From assembly GCA_965279515.1 (NCBI GenBank), contig CBDIID010000003.1:1792001-1856000 (forward strand): a DNA stretch of 64,000 bases. Direction: 5' to 3'. The first letter of the stretch is position 1, and each line of letters starts with the position of its first letter. Shown here in pieces: positions 1 to 64,000 of the stretch. The notes beneath the pieces were generated by a model. The model did no database searches, was not told the origin of the DNA, and saw only the letters and a program-made list of their open reading frames with translations. The stretch comes from Turneriella sp. GTDB lineage: Bacteria > Spirochaetota > Leptospiria > Turneriellales > Turneriellaceae. A program made the position numbers and the translations under genes.

Positions 1-1
1 C

Positions 2-2686
2 AGCCCGCAGTTCGGCATTGCGCGCGACTTCCTGCGCGAATCCAATATGTTTTCGCAGCTGTTGTTTGGCAATGGCAAAGCGAAGACCGACTTCACAACA
101 AAGTTCACGGCCTTAAACCAGGTGATCGGCGCGTACTGGGGTCCGCAGGAATCTCCGCTCGACATTCTCGGCATCAATCTTTCCGAAGCAACAACGCGGG
201 TTGACTTTTATTCGACGGCCTTCCAAACCACAAACTCCAGCAAATCGGATCTCGATGTGCCGCAGGTGTTGCAACGACTGGAGTCGGCGAAAGGTATTCC
301 ACTAAAGAAATATTTTTCGAGCCAGGCGCTTTTTGACGGGTCTTCAAAAGCCTATACACTAAATAATCCCTACCAGTATTTGAACAACAGCGTCGCGATC
401 GGCGCAAATATTTTCGTCGTCGACCGGGGATTATCTTCGGCGAAAACACTGATCTACACGGGCTCGCTGCGCTCGCAGGCCAATTCTTCTGACGATGGAG
501 TGCTATTAGAGCTGAGAGGCAAGTACGCCGCGGAAATTGTTGGGGCGTATCTGGATAAAATCGGCACCGTTTCCACGATCGTCAGCAATAGCGGCGATAC
601 TGGAGCAGATAAGGATGTTGTTATCAGCGAGTTGCACTGGATGGGTTCCTATTCCAATGCTCTGACTTCCGATTCAACGGATGAGTTTGTTGAATTCTAT
701 AACAATAAATCCGTTGCCGTAAATGTGAGTGGCTGGAAATTTGTATGTACGACAGACGGCTCAACAGCTAACACCTCTATTACACTGCCTTCAGGTGCGC
801 TCATCGCCCCCGGAGGATTCTTCGTTGTCGCCAGCAAATCGACGGGCGCCTTCCCAACCGCCAATTATTATGACAATAAAGTAAACACGACGAATGGCTC
901 GATACAATGCCGGCTCGGGGACGGAAAAACCCCGGCGGCAATGTACGCAGTGGCGAATTTTGGTACCCTTATCGATACCGCAGGGGCTGGAACAGCATTT
1001 GATACAGTCGCGAATATGGGAACTAATGATAGTACCAACAAGATCAGGCGGAGTATGGAGCGTGTAAACACGACCACTGACGGCAATAACACAACCAACT
1101 GGCAGGCCAATGTATACAGCGCTAGCCAGAACACCGGCGTCGCAGCATCGTTCCGCGACCAGACCTTCGCCTCACCCGGCGCTGGTCTTTCAACCGTTCT
1201 CGTCGCGCCCGGCACCTTTAAGATCACGGAGATCAGCATCGACGGCAGCGGAGACAGCGTAGAGCTGCGCTGCATTGCGGGCGGCAGCATCGCCGGTTTC
1301 AAACTCAATTTATCCAATAGCCTGCGCTATACTTTCCCATCGGCAACCTTTGTTGCTGGCGACATCATTGTCTTCCATGCACAGGCGGCGGGCACAGACG
1401 AAACCGGGGGAAATCCCACGGCAAGCGGCGATGTCGGCGCCACGGCGGGCTATGATTTCTGGCAGGCCGGCTCTTCGATCACATCAACCGACGCCGAGGT
1501 GGAACTCACCACCAGCGGCAGTGTGAGTCAGGACTATGTCGCATGGACCGACGGTGTCTTCGGTTCAGGGCAGTCGGCGCGGGTGGATGCGCATATTTCC
1601 AGCTCGCACTGGACCAAGGCAACGGGCACCCTAGCCGAAACCGACCTCATTGATTCGGCGATTGACGATAGCAGCCTCTGCCTGCAACGCGTGAACACCG
1701 GGGCCGGCACTGCACATACAGATACAGACTCGCGCAGCGACTGGATCGGCGGCACCTGCAATCTCGGCACAAACCAAAGCACGACAGCCCCTGCTTTCAA
1801 CGTCGCGTCGGCCATCGCGAACGTCGACAACACCCATGTCACCGTTACCTTCGGCAGCGCACCAAACGCCACTCAATCTCAGGTCGCGGGAAATTACTGT
1901 ATTTCTTTTTCCGCCGAAGCGGATTGCAGCGGCCCCGATCTGACCATTTCCGGCGCCACGCTTTCAGGCAACACCGTCACACTGACGACTTCGGCGCAGG
2001 GCGCCGGCACGGGATACCGCGTCTATGTGACGGGAGTTATAGCAGCTGCGGGTGCTGCCAGCCTGACGACAAGCTCAGCGGCATTTACAGGTTTTCTGAC
2101 TCCGGCCACGCTCGTTATTAATGAAGTTGCGCCCAACGAAGCCTCGAGTCGCGATCTCATTGAACTCTATGCGGTGACGGCTGGCACGGTCAACGGGCTC
2201 GAGATTTTCGAGGGTGGTACTTCCGTCAAAGTATTACCGAATACAGTTGTAGCAGCCGGCGATTATCTCGTGGTTCATATCAACGCAGCGGGCACCGACG
2301 AGACCACAACAAAGACCCAGTCTGCGGACGCAGGTAACATCGCCGGCGCCTGGGATTTCTGGTCAGCAGATACCGGCCTTACAGGTACGGATAATGCAAT
2401 CATTCTGAAAAACTCCGGCGGCACGATCTTAGATGCCTGCATCTTCGGGAATACTTCCGCTACCTGGACAGGACCAACAATCAGCACAGTAATCGACCCC
2501 GTTATTACTGCGGGTCAGTGGACCAAGGCGGGCGGAACATTCATCGAAAGCGATGCCGTAAACCATGCGACATCGATACCTGCAGGTTCTTCGTTTAGAA
2601 GATCACCCAACGCGAGTGATACCAACAACTCGCGTCTCGACTGGACCTCGGCTGCCGGGCTAACGATCGGTTCGGCGAACCCCTAA
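2..2686 (+). CDS. Large secreted/surface protein, 5' truncated by the window: degenerate phospholipase D-like domain followed by three lamin-tail (LTD)-like domains
   Basis: Frame is open from base 2, upstream of the ATG at 47. LTD-type starts VVISELHWMG..DEFVEFYN, FKITEI..VELRC and LVINEV..LIELY. Thr/Ser/Gly-rich composition. Confidence 0.7.
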   Translation, partial: SPQFGIARDFLRESNMFSQLLFGNGKAKTDFTTKFTALNQVIGAYWGPQESPLDILGINLSEATTRVDFYSTAFQTTNSSKSDLDVPQVLQRLESAKGIPLKKYFSSQALFDGSSKAYTLNNPYQYLNNSVAIGANIFVVDRGLSSAKTLIYTGSLRSQANSSDDGVLLELRGKYAAEIVGAYLDKIGTVSTIVSNSGDTGADKDVVISELHWMGSYSNALTSDSTDEFVEFYNNKSVAVNVSGWKFVCTTDGSTANTSITLPSGALIAPGGFFVVASKSTGAFPTANYYDNKVNTTNGSIQCRLGDGKTPAAMYAVANFGTLIDTAGAGTAFDTVANMGTNDSTNKIRRSMERVNTTTDGNNTTNWQANVYSASQNTGVAASFRDQTFASPGAGLSTVLVAPGTFKITEISIDGSGDSVELRCIAGGSIAGFKLNLSNSLRYTFPSATFVAGDIIVFHAQAAGTDETGGNPTASGDVGATAGYDFWQAGSSITSTDAEVELTTSGSVSQDYVAWTDGVFGSGQSARVDAHISSSHWTKATGTLAETDLIDSAIDDSSLCLQRVNTGAGTAHTDTDSRSDWIGGTCNLGTNQSTTAPAFNVASAIANVDNTHVTVTFGSAPNATQSQVAGNYCISFSAEADCSGPDLTISGATLSGNTVTLTTSAQGAGTGYRVYVTGVIAAAGAASLTTSSAAFTGFLTPATLVINEVAPNEASSRDLIELYAVTAGTVNGLEIFEGGTSVKVLPNTVVAAGDYLVVHINAAGTDETTTKTQSADAGNIAGAWDFWSADTGLTGTDNAIILKNSGGTILDACIFGNTSATWTGPTISTVIDPVITAGQWTKAGGTFIESDAVNHATSIPAGSSFRRSPNASDTNNSRLDWTSAAGLTIGSANP

Positions 2687-3465
2687 AAGCCGCGGCCCCA
2701 GAACATCACCAGAAAGATAATACCCACGACGATGCGGTAGATCCCAAACGCGAAAAATCCGCGTTTGGAAATAAAACCGACGAAAAACCGGACGGCGATG
2801 AGGGCGCAGGCAAACGCGACGATTGCGCCGATCGCCAAAAGGTCCAGGTGCGATGCATTCAGCGAACCGCGGTTCTTATAGAGATCATAACCCGTCGCCA
2901 CAACCATCGTCGGTACCGCGAGTAAGAACGAGAACTCGACCGCGCGCACGCGGTTAAGCCCCATCACCAGGCCGCCGCCAATCGTCGCCGCCGCGCGCGA
3001 CACGCCAGGAATCATCGAGATGGTCTGGAAGATACCAATGATAAACGCACTTTTAGGCGAGACCTCGGTCTCATGGCCACCCGCCTGGTGTTCGTTCTTT
3101 GCCGCGAGACGATCGAAAAACAATAACACAACGCCGCCAACAATCAGCGCAACCGAGACCGAAACGGGGTTAAAGAGCAGGGCCTTGATATATTTATAAA
3201 GAAGCAAACCAGCGACGCCTGTGGGCACGAACGCGATCGCGAGAATGAAGTAGAGCCGGGGTTCTTTCAGGAAGCGGCGGATATAGAGCAGCATGACCGC
3301 GGCAATCGCGCCCAGCTGGATGGCAATTTCAAAGGTCTTGACAAACTCATTGTCCTGGATTTTCATCAGGGAACCGGCAAGAATCATGTGGCCGGTGGAA
3401 GATACGGGTAAAAACTCGGTAATACCCTCGACAATGCCGAGGATTACCGCTTGAAAAGCTGTCAT
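2683..3465 (-). CDS. uppP: Undecaprenyl-diphosphate phosphatase
   Basis: GIVEGITEFLPVSSTGH and PGVSRAAATI motifs; multi-TM. Confidence 0.95.
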   Translation of the reverse strand: MTAFQAVILGIVEGITEFLPVSSTGHMILAGSLMKIQDNEFVKTFEIAIQLGAIAAVMLLYIRRFLKEPRLYFILAIAFVPTGVAGLLLYKYIKALLFNPVSVSVALIVGGVVLLFFDRLAAKNEHQAGGHETEVSPKSAFIIGIFQTISMIPGVSRAAATIGGGLVMGLNRVRAVEFSFLLAVPTMVVATGYDLYKNRGSLNASHLDLLAIGAIVAFACALIAVRFFVGFISKRGFFAFGIYRIVVGIIFLVMFWGRGF

Positions 3466-3611
3466 CTAAGGGCGGTCAGGCCCGGGAAACGCCGGGTCAA
3501 GCTGCAATGCGCACCCGGATATTCGCACCGCAAGACATCCAAATCGCTTGTCAACCTGTCTGATTTCGGCAATTTGCCCCAAACACAAGGGAAAGTTAAA
3601 TAAAGGAAATT

Positions 3612-3878
3612 ATGCTCGCAACCGCAGATAAACAGGCTCTCATTGCCTCACACCAGAAAAGTTCAAAGGACACAGGTAGTGTCGAGGTACAGGTTGCGCT
3701 TCTGACCGAAAAGATTAACCGTCTGACCGGTCATTTTCAGGCACACGTCAAAGACCACCACTCACGCGTGGGTCTCTTGAAGATGGTCGGCAAGCGCCGC
3801 CGTCTGCTCGATTATCTGCGCCGTAACAGCGTCGACCGCTACAAGGCGATCATCGGCAAACTGAATCTCCGTAAGTAA
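3612..3878 (+). CDS. rpsO: 30S ribosomal protein S15
   Basis: [13 protein letters not shown]...[28 protein letters not shown] ribosome-binding site. Confidence 0.99.
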
Positions 3879-3888
3879 CACCTTTGGG

Positions 3889-3961
3889 TTTGGGCTTCGG
3901 CCCAAAAATTTCGCAGCAATAAGATCAGGCGAGGTATATCCTCCCTTTATCTTATTGCTGC
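3889..3961 (+). promoter_or_regulatory. rpsO-pnp intergenic hairpins: a cUUCGg stem-loop and a long 13-bp stem (candidate RNase III/autoregulatory site)
   Basis: TTTGGGC-TTCG-GCCCAAA at 3889-3906; GCAGCAATAAGAT (3913-3925) pairs with ATCTTATTGCTGC (3949-3961). Confidence 0.7.
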
Positions 3962-3979
3962 ACTATTAAAGAAGGAAAC

Positions 3980-6091
3980 ATGCAACACGACTTCAAAGTT
4001 CACAAAGAAACCGTCGACGTTCAGGGTAAAACCTTTGAACTCGAAACCGGTAAATGGGCGCGCCAGGCCGACGGCAGCGTACTCCTCAAGTGGGGCAACA
4101 TGGTGCTCATGGCGAATGCCACGGGCGCTAAAAAAGCGGCGGAGAATCTCGACTTTTTCCCGATGACCGTCGAATACCGCGAGAAATATTATGCCGGCGG
4201 CCGTTTTCCCGGCGGCTTTATCAAGCGCGAAAACCGCCTTTCAGAAAAAGAAATTCTCACCTCACGCGTTATCGACCGCCCGATTCGCCCGCTGTTCCCC
4301 GAAAATTTTACCAACGAAGTGCAGATCTTCATCACGCTCTTGAGCGCGCAGAAGAACTACAGCGCCGACGTGCACGCAATCACGGCGGCATCCGCGGCAC
4401 TCTCGATATCAGGCCTGCCCTTTGACGGCCCGGTTGCCGGTGTGCGGATTGCCCGCGTTGCCGGTAAATTTATCCTGTTCCCTAACCGCGACGAAATCAA
4501 GGCCTCAGACATCAACCTCGCGCTCGCGGGTACGATCAAGGCCGTAACGATGATCGAAGGGCTCGCCGACGAAGCCTCTGAAGAAGACATGATCGCCGCG
4601 GTAAAATTCGGCCACCAGGAAATCATCCGCCTGTGCGAAATGCAGGTCAAATTCAAAGAAAAAGCCGGCAAACCCCGCATGGCAGTTGCAGAACCCGAAA
4701 ACCACGCGGCGCTGATTGAAAAAATCCGTGGTATCGGTCTTGCCGACATGAAAGCCGCAAACGAGAAAAAAGGCAAGTTCGACCGCCAGACAGCGATCGA
4801 CGAAACGAAAAAAGCCCTCAACGAAAAGATGAAGGCGGAGTTTGCTGCGCTCGAAAAAGCCGAAGCCGAGAAAAAGGAAAAAATCGCAAAAACGATCATC
4901 AGCGACCTCGAAGTTGACGTCGTGCGCGACCAGATTTTCCACGACGGCATCCGTGCTGACGGCCGCAAACTCGACGAGATCCGCGCGATTTCGATCGAAG
5001 TCGGTGTACTGCCTTCAGCTCACGGTTCAGCACTCTTCACACGCGGTGAAACCCAGTCGCTGGGTGTTCTGACTCTGGGTACAGAATCGAATGCACAGGA
5101 TACTGATGACGTTGAAGGCGAAAGCTCTTCACGCTTCTACCTCCATTACAACTTTCCCCCTTACTCAGTGGGTGAAGTCCGCCGTTTTGGCGCGCCGGGC
5201 CGCCGCGAAATCGGTCACGGTAAACTCGCCGAAAACTCAATCGCTCCGATTGTTCCCGATGCAGGTCGCTTCCCTTACGTAATGCGCCTTGTTTCTGAAA
5301 TTACCGAATCGAACGGCTCGTCTTCGATGGCATCGGTGTGCTCCGGCGCGCTGGCGCTCATGGACGGCGGCGTGCCGATCAAGGCACCCGTTGCAGGTAT
5401 TGCGATGGGTCTCATCACCAGCGGCGATAAATTCGCTGTCCTGTCTGATATCGCGGGTCTCGAAGACCACTTCGGTGACATGGACTTCAAAATCGCCGGT
5501 TCGACCAAAGGCATCACAGGCTTCCAGCTCGATACCAAAGTACAGGGCATCAGCTATGAGATCATGGAAAAGGCGATCCACCAGGCAAAAGCCGGCCGCC
5601 TCCATATCCTGAAACTCATGAATGAAGTGATCGAGAAGCCGCGCGGCGACCTGAAAGACAGCGCGCCACGCATTACAACGCTCACGATCGACCGTGACCG
5701 CATCGGCGAACTCATCGGGCCAGGTGGTAAAAACATCCGCGGCATCATTGAGAAGACCGGCGCTGAAATCAACGTCGACGACAATGGTCTCGTACAGATC
5801 GCATCGAACGACGGCGAATCTGCGCGCAAGGCACGCGCGATGATCGAAGGCCAGTTTGCCGATGCCGAAATCGGCAAGATCTACGAAGGCACAGTGCGCA
5901 AGATCACTGACTTCGGCGCCTTCATCGAAATCATGCCGGGCCGCGATGGTCTCTGCCACATCAGCAAGGTGTCGGCGCAGCGCATCGCCAATGTCGCTGA
6001 TGTGCTGAAAGAAGGCCAAGCGGTGAAGGTAAAAGTCCTCGCGATCGACCGCCAGGGCAAAATCTCCCTGTCTATCCGGGACGCGGAATAA
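3980..6091 (+). CDS. pnp: Polyribonucleotide nucleotidyltransferase (PNPase)
   Basis: GRFPGGFIKRE, RREIGHG, ESNGSSSMAS, GDMDFK motifs; KH and S1 domains; follows rpsO. Confidence 0.99.
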   Translation: MQHDFKVHKETVDVQGKTFELETGKWARQADGSVLLKWGNMVLMANATGAKKAAENLDFFPMTVEYREKYYAGGRFPGGFIKRENRLSEKEILTSRVIDRPIRPLFPENFTNEVQIFITLLSAQKNYSADVHAITAASAALSISGLPFDGPVAGVRIARVAGKFILFPNRDEIKASDINLALAGTIKAVTMIEGLADEASEEDMIAAVKFGHQEIIRLCEMQVKFKEKAGKPRMAVAEPENHAALIEKIRGIGLADMKAANEKKGKFDRQTAIDETKKALNEKMKAEFAALEKAEAEKKEKIAKTIISDLEVDVVRDQIFHDGIRADGRKLDEIRAISIEVGVLPSAHGSALFTRGETQSLGVLTLGTESNAQDTDDVEGESSSRFYLHYNFPPYSVGEVRRFGAPGRREIGHGKLAENSIAPIVPDAGRFPYVMRLVSEITESNGSSSMASVCSGALALMDGGVPIKAPVAGIAMGLITSGDKFAVLSDIAGLEDHFGDMDFKIAGSTKGITGFQLDTKVQGISYEIMEKAIHQAKAGRLHILKLMNEVIEKPRGDLKDSAPRITTLTIDRDRIGELIGPGGKNIRGIIEKTGAEINVDDNGLVQIASNDGESARKARAMIEGQFADAEIGKIYEGTVRKITDFGAFIEIMPGRDGLCHISKVSAQRIANVADVLKEGQAVKVKVLAIDRQGKISLSIRDAE

Positions 6092-6122
6092 TCCGCCGTC
6101 GCCGGATAGGTTAGCGTCAGCC

Positions 6123-7481
6123 ATGCGTTGGATGAGCATCAAACCTAAACCGGCGGTGGAAAAAATCCGCCTCGGCAACGGGCTAACCGTTCTTCTCGAG
6201 AATATTCCGCACCGCACGAGCGCGACCGTTGGCATCTGGCTGCCGGTCGGCTCGCGTTTTGAAACCCAGCGCGAATCGGGGTATTCTCACTTTGTGGAGC
6301 ACATGCTCTTCAAGGGCACCAAAAAGCGCCACTACACCGAACTTTCGCGCGCGATTGACCGTCTGGGCGGGCATCTGAATGCCTCGACGAGCAAAGAAAT
6401 CACCGACTACTATATCAGCCTCAGCGGGCGGCACTTGCCGGTCGCGCTCGATGTGCTCGCCGACATGTTCTTCGATTCGCTGTTCAGCAAAGAGGAATTT
6501 GAATCTGAGAAAAAGGTGATTGTCGAAGAGCTCAAGATGGGCGAAGACCAGCCGGATGATTTTCTGTTCGACCTGTTCTACCAGCATCAGATCGGCGACA
6601 ACTCGCTGGGCCGCCCGATCGCCGGCACACCGCGCGGCATCAGCCGCACCTCGCGTGACGATCTCTATAACTATTACCGCGGGCATTATGGTCCCGAAGG
6701 CGCCGTGCTTTCGCTGGCGGGCGCGCTCTATAGCTCAAGCGCAGAGAAGAAGGCGCTTTTGCTGGAAATTTCTGCACACTTTGACCGCAAAGACCATGGC
6801 CTCGAAGGCAAACCTGGATTCAAAGGCGAAAGATTTTCAACCCCCGAGTTTCAATCCCCGCGCCTGATGAAGCAGAAGAATCTCACGCACCAGGCGAAAA
6901 AGCTCGAACAGGTCAGCTTTGTCATTTCACTGCCCGGCACTAAAACCGAACTCGACCAGGCTGCAGACCTGCCTGTGCTCACACATTATCTCGGCGGCAC
7001 AATGTCGTCACGGCTCTTTGTCGAGCTGCGTGAGAAAAAAGGCCTCTGCTATTCGGTCAGCACATTCCATTCGCAATTTTTACACGAAGGCATCTGGGGT
7101 ATTTTTTGTGCCACCTCACCCGATAAATATGCCACAGCTGTCGAAACCGCGATGGGTGAAATCAATGCGCTTGCATCGGGCATCGACGGCGGCGACATCG
7201 AAGAAAGTAAGTCGGGTCTCAAAGGTTCCATCGAACTGTCCATGGAAAGTGCTCACCGGCGCGCGAGTTATAATGCGCGGATGCACCTCTACCACGATGT
7301 GCAACGCGACTGGCGGGAATATCTGTCGAACATCGATCGCGTCACACCCGCGACATTCTTAACAGCAATCCGCCGGCTTTGGAAAGGTGCCTCGCCCGGC
7401 ATCACCAGTCTAGGCCCTAAGATTAGCGGCACGACGAAGAACCGGCTGCGCCGTTTGATTAATAGTCCGGTTTTGAACTGA
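6123..7481 (+). CDS. M16 (pitrilysin) family zinc peptidase; start may be ATG 6132
   Basis: HFVEH (HxxEH), LNASTSKE, SRLFVELREKKGLCY; usual position after pnp. Confidence 0.92.
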   Translation: MRWMSIKPKPAVEKIRLGNGLTVLLENIPHRTSATVGIWLPVGSRFETQRESGYSHFVEHMLFKGTKKRHYTELSRAIDRLGGHLNASTSKEITDYYISLSGRHLPVALDVLADMFFDSLFSKEEFESEKKVIVEELKMGEDQPDDFLFDLFYQHQIGDNSLGRPIAGTPRGISRTSRDDLYNYYRGHYGPEGAVLSLAGALYSSSAEKKALLLEISAHFDRKDHGLEGKPGFKGERFSTPEFQSPRLMKQKNLTHQAKKLEQVSFVISLPGTKTELDQAADLPVLTHYLGGTMSSRLFVELREKKGLCYSVSTFHSQFLHEGIWGIFCATSPDKYATAVETAMGEINALASGIDGGDIEESKSGLKGSIELSMESAHRRASYNARMHLYHDVQRDWREYLSNIDRVTPATFLTAIRRLWKGASPGITSLGPKISGTTKNRLRRLINSPVLN

Positions 7482-7537
7482 CGAGTTCGCGCTTAGAGCG
7501 ACCTCGTGTCGCGCGCGAACTTTGCACCTCGTGTGCT

Positions 7538-8605
7538 TCACTCACTCCGCGCACATCTGAATCCCGCGCGCCGGTCTTTCGCCAAACTTGGTATACCGCC
7601 CGCAAGGCGCGCATAACTTTTCGCCAGTTCCAGCGGCAACTCGTACGAACCGCCGCGGATTACCTTATAGCGTTTACCGAAACGTTCGTCACGACGCGTG
7701 TTGCCGCGGTAGGGCAAAAGCCAGCTCGACGTCCACTCCGCGGCGTTACCGCACATACCCGTAAGACCGAAGGCATTACCGTCCCTGAGTTTATCGACTT
7801 CGACGGGTACGGCGCCATTATCGCTGCTCACGCAGAGCTGTGATGCCTGCGCTTCCGGCACCGGAAAACTCTGCGCAGTCGAATACGTCTCATCCGCGGC
7901 GCTGACGATTTGTGTACCGCGAGCGGCCTTCTCCCACTCGAGTTCGGTCGGCAGCCGCTTGCCCGTCCAGGCGCAATAACCCTCGGCTTCGCGGTACGTC
8001 ATGTGCGTCAGCGGCAGGGCCGGGTTCATTTCAACCATACTGTCGGGAATTCTCTGCCGCGTCTCTTCGAGGTAACGTGTGTATTGGCCCACCGTCACTT
8101 CGTGCCGATCAATAAAAAAAGCAGCGACATCGATGCGGTTTCCCGGACGGCCTTCACGGTCGGCGGGGATAAAATGCAGTGCGGCAGTATCAGAGCTACC
8201 CAGGATAAACAGCCCCTCGGGAATGAACTGCATCGCGACCTTGTCGCGCAGGTTATACCCCACACCCGGCTCTTTAGCTGCCCGTGGCCGGTCGACGAGC
8301 GCACTGAACGAAGATTCTGCCGCCGAAAGCACGATACGGCGCCCGGCCGAAAGCGCGCGCCGCTTGCCTTCAAATGTAAAACTATAACGGATGCCCGAAT
8401 GTTTTTTCAGGTCTTTCGCCCACCCCATCATTTCACCAGCCTCGTTGAGCACGCGGTATTCGCGGTCAGCCGGCAGGCTTTCCTTTGCCTCAATCTCGGC
8501 CGTCTGCGTGACGGGATCAATGCGGTCGACGCGGGCAACGGTGCTGAACGATTTCGCGTTAAGGGTAAGGGTAAAAACAAGGCTGATAATCAGGGCGGAG
8601 CGCAC
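7538..8605 (-). CDS. Secreted FGE-sulfatase (SUMF1/EgtB/PvdO-like) domain protein
   Basis: Signal peptide; HEVT, RLPTELEWEKAARG, GMCGNAAEWT, RGGSY, GFRCA motifs. Confidence 0.88.
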   Translation of the reverse strand: MRSALIISLVFTLTLNAKSFSTVARVDRIDPVTQTAEIEAKESLPADREYRVLNEAGEMMGWAKDLKKHSGIRYSFTFEGKRRALSAGRRIVLSAAESSFSALVDRPRAAKEPGVGYNLRDKVAMQFIPEGLFILGSSDTAALHFIPADREGRPGNRIDVAAFFIDRHEVTVGQYTRYLEETRQRIPDSMVEMNPALPLTHMTYREAEGYCAWTGKRLPTELEWEKAARGTQIVSAADETYSTAQSFPVPEAQASQLCVSSDNGAVPVEVDKLRDGNAFGLTGMCGNAAEWTSSWLLPYRGNTRRDERFGKRYKVIRGGSYELPLELAKSYARLAGGIPSLAKDRRAGFRCARSE

Positions 8606-8641
8606 CCTTAATTATCGGCAATTTAGGCCCGGGGGTCGAGA

Positions 8642-9055
8642 TTAACACTTTAGGCCGTTTCCAAGCCGCAGGCGTACCCTGGTTCCGTGTAACGGCTTTG
8701 GGTAGGGATAGTCGCTGAGAAATTTAAGGAAATCCGCTTCCAGGCTCGTGGGAAATTCGCCCCCGCAGGCTTTCTTGCGGTTGATGCTCCCAATCTGCAC
8801 GGCACCCTGCTCATTCACCGCAAATGAAATATCCATAAAAAGTGAAGTACAGCTGGCGCAACTCAACGCGAGATGATGCTTCTTCAGAATTGCCGGAAAC
8901 CGGTGCCGCAGGAAACTGTCTTTGAGATCGCGCCACAACCGGCGTTCGCCTTGCGCTTTGGCATAATCGCTTTCATAGGGAGCTTGCGTGAGATCGGTTT
9001 CGACGCCGAGCAACGCCGTTGTTAAGAATAGAATCGCCGCGGCTTTCGCAGCCAT
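8642..9055 (-). CDS. Hypothetical exported protein
   Basis: Signal-like N-terminus; starts right after the argJ stop; Cys pairs. Confidence 0.6.
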   Translation of the reverse strand: MAAKAAAILFLTTALLGVETDLTQAPYESDYAKAQGERRLWRDLKDSFLRHRFPAILKKHHLALSCASCTSLFMDISFAVNEQGAVQIGSINRKKACGGEFPTSLEADFLKFLSDYPYPKPLHGTRVRLRLGNGLKC

Positions 9056-9056
9056 T

Positions 9057-10241
9057 TCACGTCGTATAATACGCGTTGATCTTGACGTAGTCTTCGGTAT
9101 AGTCGCAGCCGAAGACGGTCCAGGCTTTTTTGCCGGTACCCATGGAAATTTCGAGGTGGAGCTCCTCGTTCTGCTTCAGGTATTTCGAGAGCGCGGCCAG
9201 CTGGTCGTTGGTGTAAGATTTACCCCCCCAGCGGATTTTGATCTTTTCAGGCACGACTTTAACTCCCGGCGTCTTGCCGACTGCCATGAAGATACGCCCC
9301 CAGTTGGGATCACCTTTGTAGATCGCGGTTTTCACCAGCGGCGAATTGATGATGCTCTTGCCGATTGCCTTTGCGTGGTTCTCATTCGTACAATCTTTCA
9401 CAGTAACCTTAAAGAGTTTTGTCGCGCCCTCGCCGTCCCGCGCCAGCATGCGCGTCAGGTCAAGGGCCGCCTCTTGCAGGGCCTTGGCAAAAGCCGTCTC
9501 AGCCACCTTGCCCGCAAGCCCGTTCGCCATAATCAGCACGGTATCGGAGGTTGAGGTATCGGTGTCGACCGAGAGCGAATTGAAACTCGGTTCGATAGCT
9601 GCCTTGAGCAAACGGCGCAGCGTTGAAATCGGCAGTTCTGCGTCAGTGAAAAAATACGAGAGCATTGTCGCCATATTGGGTTCGATCATCCCCGAACCCT
9701 TGGCGACACCCACGAGCGTCGCCTTGCCGATCTTTTTCACAACGAATTTCGGAAAGGTATCGGTCGTCATGATCGCTTCGGCAAAACCTTCGAAGTCGGC
9801 GGGGTTCTTCAGTTTCCGGTGAAACCCTTTGATTGCAGTAATAATTTTATCCACGGGAATTCTGCGGCCGATGACGCCGGTCGATGACGGGAACACACGC
9901 GTGGGAAGAAAACCTGCCTCGGCGGCGATCGCCTTGCAGATATTGAGACAATCCTCATAACCCTGTTTGCCAGTGGCGACATTCGAATTTTTGGAGTTCA
10001 CGACGACGGCGCTGATTCTGCCACCCTTGATGTGTTTCATGCCGACGAGCACGGGGTTGCCCTTCACCTGGTTTTTCGTAAACACGGCGGCGGCAGATGC
10101 CGGCACGTCGGAGACCACGATACCGAGATCGAGGGAAGCGTCTTTGATACCGGCGTTGGTAATAAACGTACGAAAACCTTTGGGTGCGCCGGTTAGCTTT
10201 TTCGATTTAAATGCGGCAGTGATGGTCTTATTTTCTGTCAT
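9057..10241 (-). CDS. argJ: Bifunctional ornithine acetyltransferase/N-acetylglutamate synthase
   Basis: KGSGMIEPNMATML autocleavage motif, IMTTDT, DGEGATK, DPNWGRI. Confidence 0.97.
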   Translation of the reverse strand: MTENKTITAAFKSKKLTGAPKGFRTFITNAGIKDASLDLGIVVSDVPASAAAVFTKNQVKGNPVLVGMKHIKGGRISAVVVNSKNSNVATGKQGYEDCLNICKAIAAEAGFLPTRVFPSSTGVIGRRIPVDKIITAIKGFHRKLKNPADFEGFAEAIMTTDTFPKFVVKKIGKATLVGVAKGSGMIEPNMATMLSYFFTDAELPISTLRRLLKAAIEPSFNSLSVDTDTSTSDTVLIMANGLAGKVAETAFAKALQEAALDLTRMLARDGEGATKLFKVTVKDCTNENHAKAIGKSIINSPLVKTAIYKGDPNWGRIFMAVGKTPGVKVVPEKIKIRWGGKSYTNDQLAALSKYLKQNEELHLEISMGTGKKAWTVFGCDYTEDYVKINAYYTT

Positions 10242-10384
10242 ACGTTTTCCCCAAGGCTAGGCCCGAGGACAACTTCGACACTGGCTGAAAATCACAAACC
10301 CAATTAGCGGTTCACGCGAAGACGCACCCGCCTCGCTATCGCTCAGCGCCCCAGGGTGTGCGGCGTGAACCGAAAACATCCTGT

Positions 10385-10876
10385 TTACCGGTAATTGGTA
10401 TACTGCAAGGGAATGGCGAGGTCAGCGCCGTTGAGGAGTTTCATGACTTCCTGCAGGTCGTCCTTCGACTTCGCGGTGACGCGCAGCTTCTCGCCTTCGA
10501 TCTGCGAGCGTACCTTGAGCTTCGAATCGCGGATCAGCACGTTGATTTTCTTAGCGTGTTCCTGCGCAATGCCGTTGATAAACAGGGCCTTTTGCCGCAC
10601 CGTGCCGCCGAACGCGGCTTCGATTTTCTGGTAGTCGACGGATTTCAGCGCAATACCGCGCTTAATCAGTTTCGAATCGATGACATCTTTGAGTTGTTTT
10701 AGCTTGCCTTCGTCGTCGGCGATCAGCGTCAGTTCTTTATTTTCGAACTTGATTTCGCATTTCGTGCCTTTGAAGTCGAAACGCGTGCTGATCTCGCGCT
10801 GCGCCTGGTCGATGGCGTTCGCGACTTCTTGCCAGTTCGTCTCGGAGACGACGTCGAAGGACGATTCAGATGCCAT
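10385..10876 (-). CDS. yajQ: YajQ family nucleotide/c-di-GMP-binding protein
   Basis: SFDVVSE...TRFDFKG...LQYTNYR. Confidence 0.95.
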   Translation of the reverse strand: MASESSFDVVSETNWQEVANAIDQAQREISTRFDFKGTKCEIKFENKELTLIADDEGKLKQLKDVIDSKLIKRGIALKSVDYQKIEAAFGGTVRQKALFINGIAQEHAKKINVLIRDSKLKVRSQIEGEKLRVTAKSKDDLQEVMKLLNGADLAIPLQYTNYR

Positions 10877-11763
10877 TAAGCAGCGGCGTGTTTTGTCTTC
10901 GCGCCTTTCAGCGCCATACGTTCCAGACGCATTGATTTGCTGCGCAGTGATGGCACAAATGGTGCAATCAGGTATGTCTCGATAACGTACCAGCCCAGCG
11001 AGCGGCGGTTGAGCGAAGGATCAATCAGGTGAGCGATCTTGGCGTGAGCCGCGGGCAGCTGGCTCCAGTGCAGGCCCATCTGGTCGTGGTGAGCGGTGTG
11101 CAGGCCATTGTTCAGAAGGAACTTATTATAAAAACCGGTGAAGTTCCGTGAATGGTTGTACTGCGACTCTTCGTCGGTGTGCACGTGTTGGATATAGTTA
11201 ATGATCAGAACGAACTGTGTCGCCACAATCATCGGAATCGCGACATAAAGCCACGCCTTCCATGCGTTCAGGTAAAATGCACCGGCGATCCAGAGACCCC
11301 AGACAACATATTGTGAGATATAATAGAAGAAACGCACCTTGTTGGTACGCCAGTAGTGCTTAAGAAAGTTCTCCGTGGGCTTCTGTTGGTAGATGGCGCT
11401 GATGATCGGGAAGGTAATCATCGTGAAAAGGTTGTTCTTCTCTGACAGGCGCCAGGTGATCGTATAATCGCCTTCACGGTTATTGAGCTGGTGGTGGTTC
11501 ATGTTATGCGTGGGAATCCATGCATAGACGGGAAAACCATAGAACAGCGTCAGCCAGTAGTCGGTCAGCTTATTCATGAAATCGCTGCGCCACATCGGCA
11601 GGTGGTTATGGTTGTGCGCCATCGCAAAGCAGCTTGTCGCCATCAGAATCGAGGCCCCGAACAGGAACGGGTTGAACTCGGGCATGTTCCAGTTCGCGAT
11701 CAGCAAACCTGTCGTGATAATCATGTAGAAAACCGATAGAATATCCGCTTTGAATCTAAGCAT
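10876..11763 (-). CDS. Membrane fatty acid desaturase
   Basis: Three His boxes HNHNH, HNMNHH, HTAHH; TM segments; ATG at 11763 preferred over the TTG upstream. Confidence 0.88.
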   Translation of the reverse strand: MLRFKADILSVFYMIITTGLLIANWNMPEFNPFLFGASILMATSCFAMAHNHNHLPMWRSDFMNKLTDYWLTLFYGFPVYAWIPTHNMNHHQLNNREGDYTITWRLSEKNNLFTMITFPIISAIYQQKPTENFLKHYWRTNKVRFFYYISQYVVWGLWIAGAFYLNAWKAWLYVAIPMIVATQFVLIINYIQHVHTDEESQYNHSRNFTGFYNKFLLNNGLHTAHHDQMGLHWSQLPAAHAKIAHLIDPSLNRRSLGWYVIETYLIAPFVPSLRSKSMRLERMALKGAKTKHAAA

Positions 11764-11813
11764 AGTGCACTGCGTTATAAACAGATGTGCCGTCAAGTCC
11801 TTTGACAACCGAG

Positions 11814-11845
11814 TCTATAGTTAATAACCAATTATTAACTATAGA
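11814..11845. repeat. Perfect 14-bp AT-rich inverted repeat (operator or terminator) between the GNAT gene and the desaturase
   Basis: TCTATAGTTAATAA-CCAA-TTATTAACTATAGA. Confidence 0.75.
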
Positions 11846-12420
11846 TCAGCGCGCTTGATCATGCGATAACTCCCCAATCCGGGCAAAAAAATGGTCTTTT
11901 TCGAGGCGATACTGAACCCCAGCCGCTCATAGAGGGCCCGCGCCTGATGGTTTCCGAGCTCGACGTCGAGAAAGGCATCACGCCGATCCAGCGCACAAAA
12001 ATGGCGGATTAACAACGAACCTATGCCCTTACCCCTGTCTTCCGCGGCGACACAGACGTTCTGGATATAAACGCCTGTCACATCGCTTTTATCCATAAAC
12101 GGTTTCAGAACCAGATATTTAAAGAAGAGAGTGATCTGGTCGAAGACCGGCAGTACCGCGCGGAAATCCGCCGCCTCGGCGTTTTCGTCAATCGTGCGGT
12201 GGTCATAACCGATGAGAATGCCACGCACGCGATCTTTTTCAACCTCGCACCAAATATGGCGGTGTGAGAACGAATTCCCGTCGCGCAAAACCAGATTTTT
12301 CAAAATGGGCAAAGCCTTCGCACGCGCACCAAAGAGAAACGGAAAAAGATACTTATCGGTATCGTAGATGAGGCCAGCGACCGTGTCAAGATCGGTCGCG
12401 ATGTCCATTTTGCGGATCAA
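11839..12420 (-). CDS. GNAT family N-acetyltransferase
   Basis: VCVAAEDRGKGIGSLL acetyl-CoA motif; NHQARALYERLGF. Confidence 0.9.
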   Translation of the reverse strand: MIRKMDIATDLDTVAGLIYDTDKYLFPFLFGARAKALPILKNLVLRDGNSFSHRHIWCEVEKDRVRGILIGYDHRTIDENAEAADFRAVLPVFDQITLFFKYLVLKPFMDKSDVTGVYIQNVCVAAEDRGKGIGSLLIRHFCALDRRDAFLDVELGNHQARALYERLGFSIASKKTIFLPGLGSYRMIKRADL

Positions 12421-13589
12421 CGCAGTTCAATGCTGAGCATGAGACTCTGCTCGGCGATATTGCCGGCTATGCCATAGGGAGAACATTCGAATGCGAGATC
12501 ACGATCGCCCAGATAGCGCTCAACCACAAGCTTGCCGGCGATGAGCCGAGCGCTGTGCGCACCTTCAATTTCACCCGTGCGGTCGAGCGAGAGCACCGTA
12601 TACGTGCCGGGTGAAGAGGCATTCACCACGAAGCGCATATTCCCCGAACTTTTGAAATCCCCCTTTTGCGTCGCCTGGTAGGCAAAACTCTGTTTCAATG
12701 GAATTTTGCAGGAAGCCAGGGGAATGGCGTCTGTCGCCACAGCCGGCGTAACAGGAGCAGTCTCTTTCGCATAGGGCTCGAGCCGCTGCGCAAACTGCGG
12801 CGCTCCGGGCGCTCCCATCCATTTTTGCAGGATCTTGCCTTCGGGTGAAATGATAAAATAATAGGGGATGCCAAAACTGCCGCTGATTTCGGCTTTTGAG
12901 TACTCATTCTGCGGTACGCGGTAGGTTACAAAACGCGTCTTCAGCATCTTATTCACCGACGCATCGGGTAAGACCTTGCTTTCGAGATAGGCGCAGGCGC
13001 CGCAACTGCTGGGCTGAGAGATCAGGGCAAAGATATTGACCTTTTTCAGTTTTGCCGCATCGAGCGCGGCGGCGTGGCTATTTACCCACGGCAATGTCGC
13101 GTCAGGCAGATCACGCGTCTGCAGCTGCGGCCCCGCGATCGAAACCTTGAGTTGTTTTGTCACAGTCACCGGCATGTAGCAGATGCCCGCCTCACCTTCA
13201 GCGCAGATCTGCACACGTATTTGCAGCGGCACGGTCAGGGTTTTTCCGTCTGCGTTCATCGCGAGCTCTGAGAGCTCGAAAAGAAACATACCCTTATCAC
13301 GCAACACAAACTCATTCTCAACTTTGACGCCCGCCGGCCGCCGTGTTTCGCGCAGCTGAAAGCCGGTTTCGCCCGGCACGGAGAAATTTGTGAGTATCGC
13401 ATGGCCGTTCTTATTCGCATGTTTGAGATAAATGTGGTGGTTTTTCGGTACAACCGCCGTCAGGTAAAATTCAGCGGAGCGGCCTTTAGGCATCGAAACG
13501 GCGTCGGGTAAGTTAAATTGAATCTGTTCTGCAGGATGGTCTGATGCCGTAACTGCTGTCAGGAGTGCCAAAAAAATTAAGCTGCGCAT
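12417..13589 (-). CDS. Exported thioredoxin-family protein with DsbD-N-like domain
   Basis: Signal peptide; HIY...QIC..ICYMP DsbD-alpha-like segment; CGAC active site and GIP cis-Pro loop. Confidence 0.75.
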   Translation of the reverse strand: MRSLIFLALLTAVTASDHPAEQIQFNLPDAVSMPKGRSAEFYLTAVVPKNHHIYLKHANKNGHAILTNFSVPGETGFQLRETRRPAGVKVENEFVLRDKGMFLFELSELAMNADGKTLTVPLQIRVQICAEGEAGICYMPVTVTKQLKVSIAGPQLQTRDLPDATLPWVNSHAAALDAAKLKKVNIFALISQPSSCGACAYLESKVLPDASVNKMLKTRFVTYRVPQNEYSKAEISGSFGIPYYFIISPEGKILQKWMGAPGAPQFAQRLEPYAKETAPVTPAVATDAIPLASCKIPLKQSFAYQATQKGDFKSSGNMRFVVNASSPGTYTVLSLDRTGEIEGAHSARLIAGKLVVERYLGDRDLAFECSPYGIAGNIAEQSLMLSIELR

Positions 13590-13660
13590 TCAGGTAAAAG
13601 CATCGGCTCCACAGCCCTGTAAATCAGTTTTTCCTGCGAGCGCGAAATGAATTCTGCCTT

Positions 13661-14299
13661 GTGAGCGCAGAAAATCATAACGGCTGGTACAACAAAGTAT
13701 TCAGTGCGGCATACGATCCGCTGATGGGCCTTGTCGAAAAGAATGCTCTCGCCGCGCGCCGGCAGGCATTGCTCTCTCCGCTGAAAGGCAAAATTCTCGA
13801 ACTGGGTTGCGGAACCGGCATCAACTTTGAATTTTACGGCGCCGGTGCGAATGTGCTGGCACTCGAACCTTCAGACTCGATGCGTGCACAGGCCGAAGAC
13901 CGCATCATTACCGGTGGCATCACCGCACGTGTTCGTGTTGTGCCGTGGCTACTCGAAGACGCGCGTCTGGCAGCCGCAGTGCCCGATGCGAGCCTGGACA
14001 CGGTCGTCTGCACGCTTGTGCTCTGTACCGTATCTGACCCGGTGGCAACTCTCACCCACTTGCGCCGCCTGCTCAAACCCGAAGGCAGGCTGATCGCACT
14101 GGAGCATGTGCGGGCGAAATCGGAAATCGGCGCGATGGCACAGAACTTCTTCAACCCCGTCTGGCGGCATCTCGCCGAAGGCTGCCAGTTAAACCGCGAT
14201 ACCCATGCCGCCATTCTCAGCGCGGGATTTTCAGCGCAGGAGAAATCTGACTTCGAATACGGGCTGCCCTTTATCAGCGGTATTTACGCACCCGCATAA
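13661..14299 (+). CDS. Class I SAM-dependent methyltransferase
   Basis: ILELGCGTG, DTVVCTLVLCTV, LKPEG, EHV, GCQLNRD. Confidence 0.9.
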   Translation: MSAENHNGWYNKVFSAAYDPLMGLVEKNALAARRQALLSPLKGKILELGCGTGINFEFYGAGANVLALEPSDSMRAQAEDRIITGGITARVRVVPWLLEDARLAAAVPDASLDTVVCTLVLCTVSDPVATLTHLRRLLKPEGRLIALEHVRAKSEIGAMAQNFFNPVWRHLAEGCQLNRDTHAAILSAGFSAQEKSDFEYGLPFISGIYAPA

Positions 14300-14304
14300 T
14301 TCAG

Positions 14305-14339
14305 TTGCCGACGAGGCTGTGCTGTAATATGCTGCCGCT
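14305..14339 (+). promoter_or_regulatory. Sigma70-type promoter predicting a leaderless mRNA for the SDR gene
   Basis: TTGCCG (14305)-N17-TATGCT (14328)-6 nt-ATG (14340); no Shine-Dalgarno. Confidence 0.65.
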
Positions 14340-15029
14340 ATGAAAGTTATTCTCGTCACCGGCGCCAACCGCGGCATCGGCAAAGAAACGGTGCGCCAGC
14401 TGGCGCGCGCCGGGCATAAAACCATACTCACTGGCCGCCATGCGGATCATGTGCGCGATACACAAGACGCTCTCGCTGCCGAAGGTATCATCACCGATGC
14501 CTGCCCGCTCGACGTGCGCGACGACAATTCTGTCAAACACCTGGTTAAATTTGTCACCGACCGGTACGGCAAACTCGACGTGCTGGTGAATAATGCCGGT
14601 ATCTTTCTCGACGGCAAAGACAGCACCCGGGCCGACATCGAGGTAATCCGCGACACTTTTGACACCAACGTTCTGGGCCCTTACCGGCTCATCGAGGGCC
14701 TGTTGCCGCTGCTCAAGGAATCAGGTGATGCGCGCATCATCAATGTTTCCAGCGGCATGGGTGGCCTCACAGAGATGAACGGGGGTTATCCGGGGTACCG
14801 TATCTCGAAGACGGCCCTGAATGCCGTGACGAAGATTTTCGCCAACGACCTCGCCGCCGACAAGATCAGCGTCAATTCCATCTGCCCGGGTTGGGTTAAA
14901 ACCGACATGGGCGGCGAGCGGGCAACACGCGAAGTGGAGCAAGGTGCTGAGACGATCGTCTGGCTCGCGACCGCAGATAAGGTGCCGACTGGCAAATTTC
15001 TGCGCGATAAAAAAGAAATTCCCTGGTAG
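14340..15029 (+). CDS. SDR oxidoreductase (carbonyl reductase-like)
   Basis: TGANRGIG, NNAG, YRISK, CPGWVKTDMGG. Confidence 0.93.
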   Translation: MKVILVTGANRGIGKETVRQLARAGHKTILTGRHADHVRDTQDALAAEGIITDACPLDVRDDNSVKHLVKFVTDRYGKLDVLVNNAGIFLDGKDSTRADIEVIRDTFDTNVLGPYRLIEGLLPLLKESGDARIINVSSGMGGLTEMNGGYPGYRISKTALNAVTKIFANDLAADKISVNSICPGWVKTDMGGERATREVEQGAETIVWLATADKVPTGKFLRDKKEIPW

Positions 15030-15032
15030 GTT

Positions 15033-16250
15033 TTAGCCGGCTTTTTTCGAAAACAATTCGATAATTCCCGCAACGGGTACGGGGCGTGAATAGAGATACC
15101 CCTGCCCGCGCGTGCAGCCGAGTTCGCGCAAAGCCTTGGCCTGCTCCTCTGTTTCAATACCCTCGGCGATCACGCCGATGTTCATGGCATTCGCCAGATC
15201 GATGATTGCCTTACAGATACTGCGGCTTTCTTTATTTTGCGGCAGGCCGCTGATAAAGGAGCGGTCGATCTTGAGCGAGGCAGGCTGAAACTGCTGCAGG
15301 TATAAGAGACTCGAATACCCGGTGCCGAAATCATCGAGCAAGACCGGGAAACCATGCTTCGCGCATTCTGCGATCCAGTCTTCCATTTTGCTGCGTAAGA
15401 AGAGATTTCTTTCGAGAATTTCGAGATGCACCTGCTGCGGATTAATGTTTTCCGTGCGCACAGTTTCGGCGAGGCCGGGCAGAAAATCTGAGTGTTCCAT
15501 CTGCCGGCGTGCAACATTGAAACTCATCGAGAGGTCAGAATGCGTGTGATTCTGAATTTGTTTTAACGCAGCCAACCCCTCGGCGACGACCCATCGCCCG
15601 ATCGGTAAGATCAGGTTTGTCGCCTCGGCAATTTCAATAAATTCCAGCGGTGACAGAAGCCCGCGCTTGGGGTTCTCCCAGCGGATGAGCGCTTCAAGGC
15701 TCACCATCGCCCCTGACTTCAAATCGATCACCGGCTGATAGTAGAGCCTGAAATGATCTTCTTTGATCGCGGTGCGCAGATCGGCTTCGAGGCGGGCCAT
15801 GCCCACCGCTTCGAGAATGCGCATCTGGTTAAAGGTCTCTGCGTCTTCGGTAATATCTTTTCGCGTGAAGGTGGAGTACTGGGTGCGCGCGCGTTTTACT
15901 TCCTGGCGGAAGTGTTTCATGACAACATAAAGCAGCATGCGCAAAATCGGATCAGCGTCGCTGAGGCGCGCGTCGACTTGCTGTTGCGTCACCAGCGTCA
16001 GCGTGGTACGCTTCGTCGCCAGCGCTGAGGCACTGCGGGGCTGGCGGTCGACGAGTGCCAGCTCGCCAAACAGGTTTCCAGGTGTAAGAATATTCAGCAC
16101 CTTGCGCTCGGCGCCGATATGCGTGAAAATCTCTACTTCACCGTCTTCAATAATATAGGCGTAATTGGAAATATCGCCTTCGGCGAAGATAACTTCGCCT
16201 TCAGCAAAGATGCGCGTGTCGACGTGTTGAATCATAGCGCGGGGGATCAT
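15033..16250 (-). CDS. cNMP-binding + EAL domain c-di-GMP phosphodiesterase
   Basis: FGELALVDRQPRSASA cNMP cassette; EALIRW, DDFGTGYSS, KIDRSF, AEGIE, QGY. Confidence 0.92.
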   Translation of the reverse strand: MIPRAMIQHVDTRIFAEGEVIFAEGDISNYAYIIEDGEVEIFTHIGAERKVLNILTPGNLFGELALVDRQPRSASALATKRTTLTLVTQQQVDARLSDADPILRMLLYVVMKHFRQEVKRARTQYSTFTRKDITEDAETFNQMRILEAVGMARLEADLRTAIKEDHFRLYYQPVIDLKSGAMVSLEALIRWENPKRGLLSPLEFIEIAEATNLILPIGRWVVAEGLAALKQIQNHTHSDLSMSFNVARRQMEHSDFLPGLAETVRTENINPQQVHLEILERNLFLRSKMEDWIAECAKHGFPVLLDDFGTGYSSLLYLQQFQPASLKIDRSFISGLPQNKESRSICKAIIDLANAMNIGVIAEGIETEEQAKALRELGCTRGQGYLYSRPVPVAGIIELFSKKAG

Positions 16251-16294
16251 TCGGCCGCATGGCGGAGCGATGTAAACCGGAATTAGGGAAAATC

Positions 16295-16329
16295 AAAAAA
16301 CCGGGAAAACGCCTTTGGCGTTTCCCGGT
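16295..16329 (-). terminator. Rho-independent terminator of the ECF sigma operon
   Basis: Minus strand ACCGGGAAACGCC-AAA-GGCGTTTTCCCGG followed by TTTTTT. Confidence 0.8.
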
Positions 16330-16350
16330 AGAGTGCCGGAGTCATTAAAA

Positions 16351-16713
16351 TCAGGTCGCGGGTTTTGTGTCAGGGGTCTTTTCGTGGGTATAGGGGCAGC
16401 ATCCCCATGCTCCCCACGAGCCCCATTTCTCCATGAACTTATCACGCTCTTCGGGCGTCATACCTTCCATCTTCTTTTCCATCTTGTAGCGCCATTTCTG
16501 CGCATTCCAGCCGTGGCCATGCTTAAAGCCGCCACCCCGGAACAGGATATGGGATAGGATAATCAGCCCACAAGCCTGCCAGAAGTTGACATAGGGACCG
16601 TGGAAGAGCTCCGGTACGAGTTTGTTCCAGAGCAGCATGGTTAGCCCGCCGAAGGCGGCGATGAAGATCGGTGCCAAAACCAGGAATTTAAGAATCTTTT
16701 TTGCCTTGTGCAT
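16351..16713 (-). CDS. Small two-TM membrane protein co-transcribed with the ECF sigma factor
   Basis: MLLWNKLVPELF..NFWQACGLIILSHILF, MTPEERDKF; GAGG ribosome-binding site. Confidence 0.8.
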   Translation of the reverse strand: MHKAKKILKFLVLAPIFIAAFGGLTMLLWNKLVPELFHGPYVNFWQACGLIILSHILFRGGGFKHGHGWNAQKWRYKMEKKMEGMTPEERDKFMEKWGSWGAWGCCPYTHEKTPDTKPAT

Positions 16714-16749
16714 AGTTGTTACCTCACTTTTCCGCTAACGCGGGTTTTA

Positions 16750-17256
16750 TTAATCATTAATATCCTCGAACAAATCATTCAGCCGCGCCCGCAAATACAT
16801 CACGGCATAGCGTTTGCGCGAGAGTAGCGTGTTGATACTCTCGCCGGTCTCCGCAGAAATCTCGCGGAATGTCTTGCCCGAAAGCTCGTTGAGCTCAAAC
16901 ACCTGGCGCTGCTCGGCAGGCAGCTCAGAAAGAGCCTGCTCGAACTTTTCCCAGAACGCCGCATTGCCCTGCGTCGCCGCCAGTTGCACCGCCTCGCTCG
17001 AGTCGAGGCTCGTGGCATGACGGCGCCGCCGGTAGAAATCCACAATTTTGTTGCGCGCAGCGCGGTAGAGCCACGCTGTCATATCTTCGATGCTCTCGAT
17101 GAGATTACCCTCAAGCAGGCGCGAAAAGATATCCTGTACGATATCTTCTGCGTCTTCCTCAGAATTGACACGGTTTTTGACGAAGGAGATTAATCCCTTC
17201 TTTTCGTTTGTAACCGTTTCTTCGAACCGCATCAGGGGCAAGGCCTCTGCATCCAT
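16750..17256 (-). CDS. ECF RNA polymerase sigma factor
   Basis: DAEDIVQDIF, WLYRAARNKIVD, region 4 LPAEQRQVFELNELSG..EIS; start set to ATG 17256. Confidence 0.9.
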   Translation of the reverse strand: MDAEALPLMRFEETVTNEKKGLISFVKNRVNSEEDAEDIVQDIFSRLLEGNLIESIEDMTAWLYRAARNKIVDFYRRRRHATSLDSSEAVQLAATQGNAAFWEKFEQALSELPAEQRQVFELNELSGKTFREISAETGESINTLLSRKRYAVMYLRARLNDLFEDIND

Positions 17257-17333
17257 ATGCCAGTATAGACGCAGGCTGAACCGGATTATTGTATTTTTTT
17301 CCTTTAACTTGACGCAGAGTCGATCGAACCTCC

Positions 17334-18068
17334 GTGGAGCCAGTGATTGGCCTGAATGAACAGGTGGCAAAAGCTCTCCAGGACCTGAAAGACCGGTTCT
17401 GTGAGACACTCGGTCCCGATCTTGTCTCACTGGTGCTCTTCGGCAGCGCCGCCGAAGGCAGGTTGCGGCTAACATCCGACGTAAATCTTATTGTTGTAGT
17501 CAGTGATTTCAGGTCTGAACGCTTCGAACCTTTACAGCCCCATATTCTGGCAGCCGAATCTTCCATCGCGCTACGGTTGATGATTTTAAGGGAAGAAGAA
17601 ATATCCCCGGCGGCAGAGCTTTTCTCGGTCAAATTTCAGGATATTCTGCACAGGCACCGCCTGCTTTTCGGTAAAGATGTTTTTGCCGGACTCAAGGTTC
17701 CGCGTGATGCGCTCTTAAACCGTGCGCGGCAGACCCTCCTCAACCAGATGATCCGGCTACGAACTCTTTCTATCACTCGTATCGCCCATAGCGAACAATT
17801 GGTACCACTCATCGCAGATACGGCCGGTCCGCTACGCGCGTCAGCGGCAACGCTTTGCGAGCTCCGTGGAGAAGCGGTTACCGGTGGCAAGGCCGCCCTC
17901 GAAAAAATTATGGCTGAGATTTTAGGCTCCGAAGGCACTGCGCTGGCGAGCAGGATATCTTATGCACGCGAATATGGCATCTTATCTTTTCAGGAAGCGA
18001 AAGAGGTTCTGAACGAACTATCGCGGGTCATCGAGGCCATGTACCGCGAAGCGCAGCATATGCGATGA
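17334..18068 (+). CDS. Nucleotidyltransferase (Pol-beta/MNT-like) domain protein with helical C-domain
   Basis: LVLFGSAAEG...SDVNLIVVV (GS..DxN variant); stop overlaps the next start (ATGA). Confidence 0.8.
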   Translation: MEPVIGLNEQVAKALQDLKDRFCETLGPDLVSLVLFGSAAEGRLRLTSDVNLIVVVSDFRSERFEPLQPHILAAESSIALRLMILREEEISPAAELFSVKFQDILHRHRLLFGKDVFAGLKVPRDALLNRARQTLLNQMIRLRTLSITRIAHSEQLVPLIADTAGPLRASAATLCELRGEAVTGGKAALEKIMAEILGSEGTALASRISYAREYGILSFQEAKEVLNELSRVIEAMYREAQHMR

Positions 18069-19030
18069 ATGTCTTCGATTGGAACGGCCCCGACTTTCTG
18101 ATTTTCTATGCTAGCCTAGGCGGCCTTTGCTGCGTGCTCATTTCTTTTTGGCGGCGGTTTGCTGAATATAGCCCAATTCCCAAAATCGACTTAAAAGACC
18201 CTTACCTGATCGCCTACCTGTCCGGCGGCCCGTCGCTTTGCCTGCAGGCAGTAGTCATGTCACTGGTCGACCGTGGTTTAATGGAATCCAGAAGCAATAC
18301 GGTCGTCACAAAGAAAAACCAGGCTCTGGACCTCGCGTTGCCGGAAATCGAACGAGCTTTGCTGAATTATTTTTCTACGGTCCGCAGCACCAAAGAGCTA
18401 GAGACCAACGACGGTTTGCGCCGAAATGCAGAAGCTTATGGCAAAAAGCTGAGAGCCTTACGCTTGTTGCCTGACGAAAAAATCACACGCAACAGAAATA
18501 GGATGCTCAACGCGCTCATGGGTATATTCCTTATCATTGGTTTCATAAAGCTGGGTATCGCGATGGGGCGCGGCAGACACAATGTTTTTTTCTTGATCAT
18601 CATCGGTTTCATATTCTCGTTCGGAATGGTCAAATTATTTGATCCGCGCCTTACAGTGCTCGGCAAAAAAGTCCTGTCCGATTTCAAAGATATGTTTTAC
18701 ACGCTTTATCTCAAGCGGAAATATCTGAAAACTCTCGGTACGAGCATGGACCTGGCTTGGCTTGTGGCACTCTATGGAATGGACTCCGTCCCACTCGGAG
18801 TTTATCCGTTTGCGGGACATATTTTTTATGAATTTAAGCCGATGCAGCAGAGAGTCAACTATCTTTCATACATAGGTAATAGTGGCAAACGCAGCTCTTC
18901 GGATAAATCATCTCGGAACTCATCAAATTGTTCGTCATGCGGATCTTCCGGCATTACATCCTGTGGTTCATCGGGCGGGTCATCTTGCGGCGGAGGCTGC
19001 GGTGGCGGGTGTGGTGGCTGCGGCAGTTGA
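18065..19030 (+). CDS. TIGR04222-like membrane protein with C-terminal Ser/Gly/Cys low-complexity tail
   Basis: N-terminal GPDFLIFY, DPYLIAYLSGG..LVDRG, three TM segments; ends SSCGGGCGGGCGGCGS. Confidence 0.88.
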   Translation: MNVFDWNGPDFLIFYASLGGLCCVLISFWRRFAEYSPIPKIDLKDPYLIAYLSGGPSLCLQAVVMSLVDRGLMESRSNTVVTKKNQALDLALPEIERALLNYFSTVRSTKELETNDGLRRNAEAYGKKLRALRLLPDEKITRNRNRMLNALMGIFLIIGFIKLGIAMGRGRHNVFFLIIIGFIFSFGMVKLFDPRLTVLGKKVLSDFKDMFYTLYLKRKYLKTLGTSMDLAWLVALYGMDSVPLGVYPFAGHIFYEFKPMQQRVNYLSYIGNSGKRSSSDKSSRNSSNCSSCGSSGITSCGSSGGSSCGGGCGGGCGGCGS

Positions 19031-19862
19031 CATACAAGATAAAGTGGGTCTCGGTTGGCGACCTGAGATCGGCCTGGATATACTAAAGCACGCCGATCAG
19101 ATCGACCTCGTCGAAGTGATCGCCGATGATTTTTTCACAAAACCCAAAGCATTGCTGACGCTTAAGGCACAGCTGCCCATCGCCCTGCACGGGGTAACAA
19201 TGGGTCCGGCTTCGACATTTCCCGTAGAGAAAAAACGCATCGAGAATCTCGCACGCCTCGTGGATAAAGTAGAACCCGTTTTCTGGTCAGAGCACCTCGC
19301 CTTCGTACGAGCGGGTAAAATTGAAATCGGCCATCTCGCCGCCCCCCCGCGCAACGAGACAACTGTCGAAGGCACATGTCGAAACCTCGCGCAGATGCGG
19401 CGTATCATCGGCTCCATAGGGCTGCTGGAAAATGTGGCAAGCCTGATCGAACCACCTGCCAGCGATCTCAAGGAAGACGAATTCATTTCTGCTATTCTCG
19501 GGTCTTCCGATGGCATGCTGCTGCTGGATCTCCACAATCTTTATGCAAACTCGGTTAATTTCGGCTTCGATCCCTTCGTTTTTCTCGAGAAGATTTCGCA
19601 TGAAAAAATCGCGGCGATTCACCTTTCGGGGGGCCGAGTCCTACCCAACGGCAAAATCCTCGACGATCACATACACGACGTTCCCGATATTGTCTTCGCT
19701 CTTCTCGAAAAAACTGCTTCGCTCAAAAGAACACCGCTTACCGTCATCATCGAACGCGATGGTCGATATCCGAAGTTTACGGATTTATTGGCTCAAATCG
19801 GACGGGCGCGCCAGGCTCTACAGGCCGGGAGGGAGCAACTTGCGCACAACGCAGCAGTTTGA
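19002..19862 (+). CDS. DUF692 family multinuclear non-heme iron-dependent oxidative enzyme (MNIO); start uncertain (GTG 19002/19011/19014/19044 or ATA 19032)
   Basis: VGLGWRPE, LHGV, SEHL, LENV, LDLHNL, IHLSGG, DDH, IERD metal-ligand motifs. Confidence 0.93.
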   Translation: MAGVVAAAVDIQDKVGLGWRPEIGLDILKHADQIDLVEVIADDFFTKPKALLTLKAQLPIALHGVTMGPASTFPVEKKRIENLARLVDKVEPVFWSEHLAFVRAGKIEIGHLAAPPRNETTVEGTCRNLAQMRRIIGSIGLLENVASLIEPPASDLKEDEFISAILGSSDGMLLLDLHNLYANSVNFGFDPFVFLEKISHEKIAAIHLSGGRVLPNGKILDDHIHDVPDIVFALLEKTASLKRTPLTVIIERDGRYPKFTDLLAQIGRARQALQAGREQLAHNAAV

Positions 19863-20058
19863 ACTTTTTTTAGCACAGCTTTACACCGACGAGACCCTGC
19901 TCGCGCGATTTGTCATGAATCCGGCAGCAGAACTGGAAAGAACGGAGCTAAATCCCGTCGAAATCGCAGCATTAATGAAAGTCAATGCTGCGGATTTACA
20001 AGGCGCCGCGCAAAGCTTTCAAGCTAAAAGAAAAAAACGGGGCGGGCACCACATCTAG
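19840..20058 (+). CDS. 72-aa helical protein, probable MNIO partner
   Basis: GGGAG then TTG at 19840, overlapping the MNIO end; FLAQLYTDETLLARFVMNPAAEL...AQSFQAKR. Confidence 0.7.
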   Translation: MRTTQQFELFLAQLYTDETLLARFVMNPAAELERTELNPVEIAALMKVNAADLQGAAQSFQAKRKKRGGHHI

Positions 20059-20062
20059 CGCC

Positions 20063-22141
20063 TCAGCTTTTTTTCGCTGGCAGGGTTCGCATCACCCGTA
20101 AGAGCTCTTTCTCGAGGTAGGGCACGAGCGTCGTGACAAAGGTTTCGGTCAAATGGTGGGCATCGCGGTAAACCACGACATTGCCGATGATCGGCGGGCA
20201 TTGATCTTTGGTGCACATATACTCAGTCAGGTTAATAGTACCGACACCCGGAAACCCCTGCGCCGCAGTGACCAGGTTATCGCTCTGGCCGTCGAGGGTG
20301 ATATAGCGGGATTTCCAGCAGTGCGGCGATGCGACCCCGTTCCACATTAAACACTTCGGAATCTCTATCCAGCCGCCCTTCACATTGGTGAGCATGACCG
20401 GGTTGTCAGCCATGACAATGATGCGCGAACCATTCGCCTGTAGGCGGCGGAAAGTCTCGCGGTAACCTTCGATCTGTTTCTCGGCCGCGGGAAAACCGCC
20501 GTAGACACCCGTGCGGCCACCCGTGGAGACAACGTAGTCGGGTTTAGTCTCTGCTAGCCATTTATGAAAACGCATGCGAAAGCCGTCGCAGTCGCCGCGG
20601 TAACCGAACTCCGATGACCAGGTCGGAAACTCGCCGATCGTGCAGGCGATCTTTACCATCATCAAAAGCTTCCACTTCTGGCGTTTCGCGATAATGTCAA
20701 AGGCGGGGCCATACGACATGGTATGCGAGTCGCCGATGAGCGCCACGGTTACCTTGCCGTTTGGGTCTCCCAGCTCGCAGCGCTTACCCAGATTCATGCA
20801 CTCGAAGAAGCGATACCTGGTATCGCGCTCGGCGATGCGCAGGTTGGGTTTTAAGGGCACACCTTCAGGCACCGGTGCGGGATTCACTTTGTCGAGAGCT
20901 GCGGCGCCGGGATAACGCGGGTCTTTACCGTAGCTCTTTTCATTTTCTGCCTCGAGAATTTTCTGGCTACGCTCTTCTAAGACACGCACCGTCAGCGAGG
21001 CAACGGCGGAAAAAACCAACATCGCAAAAACCGTGGTGAATGCGCCACGGATAAACTGGCGGCGCGTGAGCTCGGGTGCCCGGAAACTGAAGCGGCCGTG
21101 GCGGAAGGGATCTTCGACAAGATATTTACTCAGCACAGCGAGCACGACGGTGGCAGCGATAATGATCGCCGGATCGTAAGGACGCGCGAAATCCTCACCG
21201 AAGGGTTTGAAGAAGACAATCAGCGGCCAATGCCAGAGGTAGAGTGAGTACGAAATATCACCGATATACTGCATCGGTTTGAGCGCGAGAATACGGTATG
21301 GAGAAAATGGCGCATCACCAGACAGAATGAGAAGAGCCGTACCCACGGTTGGAATCAAAGCCACCCAACCCGGAAAACGCATCTTCTCATTGATGAGAGC
21401 AATGGCCGCGATCACAGCCGCGAGCCCAATCCAGCCCATCGCGGTGCGTAAGCCTGGCGCGAGATTAATTTTTGTCGAGGCTACTGCAATGAATGCACCG
21501 AGGGCGAGTTCCCATGCGCGCGTGACGGTCGTGAAATATTCGGTGCCGGCCCAGCGCTGCGGCACGAGCGAACAATAAAGAGAAAAGCCGAAAATCGCCA
21601 CAATCAAAACGCCGGCATAGACGCGCACAGAGCCGCGGCCGAGCCGGCCAAAGAAGCCGGCGAGCGCGAGTAGTGGCGGCCAGATGACATAGAACTGTTC
21701 TTCGATCGAAAGCGACCAGTAGTGCTGCACGGGTGAGGGCGCGACGCCCTGTGCCCAGTAGTCGACAGCCTGCGCCACGAGCGCCCAGTTTTCGAGATAG
21801 AGCGCTGAGGCCATGATGTGGTGTGCCGACCCCACCCATTCGGTGCGCGCGAGAAAAAGCAAAGTGCCCACGAGCGCCACGAGAAGCACGAGCGTTGCGG
21901 CGGGCAATAGGCGGAGCATCCGCCTGCCCCAAAAACGCAAAAGGTCGAGCCTGCCCTCTTGCTCGATTTCACCGACGATGAGGCTGGTGATCAAATAACC
22001 CGAGATAACAAAGAACACGTCGACGCCGACAAAGCCGCCCTTGAAGATTTTTGGCCAAACATGGAAGATGAGAACGGCGACGACGGCGATCGCGCGCAGG
22101 CCCTGTAAATCGGGGCGAAAACTCAGACGGGCAACAGACAT
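20063..22141 (-). CDS. AT3-SGNH O-acetyltransferase (OafA/OatA-like)
   Basis: DLQGLRAIA, GVDVFFVISGYLIT, HYWSLSIEEQFY; C-terminal GDSH and DAHH. Confidence 0.93.
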   Translation of the reverse strand: MSVARLSFRPDLQGLRAIAVVAVLIFHVWPKIFKGGFVGVDVFFVISGYLITSLIVGEIEQEGRLDLLRFWGRRMLRLLPAATLVLLVALVGTLLFLARTEWVGSAHHIMASALYLENWALVAQAVDYWAQGVAPSPVQHYWSLSIEEQFYVIWPPLLALAGFFGRLGRGSVRVYAGVLIVAIFGFSLYCSLVPQRWAGTEYFTTVTRAWELALGAFIAVASTKINLAPGLRTAMGWIGLAAVIAAIALINEKMRFPGWVALIPTVGTALLILSGDAPFSPYRILALKPMQYIGDISYSLYLWHWPLIVFFKPFGEDFARPYDPAIIIAATVVLAVLSKYLVEDPFRHGRFSFRAPELTRRQFIRGAFTTVFAMLVFSAVASLTVRVLEERSQKILEAENEKSYGKDPRYPGAAALDKVNPAPVPEGVPLKPNLRIAERDTRYRFFECMNLGKRCELGDPNGKVTVALIGDSHTMSYGPAFDIIAKRQKWKLLMMVKIACTIGEFPTWSSEFGYRGDCDGFRMRFHKWLAETKPDYVVSTGGRTGVYGGFPAAEKQIEGYRETFRRLQANGSRIIVMADNPVMLTNVKGGWIEIPKCLMWNGVASPHCWKSRYITLDGQSDNLVTAAQGFPGVGTINLTEYMCTKDQCPPIIGNVVVYRDAHHLTETFVTTLVPYLEKELLRVMRTLPAKKS

Positions 22142-22221
22142 TGAGGGTTAAGCGAGGCCGCTTGTTCAAGCGTAAACTCTGTTTCCGGCGGATGGCTCCC
22201 GGCAGCGAGTTCTGGTTAAAT

Positions 22222-22287
22222 TATTCAACTAATTAGTTTAATAGTTGACGGACCATGGGCGCCAGTTTATTCAACCACATGGTTGAA
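22222..22287. promoter_or_regulatory. Two ArsR-type palindromic operators, one covering the start codon
   Basis: TATTCAACTAATTAGTTTAATA (22222-22243) and TTCAACCA-CA-TGGTTGAA (22270-22287); TTGACG at 22245. Confidence 0.75.
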
Positions 22288-22659
22288 CTAAATAAAGCCC
22301 AGCAAAATCTCGACCTGGTCTTTGCCGCGCTGGCCGACCATTCGCGCCGGCAGATGCTTGTGCAGCTGCGCCAGAAGAGTCTCAGCATCTCTGAGCTGGC
22401 AGCGCCTTTCAAGATGTCTTTCGCCGGCGTAGCGAAACATGTCGAAGTGCTGAGTACAGCTGGCCTCGTACGCAAGGTGCGCGCGGCCGACGATGGCCGC
22501 AGTTACCGCATCGAACTGCAGAACAGCACCTTAAACGAGGCATCCGACTGGATCACCTACCACAAGCAGTTCTGGATGAACAAACTGGATCAATTAGAAG
22601 CATTCATTGAGGAGGAAAACAATGGAAACAGAAGTTCTAAAAGTAGAAAAAAAAATTAA
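22279..22659 (+). CDS. ArsR/SmtB family transcriptional regulator
   Basis: LDLVFAALADHSRRQML, ELAAPFKMSFAGVAKHVEVL..AGLV. Confidence 0.92.
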   Translation: MVELNKAQQNLDLVFAALADHSRRQMLVQLRQKSLSISELAAPFKMSFAGVAKHVEVLSTAGLVRKVRAADDGRSYRIELQNSTLNEASDWITYHKQFWMNKLDQLEAFIEEENNGNRSSKSRKKN

Positions 22660-23539
22660 CGCAGAGCCCGCGCGGCTCTTTCGCGCCTGGACCACGGCGA
22701 AGGATTTTTCGCGCTGGTTTTTGCCGGGCGCGCCGGTGAGTATCGGCGCCGTAACGCTCGATGCGCGCCCGGGTGGGCGTTTTCGTATCGACATGGTAGT
22801 CGACGGCGTCTTGCGCCCGCACGAGGGCGAGTACCAGGTCGTCGAGGAAGCGAAAAAGCTCGTCTTCACCTGGCGCTCGTTCATGACCGAAGGCCGCGAC
22901 TCGCTCGTCACCATTGACTTCGCTGCCGAAGGGAGCGGCACGCTCCTGACTCTCATCCATGAAAAACTGCCGGGCGACGCGGCGACGATTCAGGCGCACC
23001 GTGAAGGCTGGACGAGTATCCTGGGCGGCCTCGACGCATACATTACCACAGCGTTAACAAACAAAAAACAAGGGGAACAAATGAAAAATAACACAACAAC
23101 GGAAGTTGAGGATTTTACAATGGTACTGTCCACGGACAAAAGCGCGGAGGAAGTCTTCGATGCGGTCACGAACGTACGCGGCTGGTGGTCAGCGAAACTC
23201 AAGGGAAATTCAAAAAAGCAAGGCGATGAATTTGAATTCCAGTATGAGGACATGCATTATTCGACGCAGAAACTCATCGAGGTGATACCCAACAAAAAAG
23301 TCGTCTGGCTCGTCACTGACAGCCGCCTCACCTTTCTCAAAAAAGATCAGGATGAATGGACGGGTACCAAAGTCAGCTTTGAAATCAGCGCAAAGGGTAA
23401 AAAAACCGAAGTGCGGTTCACGCATTTCGGCCTCGTACCTGAAATCGAATGTTTCGAAGCGTGCTCCGAAGGCTGGACCCACTATCTGAAAAACAGCCTG
23501 CTGAAGCTCATCAACACAGGCAAAGGCAAGCCGGACTAA
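22622..23539 (+). CDS. Tandem SRPBCC/AHSA1 domain protein
   Basis: GAGGAGG then ATG 22622; two START-like domains, ending in HREGW and CSEGW. Confidence 0.88.
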   Translation: METEVLKVEKKINAEPARLFRAWTTAKDFSRWFLPGAPVSIGAVTLDARPGGRFRIDMVVDGVLRPHEGEYQVVEEAKKLVFTWRSFMTEGRDSLVTIDFAAEGSGTLLTLIHEKLPGDAATIQAHREGWTSILGGLDAYITTALTNKKQGEQMKNNTTTEVEDFTMVLSTDKSAEEVFDAVTNVRGWWSAKLKGNSKKQGDEFEFQYEDMHYSTQKLIEVIPNKKVVWLVTDSRLTFLKKDQDEWTGTKVSFEISAKGKKTEVRFTHFGLVPEIECFEACSEGWTHYLKNSLLKLINTGKGKPD

Positions 23540-23598
23540 GAGAGAGGGCCAGGCTCGCCCCTAACCCCGGCCCTTCCCCCAAGTCTGGGGGAAGGGAG
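23540..23598 (+). repeat. GC-rich REP-like palindromic element between convergent genes
   Basis: CCCCTAACCCCGG then hairpin CCCTTCCCCCA-AGTC-TGGGGGAAGGG. Confidence 0.7.
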
Positions 23599-23599
23599 C

Positions 23600-24124
23600 C
23601 TACAAATGAAATCCCAAACCAAAACTCAGGCGGATTTCACTCATACTCACCGCGCCGACCGTCGGATACAGCAATTCACCATACACGTACCGGATATTAA
23701 TCGTGAAGTGAAACAACGCTTCGGAAAAATAATGCACGCCGGCAAAGGGCGAAAACACAGGCATCAATCGCAGGCTCGAATATGCCGGGCTGTCCATCTG
23801 CGCGAGGCCGAAGCCCGGCTGGAATCCCACATAGGGCGAAAGCTGCCAGAGCTTATCGAAGTTATAGACAATACCGAGAAAACCCTGGTAGTTCTGTTTT
23901 AATCCGCCGGCATCGCCCTTGCCCAATAGCACAAAGCCGTCGGACCGGAGCGAAATTTTCCCCGATGGATAAATCTCGAACTCGCCACCAAGACCGTAGG
24001 TTGTGGTTTTTTGCGCGGTGAGATAGCCCGGCGTGAATGTCAGCAGCGCGCGGACTGTTGCGGGTTTTGTTTCTGCTGCAAGGGCCGTTACCGCCAGAAG
24101 CAGAATTACAAAATATCTTACCAT
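23600..24124 (-). CDS. Small outer-membrane beta-barrel-like protein
   Basis: Signal peptide, alternating beta strands, ends LSFGLGFHL. Confidence 0.7.
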   Translation of the reverse strand: MVRYFVILLLAVTALAAETKPATVRALLTFTPGYLTAQKTTTYGLGGEFEIYPSGKISLRSDGFVLLGKGDAGGLKQNYQGFLGIVYNFDKLWQLSPYVGFQPGFGLAQMDSPAYSSLRLMPVFSPFAGVHYFSEALFHFTINIRYVYGELLYPTVGAVSMSEIRLSFGLGFHL

Positions 24125-24765
24125 ATGTTCCCCACGCGGTAATTGAGGCTGAATGTGAAAAGCAGGTGGCCTTCGAAGGAATGATCTGCTTTGCTGATTG
24201 TCAGAACGTTGTTGTCGATCGACGTGTGTAAATCTTTGCCCAGGTGCAGCATATACTGCGCCGAAAGCGAAAGATTGAAACGATCGCTGAGATGATAGTG
24301 TGTACCGAGCCCCGCCTGCACAGCAGAACTGAAACGCTCTTCGCCGCTATTATCCGAATAACGCGCGACGCGTGTGTAGTCGAAACAGTGGCCGGCAATG
24401 AGATAGGGAGTGAATGCCTGCGGCGTGTAGGGATTCGCAAACGGATAAAAGAGCACCGACCAGCCAACGTGCGCATCCTGGCGATAGCCCTGCGAACCGA
24501 TATCGGCGGTGATATAGTCGGCAAACCATTCCGTGCCCAAAGATTCAAGCAAGCGAATCCGGAACTGCCCGCCGGTGCCGTAGCTGGTACTCGCATGATC
24601 GCCGAAAAAACTCGCGCTGGTACGCGCGCCGAGCTCGAATTGGCCGGCGGGTTTCTCTTCGGCGAAGAGACTAACGTTCATGAGAAGCATGCACCCGAGC
24701 AGTAGCCCAACCCCACCCCACTGACGTGGAGAGGCGGTTAGGGGGTGGGGCCTAGTAGAAGTCAA
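24118..24765 (-). CDS. Outer-membrane beta-barrel-like protein
   Basis: Signal ending SLFA; PYLIAG, QAGLGTHY and FSLNY strands; TTG start uncertain. Confidence 0.7.
   Translation of the reverse strand: MTSTRPHPLTASPRQWGGVGLLLGCMLLMNVSLFAEEKPAGQFELGARTSASFFGDHASTSYGTGGQFRIRLLESLGTEWFADYITADIGSQGYRQDAHVGWSVLFYPFANPYTPQAFTPYLIAGHCFDYTRVARYSDNSGEERFSSAVQAGLGTHYHLSDRFNLSLSAQYMLHLGKDLHTSIDNNVLTISKADHSFEGHLLFTFSLNYRVGNIW
24706..24750 (-). repeat. REP-like element copy within the 5' end of an OMP gene
   Basis: CCCCACCCCCTAACCGCCTCTCCACGTCAGTGGGG; 15 nt identical to the 25723-25762 copy. Confidence 0.7.
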
Positions 24766-25771
24766 ACCAGATTCCTATGATCGCCTGCGCGTAGGGACCA
24801 GTGAGCGGTGTTTTGGGCCCGCCGCTGACCGGAACGAAATCATTGATACCACCCATCGCCCAATTGGATTGTGCAAATGCCACATCGTAACCAGCCTTAG
24901 CACCGAGCGCCAGACCGAAAACTCCTTTATCTGTGGTGAGTACAGGCAGACGGTATGTGACCTGCACACCGCCGGTCATAAGAAACGAGAGTGAACTGAG
25001 CACCGCTCCACGCTGACCTGTGGAGACGATATTTCCGAAACTGTCGCCCATTGTGTTTGTCATGATGAGATTGTAACCAGCGAGACCACCACCGATATAG
25101 GGGAAGACATCCAAGCGATCGCTGGTATAAATCAGATAACCCAGTATGCCTAAACCGCGGAAGGCGGAGAAAGAATTGCGTATCGAATTACCGCCGACAT
25201 TCGCCTCGCGCCCCGCGCCCCAAAGCCAGGTGCCCTCGAGCCCCAGCACAACGCGGCTGATTGTCACTTGCGCCACGCCGCCCAGGGTGAAAAAATTTTC
25301 CGGTACAGCCTGGTAGCCGCGCGGCGTCAGTGTATCATTGAGATCGGTCAGTGAAAGTTTTTGCCAACCGAGGGTCACTCCACCGGTAAAATTGCGTAAT
25401 GTGAGAACGTTGAAGAGCGTAATGCCGGGCGTGCCCTGCGCGGGCTTTCCCGAGACCGCCGCGGCCCGCGCGGCGCCGGAATCATAGACCACCTCGCTGA
25501 TTTCGGATCGCTTGATCTTTTTCAGCGCATCGCCTTTGCCGGAGAGAATGACATATTCAGGGTTATCGGACTCGATTTTACCTTCTTCAAACGTGTTGTT
25601 TTTGAGGAGGACTTTGTCGGGGAAAAGTGAAGTTGAAAATATGAATAGGGCCAAACCCCACCCCGACGCAAGAGCGCCGACCCGCCCCACTGCGGGGAGA
25701 GGATGTTTTGGGATTTCTTTTTCCCCCTCTCCACATCGTGGGGAGGGGGTTAGGGGGTGGGGTGTATTCAT
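24752..25771 (-). CDS. Outer-membrane beta-barrel-like protein with N-terminal beta domain
   Basis: ATG 25771 just after the ECF motif; hydrophobic signal LALFIFSTSLFP; ends IIGIWFDFY. Confidence 0.72.
   Translation of the reverse strand: MNTPHPLTPSPRCGEGEKEIPKHPLPAVGRVGALASGWGLALFIFSTSLFPDKVLLKNNTFEEGKIESDNPEYVILSGKGDALKKIKRSEISEVVYDSGAARAAAVSGKPAQGTPGITLFNVLTLRNFTGGVTLGWQKLSLTDLNDTLTPRGYQAVPENFFTLGGVAQVTISRVVLGLEGTWLWGAGREANVGGNSIRNSFSAFRGLGILGYLIYTSDRLDVFPYIGGGLAGYNLIMTNTMGDSFGNIVSTGQRGAVLSSLSFLMTGGVQVTYRLPVLTTDKGVFGLALGAKAGYDVAFAQSNWAMGGINDFVPVSGGPKTPLTGPYAQAIIGIWFDFY
25656..25762 (-). repeat. Composite REP-like palindromic element inside the CDS N-terminus
   Basis: CCCCACCCCCTAACCCCCTCCCCACGATGTGGAGAGGGGG plus a second CCTCTCCCCGCAGTGGGG...GGGGTGGGG unit. 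Confidence 0.72.
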
Positions 25772-25776
25772 ACCTG

Positions 25777-25810
25777 TATCGTGACACCAAATTGCAAAAA
25801 CCGTCAGATT
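25777..25810 (-). promoter_or_regulatory. ECF-type promoter of the OMP operon
   Basis: AATCTGACGG-N14-TGTCACGATA, identical boxes and spacing to 29690-29723. Confidence 0.8.
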
Positions 25811-25828
25811 TTCGAAAAAAATACTCCT

Positions 25829-25843
25829 GTAAGGTTCCGTTAA
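25829..25843 (+). promoter_or_regulatory. CpxR/OmpR-like direct-repeat box upstream of the spy/cpxP-like gene
   Basis: GTAAG-N5-GTTAA resembles the GTAAA-N5-GTAAA consensus. Confidence 0.45.
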
Positions 25844-25888
25844 CAATCACCCGGTAGATTGCTATCAATAGTTCTTTAGGAGGACACA

Positions 25889-26341
25889 ATGATTTTAGGA
25901 AGAATTCTCATGTTTGTAGCGGGGGCAGGCCTCATCGCCATGTCACTCGGCGCCTGCCGCAGGCATTGCGGGCACGGTTTTGGACAGCTGAAGGAAAAAC
26001 ACTTCAACTATATCAGCAAAAAACTTGCGAGCAAGCTCGATCTTGACGACGCCCAAAAGGCAAAACTCGAAACGATCAAAAACGAGCTGGTAGCCAAAAT
26101 GGGCAGCTTCAAGTCGATGCGCAAGGATGTGCAATTGGAGCTCGTCAACCAGCTGAACGCCGATAAGTTCGACGACCAGAAGGTGAACAAACTTTTTGAA
26201 AGCAAAGAAAAGGAATGGGCAGAAACGCGTAAATTTCTGACAGCAAAAATGTCGGAGTTCCACGCCATGCTGAAACCGGAACAAAGAAAGAAACTTGCAG
26301 CTTTGATCGAAGATCGTATCAAATCCTGCGATAAAGAATAA
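25889..26341 (+). CDS. Spy/CpxP family periplasmic chaperone (probable lipoprotein)
   Basis: LDLDDAQK and LKPEQRKK (LTxxQ-like) motifs; LGAC lipobox. Confidence 0.85.
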   Translation: MILGRILMFVAGAGLIAMSLGACRRHCGHGFGQLKEKHFNYISKKLASKLDLDDAQKAKLETIKNELVAKMGSFKSMRKDVQLELVNQLNADKFDDQKVNKLFESKEKEWAETRKFLTAKMSEFHAMLKPEQRKKLAALIEDRIKSCDKE

Positions 26342-26347
26342 CCGAAA

Positions 26348-26369
26348 GGCCTGCCCGCAAGGGCAGGCC
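26348..26369 (+). terminator. Intra-operon hairpin (stabiliser or weak terminator)
   Basis: GGCCTGCCC-GCAA-GGGCAGGCC; no U-tract. Confidence 0.55.
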
Positions 26370-26377
26370 GATTATTA

Positions 26378-27049
26378 ATGAAGAAAATCCTGCTGATTGA
26401 TGACGACGAAAAACTCGGTAAACTCCTTTCTGAGTACCTTCGCAATTTTAACTTTGAAATCATTTCGGCGCTGAATGCGTCCAGTGGGCTCGGTAAGGTC
26501 AGGGGACAAAATCCGGAGCTCATCTTAATCGACATCATGCTGCCCGGCAAATCGGGTCTCGAATTACTCAAAGATATTCGCCAGATCAGCTCTGTGCCGA
26601 TTCTGATGCTGACCGCCCGCGGCGACGTCGCCGACAAGGTGCTCGGCCTCGAGAATGGCGCCGACGACTACCTGGCAAAACCCTTCGAGCCGCGCGAATT
26701 GGCGGCGCGAATGCAGTCCCTGCTGCGCCGTAGCGCGCAGCAATTCAAGGCGATGCGCGCGGGTGAACTCGAAATTAAAACAGAGGAACGCCGTGTACTT
26801 CTTGCCGGCGCTGAAATCGAGACAACGGCATTTGAATTTATCTTGCTGAAAACCCTGGCACAAAGCCCCGGCAAAGTTTTTTCCCGCGACGAACTCGTCG
26901 CCGCTATGCACGGCGAGGAATTTTCTGTTTTAAACCGATCGCTCGACGTCATTATCAAACGCCTGCGTGACAAGCTCAAGGACGACGCGCAAAATCCGCG
27001 TTTCATCAAGACTGTCAGGGGAATGGGGTATGCCTTTGTCGCTCGTTAA
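26378..27049 (+). CDS. OmpR/CpxR family response regulator
   Basis: IDDD, DIMLP, GADDYLAKPF, IKTVRGMGY. Confidence 0.95.
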   Translation: MKKILLIDDDEKLGKLLSEYLRNFNFEIISALNASSGLGKVRGQNPELILIDIMLPGKSGLELLKDIRQISSVPILMLTARGDVADKVLGLENGADDYLAKPFEPRELAARMQSLLRRSAQQFKAMRAGELEIKTEERRVLLAGAEIETTAFEFILLKTLAQSPGKVFSRDELVAAMHGEEFSVLNRSLDVIIKRLRDKLKDDAQNPRFIKTVRGMGYAFVAR

Positions 27050-28271
27050 AAAATTCACTCCGGGAATTTTCGGCAAGTTTCTGATTCTCATGCTCGCAAC
27101 GGGTGCCGTCATCTCTGCGCTGCTCGGTCTCTACTGGCGCAACATCGCCCAGCCGCAGTACCGCAGCGAATTCCACAGCCATATTGAATATTACCAGCAG
27201 CTGCTCGTCAGGGACCTGGGCTCTCCACCCGACAGGAAAAAAGCCGAGGACATCGGCCAGAGATTGCATATCGGCATTCGTTATGAGAGCGGTGCCGACG
27301 CTGAAGAAAACTGGCAGACTTCCCTGTTTCCGCAAACCTTTGAGGAAAAAAACACCAATAAAATCCGCCGCGGTCAATCCCTGGCTGCAATGCCGATACC
27401 CGGCGGCAGATTACTGCTGTATATGCGTTTCAGACAAGAAATCGAAACTTCGCATATTCTCGCCGTCATCGGCATCGTGACCATGGCTCTTTTTATCGCC
27501 TGGTTGATTTCGCGCTACTTGCTACGGCCGGTGCGCGAACTCAGGGCCGGAATGGCGGCCATCGAAAAGGGCCGGCTCGACCTGCGCCTTCAAATCCGCG
27601 GCAACGACGAGCTTGCTGATCTCCAGCGTAATTTCAACAGTATGACGCAGAATCTCGAAAGCATGTTGCGCGACCGCGATCGTTTGCTCGCGGATGTCAG
27701 CCATGAACTGCGCTCGCCTCTCACGCGCATGAAGGTGGCGCTCGAATTTAATAGCGATAAAAAAACCAGCAAAAGGCTGCGCGATGAAATTTCAGGGATG
27801 CAGACCATCATCACGGCGCTACTCGATACTGAACGTTTGGCCGCGGGAGAGAACACAGACACTGTTTCCGTCAGAGATATTCTGTCGGAACTTTGCCGTG
27901 AACACAAAATACAATTTAACGGTAATCAGACCGCAGCGAATGTCACTGGCAGCCGTGAAAAACTGAAGATTGCAATCCGCAACGTCATCGAAAATGCGAA
28001 GAAACACGGCTCAAAACCGATGGCTGTCTCCTGTGAGACCGATGGCAGCTATGCCATCATCCGCGTCACCGACTCAGGCAAGGGAATTGCCGAAGCCGAA
28101 CGCGAAAAAATATTTCGGCCGTTTTACCGCGCCCCCGGTGCTGCAAAAAGCGGCTATGGCCTGGGTCTCTATATGGCGATGAAAATTACCGAAAGCATGC
28201 GCGGACAGATATATGTTTCGCAAGCCGGCAAAGGAACGGCGATAGAAATTCGCCTGCCCCTGTCGCCCTGA
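27030..28271 (+). CDS. HAMP sensor histidine kinase
   Basis: Two TM segments, HAMP, SHELRSPL, ENAKKH, DSGKG, GYGLGL. Confidence 0.93.
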   Translation: MPLSLVKKFTPGIFGKFLILMLATGAVISALLGLYWRNIAQPQYRSEFHSHIEYYQQLLVRDLGSPPDRKKAEDIGQRLHIGIRYESGADAEENWQTSLFPQTFEEKNTNKIRRGQSLAAMPIPGGRLLLYMRFRQEIETSHILAVIGIVTMALFIAWLISRYLLRPVRELRAGMAAIEKGRLDLRLQIRGNDELADLQRNFNSMTQNLESMLRDRDRLLADVSHELRSPLTRMKVALEFNSDKKTSKRLRDEISGMQTIITALLDTERLAAGENTDTVSVRDILSELCREHKIQFNGNQTAANVTGSREKLKIAIRNVIENAKKHGSKPMAVSCETDGSYAIIRVTDSGKGIAEAEREKIFRPFYRAPGAAKSGYGLGLYMAMKITESMRGQIYVSQAGKGTAIEIRLPLSP

Positions 28272-28272
28272 C

Positions 28273-29094
28273 CTACGGCGCCTCTACGGGCGCAAAGCGT
28301 ACAATATCTTCCGTCGCAATCTGCGCCACCTTGCCGCCCAGAATTTCCACTTTATGTATGCGTGCATCGCGGCTTATCGGGTGTGCGAAAAACACTTCAC
28401 CGTTTTGCAACTCATAGCGGTAAAGCAGCCTCTCCGCTTTCGCTTGCGCTTTTTTTATCTGGTGGGATGTCTCGCTGAACTCAAAGCGCGCGGGTGCGAC
28501 GAGCAGAACTGGCTCCGCCCCCGGAGAAGATTTCATATCGATGCGCAGCCTGCCTTCCGTCAGGTTGATACTGCCGCGCTTCGCCGAGGTATCGAACGTG
28601 AACTCGGTGCCCGTGATCGTCACCGTCACGAGTGGGTGCTCAATCTGCATATCGACTTTTTGCCGCAGCCGGAAATCCGCCTTGAGCTTGCTGGTAAGAA
28701 TACGAATCTTGCCGCCCTCTTCTTTCAGCGTCGCAGCACCGCTGAGAAACCGGATCTCGCGCTTTTCGGTTTTGTAGACATCGCCCTGCCTGAAGGAACG
28801 CTCAGCTTTCACGACCGGCACGTCGGGCTGTTTCACCGGATCACTTTGCCGCAGGTAAAGCACGACAGCAAAAATAAGCAGCGCAAAAACCGGCGTCAGC
28901 CGCCAGGCCCAAAAACCCGAAGTGCGCGCAGGCTTCTGGATTTGCAAGCGTGGCGGCTTTGCTGCGGAAAACTCGCCGCGGATCTGTTTTTTAAAATCGT
29001 CCCAGGGTTTTGATGCCTGCGGCGCTTTCCCCCGCACGAGGCCTTCGGCCGCCAGCATTTCACGGATGCGCCGTTTGCGCTCTGCGGAACTCAT
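28273..29094 (-). CDS. FecR-like transmembrane anti-sigma factor
   Basis: Single TM; ITGTEF and LTEGRL FecR-like strands; overlaps the sigma stop. Confidence 0.75.
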   Translation of the reverse strand: MSSAERKRRIREMLAAEGLVRGKAPQASKPWDDFKKQIRGEFSAAKPPRLQIQKPARTSGFWAWRLTPVFALLIFAVVLYLRQSDPVKQPDVPVVKAERSFRQGDVYKTEKREIRFLSGAATLKEEGGKIRILTSKLKADFRLRQKVDMQIEHPLVTVTITGTEFTFDTSAKRGSINLTEGRLRIDMKSSPGAEPVLLVAPARFEFSETSHQIKKAQAKAERLLYRYELQNGEVFFAHPISRDARIHKVEILGGKVAQIATEDIVRFAPVEAP

Positions 29095-29681
29095 GCGCGG
29101 CCCTCCTTAAATTCTGCATACAGTGGCTCGAGTTTCACGATGGCGCGCCGCATACGACTTTCCACAGCCTCGACGCTGAGACCCAGCGTGTCGGCGATTT
29201 CTTTATAGCTGAAATCCTGAAAGCGCAATAGCGCGACCTCGCGGTACTTTTCGGGTAGAGCCCCGAGCACGCGGTTGAGTAAGGTCTGTTCTTCACTCTG
29301 CAATAACAACTCTTCGGGGGTCGGTGTGGCGCGAGGCACAGGCATGGTTCGACTACGCTCACCAACCAATGCACTATATTCCTGGGCGCGCTTGCGCAAG
29401 AAATAAGAGGCGCTGTTACGGATGATGCCGAAAAACCAGTAACGCGGGTTATGGCTCGTGAGATACTCGTCAAACCGCGCCAGCGCCAGTTCAAAACTGT
29501 GGATTAACACGTCGTAGGCGTCGTCGGCATTGCGGATCACGCGCGTCAGGTAGCCATGCGCCATGCCATAATGCTCGGTATAGAATTTCTCAAATTCACG
29601 GTTTTTTTCCGCGCTCAGGGGTGCTGTTGCCGTGCTTTGCAAAATGATTTTCCCGCGGCCCACGATCGGTGATGGCTGCAT
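29091..29681 (-). CDS. ECF RNA polymerase sigma factor
   Basis: DAYDV..WFFGIIRN; LPEKYREVALLR..SYKEIADTLG..VESRMRRA. Confidence 0.92.
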   Translation of the reverse strand: MQPSPIVGRGKIILQSTATAPLSAEKNREFEKFYTEHYGMAHGYLTRVIRNADDAYDVLIHSFELALARFDEYLTSHNPRYWFFGIIRNSASYFLRKRAQEYSALVGERSRTMPVPRATPTPEELLLQSEEQTLLNRVLGALPEKYREVALLRFQDFSYKEIADTLGLSVEAVESRMRRAIVKLEPLYAEFKEGRA

Positions 29682-29689
29682 GCTCGATA

Positions 29690-29723
29690 TATCGTGACAA
29701 CAAAAGAGGAAATCCGTCAGATT
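29690..29723 (-). promoter_or_regulatory. Autoregulatory ECF promoter
   Basis: AATCTGACGG-N14-TGTCACGATA, 8 nt before the sigma ATG. Confidence 0.8.
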
Positions 29724-29817
29724 ACCCGGATTTTATTGTCGAAAAAAACCGGGGACAACCGTCTAAAATAGTATTGCCGGCCTGTAATTCCGGGAACATC
29801 GTGCCGCTCGCATTCAT

Positions 29818-30297
29818 ATGAGAACCTACATTTTTCCTTCGCTCTGCTTCCTTTTACTCTTCACAGGCTACTGCCGCACGCCGCGCGAACAGGTTTTAAA
29901 GATTGGTGTCGATGAAGGCTGGGTGGATGACACGCGTTATGTCGTCGTCGTTCTCGGCTCGCAAACTTACAACAATGAAGCTGCCAAAGTTGCCTCGCAG
30001 GGCGCCTGCACTCTTGCCGCGGGCCAGATTCAGCAGCGCTTTTCAGAAGCTATCCTCGGTGGCGATATGGAAAAACGCTGCAAGGGCGTTGACCCGGCCG
30101 CAGATTCGTATTGCGACTGGAATTTTCGCCTCGACCCGAAGGTCTTCACCTTCAAGGGTGTTGACGTGAAGCGGCGCCACGATTTCAGCTCGCAGGGCGC
30201 AGTCTGCGAAATAGCCCATGAATTCCGGCATCCCGACCTGAAAAACAAGACCGTGGAATACGCGGCCAAGTTTAGCATAACGCCAGCCGCGCAGTAA
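29818..30297 (+). CDS. Hypothetical lipoprotein
   Basis: Hydrophobic signal ending TGYC. Confidence 0.7.
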   Translation: MRTYIFPSLCFLLLFTGYCRTPREQVLKIGVDEGWVDDTRYVVVVLGSQTYNNEAAKVASQGACTLAAGQIQQRFSEAILGGDMEKRCKGVDPAADSYCDWNFRLDPKVFTFKGVDVKRRHDFSSQGAVCEIAHEFRHPDLKNKTVEYAAKFSITPAAQ

Positions 30298-30335
30298 GCC
30301 GATAATAATTCAGATTCAAATAAGGTTGGAAACCC

Positions 30336-30833
30336 ATGACCCGATTCATAGTATCCCTTTTTCCGATCCTGTCACTGCTTATCTTCATCCATTGCAAATC
30401 GACTCCTAAAATAGAGGAGAAACCGCCCGAGCCGCCGCCGGTCGTGATACCTGAACCTGTCGTAGAAAAACGCGCAGCGCCGGAAATCAAAGAAGAAGAA
30501 ATGGAAGTCGCAGTTCGGCCTTCCCTGAACCTGCGCAGCGCTGCCGGTCTCAGGGGGCGCATTCTCGACAGCATTCCTTACGGTAAAAAGATCACCGTTC
30601 TTGACCGCCTCGACGACGACGAAGACAAAAAAACCAAAAACAAATGGTACAAGGTGAAGTACGAAGGCGAAACCGGTTACGTCAATGCCAAATATCTACG
30701 CGAGACGGGTGATGACCTCGTGGTTAAAGCGCCCAAACGCGTGAAGCGCCGCCGCAAGGCGCGCAAATCCGCGAAGAAAAAGATGACACCGATTCAAGGC
30801 GAAACTGTTGAAGCAACAAAGAAAAAATCTTAG
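30336..30833 (+). CDS. SH3b-domain lipoprotein with Pro-rich linker and basic tail
   Basis: FIHC lipobox; LNLRS, WYKVKYEGETGYVNAKYL. Confidence 0.85.
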   Translation: MTRFIVSLFPILSLLIFIHCKSTPKIEEKPPEPPPVVIPEPVVEKRAAPEIKEEEMEVAVRPSLNLRSAAGLRGRILDSIPYGKKITVLDRLDDDEDKKTKNKWYKVKYEGETGYVNAKYLRETGDDLVVKAPKRVKRRRKARKSAKKKMTPIQGETVEATKKKS

Positions 30834-30837
30834 CCTT

Positions 30838-31278
30838 ATGCTTAAGGCGACAGGCTGTTTTTTATTCGGGCTTGGGTTTTTAACTTCAGGCCTTGCTGCT
30901 GCCGAGAGGGGCGAGCTCGTCACTGCCGTAAAAAAACTCAAGGCAGCTTGCAGCCAGCCTGATTTTGCCCACGCGCCTGCGATTTACCCCAAAGCGGCGG
31001 CGCTGATTGCTTACATGGGGCCTGACAAGGCCAAAAAATATCAGGTGCCGGTAAATTATTCAGTCGCAGAAGAACAAAAGGCAGTGGATTCGGTCTGCAA
31101 CCGCATCAACAACCGCATCGGCGATATTCACACCTGGGCCGAAGTGCAGACGCGAAAAAAGCGCGGCGTCACTTGGCATGCCATTAGCTTTAGGCATACC
31201 ATCAGGAACAAAGAAAAAGAAAACCTGTTCGCCTTCGTCGAGATCGGCGGCAAGCTCTATCTCGGCGATATCGATTGA
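30838..31278 (+). CDS. Hypothetical exported protein
   Basis: Signal peptide; ends YLGDID. Confidence 0.65.
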   Translation: MLKATGCFLFGLGFLTSGLAAAERGELVTAVKKLKAACSQPDFAHAPAIYPKAAALIAYMGPDKAKKYQVPVNYSVAEEQKAVDSVCNRINNRIGDIHTWAEVQTRKKRGVTWHAISFRHTIRNKEKENLFAFVEIGGKLYLGDID

Positions 31279-31285
31279 CGGCGCT

Positions 31286-31525
31286 TCACGTTTGCAGACG
31301 GGTAAGCTGCTCACCCAGCCGTTTTAAATCATCCAGAAGTCCCGTAGGCACAGGTTTAATCGCATGCCCCAGTGTATTGGCATCGTCGATGAGATCGAGA
31401 ATGAGTTTTTTATTGGCAAAGCGCTTCGACTGCGGCCAGCGCATAAATTCATTTTTAAATTCGGCCGCTTTGGAATCGACTAAAGCAACGATTTTATTGA
31501 GCGCCGAAATCTGTTCTGATGACAT
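31286..31525 (-). CDS. Hypothetical protein
   Basis: ATG ORF filling the gap downstream of the TrmH gene. Confidence 0.6.
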   Translation of the reverse strand: MSSEQISALNKIVALVDSKAAEFKNEFMRWPQSKRFANKKLILDLIDDANTLGHAIKPVPTGLLDDLKRLGEQLTRLQT

Positions 31526-31548
31526 AGTATAACTAAAGCCCCGCTCAG

Positions 31549-32394
31549 TTACGCTGTCAAGGTTAAGTCCTGCCGCGTCCCGCGTTGCTGCGTCGCTTCA
31601 TAAAGAAACACGGCCGTCGCCGCTGCCACATTTAAGGAATTCATATGCGTCGGCATCACAATCTGCGCGGCATCATTGCAGGCTGAAATGACCGCGGCGC
31701 TGAGCCCCGGTCCCTCGGCGCCGAAGACGAGGCAAGAATCGCCGCGCAGATCCACATCGGACAATTTCGCCGCATCCGGGTTGAGGTGAGCCGCCACGCA
31801 GCGCACGCCGTCCGCGCGCAGCTTTGTCAGTGTTGCCACCAGATTATCCGCGCGCACAACCTTTTGTTCGAAAATGCTGCCCATCGAGCCCGAAACCGCG
31901 CGGCGCTGAAAAGGACTCACGCAGGTTTCGCCGACGATCAGAAAATGCACTCCAAACGCGGCGCATCCTCTCACAATGGCACCCAGATTCTCCGCGCTCG
32001 CTATGCCTTCGACAGCGGCGATGAGCAGCGGACGCGGCGACCTAACCAGCAGTTCGTCCAAGGTCGGCTGCGGCGGAACCTTGCCCACAGCCATCGCGCC
32101 CTGGTGTAAATGATAACCGGCGATCGTTCCTAGCAGCGGCTTCTCGCCCACGTACACGGCGATCTCTTTTTCGGGACGCGCCCGCATGGATACTTCGAGT
32201 TTTTCGAGCCAGGCAGGCGTGAGCAGCGCGGAAACGACCTCAAAACTACTCGCGAGTAGCCGCTGCACGACTTTCACATTGGTCGCAACCAGCACGCCGG
32301 CGCGTTCATGTTCTTCGGTCCGGTGCAGCGTGCGGTATAACTCGAGTTCAGGAGCGTCGAGTGATTCGATGGGCGTAACGAGCAGTTTTGCCAT
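31549..32394 (-). CDS. TrmH/SpoU family RNA methyltransferase
   Basis: ENLGAIVR, FGAEGPGL, NSLNVAAA. Confidence 0.93.
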   Translation of the reverse strand: MAKLLVTPIESLDAPELELYRTLHRTEEHERAGVLVATNVKVVQRLLASSFEVVSALLTPAWLEKLEVSMRARPEKEIAVYVGEKPLLGTIAGYHLHQGAMAVGKVPPQPTLDELLVRSPRPLLIAAVEGIASAENLGAIVRGCAAFGVHFLIVGETCVSPFQRRAVSGSMGSIFEQKVVRADNLVATLTKLRADGVRCVAAHLNPDAAKLSDVDLRGDSCLVFGAEGPGLSAAVISACNDAAQIVMPTHMNSLNVAAATAVFLYEATQQRGTRQDLTLTA

Positions 32395-32397
32395 GCC

Positions 32398-33144
32398 CTA
32401 AGTCATGCGTATGCCCGCGTCGAGGCGAATCACTTCGCCGTTGAGATAGGTGTTCTCAAAAATGTGCTGCACCAAAAGTGCGAACTCCGGCGGGCGGCCC
32501 ATACGGTTGGGGAACGGAATTGTTTCGACGAGTTCCTCGGACGCCTTTTCGGGCAGGCGGGCAACCAGCGGCGTCTCGAACGCGCCCGGCGCGATCGCCA
32601 TCACACGAAACCCATACTGCGCCATCTCGCGCGCCAGGGGTAGTGTCATACTGGCGACGCCGCCTTTCGATGCAGAATAAGGCGCCTGCCCGACCTTGCC
32701 GTCGAATGCAGCGACCGATGCGACGTTGATGAACACGCCACGCTCGCCATCCTCATTGGGGTTTTGTTTGCTCATCGGCGTCGAGGCGATGCTGACGACG
32801 TTATAGGTACCCATGAGATTGACTTCAATGATTTGCCGCGCCGCTTCGAGCGCACCAAATTTTCTACGCGACACTGTTTTCACGACATTGCCGATACCCG
32901 CGCAATTGACGACGCCGTAGAGGCCGCCAAATTTGCTGAACGCGAGATCGACCGCCGCCTGAACCTGGTCGGGGTCGGTCACACTGGTCTTGATAAACAC
33001 GACTTCAGGGGGAGTGCTTGCGTCGGGTGTGCCTAAATCCGCATTGATGACATTGCCCCCCTCGGCGGCGAGGCGTTTGACTGTCGCAAGGCCCAGCCCC
33101 GAACTACCCCCCGTCACGAGAAAGGTGCTGCCGCGGATTTTCAT
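32398..33144 (-). CDS. SDR, type II 3-hydroxyacyl-CoA dehydrogenase (HSD10-like)
   Basis: TGGSSGLG, ERGV, YSASK, MTLPLARE, LNGEVIRLD. Confidence 0.92.
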   Translation of the reverse strand: MKIRGSTFLVTGGSSGLGLATVKRLAAEGGNVINADLGTPDASTPPEVVFIKTSVTDPDQVQAAVDLAFSKFGGLYGVVNCAGIGNVVKTVSRRKFGALEAARQIIEVNLMGTYNVVSIASTPMSKQNPNEDGERGVFINVASVAAFDGKVGQAPYSASKGGVASMTLPLAREMAQYGFRVMAIAPGAFETPLVARLPEKASEELVETIPFPNRMGRPPEFALLVQHIFENTYLNGEVIRLDAGIRMT

Positions 33145-33240
33145 AGGGAAGGCTCTTTGGTGCGCCGCAAAGCGTCAAAACTATTCCGACTTTTTGGCCC
33201 CCTGTGAACTACCGTACACCATCTAATATAGATAGATAAT

Positions 33241-33936
33241 ATGTTGGATATAGAGCTCTCCGATAAACAGAACAGTGATATCGAAAATGGCAAGAAGCTG
33301 TTCATTAAGGCCTACGGCATGGTCCGTACGACCGAAGATTTCCTGCGCACTGCTGTAAGGCGCATCATGGGCAGATTTAAGCGCCCCGATCTCGCTCCCG
33401 CCATTGAAATCATTCTCAAAGAGCTGACCATGAATGCCGCCAAGGCGAACTTCAAGAAAGTCTTCTTTCTCGAAAACCGGCTCAATATTGATAACCCCAC
33501 AGATTATGAAGAAGGCATGACTCTGTTCCGCGACTCGATGTCTGAAACCATGTTCCTGGATTATGGCCGCAAGGCGCGCGAGGCCAATCTCAGCGTGCTC
33601 ATTTCACTCGACTACGACGATGACCGCGTCGTGGTCGAGGTACGCAATAACGTGCCGATGTCACCTGACGAAGAAAAGCGCGCCCGGGAAAAGCTGCGGG
33701 TCGCGATGGGCTCGAACGACCTGACGCAACTCTTTGTCGACAACATCGACGAAAGTGAAGGCGCAGGGCTGGGCCTCATGCTGTGCCTTACGACGCTGCG
33801 CTCTTCTGCCATCGACCCACGTATGCTCTCGATTGCGACCGACTTCGAAAAAGAAACCATCGCACGCGTGGAAATCCCCCTGCACGAAAACTACATTCCC
33901 ATGCGCATGCGTTGGGCACCCGTGCTCGCCGTCTAA
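33241..33936 (+). CDS. Hypothetical protein with HATPase_c-like fold
   Basis: ELTMNAAKAN (N-box) and ESEGAGLGL (G-box); no H-box. Confidence 0.7.
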   Translation: MLDIELSDKQNSDIENGKKLFIKAYGMVRTTEDFLRTAVRRIMGRFKRPDLAPAIEIILKELTMNAAKANFKKVFFLENRLNIDNPTDYEEGMTLFRDSMSETMFLDYGRKAREANLSVLISLDYDDDRVVVEVRNNVPMSPDEEKRAREKLRVAMGSNDLTQLFVDNIDESEGAGLGLMLCLTTLRSSAIDPRMLSIATDFEKETIARVEIPLHENYIPMRMRWAPVLAV

Positions 33937-34004
33937 AGCGGATTCGATTGACACCGTCGCTTGCCATGGAATCGGCGAGCTTATTTTGCAGATTAAGGAC
34001 TACG

Positions 34005-34907
34005 ATGTTTAAAAGGAAAAATCATTTACTGTTACCGGCGTTGCTGCTGGTCACGGGTCTCACGGCGTGCAAGCAGGCCACGGCAGAAGGTGATCCGACG
34101 ATGCAGATCTGGAACCGGAACAAAGCCCTGCTGCTGCAAAATATCGCCGCGGTCGTCGACGGCAATGACGGTTTGCGCGGATTTTCTCCCGCAAAAACGA
34201 CCCTCAACGTATTTGATTTCGACCATACCCTTTCGGACAATACCACGAAAGTACCCGTCGTCACCGCCGCGGGTGCCACCAAAGCCCTCGACTCCAAATG
34301 TATTCTGCTCAGCGAGGGCGATAAGCCCGATTATTCGGTCTTTGACAACGAAAATGTTTATACGACCGCCCCCGTACAGCCGTCGCTCGCACGCCTGCGC
34401 GGCTACGTAAAAGATGCCACATACTGGAACGTGGTGCTGACTGCGCGCGGCGGCCGCCGTACCTTTCCGATGATACAGGAATACCTCTGGCAGCGCGGCG
34501 GCGAACCCGATGTCGTGATCGCGGCAAATTTCCCGCCCTTCCACAAAAGCCTGTGGGAGAAAATTGAATACCCCGGCGATCTGAAGAAACTGCCGCGCGG
34601 CGCAAAAAAAAGCCTGCTGATTGCTGCGCTCGTCGAGCTGGCAAAAACACGCGGCGCCAAACTCGAGAAGCTGAGGTACTTCGAAGACACCGACGAATAT
34701 CTCGCGGGCACTATGGTGCTGCTGCCGCGCCTGTTTCCTGAATTAAAGTTCGAATTTTTCGACTATGTGCGCAAGATAGAAAACGGCAAAGCGAAATATG
34801 CCGAAGTCGCTGTGGCGACCTCTGAAGCGGGAAAACTCTCTAAAGCCGACGGCACCGCGTTGACGACAGCCGCCGAATACGACAGCGGCGATTGTCCGAA
34901 ACAGTAA
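34005..34907 (+). CDS. Lipoprotein with HAD-like phosphatase motifs
   Basis: AAGGA RBS, LTAC lipobox; VFDFDHTL, LTAR, FED. Confidence 0.72.
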   Translation: MFKRKNHLLLPALLLVTGLTACKQATAEGDPTMQIWNRNKALLLQNIAAVVDGNDGLRGFSPAKTTLNVFDFDHTLSDNTTKVPVVTAAGATKALDSKCILLSEGDKPDYSVFDNENVYTTAPVQPSLARLRGYVKDATYWNVVLTARGGRRTFPMIQEYLWQRGGEPDVVIAANFPPFHKSLWEKIEYPGDLKKLPRGAKKSLLIAALVELAKTRGAKLEKLRYFEDTDEYLAGTMVLLPRLFPELKFEFFDYVRKIENGKAKYAEVAVATSEAGKLSKADGTALTTAAEYDSGDCPKQ

Positions 34908-34908
34908 A

Positions 34909-35319
34909 TTAAAGCGGCTGCCAGCCGAGCGCCGCCGCTGCCTCGTCTGAAATCCGCCTGACCTTGCCCGAAGTCTTGTCGACGCAGACATAATCAATCT
35001 TGCCCGAACAGAGCAATGCGCTGGCGCGAACCATGCGAAACTGCCAGTGTACGGTCGCACCCGAATAGGTTGGCGTCAGTTCTATGACCAGTTCGTCGTC
35101 GCTGCGTGCGGGTGCTTTGTAATCGAGCTCTGCATGCGATACATGAAAATCGAGACCATATCGGGCGACGAAATCGTGGTACGAGATTCCCTTGGCGCGG
35201 AAGTATTCGGTCACGGCGACGTCGAAATAGTTGAGATAGTTCGCATTGAAGACAATGCCCTGGGCATCCACTTCGGAATAGCGCACCCGCAGCGGAAATG
35301 AAAACACCGGATTCTCCAT
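34909..35319 (-). CDS. YbgC/4-HBT family acyl-CoA thioesterase
   Basis: RVRYSEVDAQGIVFNANYLNYF. Confidence 0.92.
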   Translation of the reverse strand: MENPVFSFPLRVRYSEVDAQGIVFNANYLNYFDVAVTEYFRAKGISYHDFVARYGLDFHVSHAELDYKAPARSDDELVIELTPTYSGATVHWQFRMVRASALLCSGKIDYVCVDKTSGKVRRISDEAAAALGWQPL

Positions 35320-35404
35320 AGGCAACGAAAATTTTATGCGGCGCTGGTTCGGCAAGCTTCAAACCAGCTTGACATGCCGTACGATCCACAGCCTGAACGC
35401 CGTT

Positions 35405-36103
35405 ATGAAATTTTTTCCGGTTTTGTTCGGCGTTTTGGTTTCGGCCTTGAGTGCCGCCCCCGAGGGCGAAGCGCTCAAGGCGCATCTGCAAAAACAACAG
35501 TTTGTGAGTGCCCCCGACGGCAACAACAGTGAAATAAAGTTTGAAGGCGACAAAATCGAAATGCAGGTGTTCGGGCCCGGCGGTATAGCCTGCTCGGGCA
35601 CATTTTCTGTCAGCGGCAAAACCATTCAGATCAAACTTTCTGCCGCCCAAGCGAACAATGAATGCGCGATCAATACCGATAAATGTACGTTTCTGAAAAC
35701 TCCCGATTCACCGGTCGCTATCGAAGCCCTGCGCTGTGGAAAAGACCTTTTTTTCAACCAGAACAAGGCGCCGCAACCAGGCAAAACCATACAGATCGAC
35801 GGAACTGCCGCTATCATTTCGAAGCCAGTCAAAAGCGAACTCACCACGGCTGCGGTATTTCGAAAAAAACCGGCAAAAAGCGGCGCGGCAATAAAATGCC
35901 AATTTGTCACCGCAGACATGAGCGGCACCGCTAAACCCGGGTTACCGCCGGGGTTTACGGTCTATGCGCGCACCAAAGAGAAAGTGAAAGTCGATAAGTG
36001 GGAGAACTATTGGTATTATGTTTTTTCACCCAGTTACGATACACAGATCTGCGATAGCCCATTCGGCTGGGTGTTCGCGGAATTTGTCCGCCCTTCGAAA
36101 TAA
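35405..36103 (+). CDS. Exported protein with C-terminal SH3-like domain
   Basis: Signal MKFFPVLFGVLVSALSA; WENYWYYV...GWVFAEFV. Confidence 0.7.
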   Translation: MKFFPVLFGVLVSALSAAPEGEALKAHLQKQQFVSAPDGNNSEIKFEGDKIEMQVFGPGGIACSGTFSVSGKTIQIKLSAAQANNECAINTDKCTFLKTPDSPVAIEALRCGKDLFFNQNKAPQPGKTIQIDGTAAIISKPVKSELTTAAVFRKKPAKSGAAIKCQFVTADMSGTAKPGLPPGFTVYARTKEKVKVDKWENYWYYVFSPSYDTQICDSPFGWVFAEFVRPSK

Positions 36104-37300
36104 TTACCGGCGGTAATCCCTGAGAATTCTTTTGCCCAGGCTTGACTTGTGCACTTCGTCGGCGCCGTCATAGATGCGCGCCGCACGCTCATGGCGGAAA
36201 AAATACGCCAGAATCGTGTCATCCGCCATACCGAGCCCGCCGTGAATCTGCAGTGCGCGGTCGATGATGCGGTTCATGGTGTTCGCCACGGTAAATTTGA
36301 TCATCGCCACTTCATCGCGCGCCTTTGACATACCGAGATTTTCAATCGCCCAGGCCGCCGACAGGGTCATGAGCCGCGCCGCGTGGAGTTCCGCCGCGAG
36401 CTCGGCGACATAGAACTGCGTGATCTGGCTATCGGCCAGGGTACCGCCGTCGTTGTGGATGACCCGCTGGTTCGCACGGCGGCACATCATTTCAAATGCA
36501 CGGCTGCTTATACCCAGCCAGCGCATGCAGTGGTGTATGCGCCCCGGCCCGAGACGCTCCTGCGCAAGTTTAAAACCGGCGCCTTCGCGGCCCAGCAGGT
36601 TGCCGGCAGGAATACGGCAGTTTTCAAACAAGACTTCGCTGTGGCTGTTGTAGTTGTCGCCGGCATGCCCCATGATCGGTATGTTGCGGATAATCTTAAC
36701 ACCGGGATTATCCATCGGTACGATGAACATGCTGGCACGCATTGCCGCGTTGGCATCCGGGTTCGTCACCATCATCGCAATCGCGAATGCAGCACCGTCG
36801 GCCGACGAAGTATACCACTTTAATCCGTTGAGCACATAATGGTCGCCGTCTTTGACCGCGCGCGCGGCGAGAAGCGTCGGGTTTGAGCCCGCTGTCGCCA
36901 CCTCGGTCATGGCAAAGCAGCTGCGGATTTTTCCCTGCGCGAGCGGCTCAAGCCATGTCTCTTGCTGCTCGTCGCTGCCGAACATATGCAGGATTTCAAT
37001 ATTGCCGGCGTCGGGCGCCTGGCAGCCAAAGACATAGTGACCTAAAGGCGAGCGCCCGAGCGCCTCGGAGACATAGCCATGCTCCACCAGGGTTAATCCC
37101 ATACCGCCTAATTCTTTCGGAATCTGCGGCCCCCAGAGCCCCAGTGCCCGTACCTTCTCGCGTCTCTTCTCAAGCTCAGGCACGAGCTCTTTGAAGGTCT
37201 TGGCGAAGAACTGCGGCTCGAGGGGTATCAGTTCGGCCGCGACAAAATCTTCGATCTGTTTCAGCAGGGGGGCAAGGCGTTCGGAAATGGCGAGATTCAT
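36104..37300 (-). CDS. Acyl-CoA dehydrogenase (ACAD10/11, LvaC-like)
   Basis: FGCQAPDAGNIE, FAMTE, AQERLGPGRIHHCMR, RIYDGADEVH. Confidence 0.93.
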   Translation of the reverse strand: MNLAISERLAPLLKQIEDFVAAELIPLEPQFFAKTFKELVPELEKRREKVRALGLWGPQIPKELGGMGLTLVEHGYVSEALGRSPLGHYVFGCQAPDAGNIEILHMFGSDEQQETWLEPLAQGKIRSCFAMTEVATAGSNPTLLAARAVKDGDHYVLNGLKWYTSSADGAAFAIAMMVTNPDANAAMRASMFIVPMDNPGVKIIRNIPIMGHAGDNYNSHSEVLFENCRIPAGNLLGREGAGFKLAQERLGPGRIHHCMRWLGISSRAFEMMCRRANQRVIHNDGGTLADSQITQFYVAELAAELHAARLMTLSAAWAIENLGMSKARDEVAMIKFTVANTMNRIIDRALQIHGGLGMADDTILAYFFRHERAARIYDGADEVHKSSLGKRILRDYRR

Positions 37301-37375
37301 GCGTACCGGTCGCGGCGCAAATCGTAGCGTCAAGTTCTGCTTGCCCCCTGAACCAACCCTGCGCATGTTGCTGGC

Positions 37376-39385
37376 ATTAAGCTTCAGGTACGGCACGTTC
37401 TATACATTCTGCAAGTTCTGTTCGTCGCGGCAGCCTATGTCGCGGGGGCTCAGCTCGGCTTTTTTCTCGCCTTTCTGCATTCACAGGTCTCGCCTGTCTG
37501 GCCACCGGAGGGAATCTCCCTCGCGCTCGTGTTGCTCATGGGCTATCGCATGGCACCGGGAGTTCTCCTGGGCGCGTTTCTTGCGAATTATTTCAATAAT
37601 CCGCATCTACCGACGGCGGCACTCATCGCCTGCGGCAACACGGCCAGCGTGATGCTCGCGGCATATTTTATCCGCAGGTATAATTCCACCGGAAACCCGT
37701 TTACCCGCGTGCGGGGTGTACTACTCTTTCTGACTATCGGCACGATGCCGGGCGCAGCGGTCAGCGCCTTTACAGGAGTCACATCGCTTCTCGTATTCGG
37801 CTTTGTGCCCGCCGAAGCCTACTGGCGCGTCGTTTTAACCTGGTGGACGGGTGAGATGCAAGGGCTTATCATCGTGGCGCCCTTTGTTTACACATGGGCG
37901 AAGCTGCCTGCGATACGCTGGTCGATTGACCGTGGCTTCGAAGTGCCGCTGCTCATCGCCTCGCTCGTCTCTTTGTCATACATTGTTTTCCGCGCGGGCT
38001 TCGACCTGACTTACCTGCCGATTCCCTTTATCATCTGGGCGATCTTCCGTTTTAAGATGCACGGCGCTGTGACCGCGATCAGTATTCTTTCTTTTACTTC
38101 GACATATTATACCATCCGCCAGTACGGCCCATTTGCCGTGATGCGCGGCGACCAGCTTTCGATCAACGATTCGCTGCTGTTGCTCGAACTCTACATCGGC
38201 GTCTTCACCGTCATGACGATGGTGATGGCGGCGACGATACAGGAACGTGAAGACTATCTCATCACCGAAGAGATGAAACGCGCGAATGCAGCCAAGGGGG
38301 ATTTCCTCGCGACGCTGAGCCATGAGATCCGCACGCCGCTGAACGGCGTGATCGGCTCCACTGAACTTCTGAAGACGACCGAACTCAATATTGAGCAGCA
38401 GAAATATGTCGGCACACTTTCCGGCACGGCAAAAACCCTCGCGGGCCTCGTGAATAATATTCTCGATTATTCAAAGCTCGAGGTTGGGCGTCTGCAACTC
38501 GAAAATATTGCCTTTGATCCCGCGCTGATGCTGGGTGAGATCAAGGCCATGTTCTCGCAGGCCGTCGCGAAAAAGGGCATCGAGTTTATTGTCGAGAGTG
38601 CAAACCTGCCGCCGGCAGTCATGGGTGATCCGCTGCGCGTGACGCAAATTCTGGTAAATCTCAGCGGCAATGCGATTAAATTTACCGAAAAGGGCTCTGT
38701 CACGCTGAGCGCCGGGTACGCCGACGGCCAGATGCGTTTTGCGGTACGCGACACCGGCATCGGCATGCGCATTGACGACCTGGAAAAACTTTTCACCCCT
38801 TTTCAGCAGGCGCGCACCGAAACCGCGCGCAAGTTCGGCGGCACGGGGTTGGGACTGCGCATCAGCTCGCAACTGACGAGGCTGATGGGGGCATTTATCC
38901 ATGTGGAAAGCACCGAGGGCCAGGGCTCACTCTTCCATTTCACAATCCCCATGCCTGAAGCTGCGGCGTCAGCCCTGCGCAATGAAACCTCCGCCGGTAT
39001 CGACGCCGACTTTGCGAAAAAATTTCCCCTGCGCATACTGATCGTCGATGACAGCGACGTCAACCGCATGCTGGCCGCAGCCATGCTCGACAAACTCGGT
39101 TACACAGCGGTAGAAGAACGCGAAGACGGCTTTACCGCACTGGAGGCGATTACAGCGGGTAATTTTGATCTGGTACTACTCGATGTACAGATGCCCGGTA
39201 TGGACGGCACCGAAGTGGCGAAAGCAGTCCATGAAAAGATGGCGCATCCGCCCCGTCTCGTAGCGGTTACCGGCAACACGGAACAAAAGGACCAGCAGGA
39301 TTACCTGCGCGTCATGGACGATTATATGTCAAAGCCGATATCATTCGGTACACTCAAGGCCGTGCTGATGCGGGCCCGGACCTGA
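37376..39385 (+). CDS. MASE1 hybrid sensor histidine kinase with receiver; probable non-canonical start (ATT 37376)
   Basis: MASE1 SPVWPPEG lies upstream of the first GTG; SHEIRTPLNG, GGTGLGL, DVQMP. Confidence 0.88.
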   Translation: MKLQVRHVLYILQVLFVAAAYVAGAQLGFFLAFLHSQVSPVWPPEGISLALVLLMGYRMAPGVLLGAFLANYFNNPHLPTAALIACGNTASVMLAAYFIRRYNSTGNPFTRVRGVLLFLTIGTMPGAAVSAFTGVTSLLVFGFVPAEAYWRVVLTWWTGEMQGLIIVAPFVYTWAKLPAIRWSIDRGFEVPLLIASLVSLSYIVFRAGFDLTYLPIPFIIWAIFRFKMHGAVTAISILSFTSTYYTIRQYGPFAVMRGDQLSINDSLLLLELYIGVFTVMTMVMAATIQEREDYLITEEMKRANAAKGDFLATLSHEIRTPLNGVIGSTELLKTTELNIEQQKYVGTLSGTAKTLAGLVNNILDYSKLEVGRLQLENIAFDPALMLGEIKAMFSQAVAKKGIEFIVESANLPPAVMGDPLRVTQILVNLSGNAIKFTEKGSVTLSAGYADGQMRFAVRDTGIGMRIDDLEKLFTPFQQARTETARKFGGTGLGLRISSQLTRLMGAFIHVESTEGQGSLFHFTIPMPEAAASALRNETSAGIDADFAKKFPLRILIVDDSDVNRMLAAAMLDKLGYTAVEEREDGFTALEAITAGNFDLVLLDVQMPGMDGTEVAKAVHEKMAHPPRLVAVTGNTEQKDQQDYLRVMDDYMSKPISFGTLKAVLMRART

Positions 39386-39749
39386 CCACGTAAACGATTC
39401 CGGAAAGACAAGCGAGAGAAAACCCGATAAGGCTCGCGGCATAACACCAGGCAAGTATCGTGAAGTTTGCGGCGAAGACCAATATCAACGGCATACCGAC
39501 GAAAAAATACCCCACGAGGTTAATCCACAGCGGCGCGTAGACGACCTTGCCCAGCGCAAGCCGCGGCGAAAAATTTTTCATCGCGCTATTCACACCGGCG
39601 CGATAGACCAGCCAAAGCAGCAGCGCACCGGCGACCTGCATGCCGCAGATGACAGGCGCGTGGCCCTGCCAGAGAAAAAGGAAGGCGAGACCTAAGGGGC
39701 CGGCGAGAAGAAGATAGAGTGCAAGTGGAATAAAATTGCGGATTCTCAT
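39354..39749 (-). CDS. Hypothetical four-TM membrane protein
   Basis: Hydrophobic ATG ORF filling the gap. Confidence 0.65.
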   Translation of the reverse strand: MRIRNFIPLALYLLLAGPLGLAFLFLWQGHAPVICGMQVAGALLLWLVYRAGVNSAMKNFSPRLALGKVVYAPLWINLVGYFFVGMPLILVFAANFTILAWCYAASLIGFSLACLSGIVYVVRSGPASARP

Positions 39750-39841
39750 CGTATCAGGTATCGCATAACGAACGGGGCCGGCGCGTCAAATGCAACCGCG
39801 AAACCGGGTTTACGCCGCTTATCGGGAAATCTCCCTACCGC

Positions 39842-40309
39842 ATGCGCCGCCATCTGCTTTCCCTATGCGCCGCAATGACTTTGGTGTTGCCGGCTATTGC
39901 CAGCGGTGGCGGCCGTACAGAGAATGTACGAGGTATTGGTGTCGGTCTTGACGTTCACGGTGTAGGGCAAAACCCCGTCTACTCGGCCGGCCTTCTGCAC
40001 GCCACCTTTGGCATCATCAGCTACCAGGCCCGCCTCACGGGTTCATACCGCCCGAGCGACAATACCACTTGGGTCAGAGCCGGTGTCGGCGCGGGAGCCT
40101 TTTACCCGATCTTGCTCAACATCGACGTAACCTACCAGACGGGCCAGGCAAACAGCGCCGGTATGTTCGTCGGTCTCTCTGCTTTTCTTTCCGGTGCCGT
40201 ATTCACCCCCGAGATCTTTCTCGGCTACCAGGCGAATTTTTCCGGGACCAGCGAGAATTTTATTTTGGCGGGAGCCAAAGGATATCTTAACTTTGCAGAG
40301 ATCAAATAA
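39842..40309 (+). CDS. Hypothetical exported beta-rich protein
   Basis: Signal peptide; Gly/aromatic alternating strands. Confidence 0.65.
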   Translation: MRRHLLSLCAAMTLVLPAIASGGGRTENVRGIGVGLDVHGVGQNPVYSAGLLHATFGIISYQARLTGSYRPSDNTTWVRAGVGAGAFYPILLNIDVTYQTGQANSAGMFVGLSAFLSGAVFTPEIFLGYQANFSGTSENFILAGAKGYLNFAEIK

Positions 40310-40323
40310 CTTAAGGAAATAAA

Positions 40324-40806
40324 ATGTCTGAAACCATCTACGGATTTACCACGCAAACGCTTGCCGGCAAAGAGGTCAGCCTCGCCGATTATAAAGGCAA
40401 GGTTGCACTGATCGTCAACACCGCCAGCAAGTGCGGTTTCACACCGCAGTTCGCCGGCCTCGAAGCGATCTATGAAAAATACAAAGACCGCGGTTTTGTC
40501 ATTCTCGGTTTTCCCTGCAACCAGTTCGGCGCACAGGAACCCGGCACCGCCGACCAGATTCAGGAATTCTGCCAGCTCAACTACGGCGTTAAATTTCCGA
40601 TGTTCGGCAAGATCGACGTCAACGGTTCGAACGCGCACCCGCTCTTCAAATTTCTGACATCCGAAAAACCGGGCATCCTCGGCATCGAAGCGATCAAGTG
40701 GAATTTTACCAAATTTCTCGTCGACAAAGACGGAAATCCTGTGAAGCGTTACGCGCCTAACACCACACCCGAAGATATCGCCCCCGATATTGAAAAGCTG
40801 CTGTAG
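40324..40806 (+). CDS. Glutathione peroxidase (Cys type)
   Basis: [27 protein letters not shown]. Confidence 0.96.
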
Positions 40807-40829
40807 CCGTTTCCTGAGAAAGGGAACTG

Positions 40830-41927
40830 TTACCAGGCTTCGTACACGAACGCAATACCGAGAAATCTGTAATTTGAAATGTTTCGCAACATACCGTAGG
40901 GATTGATGCCGTAATAACCGTGAAGGTAGACTCCTAATGACCCGGAAAACTCATGCGCCGACAGAAATTTATAGCCGATCATGGCATTAAATGTCCATGT
41001 TCGTTCTTCGGGAACCTCTTTCACCGTTGTCATCCCGTCTTTGAGAATGAAGGTTGGTATTCCGTACCTCACCCGATTTCTGACTTCAAAGGATATAATG
41101 TTGAGGGCGCGCGATGAGGCGAGCCAACCGGATGCGCGCTGAAATTCGTAGTTCAGGTAAACTTCGAATCTTTCGGTACTATTCCGTAATCCCAGGTCCC
41201 CGGTAAAATTCGCTTCGAAGTTATTTGTCACACCATACCAACCATATCCCCTGTTGCTTATCCTGACCATGGTGCCCAGGCGAAGGGCGTGGTTATTACC
41301 CCTGTGACCATCAGGGTCATTCAGTGTCACAAAGAGCTCTGTGTACTCGTAAGACACGTTCACCCGGGTAATCGGGAGATTCAGATTCTTTCGATATATC
41401 GTGATTTCATCTCCCAAATGCGTGCTTTCATGGAACCACGGCAGCCACGCCACGGAAATATTGCGAAAAAGGCCCGCATCCGTAAGCCTGTAGATTGCGG
41501 ATAACTTGGGCAACCCGAAACGAAAGTCGACATTAATCACGGGCGCCGTAAAAGAATCAAACATATCTTCAAAGACATGCATACTTGCGGGAAGCGTGAT
41601 TCCGAATCCCCAGGCGGGAGATATTTCTCCGGAATAGATCGGGATCTGCGTGCCCAGATCCAGGTTCAGGAAAGTCTTGAAATTCCGGTTTCTGTCTCCG
41701 CTATAATCTCCGGAAATATTATATTCATTTTGCACCTGAGTGGCGCCAATGTCGATTTTCACGACGGGGCTGTGCACCTGCGCAGCAAAGGGCCGCGTAA
41801 AAGTTAATGGCGTCAGCCAGCCCAAAGGCCTAAGGGGTTGCTGTGCATTGGACTTGGCAACCTCTGCGGCAGACAACAGACCAGGGAAAAAAGCCGCAAA
41901 TACCAGGGTGAGGGTCATCCATTTCAT
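40830..41927 (-). CDS. Outer-membrane protein, DUF1207-like
   Basis: Signal peptide; FHESTHLGDE; YYGINPYG; aromatic C-terminus. Confidence 0.65.
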   Translation of the reverse strand: MKWMTLTLVFAAFFPGLLSAAEVAKSNAQQPLRPLGWLTPLTFTRPFAAQVHSPVVKIDIGATQVQNEYNISGDYSGDRNRNFKTFLNLDLGTQIPIYSGEISPAWGFGITLPASMHVFEDMFDSFTAPVINVDFRFGLPKLSAIYRLTDAGLFRNISVAWLPWFHESTHLGDEITIYRKNLNLPITRVNVSYEYTELFVTLNDPDGHRGNNHALRLGTMVRISNRGYGWYGVTNNFEANFTGDLGLRNSTERFEVYLNYEFQRASGWLASSRALNIISFEVRNRVRYGIPTFILKDGMTTVKEVPEERTWTFNAMIGYKFLSAHEFSGSLGVYLHGYYGINPYGMLRNISNYRFLGIAFVYEAW

Positions 41928-41989
41928 CTGGACGTTACGTCGAGGCGGCGCTTTTGCGCGTAAAGCGCGATCGTTAAACGAGACCGGAC

Positions 41990-43255
41990 TTGAGGAACTT
42001 CTTTCAATATCTCTCGCTATTGCCCGCCTTGGCAGCCTTGCTATCGCAGCCACTCTTTGCGGATATCGCCAGCCGCAACTATTTACCCATCGGAGACAGG
42101 TCGGCCTTATTAGCGAATACCGCTGCGGCGGATGACCAAACTGCGATGGGAGTCCTTTTTAATCCCGGAACCCTCGCGTTTGCAAAAAAGAACAAGATTG
42201 CCTTAAGCGGCAGTCTGTATTTCAAGTATTCCGTTACCTATGACCCTTACCCTGTATACCAGACTTTCGGACAGGGCATAACTTTTACGGGATTTAATTC
42301 TATTCCCAGTTCCGTCGTTTCACTGTTCCGGTTCGGCTCGCATGTGCTTGCTATTTCTGTGCTTATCCCTGATTTTTCGGAAGTGAGTGCTGTGCAACGC
42401 ATCGAGCAGCCAGGCATTTCGGGGGTAATGCAACTCAATGCGCGCGAACAAGACCTGTGGATCGGAGGGAGCTGGAGTTTTCGCCTCACGGAACGTTTTT
42501 CGCTGGGGTCAACGGTTTTTAGCACCCACTATTCCCGCTATACCGCCAGCAACTTACAGGCTGAAATTTTATCGCCCTCTGGCACATCGCACATTGGCAG
42601 AACTGAAACCACAGATGCCACTGCCCACTCTGTGATCCTAGTCGGCGGAATATATTTTCAGCCCACTGCCTCCCTCGCGTTCGGATTAAAAGGCACTGCC
42701 CCTAGTTTTCGCATCAGCGGTTCGGGAGATTATTTTCTTCAGGACAAAGCGATATCGGGCACAACCGTAACCGCCGATACTCAGGAACGCATTGCTTCGA
42801 CATTTTATTACTCACGGCCCGCAGATTTCTCGCTCGGCGCCAGATACACAATGGGCATCATTTCCTGCTACCTGGATCTTGGCCTGCAATTACCGATTTC
42901 TTACGATGAATTTCCCGGCTCTACCAGGCCACAACGATTCAGTCGCAGCTATTTGCCGAAGGTTTCAGCAGGCTTTGATATCGCTCTGCATAAAAGTTTC
43001 AGTATTCTTTCGGGAATAAGCTGGATACCTTCTGCGCAAGCCCCTCTCGAAACGCGCTCCGAATCCAGATACCGTGTTAACGACATTATGGGCACAGTGG
43101 GGCTCGTCTTTGCAGACGGCTTTCTCAGAATGGGGTTAGGCGGTTTTGCAGTGTTTGGTTCGGGGCGGCAAGTTATAGATCCCACCAACAATACCTCAGG
43201 GTCGATGACCATCACGGGCTATGGTGCCCTCTTAAGCTCTGCCTATGAATTTTGA
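41990..43255 (+). CDS. FadL/OmpP1-like outer-membrane transporter
   Basis: Signal; IGDRSALLAN..LFNPGTLA hatch motif; ends AYEF. Confidence 0.7.
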   Translation: MRNFFQYLSLLPALAALLSQPLFADIASRNYLPIGDRSALLANTAAADDQTAMGVLFNPGTLAFAKKNKIALSGSLYFKYSVTYDPYPVYQTFGQGITFTGFNSIPSSVVSLFRFGSHVLAISVLIPDFSEVSAVQRIEQPGISGVMQLNAREQDLWIGGSWSFRLTERFSLGSTVFSTHYSRYTASNLQAEILSPSGTSHIGRTETTDATAHSVILVGGIYFQPTASLAFGLKGTAPSFRISGSGDYFLQDKAISGTTVTADTQERIASTFYYSRPADFSLGARYTMGIISCYLDLGLQLPISYDEFPGSTRPQRFSRSYLPKVSAGFDIALHKSFSILSGISWIPSAQAPLETRSESRYRVNDIMGTVGLVFADGFLRMGLGGFAVFGSGRQVIDPTNNTSGSMTITGYGALLSSAYEF

Positions 43256-43317
43256 CATGGTCATATGCCTTTTTTGATTGGCGAAGTCTCAAGCGTTTCT
43301 GAAAGGTCAGGTTAGCG

Positions 43318-43584
43318 ATGATACGTTTCATAACCGATAGACTTTCCCTGACAATCCTAGCCCTGTTGCTGACGGGCTCTCAGCTTTCGGCCCAAGGCGC
43401 ACCGGATGCGTCCGGGGCGGAACAGAACATCGGAACTGCAGAGAAAGAAGGAAAAAAGGACAATGTGGATTCTGCAAAGTCCCGTCGCTCGAAAAATCGT
43501 GCTACCAAGCGCAAAGAGCGCAGCCACGACCGTAAAGAGCGCCGTGCAGCGCATAAAAGAAACCGCAGGCAGGGTATAGATTGA
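43318..43584 (+). CDS. Small exported protein with Arg/Lys-rich C-terminus
   Basis: Signal ending LSA; stop overlaps the next TTG. Confidence 0.55.
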   Translation: MIRFITDRLSLTILALLLTGSQLSAQGAPDASGAEQNIGTAEKEGKKDNVDSAKSRRSKNRATKRKERSHDRKERRAAHKRNRRQGID

Positions 43585-44489
43585 AAGCAAAACTTTATTA
43601 TTCCGCAGGGCTGATCTTACTTTCGATGTCCCCGGTTTTTTCGGATATTGGTGAATTGCCCATCGGCGGAAAAGTCGGTATCAGCGCAGAACGCGTGGCG
43701 ACGGAAGATCTCCAGTATTATCCGTTCAGCGCCTATGCCAAGATCGATTATAACGGCCTCGACACTTTTACCCCTTATACACGCCTGAAATATACGGGTA
43801 ACAGGCGTATCTTCGACGGTTTGGGCAATATCGAGACCATCGGCGTGATGGATTCTTATCTGGGTACAGAATGGGATCCAAACGATGATTTTACTTTTGA
43901 AGGTTTTTACCGCTTCGGTTTCGGCACGAGCAGCTTCCTCGCGCACGAAGGCTCGCTGGGTTCGACGTATACAGGAATCAGCCTCGCCGATTTTTCGATC
44001 AGTGCCAACTACGTCGCGGCGTCTTATATTTACCCCGGAACCACGACCCGGCTGAATATGGAAACGTTTTCTCCCGACGCCGATGTGTCGTTCCATATAA
44101 CGGATTCGTTACTCTTACCTGTGGGAGTCGAATACTCATTGATACAATACAGCACTTCAGATCCCTACTCTATCTGGACCGGGCATCTGGGATTCGACTG
44201 GGACCTGAACGAAAAAATAAATTTCGCTTCGAATATCCAGGGTGGCCGGGATTCGAGCAACTACACGGTTTGGGGTTTTGACGCTGAAATCAGCTATAAG
44301 TTCTGGAAGGCGATGACCCTTACGGTTTCAGTGGACTATATTCAGTATTTAGACAGCGTCGCATTGCGCGGGGGCAAGGGTAAAAAGAGCCTGAGTTCAG
44401 GCAATATCGGCGGAAAGAACAACCCACTGGGGAGCGACGACACCTTCTCGTATTTCACTTTAGGCGCAGAAATCAGTTACGCATTCTGA
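43581..44489 (+). CDS. Outer-membrane beta-barrel protein
   Basis: Signal; Tyr/Phe-rich strands; ends ISYAF. Confidence 0.75.
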   Translation: MKAKLYYSAGLILLSMSPVFSDIGELPIGGKVGISAERVATEDLQYYPFSAYAKIDYNGLDTFTPYTRLKYTGNRRIFDGLGNIETIGVMDSYLGTEWDPNDDFTFEGFYRFGFGTSSFLAHEGSLGSTYTGISLADFSISANYVAASYIYPGTTTRLNMETFSPDADVSFHITDSLLLPVGVEYSLIQYSTSDPYSIWTGHLGFDWDLNEKINFASNIQGGRDSSNYTVWGFDAEISYKFWKAMTLTVSVDYIQYLDSVALRGGKGKKSLSSGNIGGKNNPLGSDDTFSYFTLGAEISYAF

Positions 44490-44523
44490 CATTTTGACGC
44501 GGAGGCAGGCGCGGGGATAGACC

Positions 44524-45447
44524 ATCAAAAACATTCTTTGCGCGCTTATTGCTTTGTGTTTCGCCTGCGGAACGAAAACCTTCACAAATGATAAGCCGAT
44601 CACTCAGCGCATCGTGTATGTGCTTCCCGAAGCCTTGCCTGCTCCCTATGCGTGGCGCGTCCACGATCGGCCCGTTAGCACCGCGGTCTGGGTCGGCTAC
44701 CGCTGGGATAAAAAAGGTGCGCTGACCGCGGCCGAAGGCAAACGCATCACCGCGGAAGTTAAAAAAAATCCACAACTCGAACACCATTTGCTTTTGGGAA
44801 TTAAGAATACCCCAGCCGGGGTTAAGCTATTGACGCAGGGGGATATCCGCCATCGCGCCATACAAGCGCTGAACAATGTCTTGCGCACGATGCCCGGTAT
44901 CCGGGGTATACAATTGGATTTTGAATATTTGTCGCCGGCCCACGCCGATGCCTATGTCTCTTTCCTGATTACCCTGAAACAAAGTATCTCGCCGAAATTA
45001 AGAATCTCTGCTGCCGTATTTCCGCCCGTCGGGATGCCGACTGCATGGAGTGCCTTCCATAAATTACCCGAAATCGCTGCTGCCGCAGACGGCATTGTCG
45101 TCATGCTCTACGATTACCACAGGCAGGGGACAAAACCCGGCTGCGTGAGTGGCCTGCACTGGCTCGATGAAAATACGGCCATTCTGGCTAAGCTACCGCG
45201 TGACAAAGTCTGGCTCGGAGCGCCGCTCTACGGCTACAAATTTGCGCAGAAGAGGGCCACGGCAATCAGTTATAAAGGTTTTCAAAGAATTCCAGCGGCA
45301 GAAAATACGGCAGACGGCTGCCGCATGAAAACGACATCTAAGAACACAGCCTATTATCCCGCACCGGAACTCTATGAGCACTATGATGCGCTCACCCATA
45401 AATATGGTTTTGCCGGTGTCGCGTATTGGCGAGCAGGACTCGAATGA
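44524..45447 (+). CDS. GH18-like glycoside hydrolase lipoprotein; probable ATC start
   Basis: GIQLDFEY, VMLYDYH, LGAPLYGY, GVAYWRAG; a complete signal needs the codons from 44524. Confidence 0.8.
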   Translation: MKNILCALIALCFACGTKTFTNDKPITQRIVYVLPEALPAPYAWRVHDRPVSTAVWVGYRWDKKGALTAAEGKRITAEVKKNPQLEHHLLLGIKNTPAGVKLLTQGDIRHRAIQALNNVLRTMPGIRGIQLDFEYLSPAHADAYVSFLITLKQSISPKLRISAAVFPPVGMPTAWSAFHKLPEIAAAADGIVVMLYDYHRQGTKPGCVSGLHWLDENTAILAKLPRDKVWLGAPLYGYKFAQKRATAISYKGFQRIPAAENTADGCRMKTTSKNTAYYPAPELYEHYDALTHKYGFAGVAYWRAGLE

Positions 45448-46388
45448 AGCTTGCAATCATCGGTGACATGCACATGCAGTTCGATGAAGAAGACGTGCGC
45501 TTCTTCAATGCCTCGGACTACGATGCAATCCTGATGGTCGGAGATCTCGCTTCCAAAAACCCCGACAGCATGTTTCGGCTTTTGCCCTTGTTGAACCAGC
45601 TCACCAAACCCTCCTACTTTATCCCCGGCAACCACGACACAACCGGCGTACGACAACTGTTGGGCGAGCTGATGCACAATGAGACACTCATTCATTTCGG
45701 CGCAGCATCGCAAGACAGCCGTATGGCGCGCCTCAAAACCGAAATGACAGGCCCGGTCCTCTGTGGTTATTCAACGCACGATCTCGGCGCTTTGCGTCTC
45801 GTCTGCGCGCGGCCGTTTTCGATGGGTGACAGCAATGCCAATAAGACAGATCAGCCGCTGGATTTACCTGTGAACTTCAGGCCGTTTCTGCAAAAAGAAT
45901 ACGGGATCAAAACCCTCGGCGACAGTGCCGCTAAAATCAAAAGCCTCATCGACGCAGTAAATCCCCCCTATGTCATTATGGCACACCACGGGCCATTCGG
46001 GCTCGGGGCGAAGTCAACCGATATGTTCGGCGCCGATTTTTTGCCGGAAGAAACCGACTTTGGCGACCACGATTTAAGCGAAGCTGTCACTTACGCACAG
46101 ACGATCAAAAAACCGCCGCTCGCTGTGATTGCCGGTCATATGCATTACCCGACGAAGCATGGCAAAAAACCGAAGCAGTGGTGGCTCGAGCGCGACAACA
46201 TTCTCTACATCAACGCAGCGCGCTGGCCGCGGATTTTTAAGCATGAGGGTGACACGCTGCGGCACCATGTGCGGCTGACGATCGATATGCGACAGAAGGT
46301 CGTGAGCGAGGCGTGTTATGTCGCGGGTGATGCCATTCAAACGACGACCGATCACCGGGCGACACTGCCCCAGGCCAGGCCGGTTTAA
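45444..46388 (+). CDS. Metallophosphoesterase (calcineurin-like)
   Basis: GDMH, VGD, PGNHD, AHHGP, GHMH. Confidence 0.9.
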   Translation: MKLAIIGDMHMQFDEEDVRFFNASDYDAILMVGDLASKNPDSMFRLLPLLNQLTKPSYFIPGNHDTTGVRQLLGELMHNETLIHFGAASQDSRMARLKTEMTGPVLCGYSTHDLGALRLVCARPFSMGDSNANKTDQPLDLPVNFRPFLQKEYGIKTLGDSAAKIKSLIDAVNPPYVIMAHHGPFGLGAKSTDMFGADFLPEETDFGDHDLSEAVTYAQTIKKPPLAVIAGHMHYPTKHGKKPKQWWLERDNILYINAARWPRIFKHEGDTLRHHVRLTIDMRQKVVSEACYVAGDAIQTTTDHRATLPQARPV

Positions 46389-47083
46389 ATCGCTTTTCCG
46401 CCGTGCGTGCGCGCTCTCAATGCTTTCAGAAATTGCTCCATTTCCACGACGCGTTGCTGGGCCTCTGTTTTTGCGGCCTGCGTGAAGAGCTTACCGGGAA
46501 GTTCTTTCTGAAATTTTTCCAAAGTGGCAGCGGCATCTGCCAATGTCGGCGCCCAGCGATGATTTCCCGTAACGGCAAGAATTCTTGCTACCCCAATGGC
46601 GCCCAGGAAGTCGAGCGTATCGGCATCGTGGAAAACGCGTGCCTCGGCTGAATGACCCACCTCGCTATAGAACATATGGCTGCGCATGGCCTCTTGCACG
46701 CGGGAAAATTTCGCCATCGGAAAGCCTGCCGTCTTTAAGATTTCCTCAGCGACCTGCGCGGCCCGTTCGGTATGGTCTACACCATCCTTTCGGTACGGAG
46801 TGAACACACCTATATCGTGCAAGAAGGCAGCGGCAAAGAGTACATCCGCATCGACAGTAAGTTTTTCATGCAAGGCAAGGCTCATCGCCAACTGGTAATT
46901 GCGCTCACAATGCGCAATACCCCATGACGGGTGCTGCAGCTTTTCGCGGGAGAATTTGTATACCGCTGTTTTCCATGGTGTGTCGAGTGCGATACCCGAA
47001 GCGGTTTGCTGAATAGGTTCGGCGGCGATCAGGGTCGTGGTCAGAAAACAAAGCAGGAAAAAGGTGGGTCTGATTCGATTCAT
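46385..47083 (-). CDS. HD-domain phosphohydrolase with signal peptide
   Basis: H..RNY, AAFLHDIG, DH, SH, DADTLD. Confidence 0.88.
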   Translation of the reverse strand: MNRIRPTFFLLCFLTTTLIAAEPIQQTASGIALDTPWKTAVYKFSREKLQHPSWGIAHCERNYQLAMSLALHEKLTVDADVLFAAAFLHDIGVFTPYRKDGVDHTERAAQVAEEILKTAGFPMAKFSRVQEAMRSHMFYSEVGHSAEARVFHDADTLDFLGAIGVARILAVTGNHRWAPTLADAAATLEKFQKELPGKLFTQAAKTEAQQRVVEMEQFLKALRARTHGGKAI

Positions 47084-47113
47084 ACCCAAACTTATTTACG
47101 GAACATAATTTCG

Positions 47114-49777
47114 TCAAAAATTTTCAGGGCCCCCTTTGTTGGAAGCGACAGGCTGAGGAAACAGCACCGAGATCGAGAAGGATTGCCCCGCAACGGAAGC
47201 AACCTCCATCTTGCCCTGCGCTGATGCGACCATCTTGGCAACGATATCCATTCCCACGCCGCGGCCGCCATGCATGCTGGTCTCGACGCTGGTACTGACC
47301 GAAGGCTCAAAAATCAGCTGCACTGCTTCCGTATCGGACATGCGGTCTGCCTGCGCCGGTGTCAGGCGGTTCATTTTCAACGCCTCTTCTTTAAGGCGCC
47401 GGATATTTACCCCGCGGCCATCATCGCTGTATTGCAATTGAATTCCGTCTTTTCCCTGTTGGATGGACATCGATATCGTGCCGGCCTCTTGTTTTCCGGC
47501 TCCTTTTCTCGCCTCGGTAGATTCTATCCCGTGCACGGCAGAATTTCGCACCAATTGTACAAAAATGTCTTTAATAATCTTCCGCAATTCCCTGGGTACG
47601 ACCTTAAAATCAAAACCCGAAGTGTCGATTTCCACCTTTTGATCGGAACGCAGTACTTTTTCCATATTTTTCCGAACGGCGGTGACGAAAATTGCCAGGG
47701 GATCCGCGACGCGGGTTTCAATACCACTCTGGAATCGCCGGATTTTCTCCTGGAAATCAAAAATTTCCTCAATTCCTGTGCGCAACTGGTAAACAAACCG
47801 GCTGAGCTGGGAAAGTTCATCCAGGCGCAGCGCCTCTTTCCCGAGCAGGGCCTGCAGATGCTCCTCAAATACGTGCGCCTGTTCGCTGATGATGGTGAGT
47901 TGCAGGATGCCTGCCTCTCCCTTCACCGTGTGTACGGAACGAAAGACCTCTTGCAGCAGGGGCTTAAGCGCGGTGGACTGCGAATCATTTAATAATTCGA
48001 TGGCATGTTCGACATTTTCAATTTCCAGCAGCGAATCTTCGATGAACATCTCGAGCATTTTCGGATCGACATGAAGAATGCTGAAAAAATTGGCCCGGGA
48101 CTTTTGCAGACTGTCCTCTGCTTCAATGACGCGGCGACTCAACTCGGTTTCCGCTGTCACATCGCGCACCACCCCGAGCAAAAACTCGACATTGGAGTCT
48201 ACGAGTACGCGCTGAAAATAGAATTCCAGGTATTTTATCTGCAGCTCATCTTTGGCAGCCTGGACGGTCATTTCCACTTTATCAATGGGGTTGAGTTCAA
48301 TGAACATCTGCTCCGAAATAGAGTTCTTAAAACCGAGTTCGAGATAGGATGTCAGGGATTTCAGTTTTTCTTTCGTCAGGGATTTTGCGAGAATCTCATT
48401 TAGAGTACGACCCGCAATCACGGATTCCGAAAAGATAATCTTCGTCGCCTCTGAGAACTGCGTGGCTAGCTGCAGGTTGCGGCCGATGAGAAAGATTCCG
48501 TCGTTGACTGAAGATAAAATCGAATCAGATTCTGATTTTGCCAGCAACAATGCCTGGTTTTTTGAGGCAATGGAAGCGACCATACTGTTAAACGACTGCG
48601 ACAGCAGGCTGATTTCATTTTTGCCCGCGGCCTTTACCCTGACGGATAAATCACCCGCCGCAATTTGCCCGGCAGCTACCGAAAGGTCTGTAATGGGAAC
48701 AGACACCGATTGCGCCAGGCGGAAGCTGAATAATGTCGTCGCGAGAATAATTGCCAGAGCGGTGAAAATAATGAAAAACAGCCGCCAGCGCGTATCCCCG
48801 GAAAACTTACCCAGCTGAGCGGCGAGAAATGAAGAACCTTCAAGGTTTATTTCCTTCAGCGTCAGGGTTATGTCATGAAAATACAGTCCCAGGATCTCGA
48901 GTTCGGCCCGTGCCTCTTGTTTTTTTCCCGTTGCCAGCAGGGTAAATATTTCCCGCGACAGATCGCGCACTGAGTTGAGGGAAATCGCGGCGTCTGCAAG
49001 ACTCTCTTTCTGATTCTTCTGGCTTGTTTGAGTTATGAGATCTTCGAGCATAAACTTCATGCCATTCCACTGCGAATCAAACAAACCCGATTGATCCGTT
49101 TTGCCATAAACTACGGCCTGTTCGATGGTGCGCGAAAGCTCCAGTTGTTTCTGGCGGCTTTCCGTCAGCCGTCTGAAGAAGTCCATCCGTTGTATACCAA
49201 CAGGAGTATCGCTGCCCAGCTGGGCGCCTGCGCTGGTACTGATGAGCGTGTCTTCCATTTCGCGCGAAAGCTGCGCCATGGCGTCCTTGAACAACACCGT
49301 CAGGTCCCAGAAAACGACATCCAGGACTGCCGATTCTTCAAGCGCAGCCTTCGCTGCGCCGTTTTCCAGCTGCTCGGCGATACTTTGTGCCGGAGCATCG
49401 ATTTCTTTTATCTGATTCTGAACACCGCAGATCGGGTTTCCCGGTTTGTTATCCTTACAATCTTCGGGGAGATAAGGGGCAAGCCCCACCACTTCTGATT
49501 TGAGGATATTCAGCCGGGCCTGGGCCGATTTGAATTGCTCCTTATCGGCCGACGCCACCGCCTGAAAAACATCACGGATCAGCACACTTGTCTGTTCATG
49601 AACTTCAGACAGTTTGGTAAAATATTCCGCTTGCTTGTTGAGCCGTGTCGTGCTCTTTAAGAGCCGGTTCACCGGAATGAACAACAATGCGCTCACGATC
49701 AGGTACATACCCGCAACAAACCCCGCGAGCAGGTAGAGCCTTTGTTTTATGGAGAGGTTGGCCAGTAAAGAGCGCAT
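47114..49777 (-). CDS. Membrane-bound CheA-like kinase (2 TM, sensor, HAMP, PAS-like, HPt, HATPase; no CheW domain)
   Basis: FRSVHTVKGEA (HPt), LVRNSAVHGIE, DDGRG, GRGVGMDIV. Confidence 0.88.
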   Translation of the reverse strand: MRSLLANLSIKQRLYLLAGFVAGMYLIVSALLFIPVNRLLKSTTRLNKQAEYFTKLSEVHEQTSVLIRDVFQAVASADKEQFKSAQARLNILKSEVVGLAPYLPEDCKDNKPGNPICGVQNQIKEIDAPAQSIAEQLENGAAKAALEESAVLDVVFWDLTVLFKDAMAQLSREMEDTLISTSAGAQLGSDTPVGIQRMDFFRRLTESRQKQLELSRTIEQAVVYGKTDQSGLFDSQWNGMKFMLEDLITQTSQKNQKESLADAAISLNSVRDLSREIFTLLATGKKQEARAELEILGLYFHDITLTLKEINLEGSSFLAAQLGKFSGDTRWRLFFIIFTALAIILATTLFSFRLAQSVSVPITDLSVAAGQIAAGDLSVRVKAAGKNEISLLSQSFNSMVASIASKNQALLLAKSESDSILSSVNDGIFLIGRNLQLATQFSEATKIIFSESVIAGRTLNEILAKSLTKEKLKSLTSYLELGFKNSISEQMFIELNPIDKVEMTVQAAKDELQIKYLEFYFQRVLVDSNVEFLLGVVRDVTAETELSRRVIEAEDSLQKSRANFFSILHVDPKMLEMFIEDSLLEIENVEHAIELLNDSQSTALKPLLQEVFRSVHTVKGEAGILQLTIISEQAHVFEEHLQALLGKEALRLDELSQLSRFVYQLRTGIEEIFDFQEKIRRFQSGIETRVADPLAIFVTAVRKNMEKVLRSDQKVEIDTSGFDFKVVPRELRKIIKDIFVQLVRNSAVHGIESTEARKGAGKQEAGTISMSIQQGKDGIQLQYSDDGRGVNIRRLKEEALKMNRLTPAQADRMSDTEAVQLIFEPSVSTSVETSMHGGRGVGMDIVAKMVASAQGKMEVASVAGQSFSISVLFPQPVASNKGGPENF

Positions 49778-49799
49778 TGTCGTTTCGTTACCCGGAAAT

Positions 49800-50228
49800 T
49801 CAGAGTTCTAAAAGAATCCGTAAGCCTGTTGCGGATTGCCTGTCGACATAACCAATGGCACGCTCAACACGCTTGAGCGCCTTGATCGCCAATTCTTTCG
49901 ATGGCATCGCCTTGGGTTCGCGGATATTGCCCTGTAACTTTTGAGACTGCCAGTATTCCTGCATACTACGGCTGTTTTTCCCGAGCAGTTTCATTTCAAA
50001 CTCTTCACGTAGCCGGGAATTGCCGGGCATGTTCACCGGGATCGCATTGACCCCGTCGATTTGTTTGATTTTCCCGAGGTAGAGGTTGCGGATGTCCGTT
50101 TCGCTGACATTCTTGATCGGCGAATTCGGACTGACAACGACGACCATTCCGCTGCCTGCGGCATATGGGAGTTCTCCGATAAATACCAGGCTTATTAGAA
50201 CGAGAAGCTTTTGCACTTTCTTATTCAT
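49800..50228 (-). CDS. Small periplasmic binding protein-like (PBP2 half-domain)
   Basis: AGGAG RBS; signal; VVVSPNSPI..IRNLYLGK...AIGYV. Confidence 0.78.
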   Translation of the reverse strand: MNKKVQKLLVLISLVFIGELPYAAGSGMVVVVSPNSPIKNVSETDIRNLYLGKIKQIDGVNAIPVNMPGNSRLREEFEMKLLGKNSRSMQEYWQSQKLQGNIREPKAMPSKELAIKALKRVERAIGYVDRQSATGLRILLEL

Positions 50229-50238
50229 CTTTGACTCC

Positions 50239-51417
50239 TTAAAATAACCAGCTGACATTGATTAAAATGTCGTTACTGATGACGGGTTTTACAGAGTAAA
50301 TATACTCTGCAACGATCTTAACCTGCGTTACAGGCTTAAAGGACAAGTTGGCAATATGCCTTTCCTTGACGGTGCTATCTTTCGTATCCGTACGGAAATC
50401 GTAACGGTAGTAGCTGAAAAGCCGGTCGGTCAGAATATAATAACCCGCCTGACCATAATAACCTTCGTACTCCCGGTTCTTGGTGATTTTCACATAAGCT
50501 GCGGAAAGGTCGATACCCCATTTCTGAACCTGCATATAACCAATGACCGGGGTCTCTATGCCATAAGACAGTTCGTCACTGCGGATAGACGAACCCAGCG
50601 TTAAGTCAACAACGCCAAGGTACTTCATCTGCACATCAGCGTCGATCGCCTTCAGCTTATTGCCGTCGACCCGGTCCGGCTGATCGCCGCGACCGTTCGT
50701 CACATGCGCAGCGTAGGTGAACTCGAACTTGCTGAATGTCTGAATCCCGTTAATGCCGATACCGGTGCCGTTCGTAGGGAAAACATCGTCCCGCATATAA
50801 TCTTTGGTTAAGACGTGAACATTCGGAATCCAGTGGTTCCTGTTGATCAGGCCGTAGGGAGTAAGCAGCTTACCCGCTGAGACTTGAAAGAGATCGTGAA
50901 ACTCGTACTTCACGTACAGGCGTTCAATCTTAATCTCACCACCTGTGCCTTTAATGGTTTGTGGCGTTGAACTTACGCGTACATCCGAACTCTGCAGCAC
51001 GGCCCCATGTTCGTATTCGATCTCACCATAAGCCTGCCAATTTTCCGCGAAACGCGAATTCATAATCAGGTAGAGATGGGCCAGGTCAAAGGTGTTCGCG
51101 TCAGTCTGTTTGTTATGCTTAAAGGCAACGTCGCCCCATGCCAGCCAGTTAAATTTGTTGTCTTTCAACGCATCATCCAGGTCTTTATCTGACTCCGGTT
51201 CAGCAGCGTTATTTTTCGCCTCGGCAGCAACAGGTGCAGCTTCTGTTTTAGCTGTATCTGGCTGCGCTTCGGCCGTAGTTTGTTTTGTCATGACCTCTGC
51301 TTCAGCCGCAGCCGGTGCTTTTCTGGCCACGCCTCTGCGCCGCTTCTTTTGGGCGGGAAAAACCATGCTTGTCAAAACGACAAAAAGCACGGCCATCGAA
51401 AATAAATTTCTAATCAT
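50239..51417 (-). CDS. Outer-membrane porin-like protein
   Basis: GGAGGA RBS; signal; EIEYEHG, IERLYV, AGKLLTPYG; ends SWLF. Confidence 0.8.
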   Translation of the reverse strand: MIRNLFSMAVLFVVLTSMVFPAQKKRRRGVARKAPAAAEAEVMTKQTTAEAQPDTAKTEAAPVAAEAKNNAAEPESDKDLDDALKDNKFNWLAWGDVAFKHNKQTDANTFDLAHLYLIMNSRFAENWQAYGEIEYEHGAVLQSSDVRVSSTPQTIKGTGGEIKIERLYVKYEFHDLFQVSAGKLLTPYGLINRNHWIPNVHVLTKDYMRDDVFPTNGTGIGINGIQTFSKFEFTYAAHVTNGRGDQPDRVDGNKLKAIDADVQMKYLGVVDLTLGSSIRSDELSYGIETPVIGYMQVQKWGIDLSAAYVKITKNREYEGYYGQAGYYILTDRLFSYYRYDFRTDTKDSTVKERHIANLSFKPVTQVKIVAEYIYSVKPVISNDILINVSWLF

Positions 51418-51461
51418 GTATCCTCCTGAAATTAAAATCTGTGTTTGAGAAAATCTGTAGA

Positions 51462-51917
51462 CTACGGGTTCACACCCACAACATAGTAGACCAAGTGCGA
51501 CCGCCACGCCACCGCAAAGGTGACGACCGGGGTTTTGATGTTTACGGAACCTTCTTTACCGAAAATCACCGCGGGAATGCTGATTTCAAAGGGTGTTGGC
51601 GTCGACTGCTGGCAGATGCCGCTGATCATGTTCGCCATTTCACCGGTGAGGTCCGCCAACATGTCATCGGTAAGCATATCAGGGCTAAAAGTTTCCTGCC
51701 AGAATTCTTTGAGGAACTCCCGGGTGCAGGTAAAATACGCGCAACCCCGGTAACCGCCTGTCATGCCGATAACACCGGTGATATCCAGGATGCTGCTGCT
51801 GCGAAAATCGTCGTTTCCGTAAACAATAGGAGCTTTGAAGATTGCATCGGTTTTTCCCGCCTGCTCGAAATAGTTTTTGAGGCCCGCACCGAATCCGTCT
51901 ATGATACGCTGATTCAT
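51462..51917 (-). CDS. cheX: CheX family phosphatase
   Basis: DITGVIGMTG..G, GEMANMISG, ISIPAVI. Confidence 0.9.
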   Translation of the reverse strand: MNQRIIDGFGAGLKNYFEQAGKTDAIFKAPIVYGNDDFRSSSILDITGVIGMTGGYRGCAYFTCTREFLKEFWQETFSPDMLTDDMLADLTGEMANMISGICQQSTPTPFEISIPAVIFGKEGSVNIKTPVVTFAVAWRSHLVYYVVGVNP

Positions 51918-51918
51918 C

Positions 51919-52281
51919 TTATTTGCCCCCTTCGACTGCTTCTAACGCTTCTTTCAAGGTAGGCGCCGAAAATGGCTTATTCAGATATTTCTTCGCTCCC
52001 AAATGCATCGCCTCAATGAGGGAATCCTTATTGGTGACCGCGGTTATAACGAGAATTTTCAGATTAGGGTCGAATTTGAGCAGCTCGGCCATGCATTTCA
52101 AGCCATCCATTTCCGGCATGGTGATATCCAGGGTGACCATATCGGGGCGTTTTTCTTTCACAAGTTCGACGGCCTTGACACCGTTTTCCGCTTCAGCCAC
52201 AATTTCATGGCCGCAATCCGTGGCAATTTTCGCAATGGCCATACGGATCATGCGGGAATCATCTATTACAATTATCTTCAT
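51919..52281 (-). CDS. CheY-like single-domain response regulator
   Basis: IDDS, AENG, LDITMPEMDG, KPF. Confidence 0.92.
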   Translation of the reverse strand: MKIIVIDDSRMIRMAIAKIATDCGHEIVAEAENGVKAVELVKEKRPDMVTLDITMPEMDGLKCMAELLKFDPNLKILVITAVTNKDSLIEAMHLGAKKYLNKPFSAPTLKEALEAVEGGK

Positions 52282-52332
52282 ATCAAGAATTCAGGTCAAA
52301 TCAGCAATAGCCGTCAATCAGTTGGAATCCTT

Positions 52333-52354
52333 AGACTATGGAAAACCATAGTCT
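52333..52354. promoter_or_regulatory. Perfect inverted repeat in the divergent promoter region
   Basis: AGACTATGG-AAAA-CCATAGTCT. Confidence 0.6.
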
Positions 52355-52408
52355 CGCAAAAATAAGGTTGTTTACGGTCACTATGAACGTAGCCTTTCGC
52401 CAGATTAG

Positions 52409-53050
52409 GTGTCGATGACGGAAATTCCCGAAGCCAGAAGACTGATGACACAAGGCAAGGCCTCAGAAGCCGCCTTGATACTCGATCGTTACCTGAAGAA
52501 AAAACCTGGCCACAAAAAAGTGCGCCGTATTCTCACCGCGATCCGGAAATGTTACCTGACCATCGATGAAGAAAACGCACTTTTCGACCCGAAAGGAATG
52601 CAATACCAGGAGTTTTACTCCGATTTTAATCAGGTGCGTTTTTTTGCCATCATTCTGACACAGCATTTGCCGCCGCAAATTCAGGAACGCCGCTTGCTGG
52701 AGCAGCAAGTCAGCGAGATTGTTAAGAACGCAATCCGGCATGGCAACAAGGGTCACCTCCCGAAAAAGATAAAAGTTTGGTATGAGTTTGAACCCAGAAT
52801 CCGCTTTATTGTTGCCGACGAAGGCCCCGGTATGTCAAATATGGAAAACTGGAATGTTTTTAACCGCCAGCGCCGCAAGGCAGTTCGTGAAAACGACATG
52901 GAAACGCTGATGGACTTTGCGACATACCACGCAGACCACAGCGACCCGCATGATGGTGGAAACTCCCTCTTCGCCGCCCTGCAATTCTGGGATGAAGGCC
53001 TGATGTATAACACGCAACGCAATAAAGTTGTTGCTGTTAAGGGTTACTGA
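52409..53050 (+). CDS. HATPase_c (RsbW/SpoIIAB-like) ATP-binding protein
   Basis: SEIVKNAIRHGN, VADEGPG, GGNSL, YNTQRN. Confidence 0.75.
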   Translation: MSMTEIPEARRLMTQGKASEAALILDRYLKKKPGHKKVRRILTAIRKCYLTIDEENALFDPKGMQYQEFYSDFNQVRFFAIILTQHLPPQIQERRLLEQQVSEIVKNAIRHGNKGHLPKKIKVWYEFEPRIRFIVADEGPGMSNMENWNVFNRQRRKAVRENDMETLMDFATYHADHSDPHDGGNSLFAALQFWDEGLMYNTQRNKVVAVKGY

Positions 53051-53532
53051 TGCCCGAATATCACGACATCATAAACAACAGCCTGCAATCCTTACTGGAA
53101 CAATGGCTCGGTGAGCAAGTGTTCTACGAGCGCGATAAGATCACCAAACAATATGAAAGCAACCACGAAATAACCTGCCACATTTGTTTCTATGATTTCG
53201 CACTCAAAAGGGCCGGGGTTGCCCTGTTAAATGTGGATAAACAAGTGCTGGTGCGCCTTTGGGAGAAAGTATATAAAAGCCCGGTCGAAGACCTGGACTC
53301 TGTTGCAGAAATCGGCAGCGAGCTTCTCAATACCCTTACCGGCAGGGCATTGGAGGCTTTCAATGAGCGTGGCATGAGCATGCACCTTTCGCTGCCAAAC
53401 ATCATAGAAAACTCTCCCCAGCTAAAACTTTCGACATTCGGCAGGGATGATTTTTATTATTACGCATTCAGTGCAGCGGAAATCCGGTTCAGCTGGGTTT
53501 TATGCTTTTACGACGCTAAAGAGTTTGCCTGA
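53050..53532 (+). CDS. Divergent CheX-like protein
   Basis: SELLNTLTG (ExxN) and LSLPNII. Confidence 0.65.
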   Translation: MPEYHDIINNSLQSLLEQWLGEQVFYERDKITKQYESNHEITCHICFYDFALKRAGVALLNVDKQVLVRLWEKVYKSPVEDLDSVAEIGSELLNTLTGRALEAFNERGMSMHLSLPNIIENSPQLKLSTFGRDDFYYYAFSAAEIRFSWVLCFYDAKEFA

Positions 53533-53592
53533 CCAGTTTTGGGCGGCAAAATGTTCCACGCGACAAGCTGAGCTTCGCGCAGAGATTGTCCT

Positions 53593-54588
53593 ATGCAGAA
53601 AGATAAACTGCAGGTCTACCTTTCCGCCCAGGCAGGCGCACCCGCTGAAATCACGGAGTTCCGCCAGCTCTCAGGCGGCGCCTGCCAGGATAACTACCTC
53701 GTACACCTGAGAGCCGGAGGCCGCGACGAGAAGCTCGTACTGCGCACCGACAAGGGCGGCGCGCTGCTCGGCAGTTTATCCCGCCCGCAGGAATACCAGG
53801 TGATTGAAAAAGCCGTAGCGGCCGGCGTACTCACACCGCCCGTCAAATGGCTCTCTGACGATACTTCTATCGTCGGGCATCCGTTCTATGTGATGCAAAA
53901 GATCGAAGGCACCGCTAACCCACGGGAAATTCTGAAGAACCGGAAAATCGATTTTAAGAAGCTTGCTGCGGATATTGCTCTGAATCTCGGAAAAATACAC
54001 AGCCTGAAATATCAATCCGACATTTTGCCATTCCTGGACCACAAGATCAGACCGGGCACAAACGAAATCAGCCTCGCGGCCATCGCACAGTGCCGCAAGC
54101 TGCTCGACGAACTGCCAGGCGGCTACCCCGGTATCGAGCTCTGCCTGAACTGGGCCGAGGCCAATGCGCCCGTCACCGACGAGCTCGTGCTGTGCCACAG
54201 CGATTTTAGAAGTGGTAATTTTATGGTGGCGGATGGAGCGCTCTCGGGGATTCTCGACTGGGAATTCGCGCATTGGGGCGACCGCCATGAAGATATCGGC
54301 TATCTCAGAATGCGCGACTGGCGCTTCGGCAAGGTGAAAAACGAAATCGGTGGGTTTGCGGCGCCCGAAGATTTTTATCCGCACTATGAAAAGGCATCGG
54401 GCACGAAGGTAGATCCTGACAAAGTACGCTACTGGGAAGTCATGGGCAACATTCGCTGGGCCATCGGCGCGGCGCAACAGGGCGAACGCCATCTTTCCGG
54501 AAAAGACAGAGGCATCGAGTTCGCCTCAATCGGCCGCCGCGTTGCCGAAATGGAATTCGAGGCGATGAAACTGATAGAGGGCAATTAA
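53593..54588 (+). CDS. APH-family phosphotransferase (LvaA/ACAD10 kinase-like)
   Basis: LSGGA, HSDFRSGN, LDWEFAHWGD. Confidence 0.9.
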   Translation: MQKDKLQVYLSAQAGAPAEITEFRQLSGGACQDNYLVHLRAGGRDEKLVLRTDKGGALLGSLSRPQEYQVIEKAVAAGVLTPPVKWLSDDTSIVGHPFYVMQKIEGTANPREILKNRKIDFKKLAADIALNLGKIHSLKYQSDILPFLDHKIRPGTNEISLAAIAQCRKLLDELPGGYPGIELCLNWAEANAPVTDELVLCHSDFRSGNFMVADGALSGILDWEFAHWGDRHEDIGYLRMRDWRFGKVKNEIGGFAAPEDFYPHYEKASGTKVDPDKVRYWEVMGNIRWAIGAAQQGERHLSGKDRGIEFASIGRRVAEMEFEAMKLIEGN

Positions 54589-54981
54589 ATGCAATACCGT
54601 CCCGAGCACACCGATCTACTCGAAGCGATCCAGGAATTTCTCATTAAAGAAGTTCTGCCCTTTGTCAAAGAACAGGACGCGCTCGCTTACAAGACGTTGG
54701 TCTCATGGAACATGCTGGGTGTTGTTTCGCGCGAGCTGAAGGGCAGTCGGCCGCTGCTCGAAGAAGACGCCAAACTTCTGGGTACGCTGACCGGTCAAAA
54801 ACCCGATGTCAAAGGCATGGGCGACAGGGAACTACTCAAAAGCACGCATGATCTTGCACGCGCCGCGGCGCAAAAGATCCGCGCGCAGAAATCCTTGCCG
54901 GGCAGCGCAGAATGGAAGGCTGTAAAGGAAGTACTCAAGCATAACCTGCAGATCTCGAATCCCCGCTATGGTGCGGAATGA
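54589..54981 (+). CDS. DUF6285/LvaB-like small partner protein
   Basis: MQYRP..LLEAI.EFL...NML..V.RE...LQISNPRY; abuts the kinase gene. Confidence 0.75.
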   Translation: MQYRPEHTDLLEAIQEFLIKEVLPFVKEQDALAYKTLVSWNMLGVVSRELKGSRPLLEEDAKLLGTLTGQKPDVKGMGDRELLKSTHDLARAAAQKIRAQKSLPGSAEWKAVKEVLKHNLQISNPRYGAE

Positions 54982-55029
54982 ACTGTGGAAAAAGCTTTAC
55001 GCGTAATCCATTTGGTTCTCTGATAACGT

Positions 55030-55236
55030 GTGCTGGAAATTCATATTGAATTCGATCGCGAAGACGATGGTCGGTACATTGCAGAAGCAACGGAGTTGCC
55101 AGGCGTACTGGCCTATGGTAAATCCCGCGAAGAAGCCTTGGCGTCCTGCGAAGCCTTAGCCCTACGCGTCCTGGCAGACAAACTCGAAAGTGGTGAAGCC
55201 ATCGCCGATTCTTTTCGCATTTTGATTCCCGCCTGA
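55030..55236 (+). CDS. hicB: HicB family antitoxin (short, no DNA-binding domain)
   Basis: EDDGRYIAE..ELPGVLAYGKSREEA. Confidence 0.88.
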   Translation: MLEIHIEFDREDDGRYIAEATELPGVLAYGKSREEALASCEALALRVLADKLESGEAIADSFRILIPA

Positions 55237-55448
55237 TGGCCGACTGGTCAGCAAAGAAAGCCAAACAGGTTCTTGCAGCGCTGCTTCAGATTGGCTGGAT
55301 AGTGAAACGACAGACCGGCTCCCATAGGGTTCTAACCCATCCGCAGTTTCCGGATTATATCTTCGCATTCCATGATGGGGTCGAGATCGGCCCTGTAATG
55401 CTTAGAAAAATTGCGAAGCATACCGGTTTGAAACCTGATGATTTATGA
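55236..55448 (+). CDS. hicA: HicA family mRNA interferase toxin
   Basis: LLQIGW..KRQTGSH..L.H...HDG.EIG...LRKI. Confidence 0.92.
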   Translation: MADWSAKKAKQVLAALLQIGWIVKRQTGSHRVLTHPQFPDYIFAFHDGVEIGPVMLRKIAKHTGLKPDDL

Positions 55449-56155
55449 CTGAACTCATCCTCATACGCCACGGACAGGCCAATAGCGCCGGCGAAAATTA
55501 CGATGAACTCACCGAGACCGGCCGTGAGCAGGCGCGCAGGGTCGGCGCATGGCTCGCGACGACGGGTTATAGTTTTGACAGGGTGCTGCACGGCGGCCTC
55601 AAACGCCAGGAACAGACCCTTGAACTCATTCAAGAGGAAATGCAAAAGGTCGATCGCCGTGTCGCCACAGCGGAAATCCACCCGGCACTTGCCGAATTCG
55701 ACCTGAAAATCTTTTACACACTCGCGGCCGAAATGCGCCACGGTAATCCAGAGTTCGCGGAAGTCTTGAAGGCCTGGAATAAAGCAAGGCACACCGACGC
55801 GCCGGAAAAAGGCGATGTCTTCAAACGCCTCATGGGTCTCGTCATCGGCGAATGGACAAAACGCGGCGAAGACTTTACTGCCGCAGAAAGTTTTCCTGCA
55901 TTTCAGAAACGCGTGCTTTCGGTTTTTGAACTCGCGTCAAATACCCCACAGCGGATTCTTGCAGTTACATCGGGTGGGCCGATTTCACTGATCGTGGGCG
56001 GGGCATTGGGTCTCGACACGACCGGGGCCCTCGGTCTCATCCGCCGTATCTACAACACATCGATTCATCATCTCACACTGACAGAGGCGCGGCGCGACCT
56101 TGTTTCATTCAACGCGGTACCGCACCTGACCTTGCCCGAACGAACACTCGTTTAA
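55445..56155 (+). CDS. Histidine phosphatase family protein
   Basis: LIRHGQ, LKRQ, VTSGG, FNAVPHL. Confidence 0.9.
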   Translation: MTELILIRHGQANSAGENYDELTETGREQARRVGAWLATTGYSFDRVLHGGLKRQEQTLELIQEEMQKVDRRVATAEIHPALAEFDLKIFYTLAAEMRHGNPEFAEVLKAWNKARHTDAPEKGDVFKRLMGLVIGEWTKRGEDFTAAESFPAFQKRVLSVFELASNTPQRILAVTSGGPISLIVGGALGLDTTGALGLIRRIYNTSIHHLTLTEARRDLVSFNAVPHLTLPERTLV

Positions 56156-57384
56156 GGCTTCTTCAACCGCGAAGCCGGCACCCACTCATTCCAGTCGTCG
56201 CCAAAACCTTCATAAGAGACAAAGGTTTTCGCGCCGTCTTTCTTGAGGACGCGGCCGGGATACCACTTGCCCTTCCACTCAATGAGCACGCTGTCTGCGG
56301 TGACGATGCGATCGGCCATGATCCATTCATTCCATTCGGGCCCGAAGCCGCTATACGTAATGTAGTGAAAGCCGCCTTCTTCTTTAAGAACCTGCGCATC
56401 GTAAGATTTACCGTTCCATAGGGCGCGCACCTTGCTGCCAACAGGCGTTGCACGGAATTCGAAGGGTTTCAGCTGATCGGCGTCGAGCGATGCGGATTTC
56501 TTTTCGCTGTAGAAATAAAACTCCGCGGTGACTTTATTTCCGTTCCGGCCGATGATGCGGGCGGGGTTCGCGCGTTTCTCATAAGGGGCGATGACATAAC
56601 CGCCGGTATTCGCGGTCTTACCGCCCTGCGCAGATGCGATCTTAAAACTCCCGTCGATACCGGACAGGAAATAACCATTACGTTGACGCTCGCGGTATTT
56701 CATCGCCTCGGCAACCTCTTCATTCACTTCAGAAAGCAGAATCGTGCCGTCGCCGTTGCGGTCGCAGAACGGCGAACCGCTTAGGCAGTCAATGAACGTC
56801 TGGGTAAAAGTCCAGTTACCGCTCGACGTGTTTGAGGCTGTGGCAGAAGCCACGACCGCGACTTGTTTGCCTTTGGCTGCAATAATGCGCATCGCCTGTT
56901 CGAGCGCACCCGAATAACAGAAGTCACCGCTTAAGATCACAAGCTTACCCTTGAAGTTGGCGGCGATCAGGTCGGCGATTGCGCGGATGCTGACTCCGGT
57001 CGCCTCGCGGTTCGAATCAATATCAGAATTGGCAATCATCGCACCGCTCTTGATCTGTATGCCATGACCCGCGTAGTAGAAGAAGAATGTTCCGTCGGCC
57101 GGCGCAGCAGCTGCGGCCTCGCGCACCGCCGTTTCGATTTGTTTTTTCGTGCCCTGCGCATCGATGAGTATCTTGATATTCTTCGCGCCGCGCTTTGCCA
57201 ACAGGGCGTGCAATTCGCGGTCTTTGCGTAGTTTATCTGAGAATGGTGAAAGCGATGCGTCTTTCCATTTTAAGACGCCGACAATGACGCCATAGGTCTT
57301 TTCGAATTGCCACTCTGCAGCGTGTGTGGCCGCGACGGCGGAGAGGAAAAAAACAGTCAGGGAAAGTAGCTTAAATATGCGCAT
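56152..57384 (-). CDS. Exported caspase-like (C14) peptidase with C-terminal Tudor/Agenet-like repeats
   Basis: Signal; YYAGHG and DFCYSG dyad; DRNGDG; two Y.GFG..WNEW repeats. Confidence 0.85.
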   Translation of the reverse strand: MRIFKLLSLTVFFLSAVAATHAAEWQFEKTYGVIVGVLKWKDASLSPFSDKLRKDRELHALLAKRGAKNIKILIDAQGTKKQIETAVREAAAAAPADGTFFFYYAGHGIQIKSGAMIANSDIDSNREATGVSIRAIADLIAANFKGKLVILSGDFCYSGALEQAMRIIAAKGKQVAVVASATASNTSSGNWTFTQTFIDCLSGSPFCDRNGDGTILLSEVNEEVAEAMKYRERQRNGYFLSGIDGSFKIASAQGGKTANTGGYVIAPYEKRANPARIIGRNGNKVTAEFYFYSEKKSASLDADQLKPFEFRATPVGSKVRALWNGKSYDAQVLKEEGGFHYITYSGFGPEWNEWIMADRIVTADSVLIEWKGKWYPGRVLKKDGAKTFVSYEGFGDDWNEWVPASRLKKP

Positions 57385-57435
57385 CGTCCGCAATAGCCGG
57401 GGCGCGGCGCTCGGAAAGCGAATTTTTTCCGGGAC

Positions 57436-57795
57436 TTACCCTCCGGTTTCTTGCCAAAGTTCGATCTTATTGCCATCCGCGTCATAGATCCACGCAAAAC
57501 GGCCGTAATCTTCGTCCTGGCGTTTTTCGTCGATACGAACGCCCTTCGTCTTGAGTTCATCAATGAGGCCATCGATATCTTTCACACGAAAATTCAGCAT
57601 CACGGATTGCGGGTCCGGGAAATACGTGGAGTCTTTTTTGAAAGGTGCAAAAACCAGTGGCCCCGCTGCAACGGACCAGATCTCGCCGCTATTTCCGAAA
57701 GGGATGCCGAGATGTTCTTTATACCATTCTGCAAGCTTTTCAGGATCTTTCGAACGGAAGAAGATGCCGCCGATTCCAAGGACGTGTGAACTCAT
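57436..57795 (-). CDS. VOC/glyoxalase family protein
   Basis: GIGGIFF, MLNFRV, YGRFAWIYDADGNKIELW. Confidence 0.92.
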   Translation of the reverse strand: MSSHVLGIGGIFFRSKDPEKLAEWYKEHLGIPFGNSGEIWSVAAGPLVFAPFKKDSTYFPDPQSVMLNFRVKDIDGLIDELKTKGVRIDEKRQDEDYGRFAWIYDADGNKIELWQETGG

Positions 57796-57845
57796 AGGTC
57801 GCTCCTTACCTTGGCAGACGCCACCGCAAGCGGATTTATGCGGAG

Positions 57846-58604
57846 TTATACTGCGTTGAGGTGAGTGAGAATGACCGGTGCACCGTCGGTGACCACAATC
57901 GTGTGCTCGTGCTGCGCAACAAAGCCACCCTTATTACCGACCAGAGTCCAGCCGTCGCTGAGTGTTTTTGCCATTGTAGAACCCGTTGAAATAAAGGTCT
58001 CGATCGCCACGACTGAGTTCTTCTTAAAACGCCGCTTGTTGCGGTTATCGCGCCAGTTGAGAATTTCATTCGGCTCTTCGTGGAGGCGACGGCCGACACC
58101 ATGCCCTGCAAGATTGCGTATTACGGAAAAGCCCGATTTATTCGCCTCGCTTTCCATGAGGCCGCCGATATCAGCGATTCTGACTCCGTCACGGATAGAA
58201 GCAACCGCGCGGTGTAATATTTTCTGCGAGGCATCGACAAGTTTCTGGTGCCCGTTCGTGTCGCGCCCGAGAACGAACGATCCGCCGTTGTCAGACCAGA
58301 AACCGCCCCGCTCTGCGGAAACATCGATGTTGATGAGATCACCGTCGTGCAAAACTTTATTCGCATCGGGAATCCCGTGCGCGATCTCTTTATTCACACT
58401 GATGCAGGTATGTCCGGGAAAACCGTAAGCCAGCTTTGGCGCAGATCGCGCGCCCTCGTCAGAGAGCAGCTTACCACCAAACCGGTCTAGCTCAGCTGCT
58501 GACATGCCGGGTTGCGCGTACTCGCGCATTCTTCTGAGCGTCAGTGCGACGATATCGCTGATGCGGCGCATGCCTTCGAGTTCTTCTTTAGATTGTATCG
58601 ACAT
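57846..58604 (-). CDS. map: Type I methionine aminopeptidase
   Basis: CISVNKEIAHGIP, NIDVS, GHGVG..LHEEP, AIETF, AQHEHT. Confidence 0.96.
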   Translation of the reverse strand: MSIQSKEELEGMRRISDIVALTLRRMREYAQPGMSAAELDRFGGKLLSDEGARSAPKLAYGFPGHTCISVNKEIAHGIPDANKVLHDGDLINIDVSAERGGFWSDNGGSFVLGRDTNGHQKLVDASQKILHRAVASIRDGVRIADIGGLMESEANKSGFSVIRNLAGHGVGRRLHEEPNEILNWRDNRNKRRFKKNSVVAIETFISTGSTMAKTLSDGWTLVGNKGGFVAQHEHTIVVTDGAPVILTHLNAV

Positions 58605-58624
58605 AGTCTATATACCTCTTTGGC

Positions 58625-59794
58625 TCAGAATTTATTAAAATATCCGGATTCGATGACGGGAGCACAAAGTGAGCCGATCGATTTTGTGTCTATGATTAGT
58701 ATCGGGTTATTGGTTGCATTCGGAATACCGTAAATTTTGCCGTTCGCTGCCAAAACGCCACCCACCCAGCCACCGCTGCCGGGGCCGAACGTCCGGGTTT
58801 GTGAGGTCGTGGGGTCGAACTCAATGACCGCTGTTGCCGCATTGGGAATAAAATAAATTTTACCATTGGGCGCGTATACAGCGCCCGCGTAGTTCGCCGC
58901 AGTCAGCGCGAAACTCCCCCATGTCTGCGTTGTCCGCGTCGTCGGATCAATTTCCAGTATCGTACCTGTGATCCCGGGTGACGCGTAATAGCGGCCGTTA
59001 TTGCCCATCGCTCCGCCGATCCATTTTGCCCCAGCGCCAAACGTGCCAAATTCCGACGTGGTATCCGTTGCCGGATCAATTTCCAGAACAGTCGTTCCAT
59101 CGGTAGGGGGGGCATAGATTTTTCCGTTCGGCGCGAGAAATGCACCGCCCCATTTTCCAACGCCGGCGCCTCCTAATGAACCGAAATAACTATGTGTGTC
59201 GGTATTAGGATCGATTTTCAGAACACTCGTCGCCCAATGCGGAATGCCGTAAATGAAACCCTGCGGAGCAACTGTCATTCCCAGGATAGCGTTGTTGGTT
59301 CCGGAGACGGTGCCGGTGAAAGTGACGACCGTCGAGGGCGGTGTAAACACACGCGGCAGGTTTGTCACCGAATAAGGACTCCAGTAAATTTTTCCGTTTG
59401 TGGCCAGAACCCCGCTGGCATGCGCTCCCCCACCCGGAGCCGTGCCGCTGGTTGTAAACGAATCGGTGGCGGGATCTATTTCCATATTGGCCGTAGCCAC
59501 AAAGGGATTCCCATAGATCTTCCCGTTTGCGCCTAACACACCACCATGGTACGGATTCGTCGCTGTGGGACCAGATATAGTCGTCACCACAGGATCACCG
59601 GTCGTACCTTTTTGGGCTACCTCTTGCAGATATTTTTGCACAGCAGACCAGTTCGCAGGTTGAATCACTTCGAGGCGTGATAGCGTACACACATCAACCG
59701 TTGGCGATTTGGATAGTTCCCAAAAGTGACCCCAGCTTTGCCCACACGAAAAGCAAAACATTGTGCCCAGGATCGGTATTAACGTTCGGCGCAT
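58625..59794 (-). CDS. Beta-propeller repeat lipoprotein
   Basis: CFSC lipobox; about seven repeats of G.VL..NGKIY..P.....EIDP.T. Confidence 0.8.
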   Translation of the reverse strand: MRRTLIPILGTMFCFSCGQSWGHFWELSKSPTVDVCTLSRLEVIQPANWSAVQKYLQEVAQKGTTGDPVVTTISGPTATNPYHGGVLGANGKIYGNPFVATANMEIDPATDSFTTSGTAPGGGAHASGVLATNGKIYWSPYSVTNLPRVFTPPSTVVTFTGTVSGTNNAILGMTVAPQGFIYGIPHWATSVLKIDPNTDTHSYFGSLGGAGVGKWGGAFLAPNGKIYAPPTDGTTVLEIDPATDTTSEFGTFGAGAKWIGGAMGNNGRYYASPGITGTILEIDPTTRTTQTWGSFALTAANYAGAVYAPNGKIYFIPNAATAVIEFDPTTSQTRTFGPGSGGWVGGVLAANGKIYGIPNATNNPILIIDTKSIGSLCAPVIESGYFNKF

Positions 59795-59883
59795 GCGTCG
59801 CAAAATCGCTGCGGCTTTGCACCGTCAAAACATATGTAACGAAAACTGCGTTTACCCCGTGCCCGATGCATATGCTCTGCTCC

Positions 59884-60609
59884 ATGGCACAAAAAACCGT
59901 ACTCATTACAGGCGCGACACGCGGCATCGGCAGGGGGATTGCCCTCGGATTTGCCGCCGCCGGCTACCAGGTCTATGGCACAGGCCGCAATTTAGAGGGC
60001 GGCGATTGGGCGAAAGAAAAGGGCATCATTTTGAAACAAGCCGATGTCTCCGACCAGGCGGCTATGGCGCAGATCATGAAAGAGATCCAGGAAAAACATG
60101 GCCGCCTGGATTGTCTTGTGAATAATGCCGGTGTCGCATCCAACACTCCGGCGTCGGGTCTCGACGACGACGAAATTGCGAAAATCATCGATACCAATTT
60201 CAAGGCAGTCTTTCAATGCTGCCAGAGCTATTACAAAATGCAGCGCAAATCGGGCGGCGGCAATATCATCAATATCTCGAGCGTACTGGGTATCGTCGGG
60301 ACATCCCTCGCCTCTGTCTATTCAGGCACGAAGGGCGCCGTCATTTCCATGACGAAAGCCCTCGCCATCGAATGGGCGAATTCCGGCTTTCGCGTGAATG
60401 CCATCTGCCCCGGCTTCATCGACACCGACATGACCGAGATGATCAAAAAACGCGAGGCGGTTTACCAAAAGATGCTCGAGTACATTCCGTTAAAACGCCT
60501 CGGCACTCCGGAAGATATCGCAGCCCCGGCTGTAATGCTCGCTTCTGACGGGGCATCTTATATCACGGGGCAAATCATCGTCGTCGACGGCGGATTGACC
60601 GCGCAATAG
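59884..60609 (+). CDS. FabG-like SDR oxidoreductase
   Basis: TGATRGIG, NNAG, YSGTK, CPGFIDTDMT, VDGG. Confidence 0.92.
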   Translation: MAQKTVLITGATRGIGRGIALGFAAAGYQVYGTGRNLEGGDWAKEKGIILKQADVSDQAAMAQIMKEIQEKHGRLDCLVNNAGVASNTPASGLDDDEIAKIIDTNFKAVFQCCQSYYKMQRKSGGGNIINISSVLGIVGTSLASVYSGTKGAVISMTKALAIEWANSGFRVNAICPGFIDTDMTEMIKKREAVYQKMLEYIPLKRLGTPEDIAAPAVMLASDGASYITGQIIVVDGGLTAQ

Positions 60610-60751
60610 TTGTCATTTAAAATATCCGAATTCACGGATAGGCAATCTCTTGCACTATAGGTGCTTTTTTGACAAAACTCTTGACGCGGCCCGCTTGCTG
60701 TTATCCACCTGCTGAATACCTTCCGGGACCAAGTTGCCCCGATAACATTCC

Positions 60752-63700
60752 ATGGCATCCCGATTCAAATCACTGCAACCGCACCACTGGCGCAATGCCG
60801 CAATTGTTCTAGCCATTTTTGTAACAATGATCGCTGTTGCCGTGTTATGCGGCTGGGCCTTCAATATTCCCGTACTTAAGAGCGTTATACCTGGTTTAGC
60901 GGCCATGAAGGTCAATACTGCCCTGGGGATGTTATTTTCAGGTGCAGCACTCTCGGTTGCTTTAATCCGCGGCGCCGCACCTTACAAAAAAATCATAGTT
61001 CTTATTCTGGCGCTATTGCTCTTCGTGCTGGGCTTGGCAACACTCACCGAGTACTTTCTGGATGTTGATCTAAAAATCGATCAAATGCTGTTCGCCGATT
61101 CCGACAGTGTTGAAACCTCTCATCCGGGACGGATGTCGCCCTCCAGTGCCTTCTGTTTTCTGATTGTTGCAACAGCGCTTTTACTTTCACTGCGGGAAAA
61201 ATCGAACCTGCGCCTGCCACTCGTATCCGCGCTTGCCGTTACCCTTACGCTGATTGGCTCACTCAACCTCCTGGGGCAGCTAACGAACTATCTTCTCGGA
61301 TGGCAATGGTGGAATTATTCCGGCGTTGCTTTGCATACGGCGGCTTGTTTTATTCTAATCGGTCTCGCCCTGATGACTTTATTGCGCAGTGAGATCAATG
61401 CCGTTTGGTCCCTGAGCCTTGTGATGACGACCGGTTTCGCCGTTTGCATCATATCGCTACTGGCCATCGGTACAATTTCTTTCCATTTTACCAAACGCCT
61501 GAAGCAAACGTCGCAGCTGGTTCATCATACTCACCGTGTGCTAAAGGAAATTGAAAATGTCCGGGCTGCTTTATCCGATCTCGAAAGCAGCCAGCGCGGT
61601 TTTTTGATTCTGGGACGTGAGAGTATGCTCACGGGTAGAGAGGCCGTTAAAAGAGAAATCCGGATAAATCTTCAGGCAATCCGTGTGCTAATGGCGGACA
61701 ACCTCACCCAGCAGGAGCATCTTAGCCGGCTGATAAAGCTCATCCCTGAGCGCATTAAATTCGGCGATCTCACGATCGCAGCGCGTAAAACCCAGGGTTG
61801 GCTTCCAGCGCAGGCGCTGGTGGCCACAGGTAAGGGCATCGAGCTCACCGAAAAAATCCATCTGCTCCTAAAAAACCTGCGTGATGAAGAATACCGCTTA
61901 GGCCTGCTACGCGAACAAAATGCCACCAGAGCGGTCACATCCACATTTCTCTTTTTGCCGCTCGGTATCTTTCTCAGCCTGGCAATGGTAATATGCGGTG
62001 TATTTTTGCTAAACGCAGGAATCAGCGATAAGCAGCAAGCAGAATCGCACGTGGCGTTTCAGGCGAGCCTCTTAAGCCAGATTAACGACGCCGTCATTGC
62101 CGTGGACGCCGAATCGCATATCACGGCCTGGAATCACGCCGCTGAAACCCTCTACGGCTGGCGCGAAGCTGAAGTCCGTGGCAAACCTTCGTCGCAAATC
62201 ATACGGTCCCTGCTGACTCCCGAAGCACGGCAACAAATCTGGCAACAGATTATGGACGACGGGTCGTGCCGCCATGAATTTGTGCAGGTACACCGGGACG
62301 GCACCGTACTGCACGTCGAAGGCAATACGATCGCCCTGCGCGACGAGCAGGGTACATTCACGGGAGTGCTGAGCGTTAACCGCGATATCGGCGAGAGAAA
62401 ACGCGAAGAAGCACGAAGATTGATTTCTGAAGAACGCTACCGCGCGTTATTCGAAACCCTGATCGAAGGGTTTTGTACTATTGAACTGATCTTCGACGAA
62501 GAAAACAAACCTCTCGATTTCCGGTTCATCGAGGTTAACCCCGCTTTCGAAAAACAAACCGGTTTGCGCGATGTCGAAGGGCGGCTCATAAGCGACGTAA
62601 CCCCGGGTCTCGAAAAATACTGGCTTGAGACTTATGGGAAAGTTGCTTTGACGGGCGAACCGCTGCAATTCGAGAACGAGGCGAAGGTTTTGGGTCGCCA
62701 TTTTTACGTCTGCGCCTACCGGGTAGGCGAGAACACCGGCCAGAGAGTTGCCATACTCTTCAACGACATCACGGAACGTAAAAATGCCGAAGCAAAAATA
62801 CTGAACATCAACGCCGAACTGGAACAACGAGTCATGGATCGTACCCGCGAGCTACAGAGTCAGACAAACAAACTGCAACAGCTCATCGAATCTTCACCCG
62901 ATGCGATTATCACGCTGGACCTGACAAGGCGATATGTCACCTCGTGGAACAATTCGGCGGAATCCATGTATGGTTACACGGCCGCTGAGGCCATCGGCAA
63001 GACGACCGACGAACTCGTGACAACCGAACGCGTCAACGCCACGCCGGAAAGCGTTTCGCAGAGCCTCGCCGCAACCGGGCGATGGCAGGGTGAGATTATT
63101 CAGTATAACAAACGGGGCGAGAAACTTTATCTGCTCTGCTCCGCAGCTTTCGTACGCGACGGCGACGGCAAGCCCACAGGACTCATTTCCATCAACCGTG
63201 ATATCTCCGCATTAAAAGAACATGAACAACAGCAGCGCGAACTCAACATAATCCTCGAAAAAAATATGGACCAGCTGACTGCCGCCAATCGCGAACTTGA
63301 GGCCTTTTCTTATTCGGTGTCGCATGACCTGCGGGCACCGCTCAGGGGTATCGACGGCTGGAGCCTGGCGTTACTCGAAGACTACGGAGACCAGCTCGAC
63401 GCCCAGGCACGGCAATACCTCGAGCGGGTTCGCTCCGAAACCAAACGTATGGATCTGCTGGTGGACGCGATGCTCGATCTGTCACGTATCAGCCGCGCAG
63501 AAATGCAGCCCGAAAAAACCGATATCAGTGCCATCGCCCGCACCATTTCAGAACGGCTGAACGAATCGGATAAGGGCAGAAAAACCGACTGGCGCATACA
63601 ACCCGGCCTTTGGATCATGGGCGATCCTCCACTCGTGGAAATTGCGCTCTCTAACCTGTTGGGCAACGCTTTCAAATTTACGAAAAGAACGGAGAACGCC

Positions 63701-63961
63701 TGCATTGAGTTCGGTCAAAACCAGGACAATAAACGGCGGCCATTCTTTATCCGCGACAACGGCGCCGGTTTTGATATGAATTTTGCGAAAAAACTCTTCG
63801 GCGCATTCCAGAGAATGCATAAAGCCTCCGATTTTGCGGGAACCGGAGTCGGGCTTGCCACCGTACAGCGCATTATACACAGACACGGTGGGGAGATCTG
63901 GGCTGAGTCCGCTGTCCATAAAGGGGCAACTTTCTATTTCACCATGGGAGAAATGATATGA
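60752..63961 (+). CDS. Multi-TM CHASE3/PAS sensor histidine kinase
   Basis: TM region, LESSQRGFL (CHASE3), three PAS domains, FSYSVSHDLRAPLR, GTGVGLA. Confidence 0.92.
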   Translation: MASRFKSLQPHHWRNAAIVLAIFVTMIAVAVLCGWAFNIPVLKSVIPGLAAMKVNTALGMLFSGAALSVALIRGAAPYKKIIVLILALLLFVLGLATLTEYFLDVDLKIDQMLFADSDSVETSHPGRMSPSSAFCFLIVATALLLSLREKSNLRLPLVSALAVTLTLIGSLNLLGQLTNYLLGWQWWNYSGVALHTAACFILIGLALMTLLRSEINAVWSLSLVMTTGFAVCIISLLAIGTISFHFTKRLKQTSQLVHHTHRVLKEIENVRAALSDLESSQRGFLILGRESMLTGREAVKREIRINLQAIRVLMADNLTQQEHLSRLIKLIPERIKFGDLTIAARKTQGWLPAQALVATGKGIELTEKIHLLLKNLRDEEYRLGLLREQNATRAVTSTFLFLPLGIFLSLAMVICGVFLLNAGISDKQQAESHVAFQASLLSQINDAVIAVDAESHITAWNHAAETLYGWREAEVRGKPSSQIIRSLLTPEARQQIWQQIMDDGSCRHEFVQVHRDGTVLHVEGNTIALRDEQGTFTGVLSVNRDIGERKREEARRLISEERYRALFETLIEGFCTIELIFDEENKPLDFRFIEVNPAFEKQTGLRDVEGRLISDVTPGLEKYWLETYGKVALTGEPLQFENEAKVLGRHFYVCAYRVGENTGQRVAILFNDITERKNAEAKILNINAELEQRVMDRTRELQSQTNKLQQLIESSPDAIITLDLTRRYVTSWNNSAESMYGYTAAEAIGKTTDELVTTERVNATPESVSQSLAATGRWQGEIIQYNKRGEKLYLLCSAAFVRDGDGKPTGLISINRDISALKEHEQQQRELNIILEKNMDQLTAANRELEAFSYSVSHDLRAPLRGIDGWSLALLEDYGDQLDAQARQYLERVRSETKRMDLLVDAMLDLSRISRAEMQPEKTDISAIARTISERLNESDKGRKTDWRIQPGLWIMGDPPLVEIALSNLLGNAFKFTKRTENACIEFGQNQDNKRRPFFIRDNGAGFDMNFAKKLFGAFQRMHKASDFAGTGVGLATVQRIIHRHGGEIWAESAVHKGATFYFTMGEMI

Positions 63962-64000
63962 CGTCTAAAATGATTTTGCTCGTTGAGGATAATCCCAGCG
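63958..64000 (+). CDS. Response regulator, N-terminal fragment (runs off the window)
   Basis: ATGA overlap with the kinase stop; MTSKMILLVEDNP. Confidence 0.75.
   Translation, partial: MTSKMILLVEDNPS

Follow-up and report, generated by a model that had tools for sequence, protein, structure and literature searches.

In the solved MNIO-partner complexes TglHI (8hci/8hi7) and MbnBC (7dz9), the enzyme has a small helical partner that is encoded next door and is obligate for it. In the bufferin/oxazolin systems (BufA-BufB-BufC), whose chemistry is summarised in PMC12452194, the substrate is a small, secreted, Cys-rich peptide and the partner a DUF2063-RRE protein of ~260 aa. The TIGR04222-MNIO class of the same paper (Microb Genom 2025) comes closest to the locus described here; according to its text, the Cys-rich tails of TIGR04222 proteins are explicitly proposed as MNIO substrates, cluster partners are termed 'PME-type 2' (DUF2063-like) or are absent, and 'very small proteins' encoded after MNIO genes ('adjamnio-V') are left unexplained. 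The sequence-only reading of the present DNA held that such tails had merely been noted as precursor-like, a view that is outdated, since their pairing with an MNIO was already printed there as a prediction. The two further proteins of our locus are not described in that paper's text; the terms 'nucleotidyltransferase', 'NTP_transf_2', 'PF01909', 'NHLP' and 'Nif11' do not occur in the text or in two supplementary files, and Table S1 may still list the domain. What we add is an MNIO partner with a leader-like fold, a nucleotidyltransferase (NTase)-like protein with a D-x-N motif as the fixed first gene, and the finding that D-x-N relatives of the latter lie beside TPM or TIGR04222-like tail proteins.

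The window, which is the whole stretch of 64,000 nucleotides that we analysed, contains four overlapping genes on the + strand, spanning 17334-20058, for an NTase-like protein, a TIGR04222 membrane protein, an MNIO (DUF692) and a 72-aa helical protein. The earlier observation of this four-gene cassette is confirmed, with every gene on the strand and at the place first assigned to it. The NTase-like protein (244 aa, 17334..18068), recognised by PF01909 and an ANT-like fold, ends in an ATGA at 18065-18068 that its stop codon shares with the start of the TIGR04222 gene (321 aa, 18065..19030; profile and hydropathy). The Ser/Gly/Cys low-complexity C-terminal tail of the membrane protein, the presumed MNIO target according to composition and alignment, is encoded at 18884..19027. 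The MNIO, a member of a distinct clade (PF05114), is placed at 19002..19862 with an uncertain start: the preferred GTG at 19002 lies 5 nt after GGAGG and would give a 29-nt overlap with the TIGR04222 gene, and GTG codons at 19011, 19014 and 19044 are alternatives. A start at 19026 was rejected because the codon there is GTT. The gene of the 72-aa protein (19840..20058; assigned by NF038399, its NHLP/LigA/Os1348 fold and a predicted complex) starts with a TTG at 19840, preceded by GGGAGGGAG, and overlaps the MNIO gene by 23 nt. None of the nine proteins scanned at the locus matches DUF2063 in Pfam. With a Cys/Ser/Gly-rich TIGR04222 C-terminus, an adjoining MNIO and no DUF2063 gene, the locus belongs to the class of PMC12452194, and it shares with that class a C-proximal Cys-rich region directly before an MNIO close to bufferin-type enzymes, the tail being the proposed substrate; it differs from the class, as far as the paper's text describes it, in its partner of the NHLP/LigA/Os1348 type and in the D-x-N NTase-like protein that is its fixed first gene.

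We interpret the locus as a self-contained operon made of two modules, and we assign this interpretation a probability of roughly 60%. The first module would comprise the NTase-like protein and the TIGR04222 membrane protein, with the Ser/Gly/Cys tail as its working part; the second would comprise the MNIO and the 72-aa protein of predicted leader-like (NHLP/LigA/Os1348) fold, which would dock on a clade-specific loop beside the mouth of the MNIO barrel and replace the usual DUF2063 partner. In the cytoplasm, this heterodimer would oxidatively rewrite several Cys of the tail, probably into thiooxazole- or oxazolone/thioamide-type groups by analogy with the bufferin and methanobactin enzymes, and the outcome would be a membrane-tethered peptide that binds soft metals. 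The NTase-like protein, whose second metal-binding carboxylate is always Asn, may bind, present or nucleotidylate the Gly-rich tail on the cytoplasmic side, and the basic, aromatic-rich C-terminal extension found on the small protein in most homologues, not in the window copy, may recruit the enzyme to the membrane. What the analysis shows is which genes are present, their strict synteny, the conservation of residues, the folds, a predicted interface between MNIO and partner, and a coupling between NTase and tail protein; the chemistry at each step, the metal involved and the tail topology we infer.

The arrangement of the cassette was analysed in two surveys. The genome survey comprised 13 loci with an MNIO at 48-55% identity, and 12 of them have the four genes in identical order, two of these 12 ending at a contig edge before the NTase. 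The TIGR04222 gene lies directly upstream of the MNIO in 12 of the 13, a co-occurrence that the sequence-only reading had named as a check on its proposal. The small gene follows the MNIO in all 13 (11 free and complete, one cut by the contig end and one, in locus L036, fused), and all 10 loci in which TIGR04222 is present and the upstream DNA is long enough also have the NTase. The metagenome survey was anchored independently on the NTase and covered the best 80 of 205 relatives. Among these, TIGR04222 follows the NTase in 73 of the 74 loci in which 200 nt or more of sequence remain (the exception being L105); where 1200 nt or more remain, the MNIO is present downstream in 50 of 50 loci, and where 2100 nt or more remain, so is the small gene in 40 of 40. 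No fifth conserved gene was found in the flanks, whose clusters are lineage-specific and reach 19 of 93 loci at most. The four-gene arrangement is far beyond chance.

The first gene of the cassette raises the question of whether its product is an enzyme. The NTase-like protein matches the fold profile PF01909 (NTP_transf_2) with 23.3 bits, above the cut-off of 21, and its AF2 model (pLDDT 91.5) has the two-domain fold of aminoglycoside nucleotidyltransferases, with Foldseek matches to ANT(9) 6xz0, AadA 6fzb and ANT(4') 6un8/1kan at TM 0.5-0.6 and E ~4e-7. As in AadA, ANT(9) and ANT(4') (6fzb, 6xz0, 1kny), an N-terminal NTase fold is combined with a C-terminal helical bundle in a protein of similar length, and the G-S motif, the first Asp and the Glu after strand 3 are conserved. 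The NTase fold is marked by an hG[GS] motif, which G37-S38 matches, and by a canonical metal-binding pair, [DE]-x-[DE]. The signature of our protein is instead G37-S38 ... S48-D49-V50-N51 ... E89, and D49-V50-N51 departs from the canonical pair in 58 of 58 cassette proteins, in which G37, S38, D49, N51, E89, K100, D103, R107, R141, R143, R168 and R212 are all invariant; N51 is likewise invariant in 25 of 25 sequences spanning both NTase-like subfamilies. Judging from this D-x-N motif, the NTase-like protein may not be an enzyme. The alternative that survives best is nevertheless that the protein is a true enzyme and no passive tail binder, one that transfers a nucleotide (AMP, for instance) to a Ser hydroxyl of the tail, either to prime it or to modify it a second time; we regard this as possible but doubtful. 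The ANT-type fold and the invariance of G37-S38, D49, E89, K100 and the Arg residues just listed speak for it, as does the position of E89, which we take to be equivalent to the catalytic Glu of AadA; in addition, both kinds of tail that accompany these proteins are Ser-rich or have a conserved Ser/Thr near the end. Against these points stand the Asn in place of the second carboxylate, a D-x-N motif that extends to distant homologues, and the fact that no Ser is conserved at the same position in the two tail types. The scores for the ANT equivalogs are all far under their cut-offs: 26.5 bits against 340 for ANT(9) NF012212, with only residues 8-61 aligned, and 17-27 bits against 193-587 for the ANT families in NCBIfam, ANT(9) and ANT(3'') among them. 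The identity to AadA, ANT(9) and ANT(4') is 11-17%, the genomic context is that of a membrane protein with a tail and not of antibiotic resistance, and nothing suggests a resistance function.

The two-module interpretation owes much to the distant relatives of this NTase. A search of 400 sampled genomes of the window's phylum gave 25 weaker homologues (56-80 bits) of the same length, 23 of which have the G[ST]...D-x-N motif. A TPM-domain protein (PF04536, 121-144 bits in 23 of 23 tested) is encoded directly after 23 of the 24 that have downstream room, the remaining one of the 25 having none. These TPM proteins have a Gly/Phe-rich C-terminal region, which in most of them ends in GGGGA[ST]RGF; their tails are Gly-rich like those of TIGR04222, and they come without Cys and without an MNIO. 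After one further homologue come a TIGR04222-like protein whose tail is rich in Cys and a radical-SAM/SPASM enzyme, in this order and again with no MNIO. The TPM and radical-SAM contexts derive from the sample of one phylum and from genomes that are in part related, 14 of 17 belonging to one family. In G419, the genes after a cassette-type NTase and TIGR04222 encode a TrkA-type channel and a radical-SAM protein, and no MNIO lies within 2.2 kb; the genome with the fused MNIO and small protein has no NTase homologue at E<=1e-8. Since D-x-N relatives pair with TPM or TIGR04222-like tail proteins without an MNIO, the NTase is better assigned to the tail protein than to the chemistry of the MNIO.

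The tail protein itself matches the TIGR04222 profile with 91.3 bits over residues 14-242, above the curated cut-off of 43, and DUF2207_C only weakly (24.2 bits, cut-off 33). Its hydropathy indicates clear hydrophobic helices at about 11-29, 150-168 and 174-192, a soluble domain of about 110 aa between the first two, and a borderline fourth segment at 228-246, which reaches 1.2 on the 19-residue Kyte-Doolittle scale in the window protein and 1.3-2.1 in homologues. The protein terminates in ...SSCGSSGITSCGSSGGSSCGGGCGGGCGGCGS; the tail proper is its last 48 residues, with 7 Cys, ending in CGGGCGGGCGGCGS. In 12 aligned sequences, C308, G309, G313, C316, G317 and G318 are invariant. Among 59 distinct complete tails, 57 have CGG within the last 9 residues, the last 45 residues contain 3-8 Cys, and the last 30 consist of 45% G, 29% S and 17% C. 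For related TIGR04222 proteins, a periplasmic tail is predicted in the text of PMC12452194; if the tail is periplasmic, modification by the MNIO would have to precede translocation.

The MNIO aligns with positions 2-262 of the 263 in PF05114 at 207.3 bits (cut-off 25); with the TIGR04222 score given above, both profile searches proposed in the sequence-only reading gave clear matches. A search of the whole genome also retrieved this MNIO. The closest named family is BufB (NF050167, 172.6 bits, below the equivalog cut-off of 310), followed by HvfB (134.3, cut-off 360), ApyH (99.8, cut-off 400), ChrH (43.1, cut-off 600) and MbnB (33.4, cut-off 325). Because the enzyme is under the cut-offs of all named MNIO equivalogs, their reactions cannot be transferred to it with confidence. 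Among PDB sequences it matches 3bww (4e-20), and its similarity to TglH 8hci_D (7e-14) and MbnB 7dz9 (2e-6) is low. The His/Glu/Asp motifs remarked on earlier recur in the alignment of 34 clade members, in which H63, E97, H98, E143, D176, H207, D221, D222, H223, H225 and E251 are invariant and H178 nearly so; these columns are candidate metal ligands, and some of them may correspond to the iron ligands of MbnB and TglH.

These properties bear on a second alternative, in which the tail is not the MNIO substrate. The tail would itself bind a metal or Fe-S cluster, or be a flexible linker or anchor, the MNIO and its partner would act on a peptide encoded elsewhere or on a small molecule, and TIGR04222 would be a sensor, transporter or scaffold. 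The text of PMC12452194 lends it weight, reporting no MNIO at all in one third of the genomes with TIGR04222 and no C-proximal Cys in over a quarter of TIGR04222 proteins. Within our own data, the same direction is indicated by G419, by the Cys-free TPM tails that occur without an MNIO, and by L036, where the fused MNIO and small protein adjoin a secreted protein with Cys-rich repeats and no TIGR04222. Even so, we consider this alternative unlikely in view of the position of TIGR04222 directly upstream of the MNIO in the genome loci, the regular succession of both after the NTase in the metagenome loci, gene overlaps that resemble those of translationally coupled operons, and flanks that hold no other conserved Cys-rich small ORF. 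In the distant locus without an MNIO, moreover, a radical SAM/SPASM protein, another type of peptide-modifying enzyme, takes its place beside the Cys-rich tail, which argues that the tail is a substrate. The sequence-only reading had the MNIO modify the TIGR04222 tail and yield a tethered or released metal-binding product. The first part is partly supported by the synteny, the CGG tails, the conserved MNIO columns, BufB as the nearest family and the predicted complex described below; the modification itself, a metal-binding product and a release of the tail are putative.

The 72-aa protein, described earlier as helical and now predicted to have five helices (model pLDDT 84), matches no Pfam family. 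Its best fold match is Os1348 (6lk7; VIA-align Z 8.0, rmsd 3.5 over 72 residues; Foldseek TM 0.62-0.69, E 0.05-0.12), followed by SonA chains, and it shares with Os1348 and SonA the small helical fold and a motif of the type 'LARLYTD..LR..FL.DP'. Its profile retrieves nitrile hydratase alpha (6e-4) and SonA/LigA (0.016-0.02) among PDB sequences. The match to 8hci_C, a non-MNIO chain of 268 residues that we take to be TglI, ranks fourth (residues 2-73, Z 4.9, rmsd 2.8 over 66 residues) and is in the chance range for helical proteins; neither TglI nor NGO1945 (3dee) is among the Foldseek matches listed. In sequence the protein bears no detectable resemblance to TglI or MbnC, and it lacks an RRE-like second domain; its likeness to those partners lies in being a small helical protein encoded next to an MNIO, in a complex that is here predicted. 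Its conserved domain of ~64 aa ends at K63-R64, and the window copy continues with the 8 residues KKRGGHHI. In 45 of 46 distinct proteins this extension has 2-32 aa (three have 3 aa or fewer), and in L057 the frame reads through for 649 aa; it is variable, not alignable, Arg-rich and frequently contains Trp, with Cys in 7 of the 46.

Structure prediction, the kind of check proposed earlier, gave a confident complex of the MNIO with the small protein, with an ipSAE of 0.93 in three runs against 0.00 for the best of 3 controls, at least 92% contact agreement between runs and a partner pLDDT of at least 88. Of 157 solved complexes 116 attain the score mark, as do 2 of 215 mismatched pairs; this calibration is rough here since custom alignments were used, and the score may reflect solved MNIO-partner complexes that the predictor had already learned. 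The small protein has 13 invariant or nearly invariant positions, and 10 of them (E8, L11, A12, Y15, D49, G52, L53, S59, K63 and R64) lie in the predicted interface. In L036, the MNIO and the small protein form one reading frame, with the latter at the MNIO C-terminus. In its position directly after the MNIO and its lack of a DUF2063 signature, the small gene also agrees with the PME-type 2 partners in the text of PMC12452194.

A third alternative takes the 72-aa protein for the true RiPP precursor, with an NHLP/LigA-type leader and a short core, and TIGR04222 for an exporter, an immunity protein or an unrelated membrane partner. The earlier statement that there is no short free precursor ORF nearby needs this caveat, as the 72-aa protein itself is in the NHLP/LigA clan of RiPP-precursor leader domains: it matches NF038399 (Os1348 family, NHLP clan) with an E of 4e-7, and 12 of 13 homologues do so at E<=1 (best 3.4e-10). 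Its closest relatives by sequence and fold are RiPP precursors; SonA is named as such in PDB titles, and Os1348, according to the text of PMC7726476, is presumed to be one, in a GNAT/HEXXH/SagB-type cluster. In addition, the window copy has Gly-Gly before its last three residues, and a leader domain would likewise be predicted to bind its enzyme. We nevertheless judge a precursor role very improbable: the NF038399 score of 30.0 bits is under the cut-off of 40, the region after K63/R64 is conserved neither in length nor in sequence, and everything that is conserved belongs to a single folded domain, with its conserved residues at the predicted interface. The invariant Cys motif is on TIGR04222 and not on the small protein. 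Since it is predicted to dock on the MNIO, is fused to it in one genome and, in contrast to Os1348 and SonA, has no conserved core, the small protein is, by sequence and model, a partner and not a RiPP precursor, in line with the role first suggested for it, even if its fold is leader-like.

Finally, the NTase might be an unrelated minimal-NTase toxin-antitoxin or anti-phage element merely adjoining the MNIO genes, an idea suggested by its N-terminal region, which weakly matches MntA (E 5e-4) and HalB (E 0.028) in NCBIfam, and by PDC-S09 candidates in PADLOC, the best of which reaches 34.8 bits over residues 8-59 only. This idea has next to no probability, being already contradicted by the synteny that fixes the NTase as the first cassette gene in every locus with room. 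The matches do not extend beyond the region of the generic G-S...D motif, there is neither a HEPN protein nor another toxin partner, and the family is otherwise coupled to Gly-tail membrane proteins.

Returning to the two-module operon, a copper-type metal-binding role as in the bufferin systems is plausible by analogy, given a Cys-rich substrate and BufB as the best named match. The cassette differs from those systems in that its MNIO would act on the tail of a polytopic membrane protein (321 aa, no signal peptide) and not on a small secreted peptide, its partner is a 72-aa NHLP-like protein in place of one with DUF2063-RRE architecture, it has an additional NTase-like gene, and its MNIO is under the BufB cut-off. 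As a separate observation, the window's own genome also carries a canonical bufferin/oxazolin-type operon elsewhere.

The four open reading frames between 17334 and 20058 all lie on the + strand, overlap or abut one another, and form a cassette of 2.7 kb; the sequence-only reading had described them as four overlapping same-strand genes, and this description is correct, since ORF positions, junctions and family matches all agree with it. The first gene (17334-18068, +) encodes a nucleotidyltransferase (NTase)-like protein of 244 aa that matches PF01909 at 23.3 bits against a threshold of 21, and its stop shares an ATGA with the start of the second gene (18065-19030, +), whose 321-aa product is a TIGR04222 membrane protein (91.3 bits against 43) with a C-terminal Ser/Gly/Cys tail, ...SSCGGGCGGGCGGCGS. 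The third ORF (+) encodes the MNIO (DUF692) enzyme, matched by PF05114 at 207.3 bits, so that both profile searches suggested in that reading returned the expected family. Its putative start is GTG 19002, with GGAGG 5 nt upstream; GTG 19011, 19014, and 19044 are possible alternatives, while a start at 19026 is impossible because the codon there is GTT. The small gene (19840-20058, +; 72 aa, without a Pfam family) begins at TTG 19840, preceded by GGGAGGGAG, 23 nt before the MNIO stop. A promoter and terminator scan of 17000-20400 gave counts at the level of shuffled sequences (4 against 2.3±1.3; 2 against 4.0±1.8).

The analysis of homologous loci indicates that this gene order is strongly maintained. 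In a scan of one genome per species, 13 loci carry an MNIO at 48-55% identity, and their hosts are Burkholderiales, Rhodospirillales-type Alphaproteobacteria, Cellvibrionaceae, and Bdellovibrionota-type MAGs. A TIGR04222 gene directly precedes the MNIO gene in 12 of the 13, the NTase gene comes first in all 10 with enough upstream DNA, and the small gene follows the MNIO gene in all 13 (11 free and complete, one cut by the contig end in L034, and one fused). Metagenome loci were anchored on the NTase alignment, and their neighbours were called with HMMs from our own alignments; among the best 80 of 205 relatives, 74 loci leave 200 nt or more of downstream sequence, and in 73 of these TIGR04222 comes after the NTase; all 50 loci that extend for 1200 nt or more have the MNIO next, and all 40 that extend for 2100 nt or more also have the small gene. 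The sole locus missing TIGR04222, L105, has an NTase gene that looks frameshifted. The co-occurrence of TIGR04222 with this MNIO, proposed earlier as a check, is thus borne out in genomes and metagenomes. Clustering of 1,185 flanking frames revealed no fifth conserved gene, the largest flank cluster covering 19 of 93 loci and being limited to one lineage of near-identical contexts.

Of 1.84 billion cluster representatives, 320 match the NTase profile at E<=1e-30. Among genomes of the window's phylum, 3 of the 401 sampled have a family member at cassette-level scores; of 300 genomes sampled from the class of one proteobacterial carrier, only that carrier has the family. This rarity fits a patchy unit that has probably moved horizontally. 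The MNIO orthologue is absent from the 60 nearest genomes, whose best matches (27-32% identity) are a different, bufferin/oxazolin-type paralogue; inspected by eye, its operons also encode DUF2063, an ECF sigma factor and a precursor with the pattern EGxCH...CKGQG. It is this bufferin/oxazolin-type MNIO, and not the TIGR04222 cassette, that is common to 12 of 13 same-genus genomes, and the window's genome also has an operon of this type. The MNIO of that operon, the second one in this genome (PF05114, 299 bits), lies outside the window at G000:C3:3894382-3898161 (L001/L025), in a 509-aa open frame with a C-terminal extension that is presumably a DUF2063-type partner; beside it, we recognized by eye an ECF sigma-like gene and a gene for a small secreted peptide rich in Cys (…EGECHGINGCKGQGDCG…).

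Some loci show particular arrangements. The Pseudobdellovibrionaceae genome G432 has two cassette copies (L148 and L152), and a second TIGR04222 gene is found in some loci from metagenomes, in tandem in L083 and upstream of the NTase gene in L084 and L116. In two alphaproteobacterial MAGs (L028 and L031), the cassette was seen by eye inside the dnaA-dnaN interval, with flanking products that end like DnaA (…HTTVMHAVRKIEEL…) and DnaN (…ALYVLMPMRV).

The AF2 model of the NTase-like protein (pLDDT 91.5) has the two-domain build of AadA, ANT(9), and ANT(4') (TM 0.5-0.6, E about 4e-7), whereas sequence scores against these families are negligible; we found no hints of a resistance role. All 58 cassette NTases keep G37-S38, D49, E89, K100, D103, R107, R141, R143, R168, and R212, and E89 is presumably the equivalent of the AadA catalytic Glu. 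Residue 51 is Asn in the same 58 proteins, giving the motif D49-V50-N51 (D-x-N) in place of D-x-[DE]; in the NTase fold, this position normally holds the second metal-binding carboxylate. The kept residues and the substituted one bear on opposite sides of the reading in which the protein is a true enzyme of tail nucleotidylation, a role that we regard as conceivable but doubtful.

In the TIGR04222 tail, CGG lies inside the last nine residues of 57 of 59 distinct complete cassette proteins, the two exceptions looking frameshifted; the last 45 residues contain 3-8 Cys, and Gly makes up 45%, Ser 29%, and Cys 17% of the last 30. Searching PDB sequences with the TIGR04222 profile returned Gly/Ser linker artefacts only, and the ESM Atlas gave, for the TIGR04222 soluble domain and the NTase, only clusters of 'hypothetical protein' plus DUF2207_C as a weak lead at 0.78. 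The tail may lie in the cytoplasm or in the periplasm, because Kyte-Doolittle values for the fourth hydrophobic segment are borderline (1.2 in the window protein, 1.3-2.1 in homologues). The 2025 survey of MNIOs (PMC12452194) predicts a periplasmic location for related TIGR04222 proteins; if the tail is periplasmic, its modification must come before translocation of the C-terminal segment.

In an alignment of 34 MNIO sequences, H63, E97, H98, E143, D176, H207, D221, D222, H223, H225, and E251 are invariant, H178 is nearly so, and a clade-specific loop, R103-x-G-x-x-E-I-G-H-L-A-A-P-P, is conserved. The closest solved sequences are 3bww, TglH, and MbnB. The best named relatives, BufB (172.6 bits) and HvfB (134.3 bits), are both far below the equivalog cut-offs. 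Judged by these sequence features, the window enzyme is a genuine MNIO that belongs to a separate clade, and its reaction is not simply transferable from characterised enzymes.

We infer all of the cassette chemistry as follows. The cassette would comprise two modules: one pairs the NTase-like protein and the membrane protein that bears the Gly-rich tail, the other the MNIO and its leader-like partner. The heterodimer of MNIO and partner would most likely turn several Cys of the tail into heterocycle- or thioamide-type metal ligands, the product would be a membrane-tethered metal-binding tail, and the NTase-like protein may bind, present or nucleotidylate that tail. If this holds, a full-size membrane protein undergoes RiPP-type cysteine chemistry at its tail, which would blur the boundary between RiPP biosynthesis and protein post-translational modification and give bacteria a tethered metal-binding device. 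The opposing view, in which the tail is not the MNIO substrate, we consider unlikely, given the Cys-rich tails encoded next to the MNIO in nearly all loci.

A word-indexed homologue search with the 72-aa protein gave no candidate, and its homologues were found by synteny and profiles. They share a domain of ~64 residues in which, over 38 sequences, L11, Y15, F24, L37, L53, S59, and K63 are invariant and E8, A12, D17, D49, G52, and R64 are at least 90% conserved. The protein matches NF038399 'Os1348 family' at an E of 4e-7, below the cut-off, and 12 of 13 homologues also match that profile; a search of PDB sequences with its own profile led to nitrile hydratase alpha and the RiPP precursor SonA, and on these sequence grounds it is related to the NHLP/LigA clan. 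For its AF2 model (pLDDT 84), the best fold match is Os1348 (Foldseek TM 0.62-0.69; Z 8.0 over all 72 residues), followed by LigA-type domains, and residues 2-73 of chain C in the TglHI entry 8hci rank fourth (Z 4.9); this 268-residue non-MNIO chain (8hci_C) we take to be TglI. NGO1945 (3dee) is not among the matches listed by either fold search, and may still be related. Os1348 is a presumed precursor from a GNAT/HEXXH/SagB-type cluster, according to PMC7726476.

Beyond K63/R64, the sequence is unalignable and extends for 2-32 aa in 45 of 46 distinct small proteins, L057 having a read-through extension of 649 aa. The extension is rich in Arg and often has Trp ('..WWRRLL..'), and 7 of the 46 include a Cys; the window copy has KKRGGHHI only. 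Being basic and aromatic-rich, the extension may serve as a membrane-targeting segment. The joint prediction of MNIO and partner yielded a complex with a score of 0.93 in three runs, against 0.00 for the best of three controls, a result that rests on our own alignments and may partly reflect predictor memory, as solved MNIO-partner complexes exist. The mark used for this score is reached by 116 of 157 solved complexes and by 2 of 215 mismatched pairs. Contacts agree between runs to at least 92%, the partner pLDDT is at least 88, and the predicted interface holds 10 of the 13 conserved small-protein positions, which face the clade-specific MNIO loop 101-121 and residues 147-155 beside the E143 column. 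In one Azospirillaceae locus (L036:4863-6161, +), the MNIO (HMM residues 49-323) and the small domain (361-430) share one reading frame. The unalignable extension, the predicted binding, the conserved interface positions and this fusion argue that the small protein is an MNIO partner and not a precursor; despite its kinship with Os1348 and SonA, we would be surprised if it were a true precursor. A leader-like partner acting in trans, and once fused to its enzyme, would be a natural counterpart of engineered leader-enzyme fusions.

For the NTase, a toxin-antitoxin or defence role was rejected as most improbable, because the PADLOC matches are only generic and N-terminal. Its wider distribution points to tails instead. 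In a 400-genome sample of the window's phylum, weaker homologues (56-80 bits) occur in 25 genomes; they have the same length, the G[ST]...D-x-N motif in 23 of 25, and 15-21% identity to the window NTase, with G37, S48, and N51 invariant across both groups. All 25 distant loci were examined, L131 having no downstream room, and in 23 of them (L122-L145) a TPM-domain protein is encoded directly after the NTase on the same strand (PF04536, 121-144 bits in 23 of 23 tested). The N-terminus of these TPM proteins looks like a signal peptide, a hydrophobic stretch lies close to the C-terminus, and the C-terminal region is rich in Gly and Phe, mostly ending in GGGGA[ST]RGF (the end is outside view in L125 and L143); their loci contain neither a comparable Cys-rich tail nor an MNIO. 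LemA comes next after TPM in at least L137 (205 bits) and, by eye, in L126 and L127. Standard topology rules would make the Gly-rich tail the only cytoplasmic part of the TPM protein, so that a cytoplasmic NTase-like protein could hardly meet any other part of it.

Other enzymes accompany similar tails. L146:265-3059 (genome G069) encodes an NTase-like protein and a TIGR04222-like protein whose tail reads (CSS)n...CGGCG; the next gene is for a radical-SAM/SPASM enzyme (79 and 42 bits). In genome G419 (L147:217-4109), genes for a TrkA-type channel and a radical-SAM enzyme come after a cassette-type NTase and a TIGR04222 protein with a Cys-rich tail, and the nearest 2.2 kb contain no MNIO. Radical-SAM enzymes appear to be a second family targeting the same kind of Cys-rich tail. 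In the genome with the MNIO-small protein fusion, no TIGR04222 gene lies beside the MNIO, and a search at E<=1e-8 found no homologue of the NTase; a secreted Cys-rich-repeat protein (PF00839, 51 bits) is encoded upstream of the fusion and a methyltransferase downstream, and the former may be what this enzyme module acts on in place of TIGR04222.

The D-x-N NTase is coupled to Gly-rich tails whether or not they contain Cys, and whether an MNIO, a radical-SAM enzyme or neither is encoded nearby, which suggests that such tails are handled in a common way. A bolder reading, to which we give a probability of roughly one in four, is that the D-x-N NTase-like proteins are an unrecognised family of cytoplasmic readers or modifiers of Gly-rich C-terminal tails (TIGR04222, and TPM/YgcG-type in LemA operons) that hand Cys-bearing tails to an oxidising enzyme, yielding a protein-templated, membrane-tethered poly-heterocycle or crosslinked metal-binding tail. 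This oxidation could fall to a radical-SAM/SPASM enzyme, or to an MNIO that receives its leader-like partner in trans. If true, a new step of tail-directed nucleotidylation or chaperoning would join RiPP-style chemistry on a full-size membrane protein. The observed coupling bears on a large unexplained set of TPM/YgcG, DUF2207, and TIGR04222 proteins with Gly-rich tails.

The cassette is not categorically new, because the pairing of TIGR04222 tails with MNIOs has been published as a bioinformatic class. The Microbial Genomics survey of 2025 (PMC12452194) reports that TIGR04222 proteins make up ~40% of the >1,000 Cys proteins that lack a signal peptide and are encoded before MNIO genes, and that TIGR04222-MNIO clusters lack DUF2063, some having 'PME-type 2' partners. 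Its text mentions neither a nucleotidyltransferase nor NHLP or Nif11, and the NTase domain (NTP_transf_2, PF01909) is absent from two of its supplementary files, one of them incomplete. Literature searches on MNIO with NHLP, and on DUF692 with nucleotidyltransferase and RiPP, returned unrelated work only, and a search on NTase/TPM/LemA coupling found nothing relevant. Judged by that text, those supplements and these searches, what goes beyond the survey is the fixed four-gene form, the leader-like partner of NHLP/LigA/Os1348 fold, and the D-x-N NTase-like protein with its wider coupling to Gly-rich tails.

In the window, an ECF-type sigma factor (16750-17475, -; Sigma70_r2 and r4_2) is divergent from the cassette, its likely start being the Met at ~17259, ~74 bp from the NTase start, and the next gene (16351-16713, -) encodes a 120-aa membrane protein without a family match, with a Gly/His-rich GGGFKHGHGW and a C-terminal CC motif. 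Since these two genes are not conserved beside other cassettes, any regulatory link would be specific to this genome. On the other side, an AT3-SGNH acyltransferase (20063-22141, -; PF01757 116.9 bits, PF19040 91.9 bits) converges on the cassette, its stop lying 4 nt from that of the small gene, and our scan found no terminator-like site between them. Upstream of the sigma factor pair, a protein with cNMP-binding and EAL domains (15033-16250, -) is a putative cyclic-nucleotide-gated c-di-GMP phosphodiesterase.
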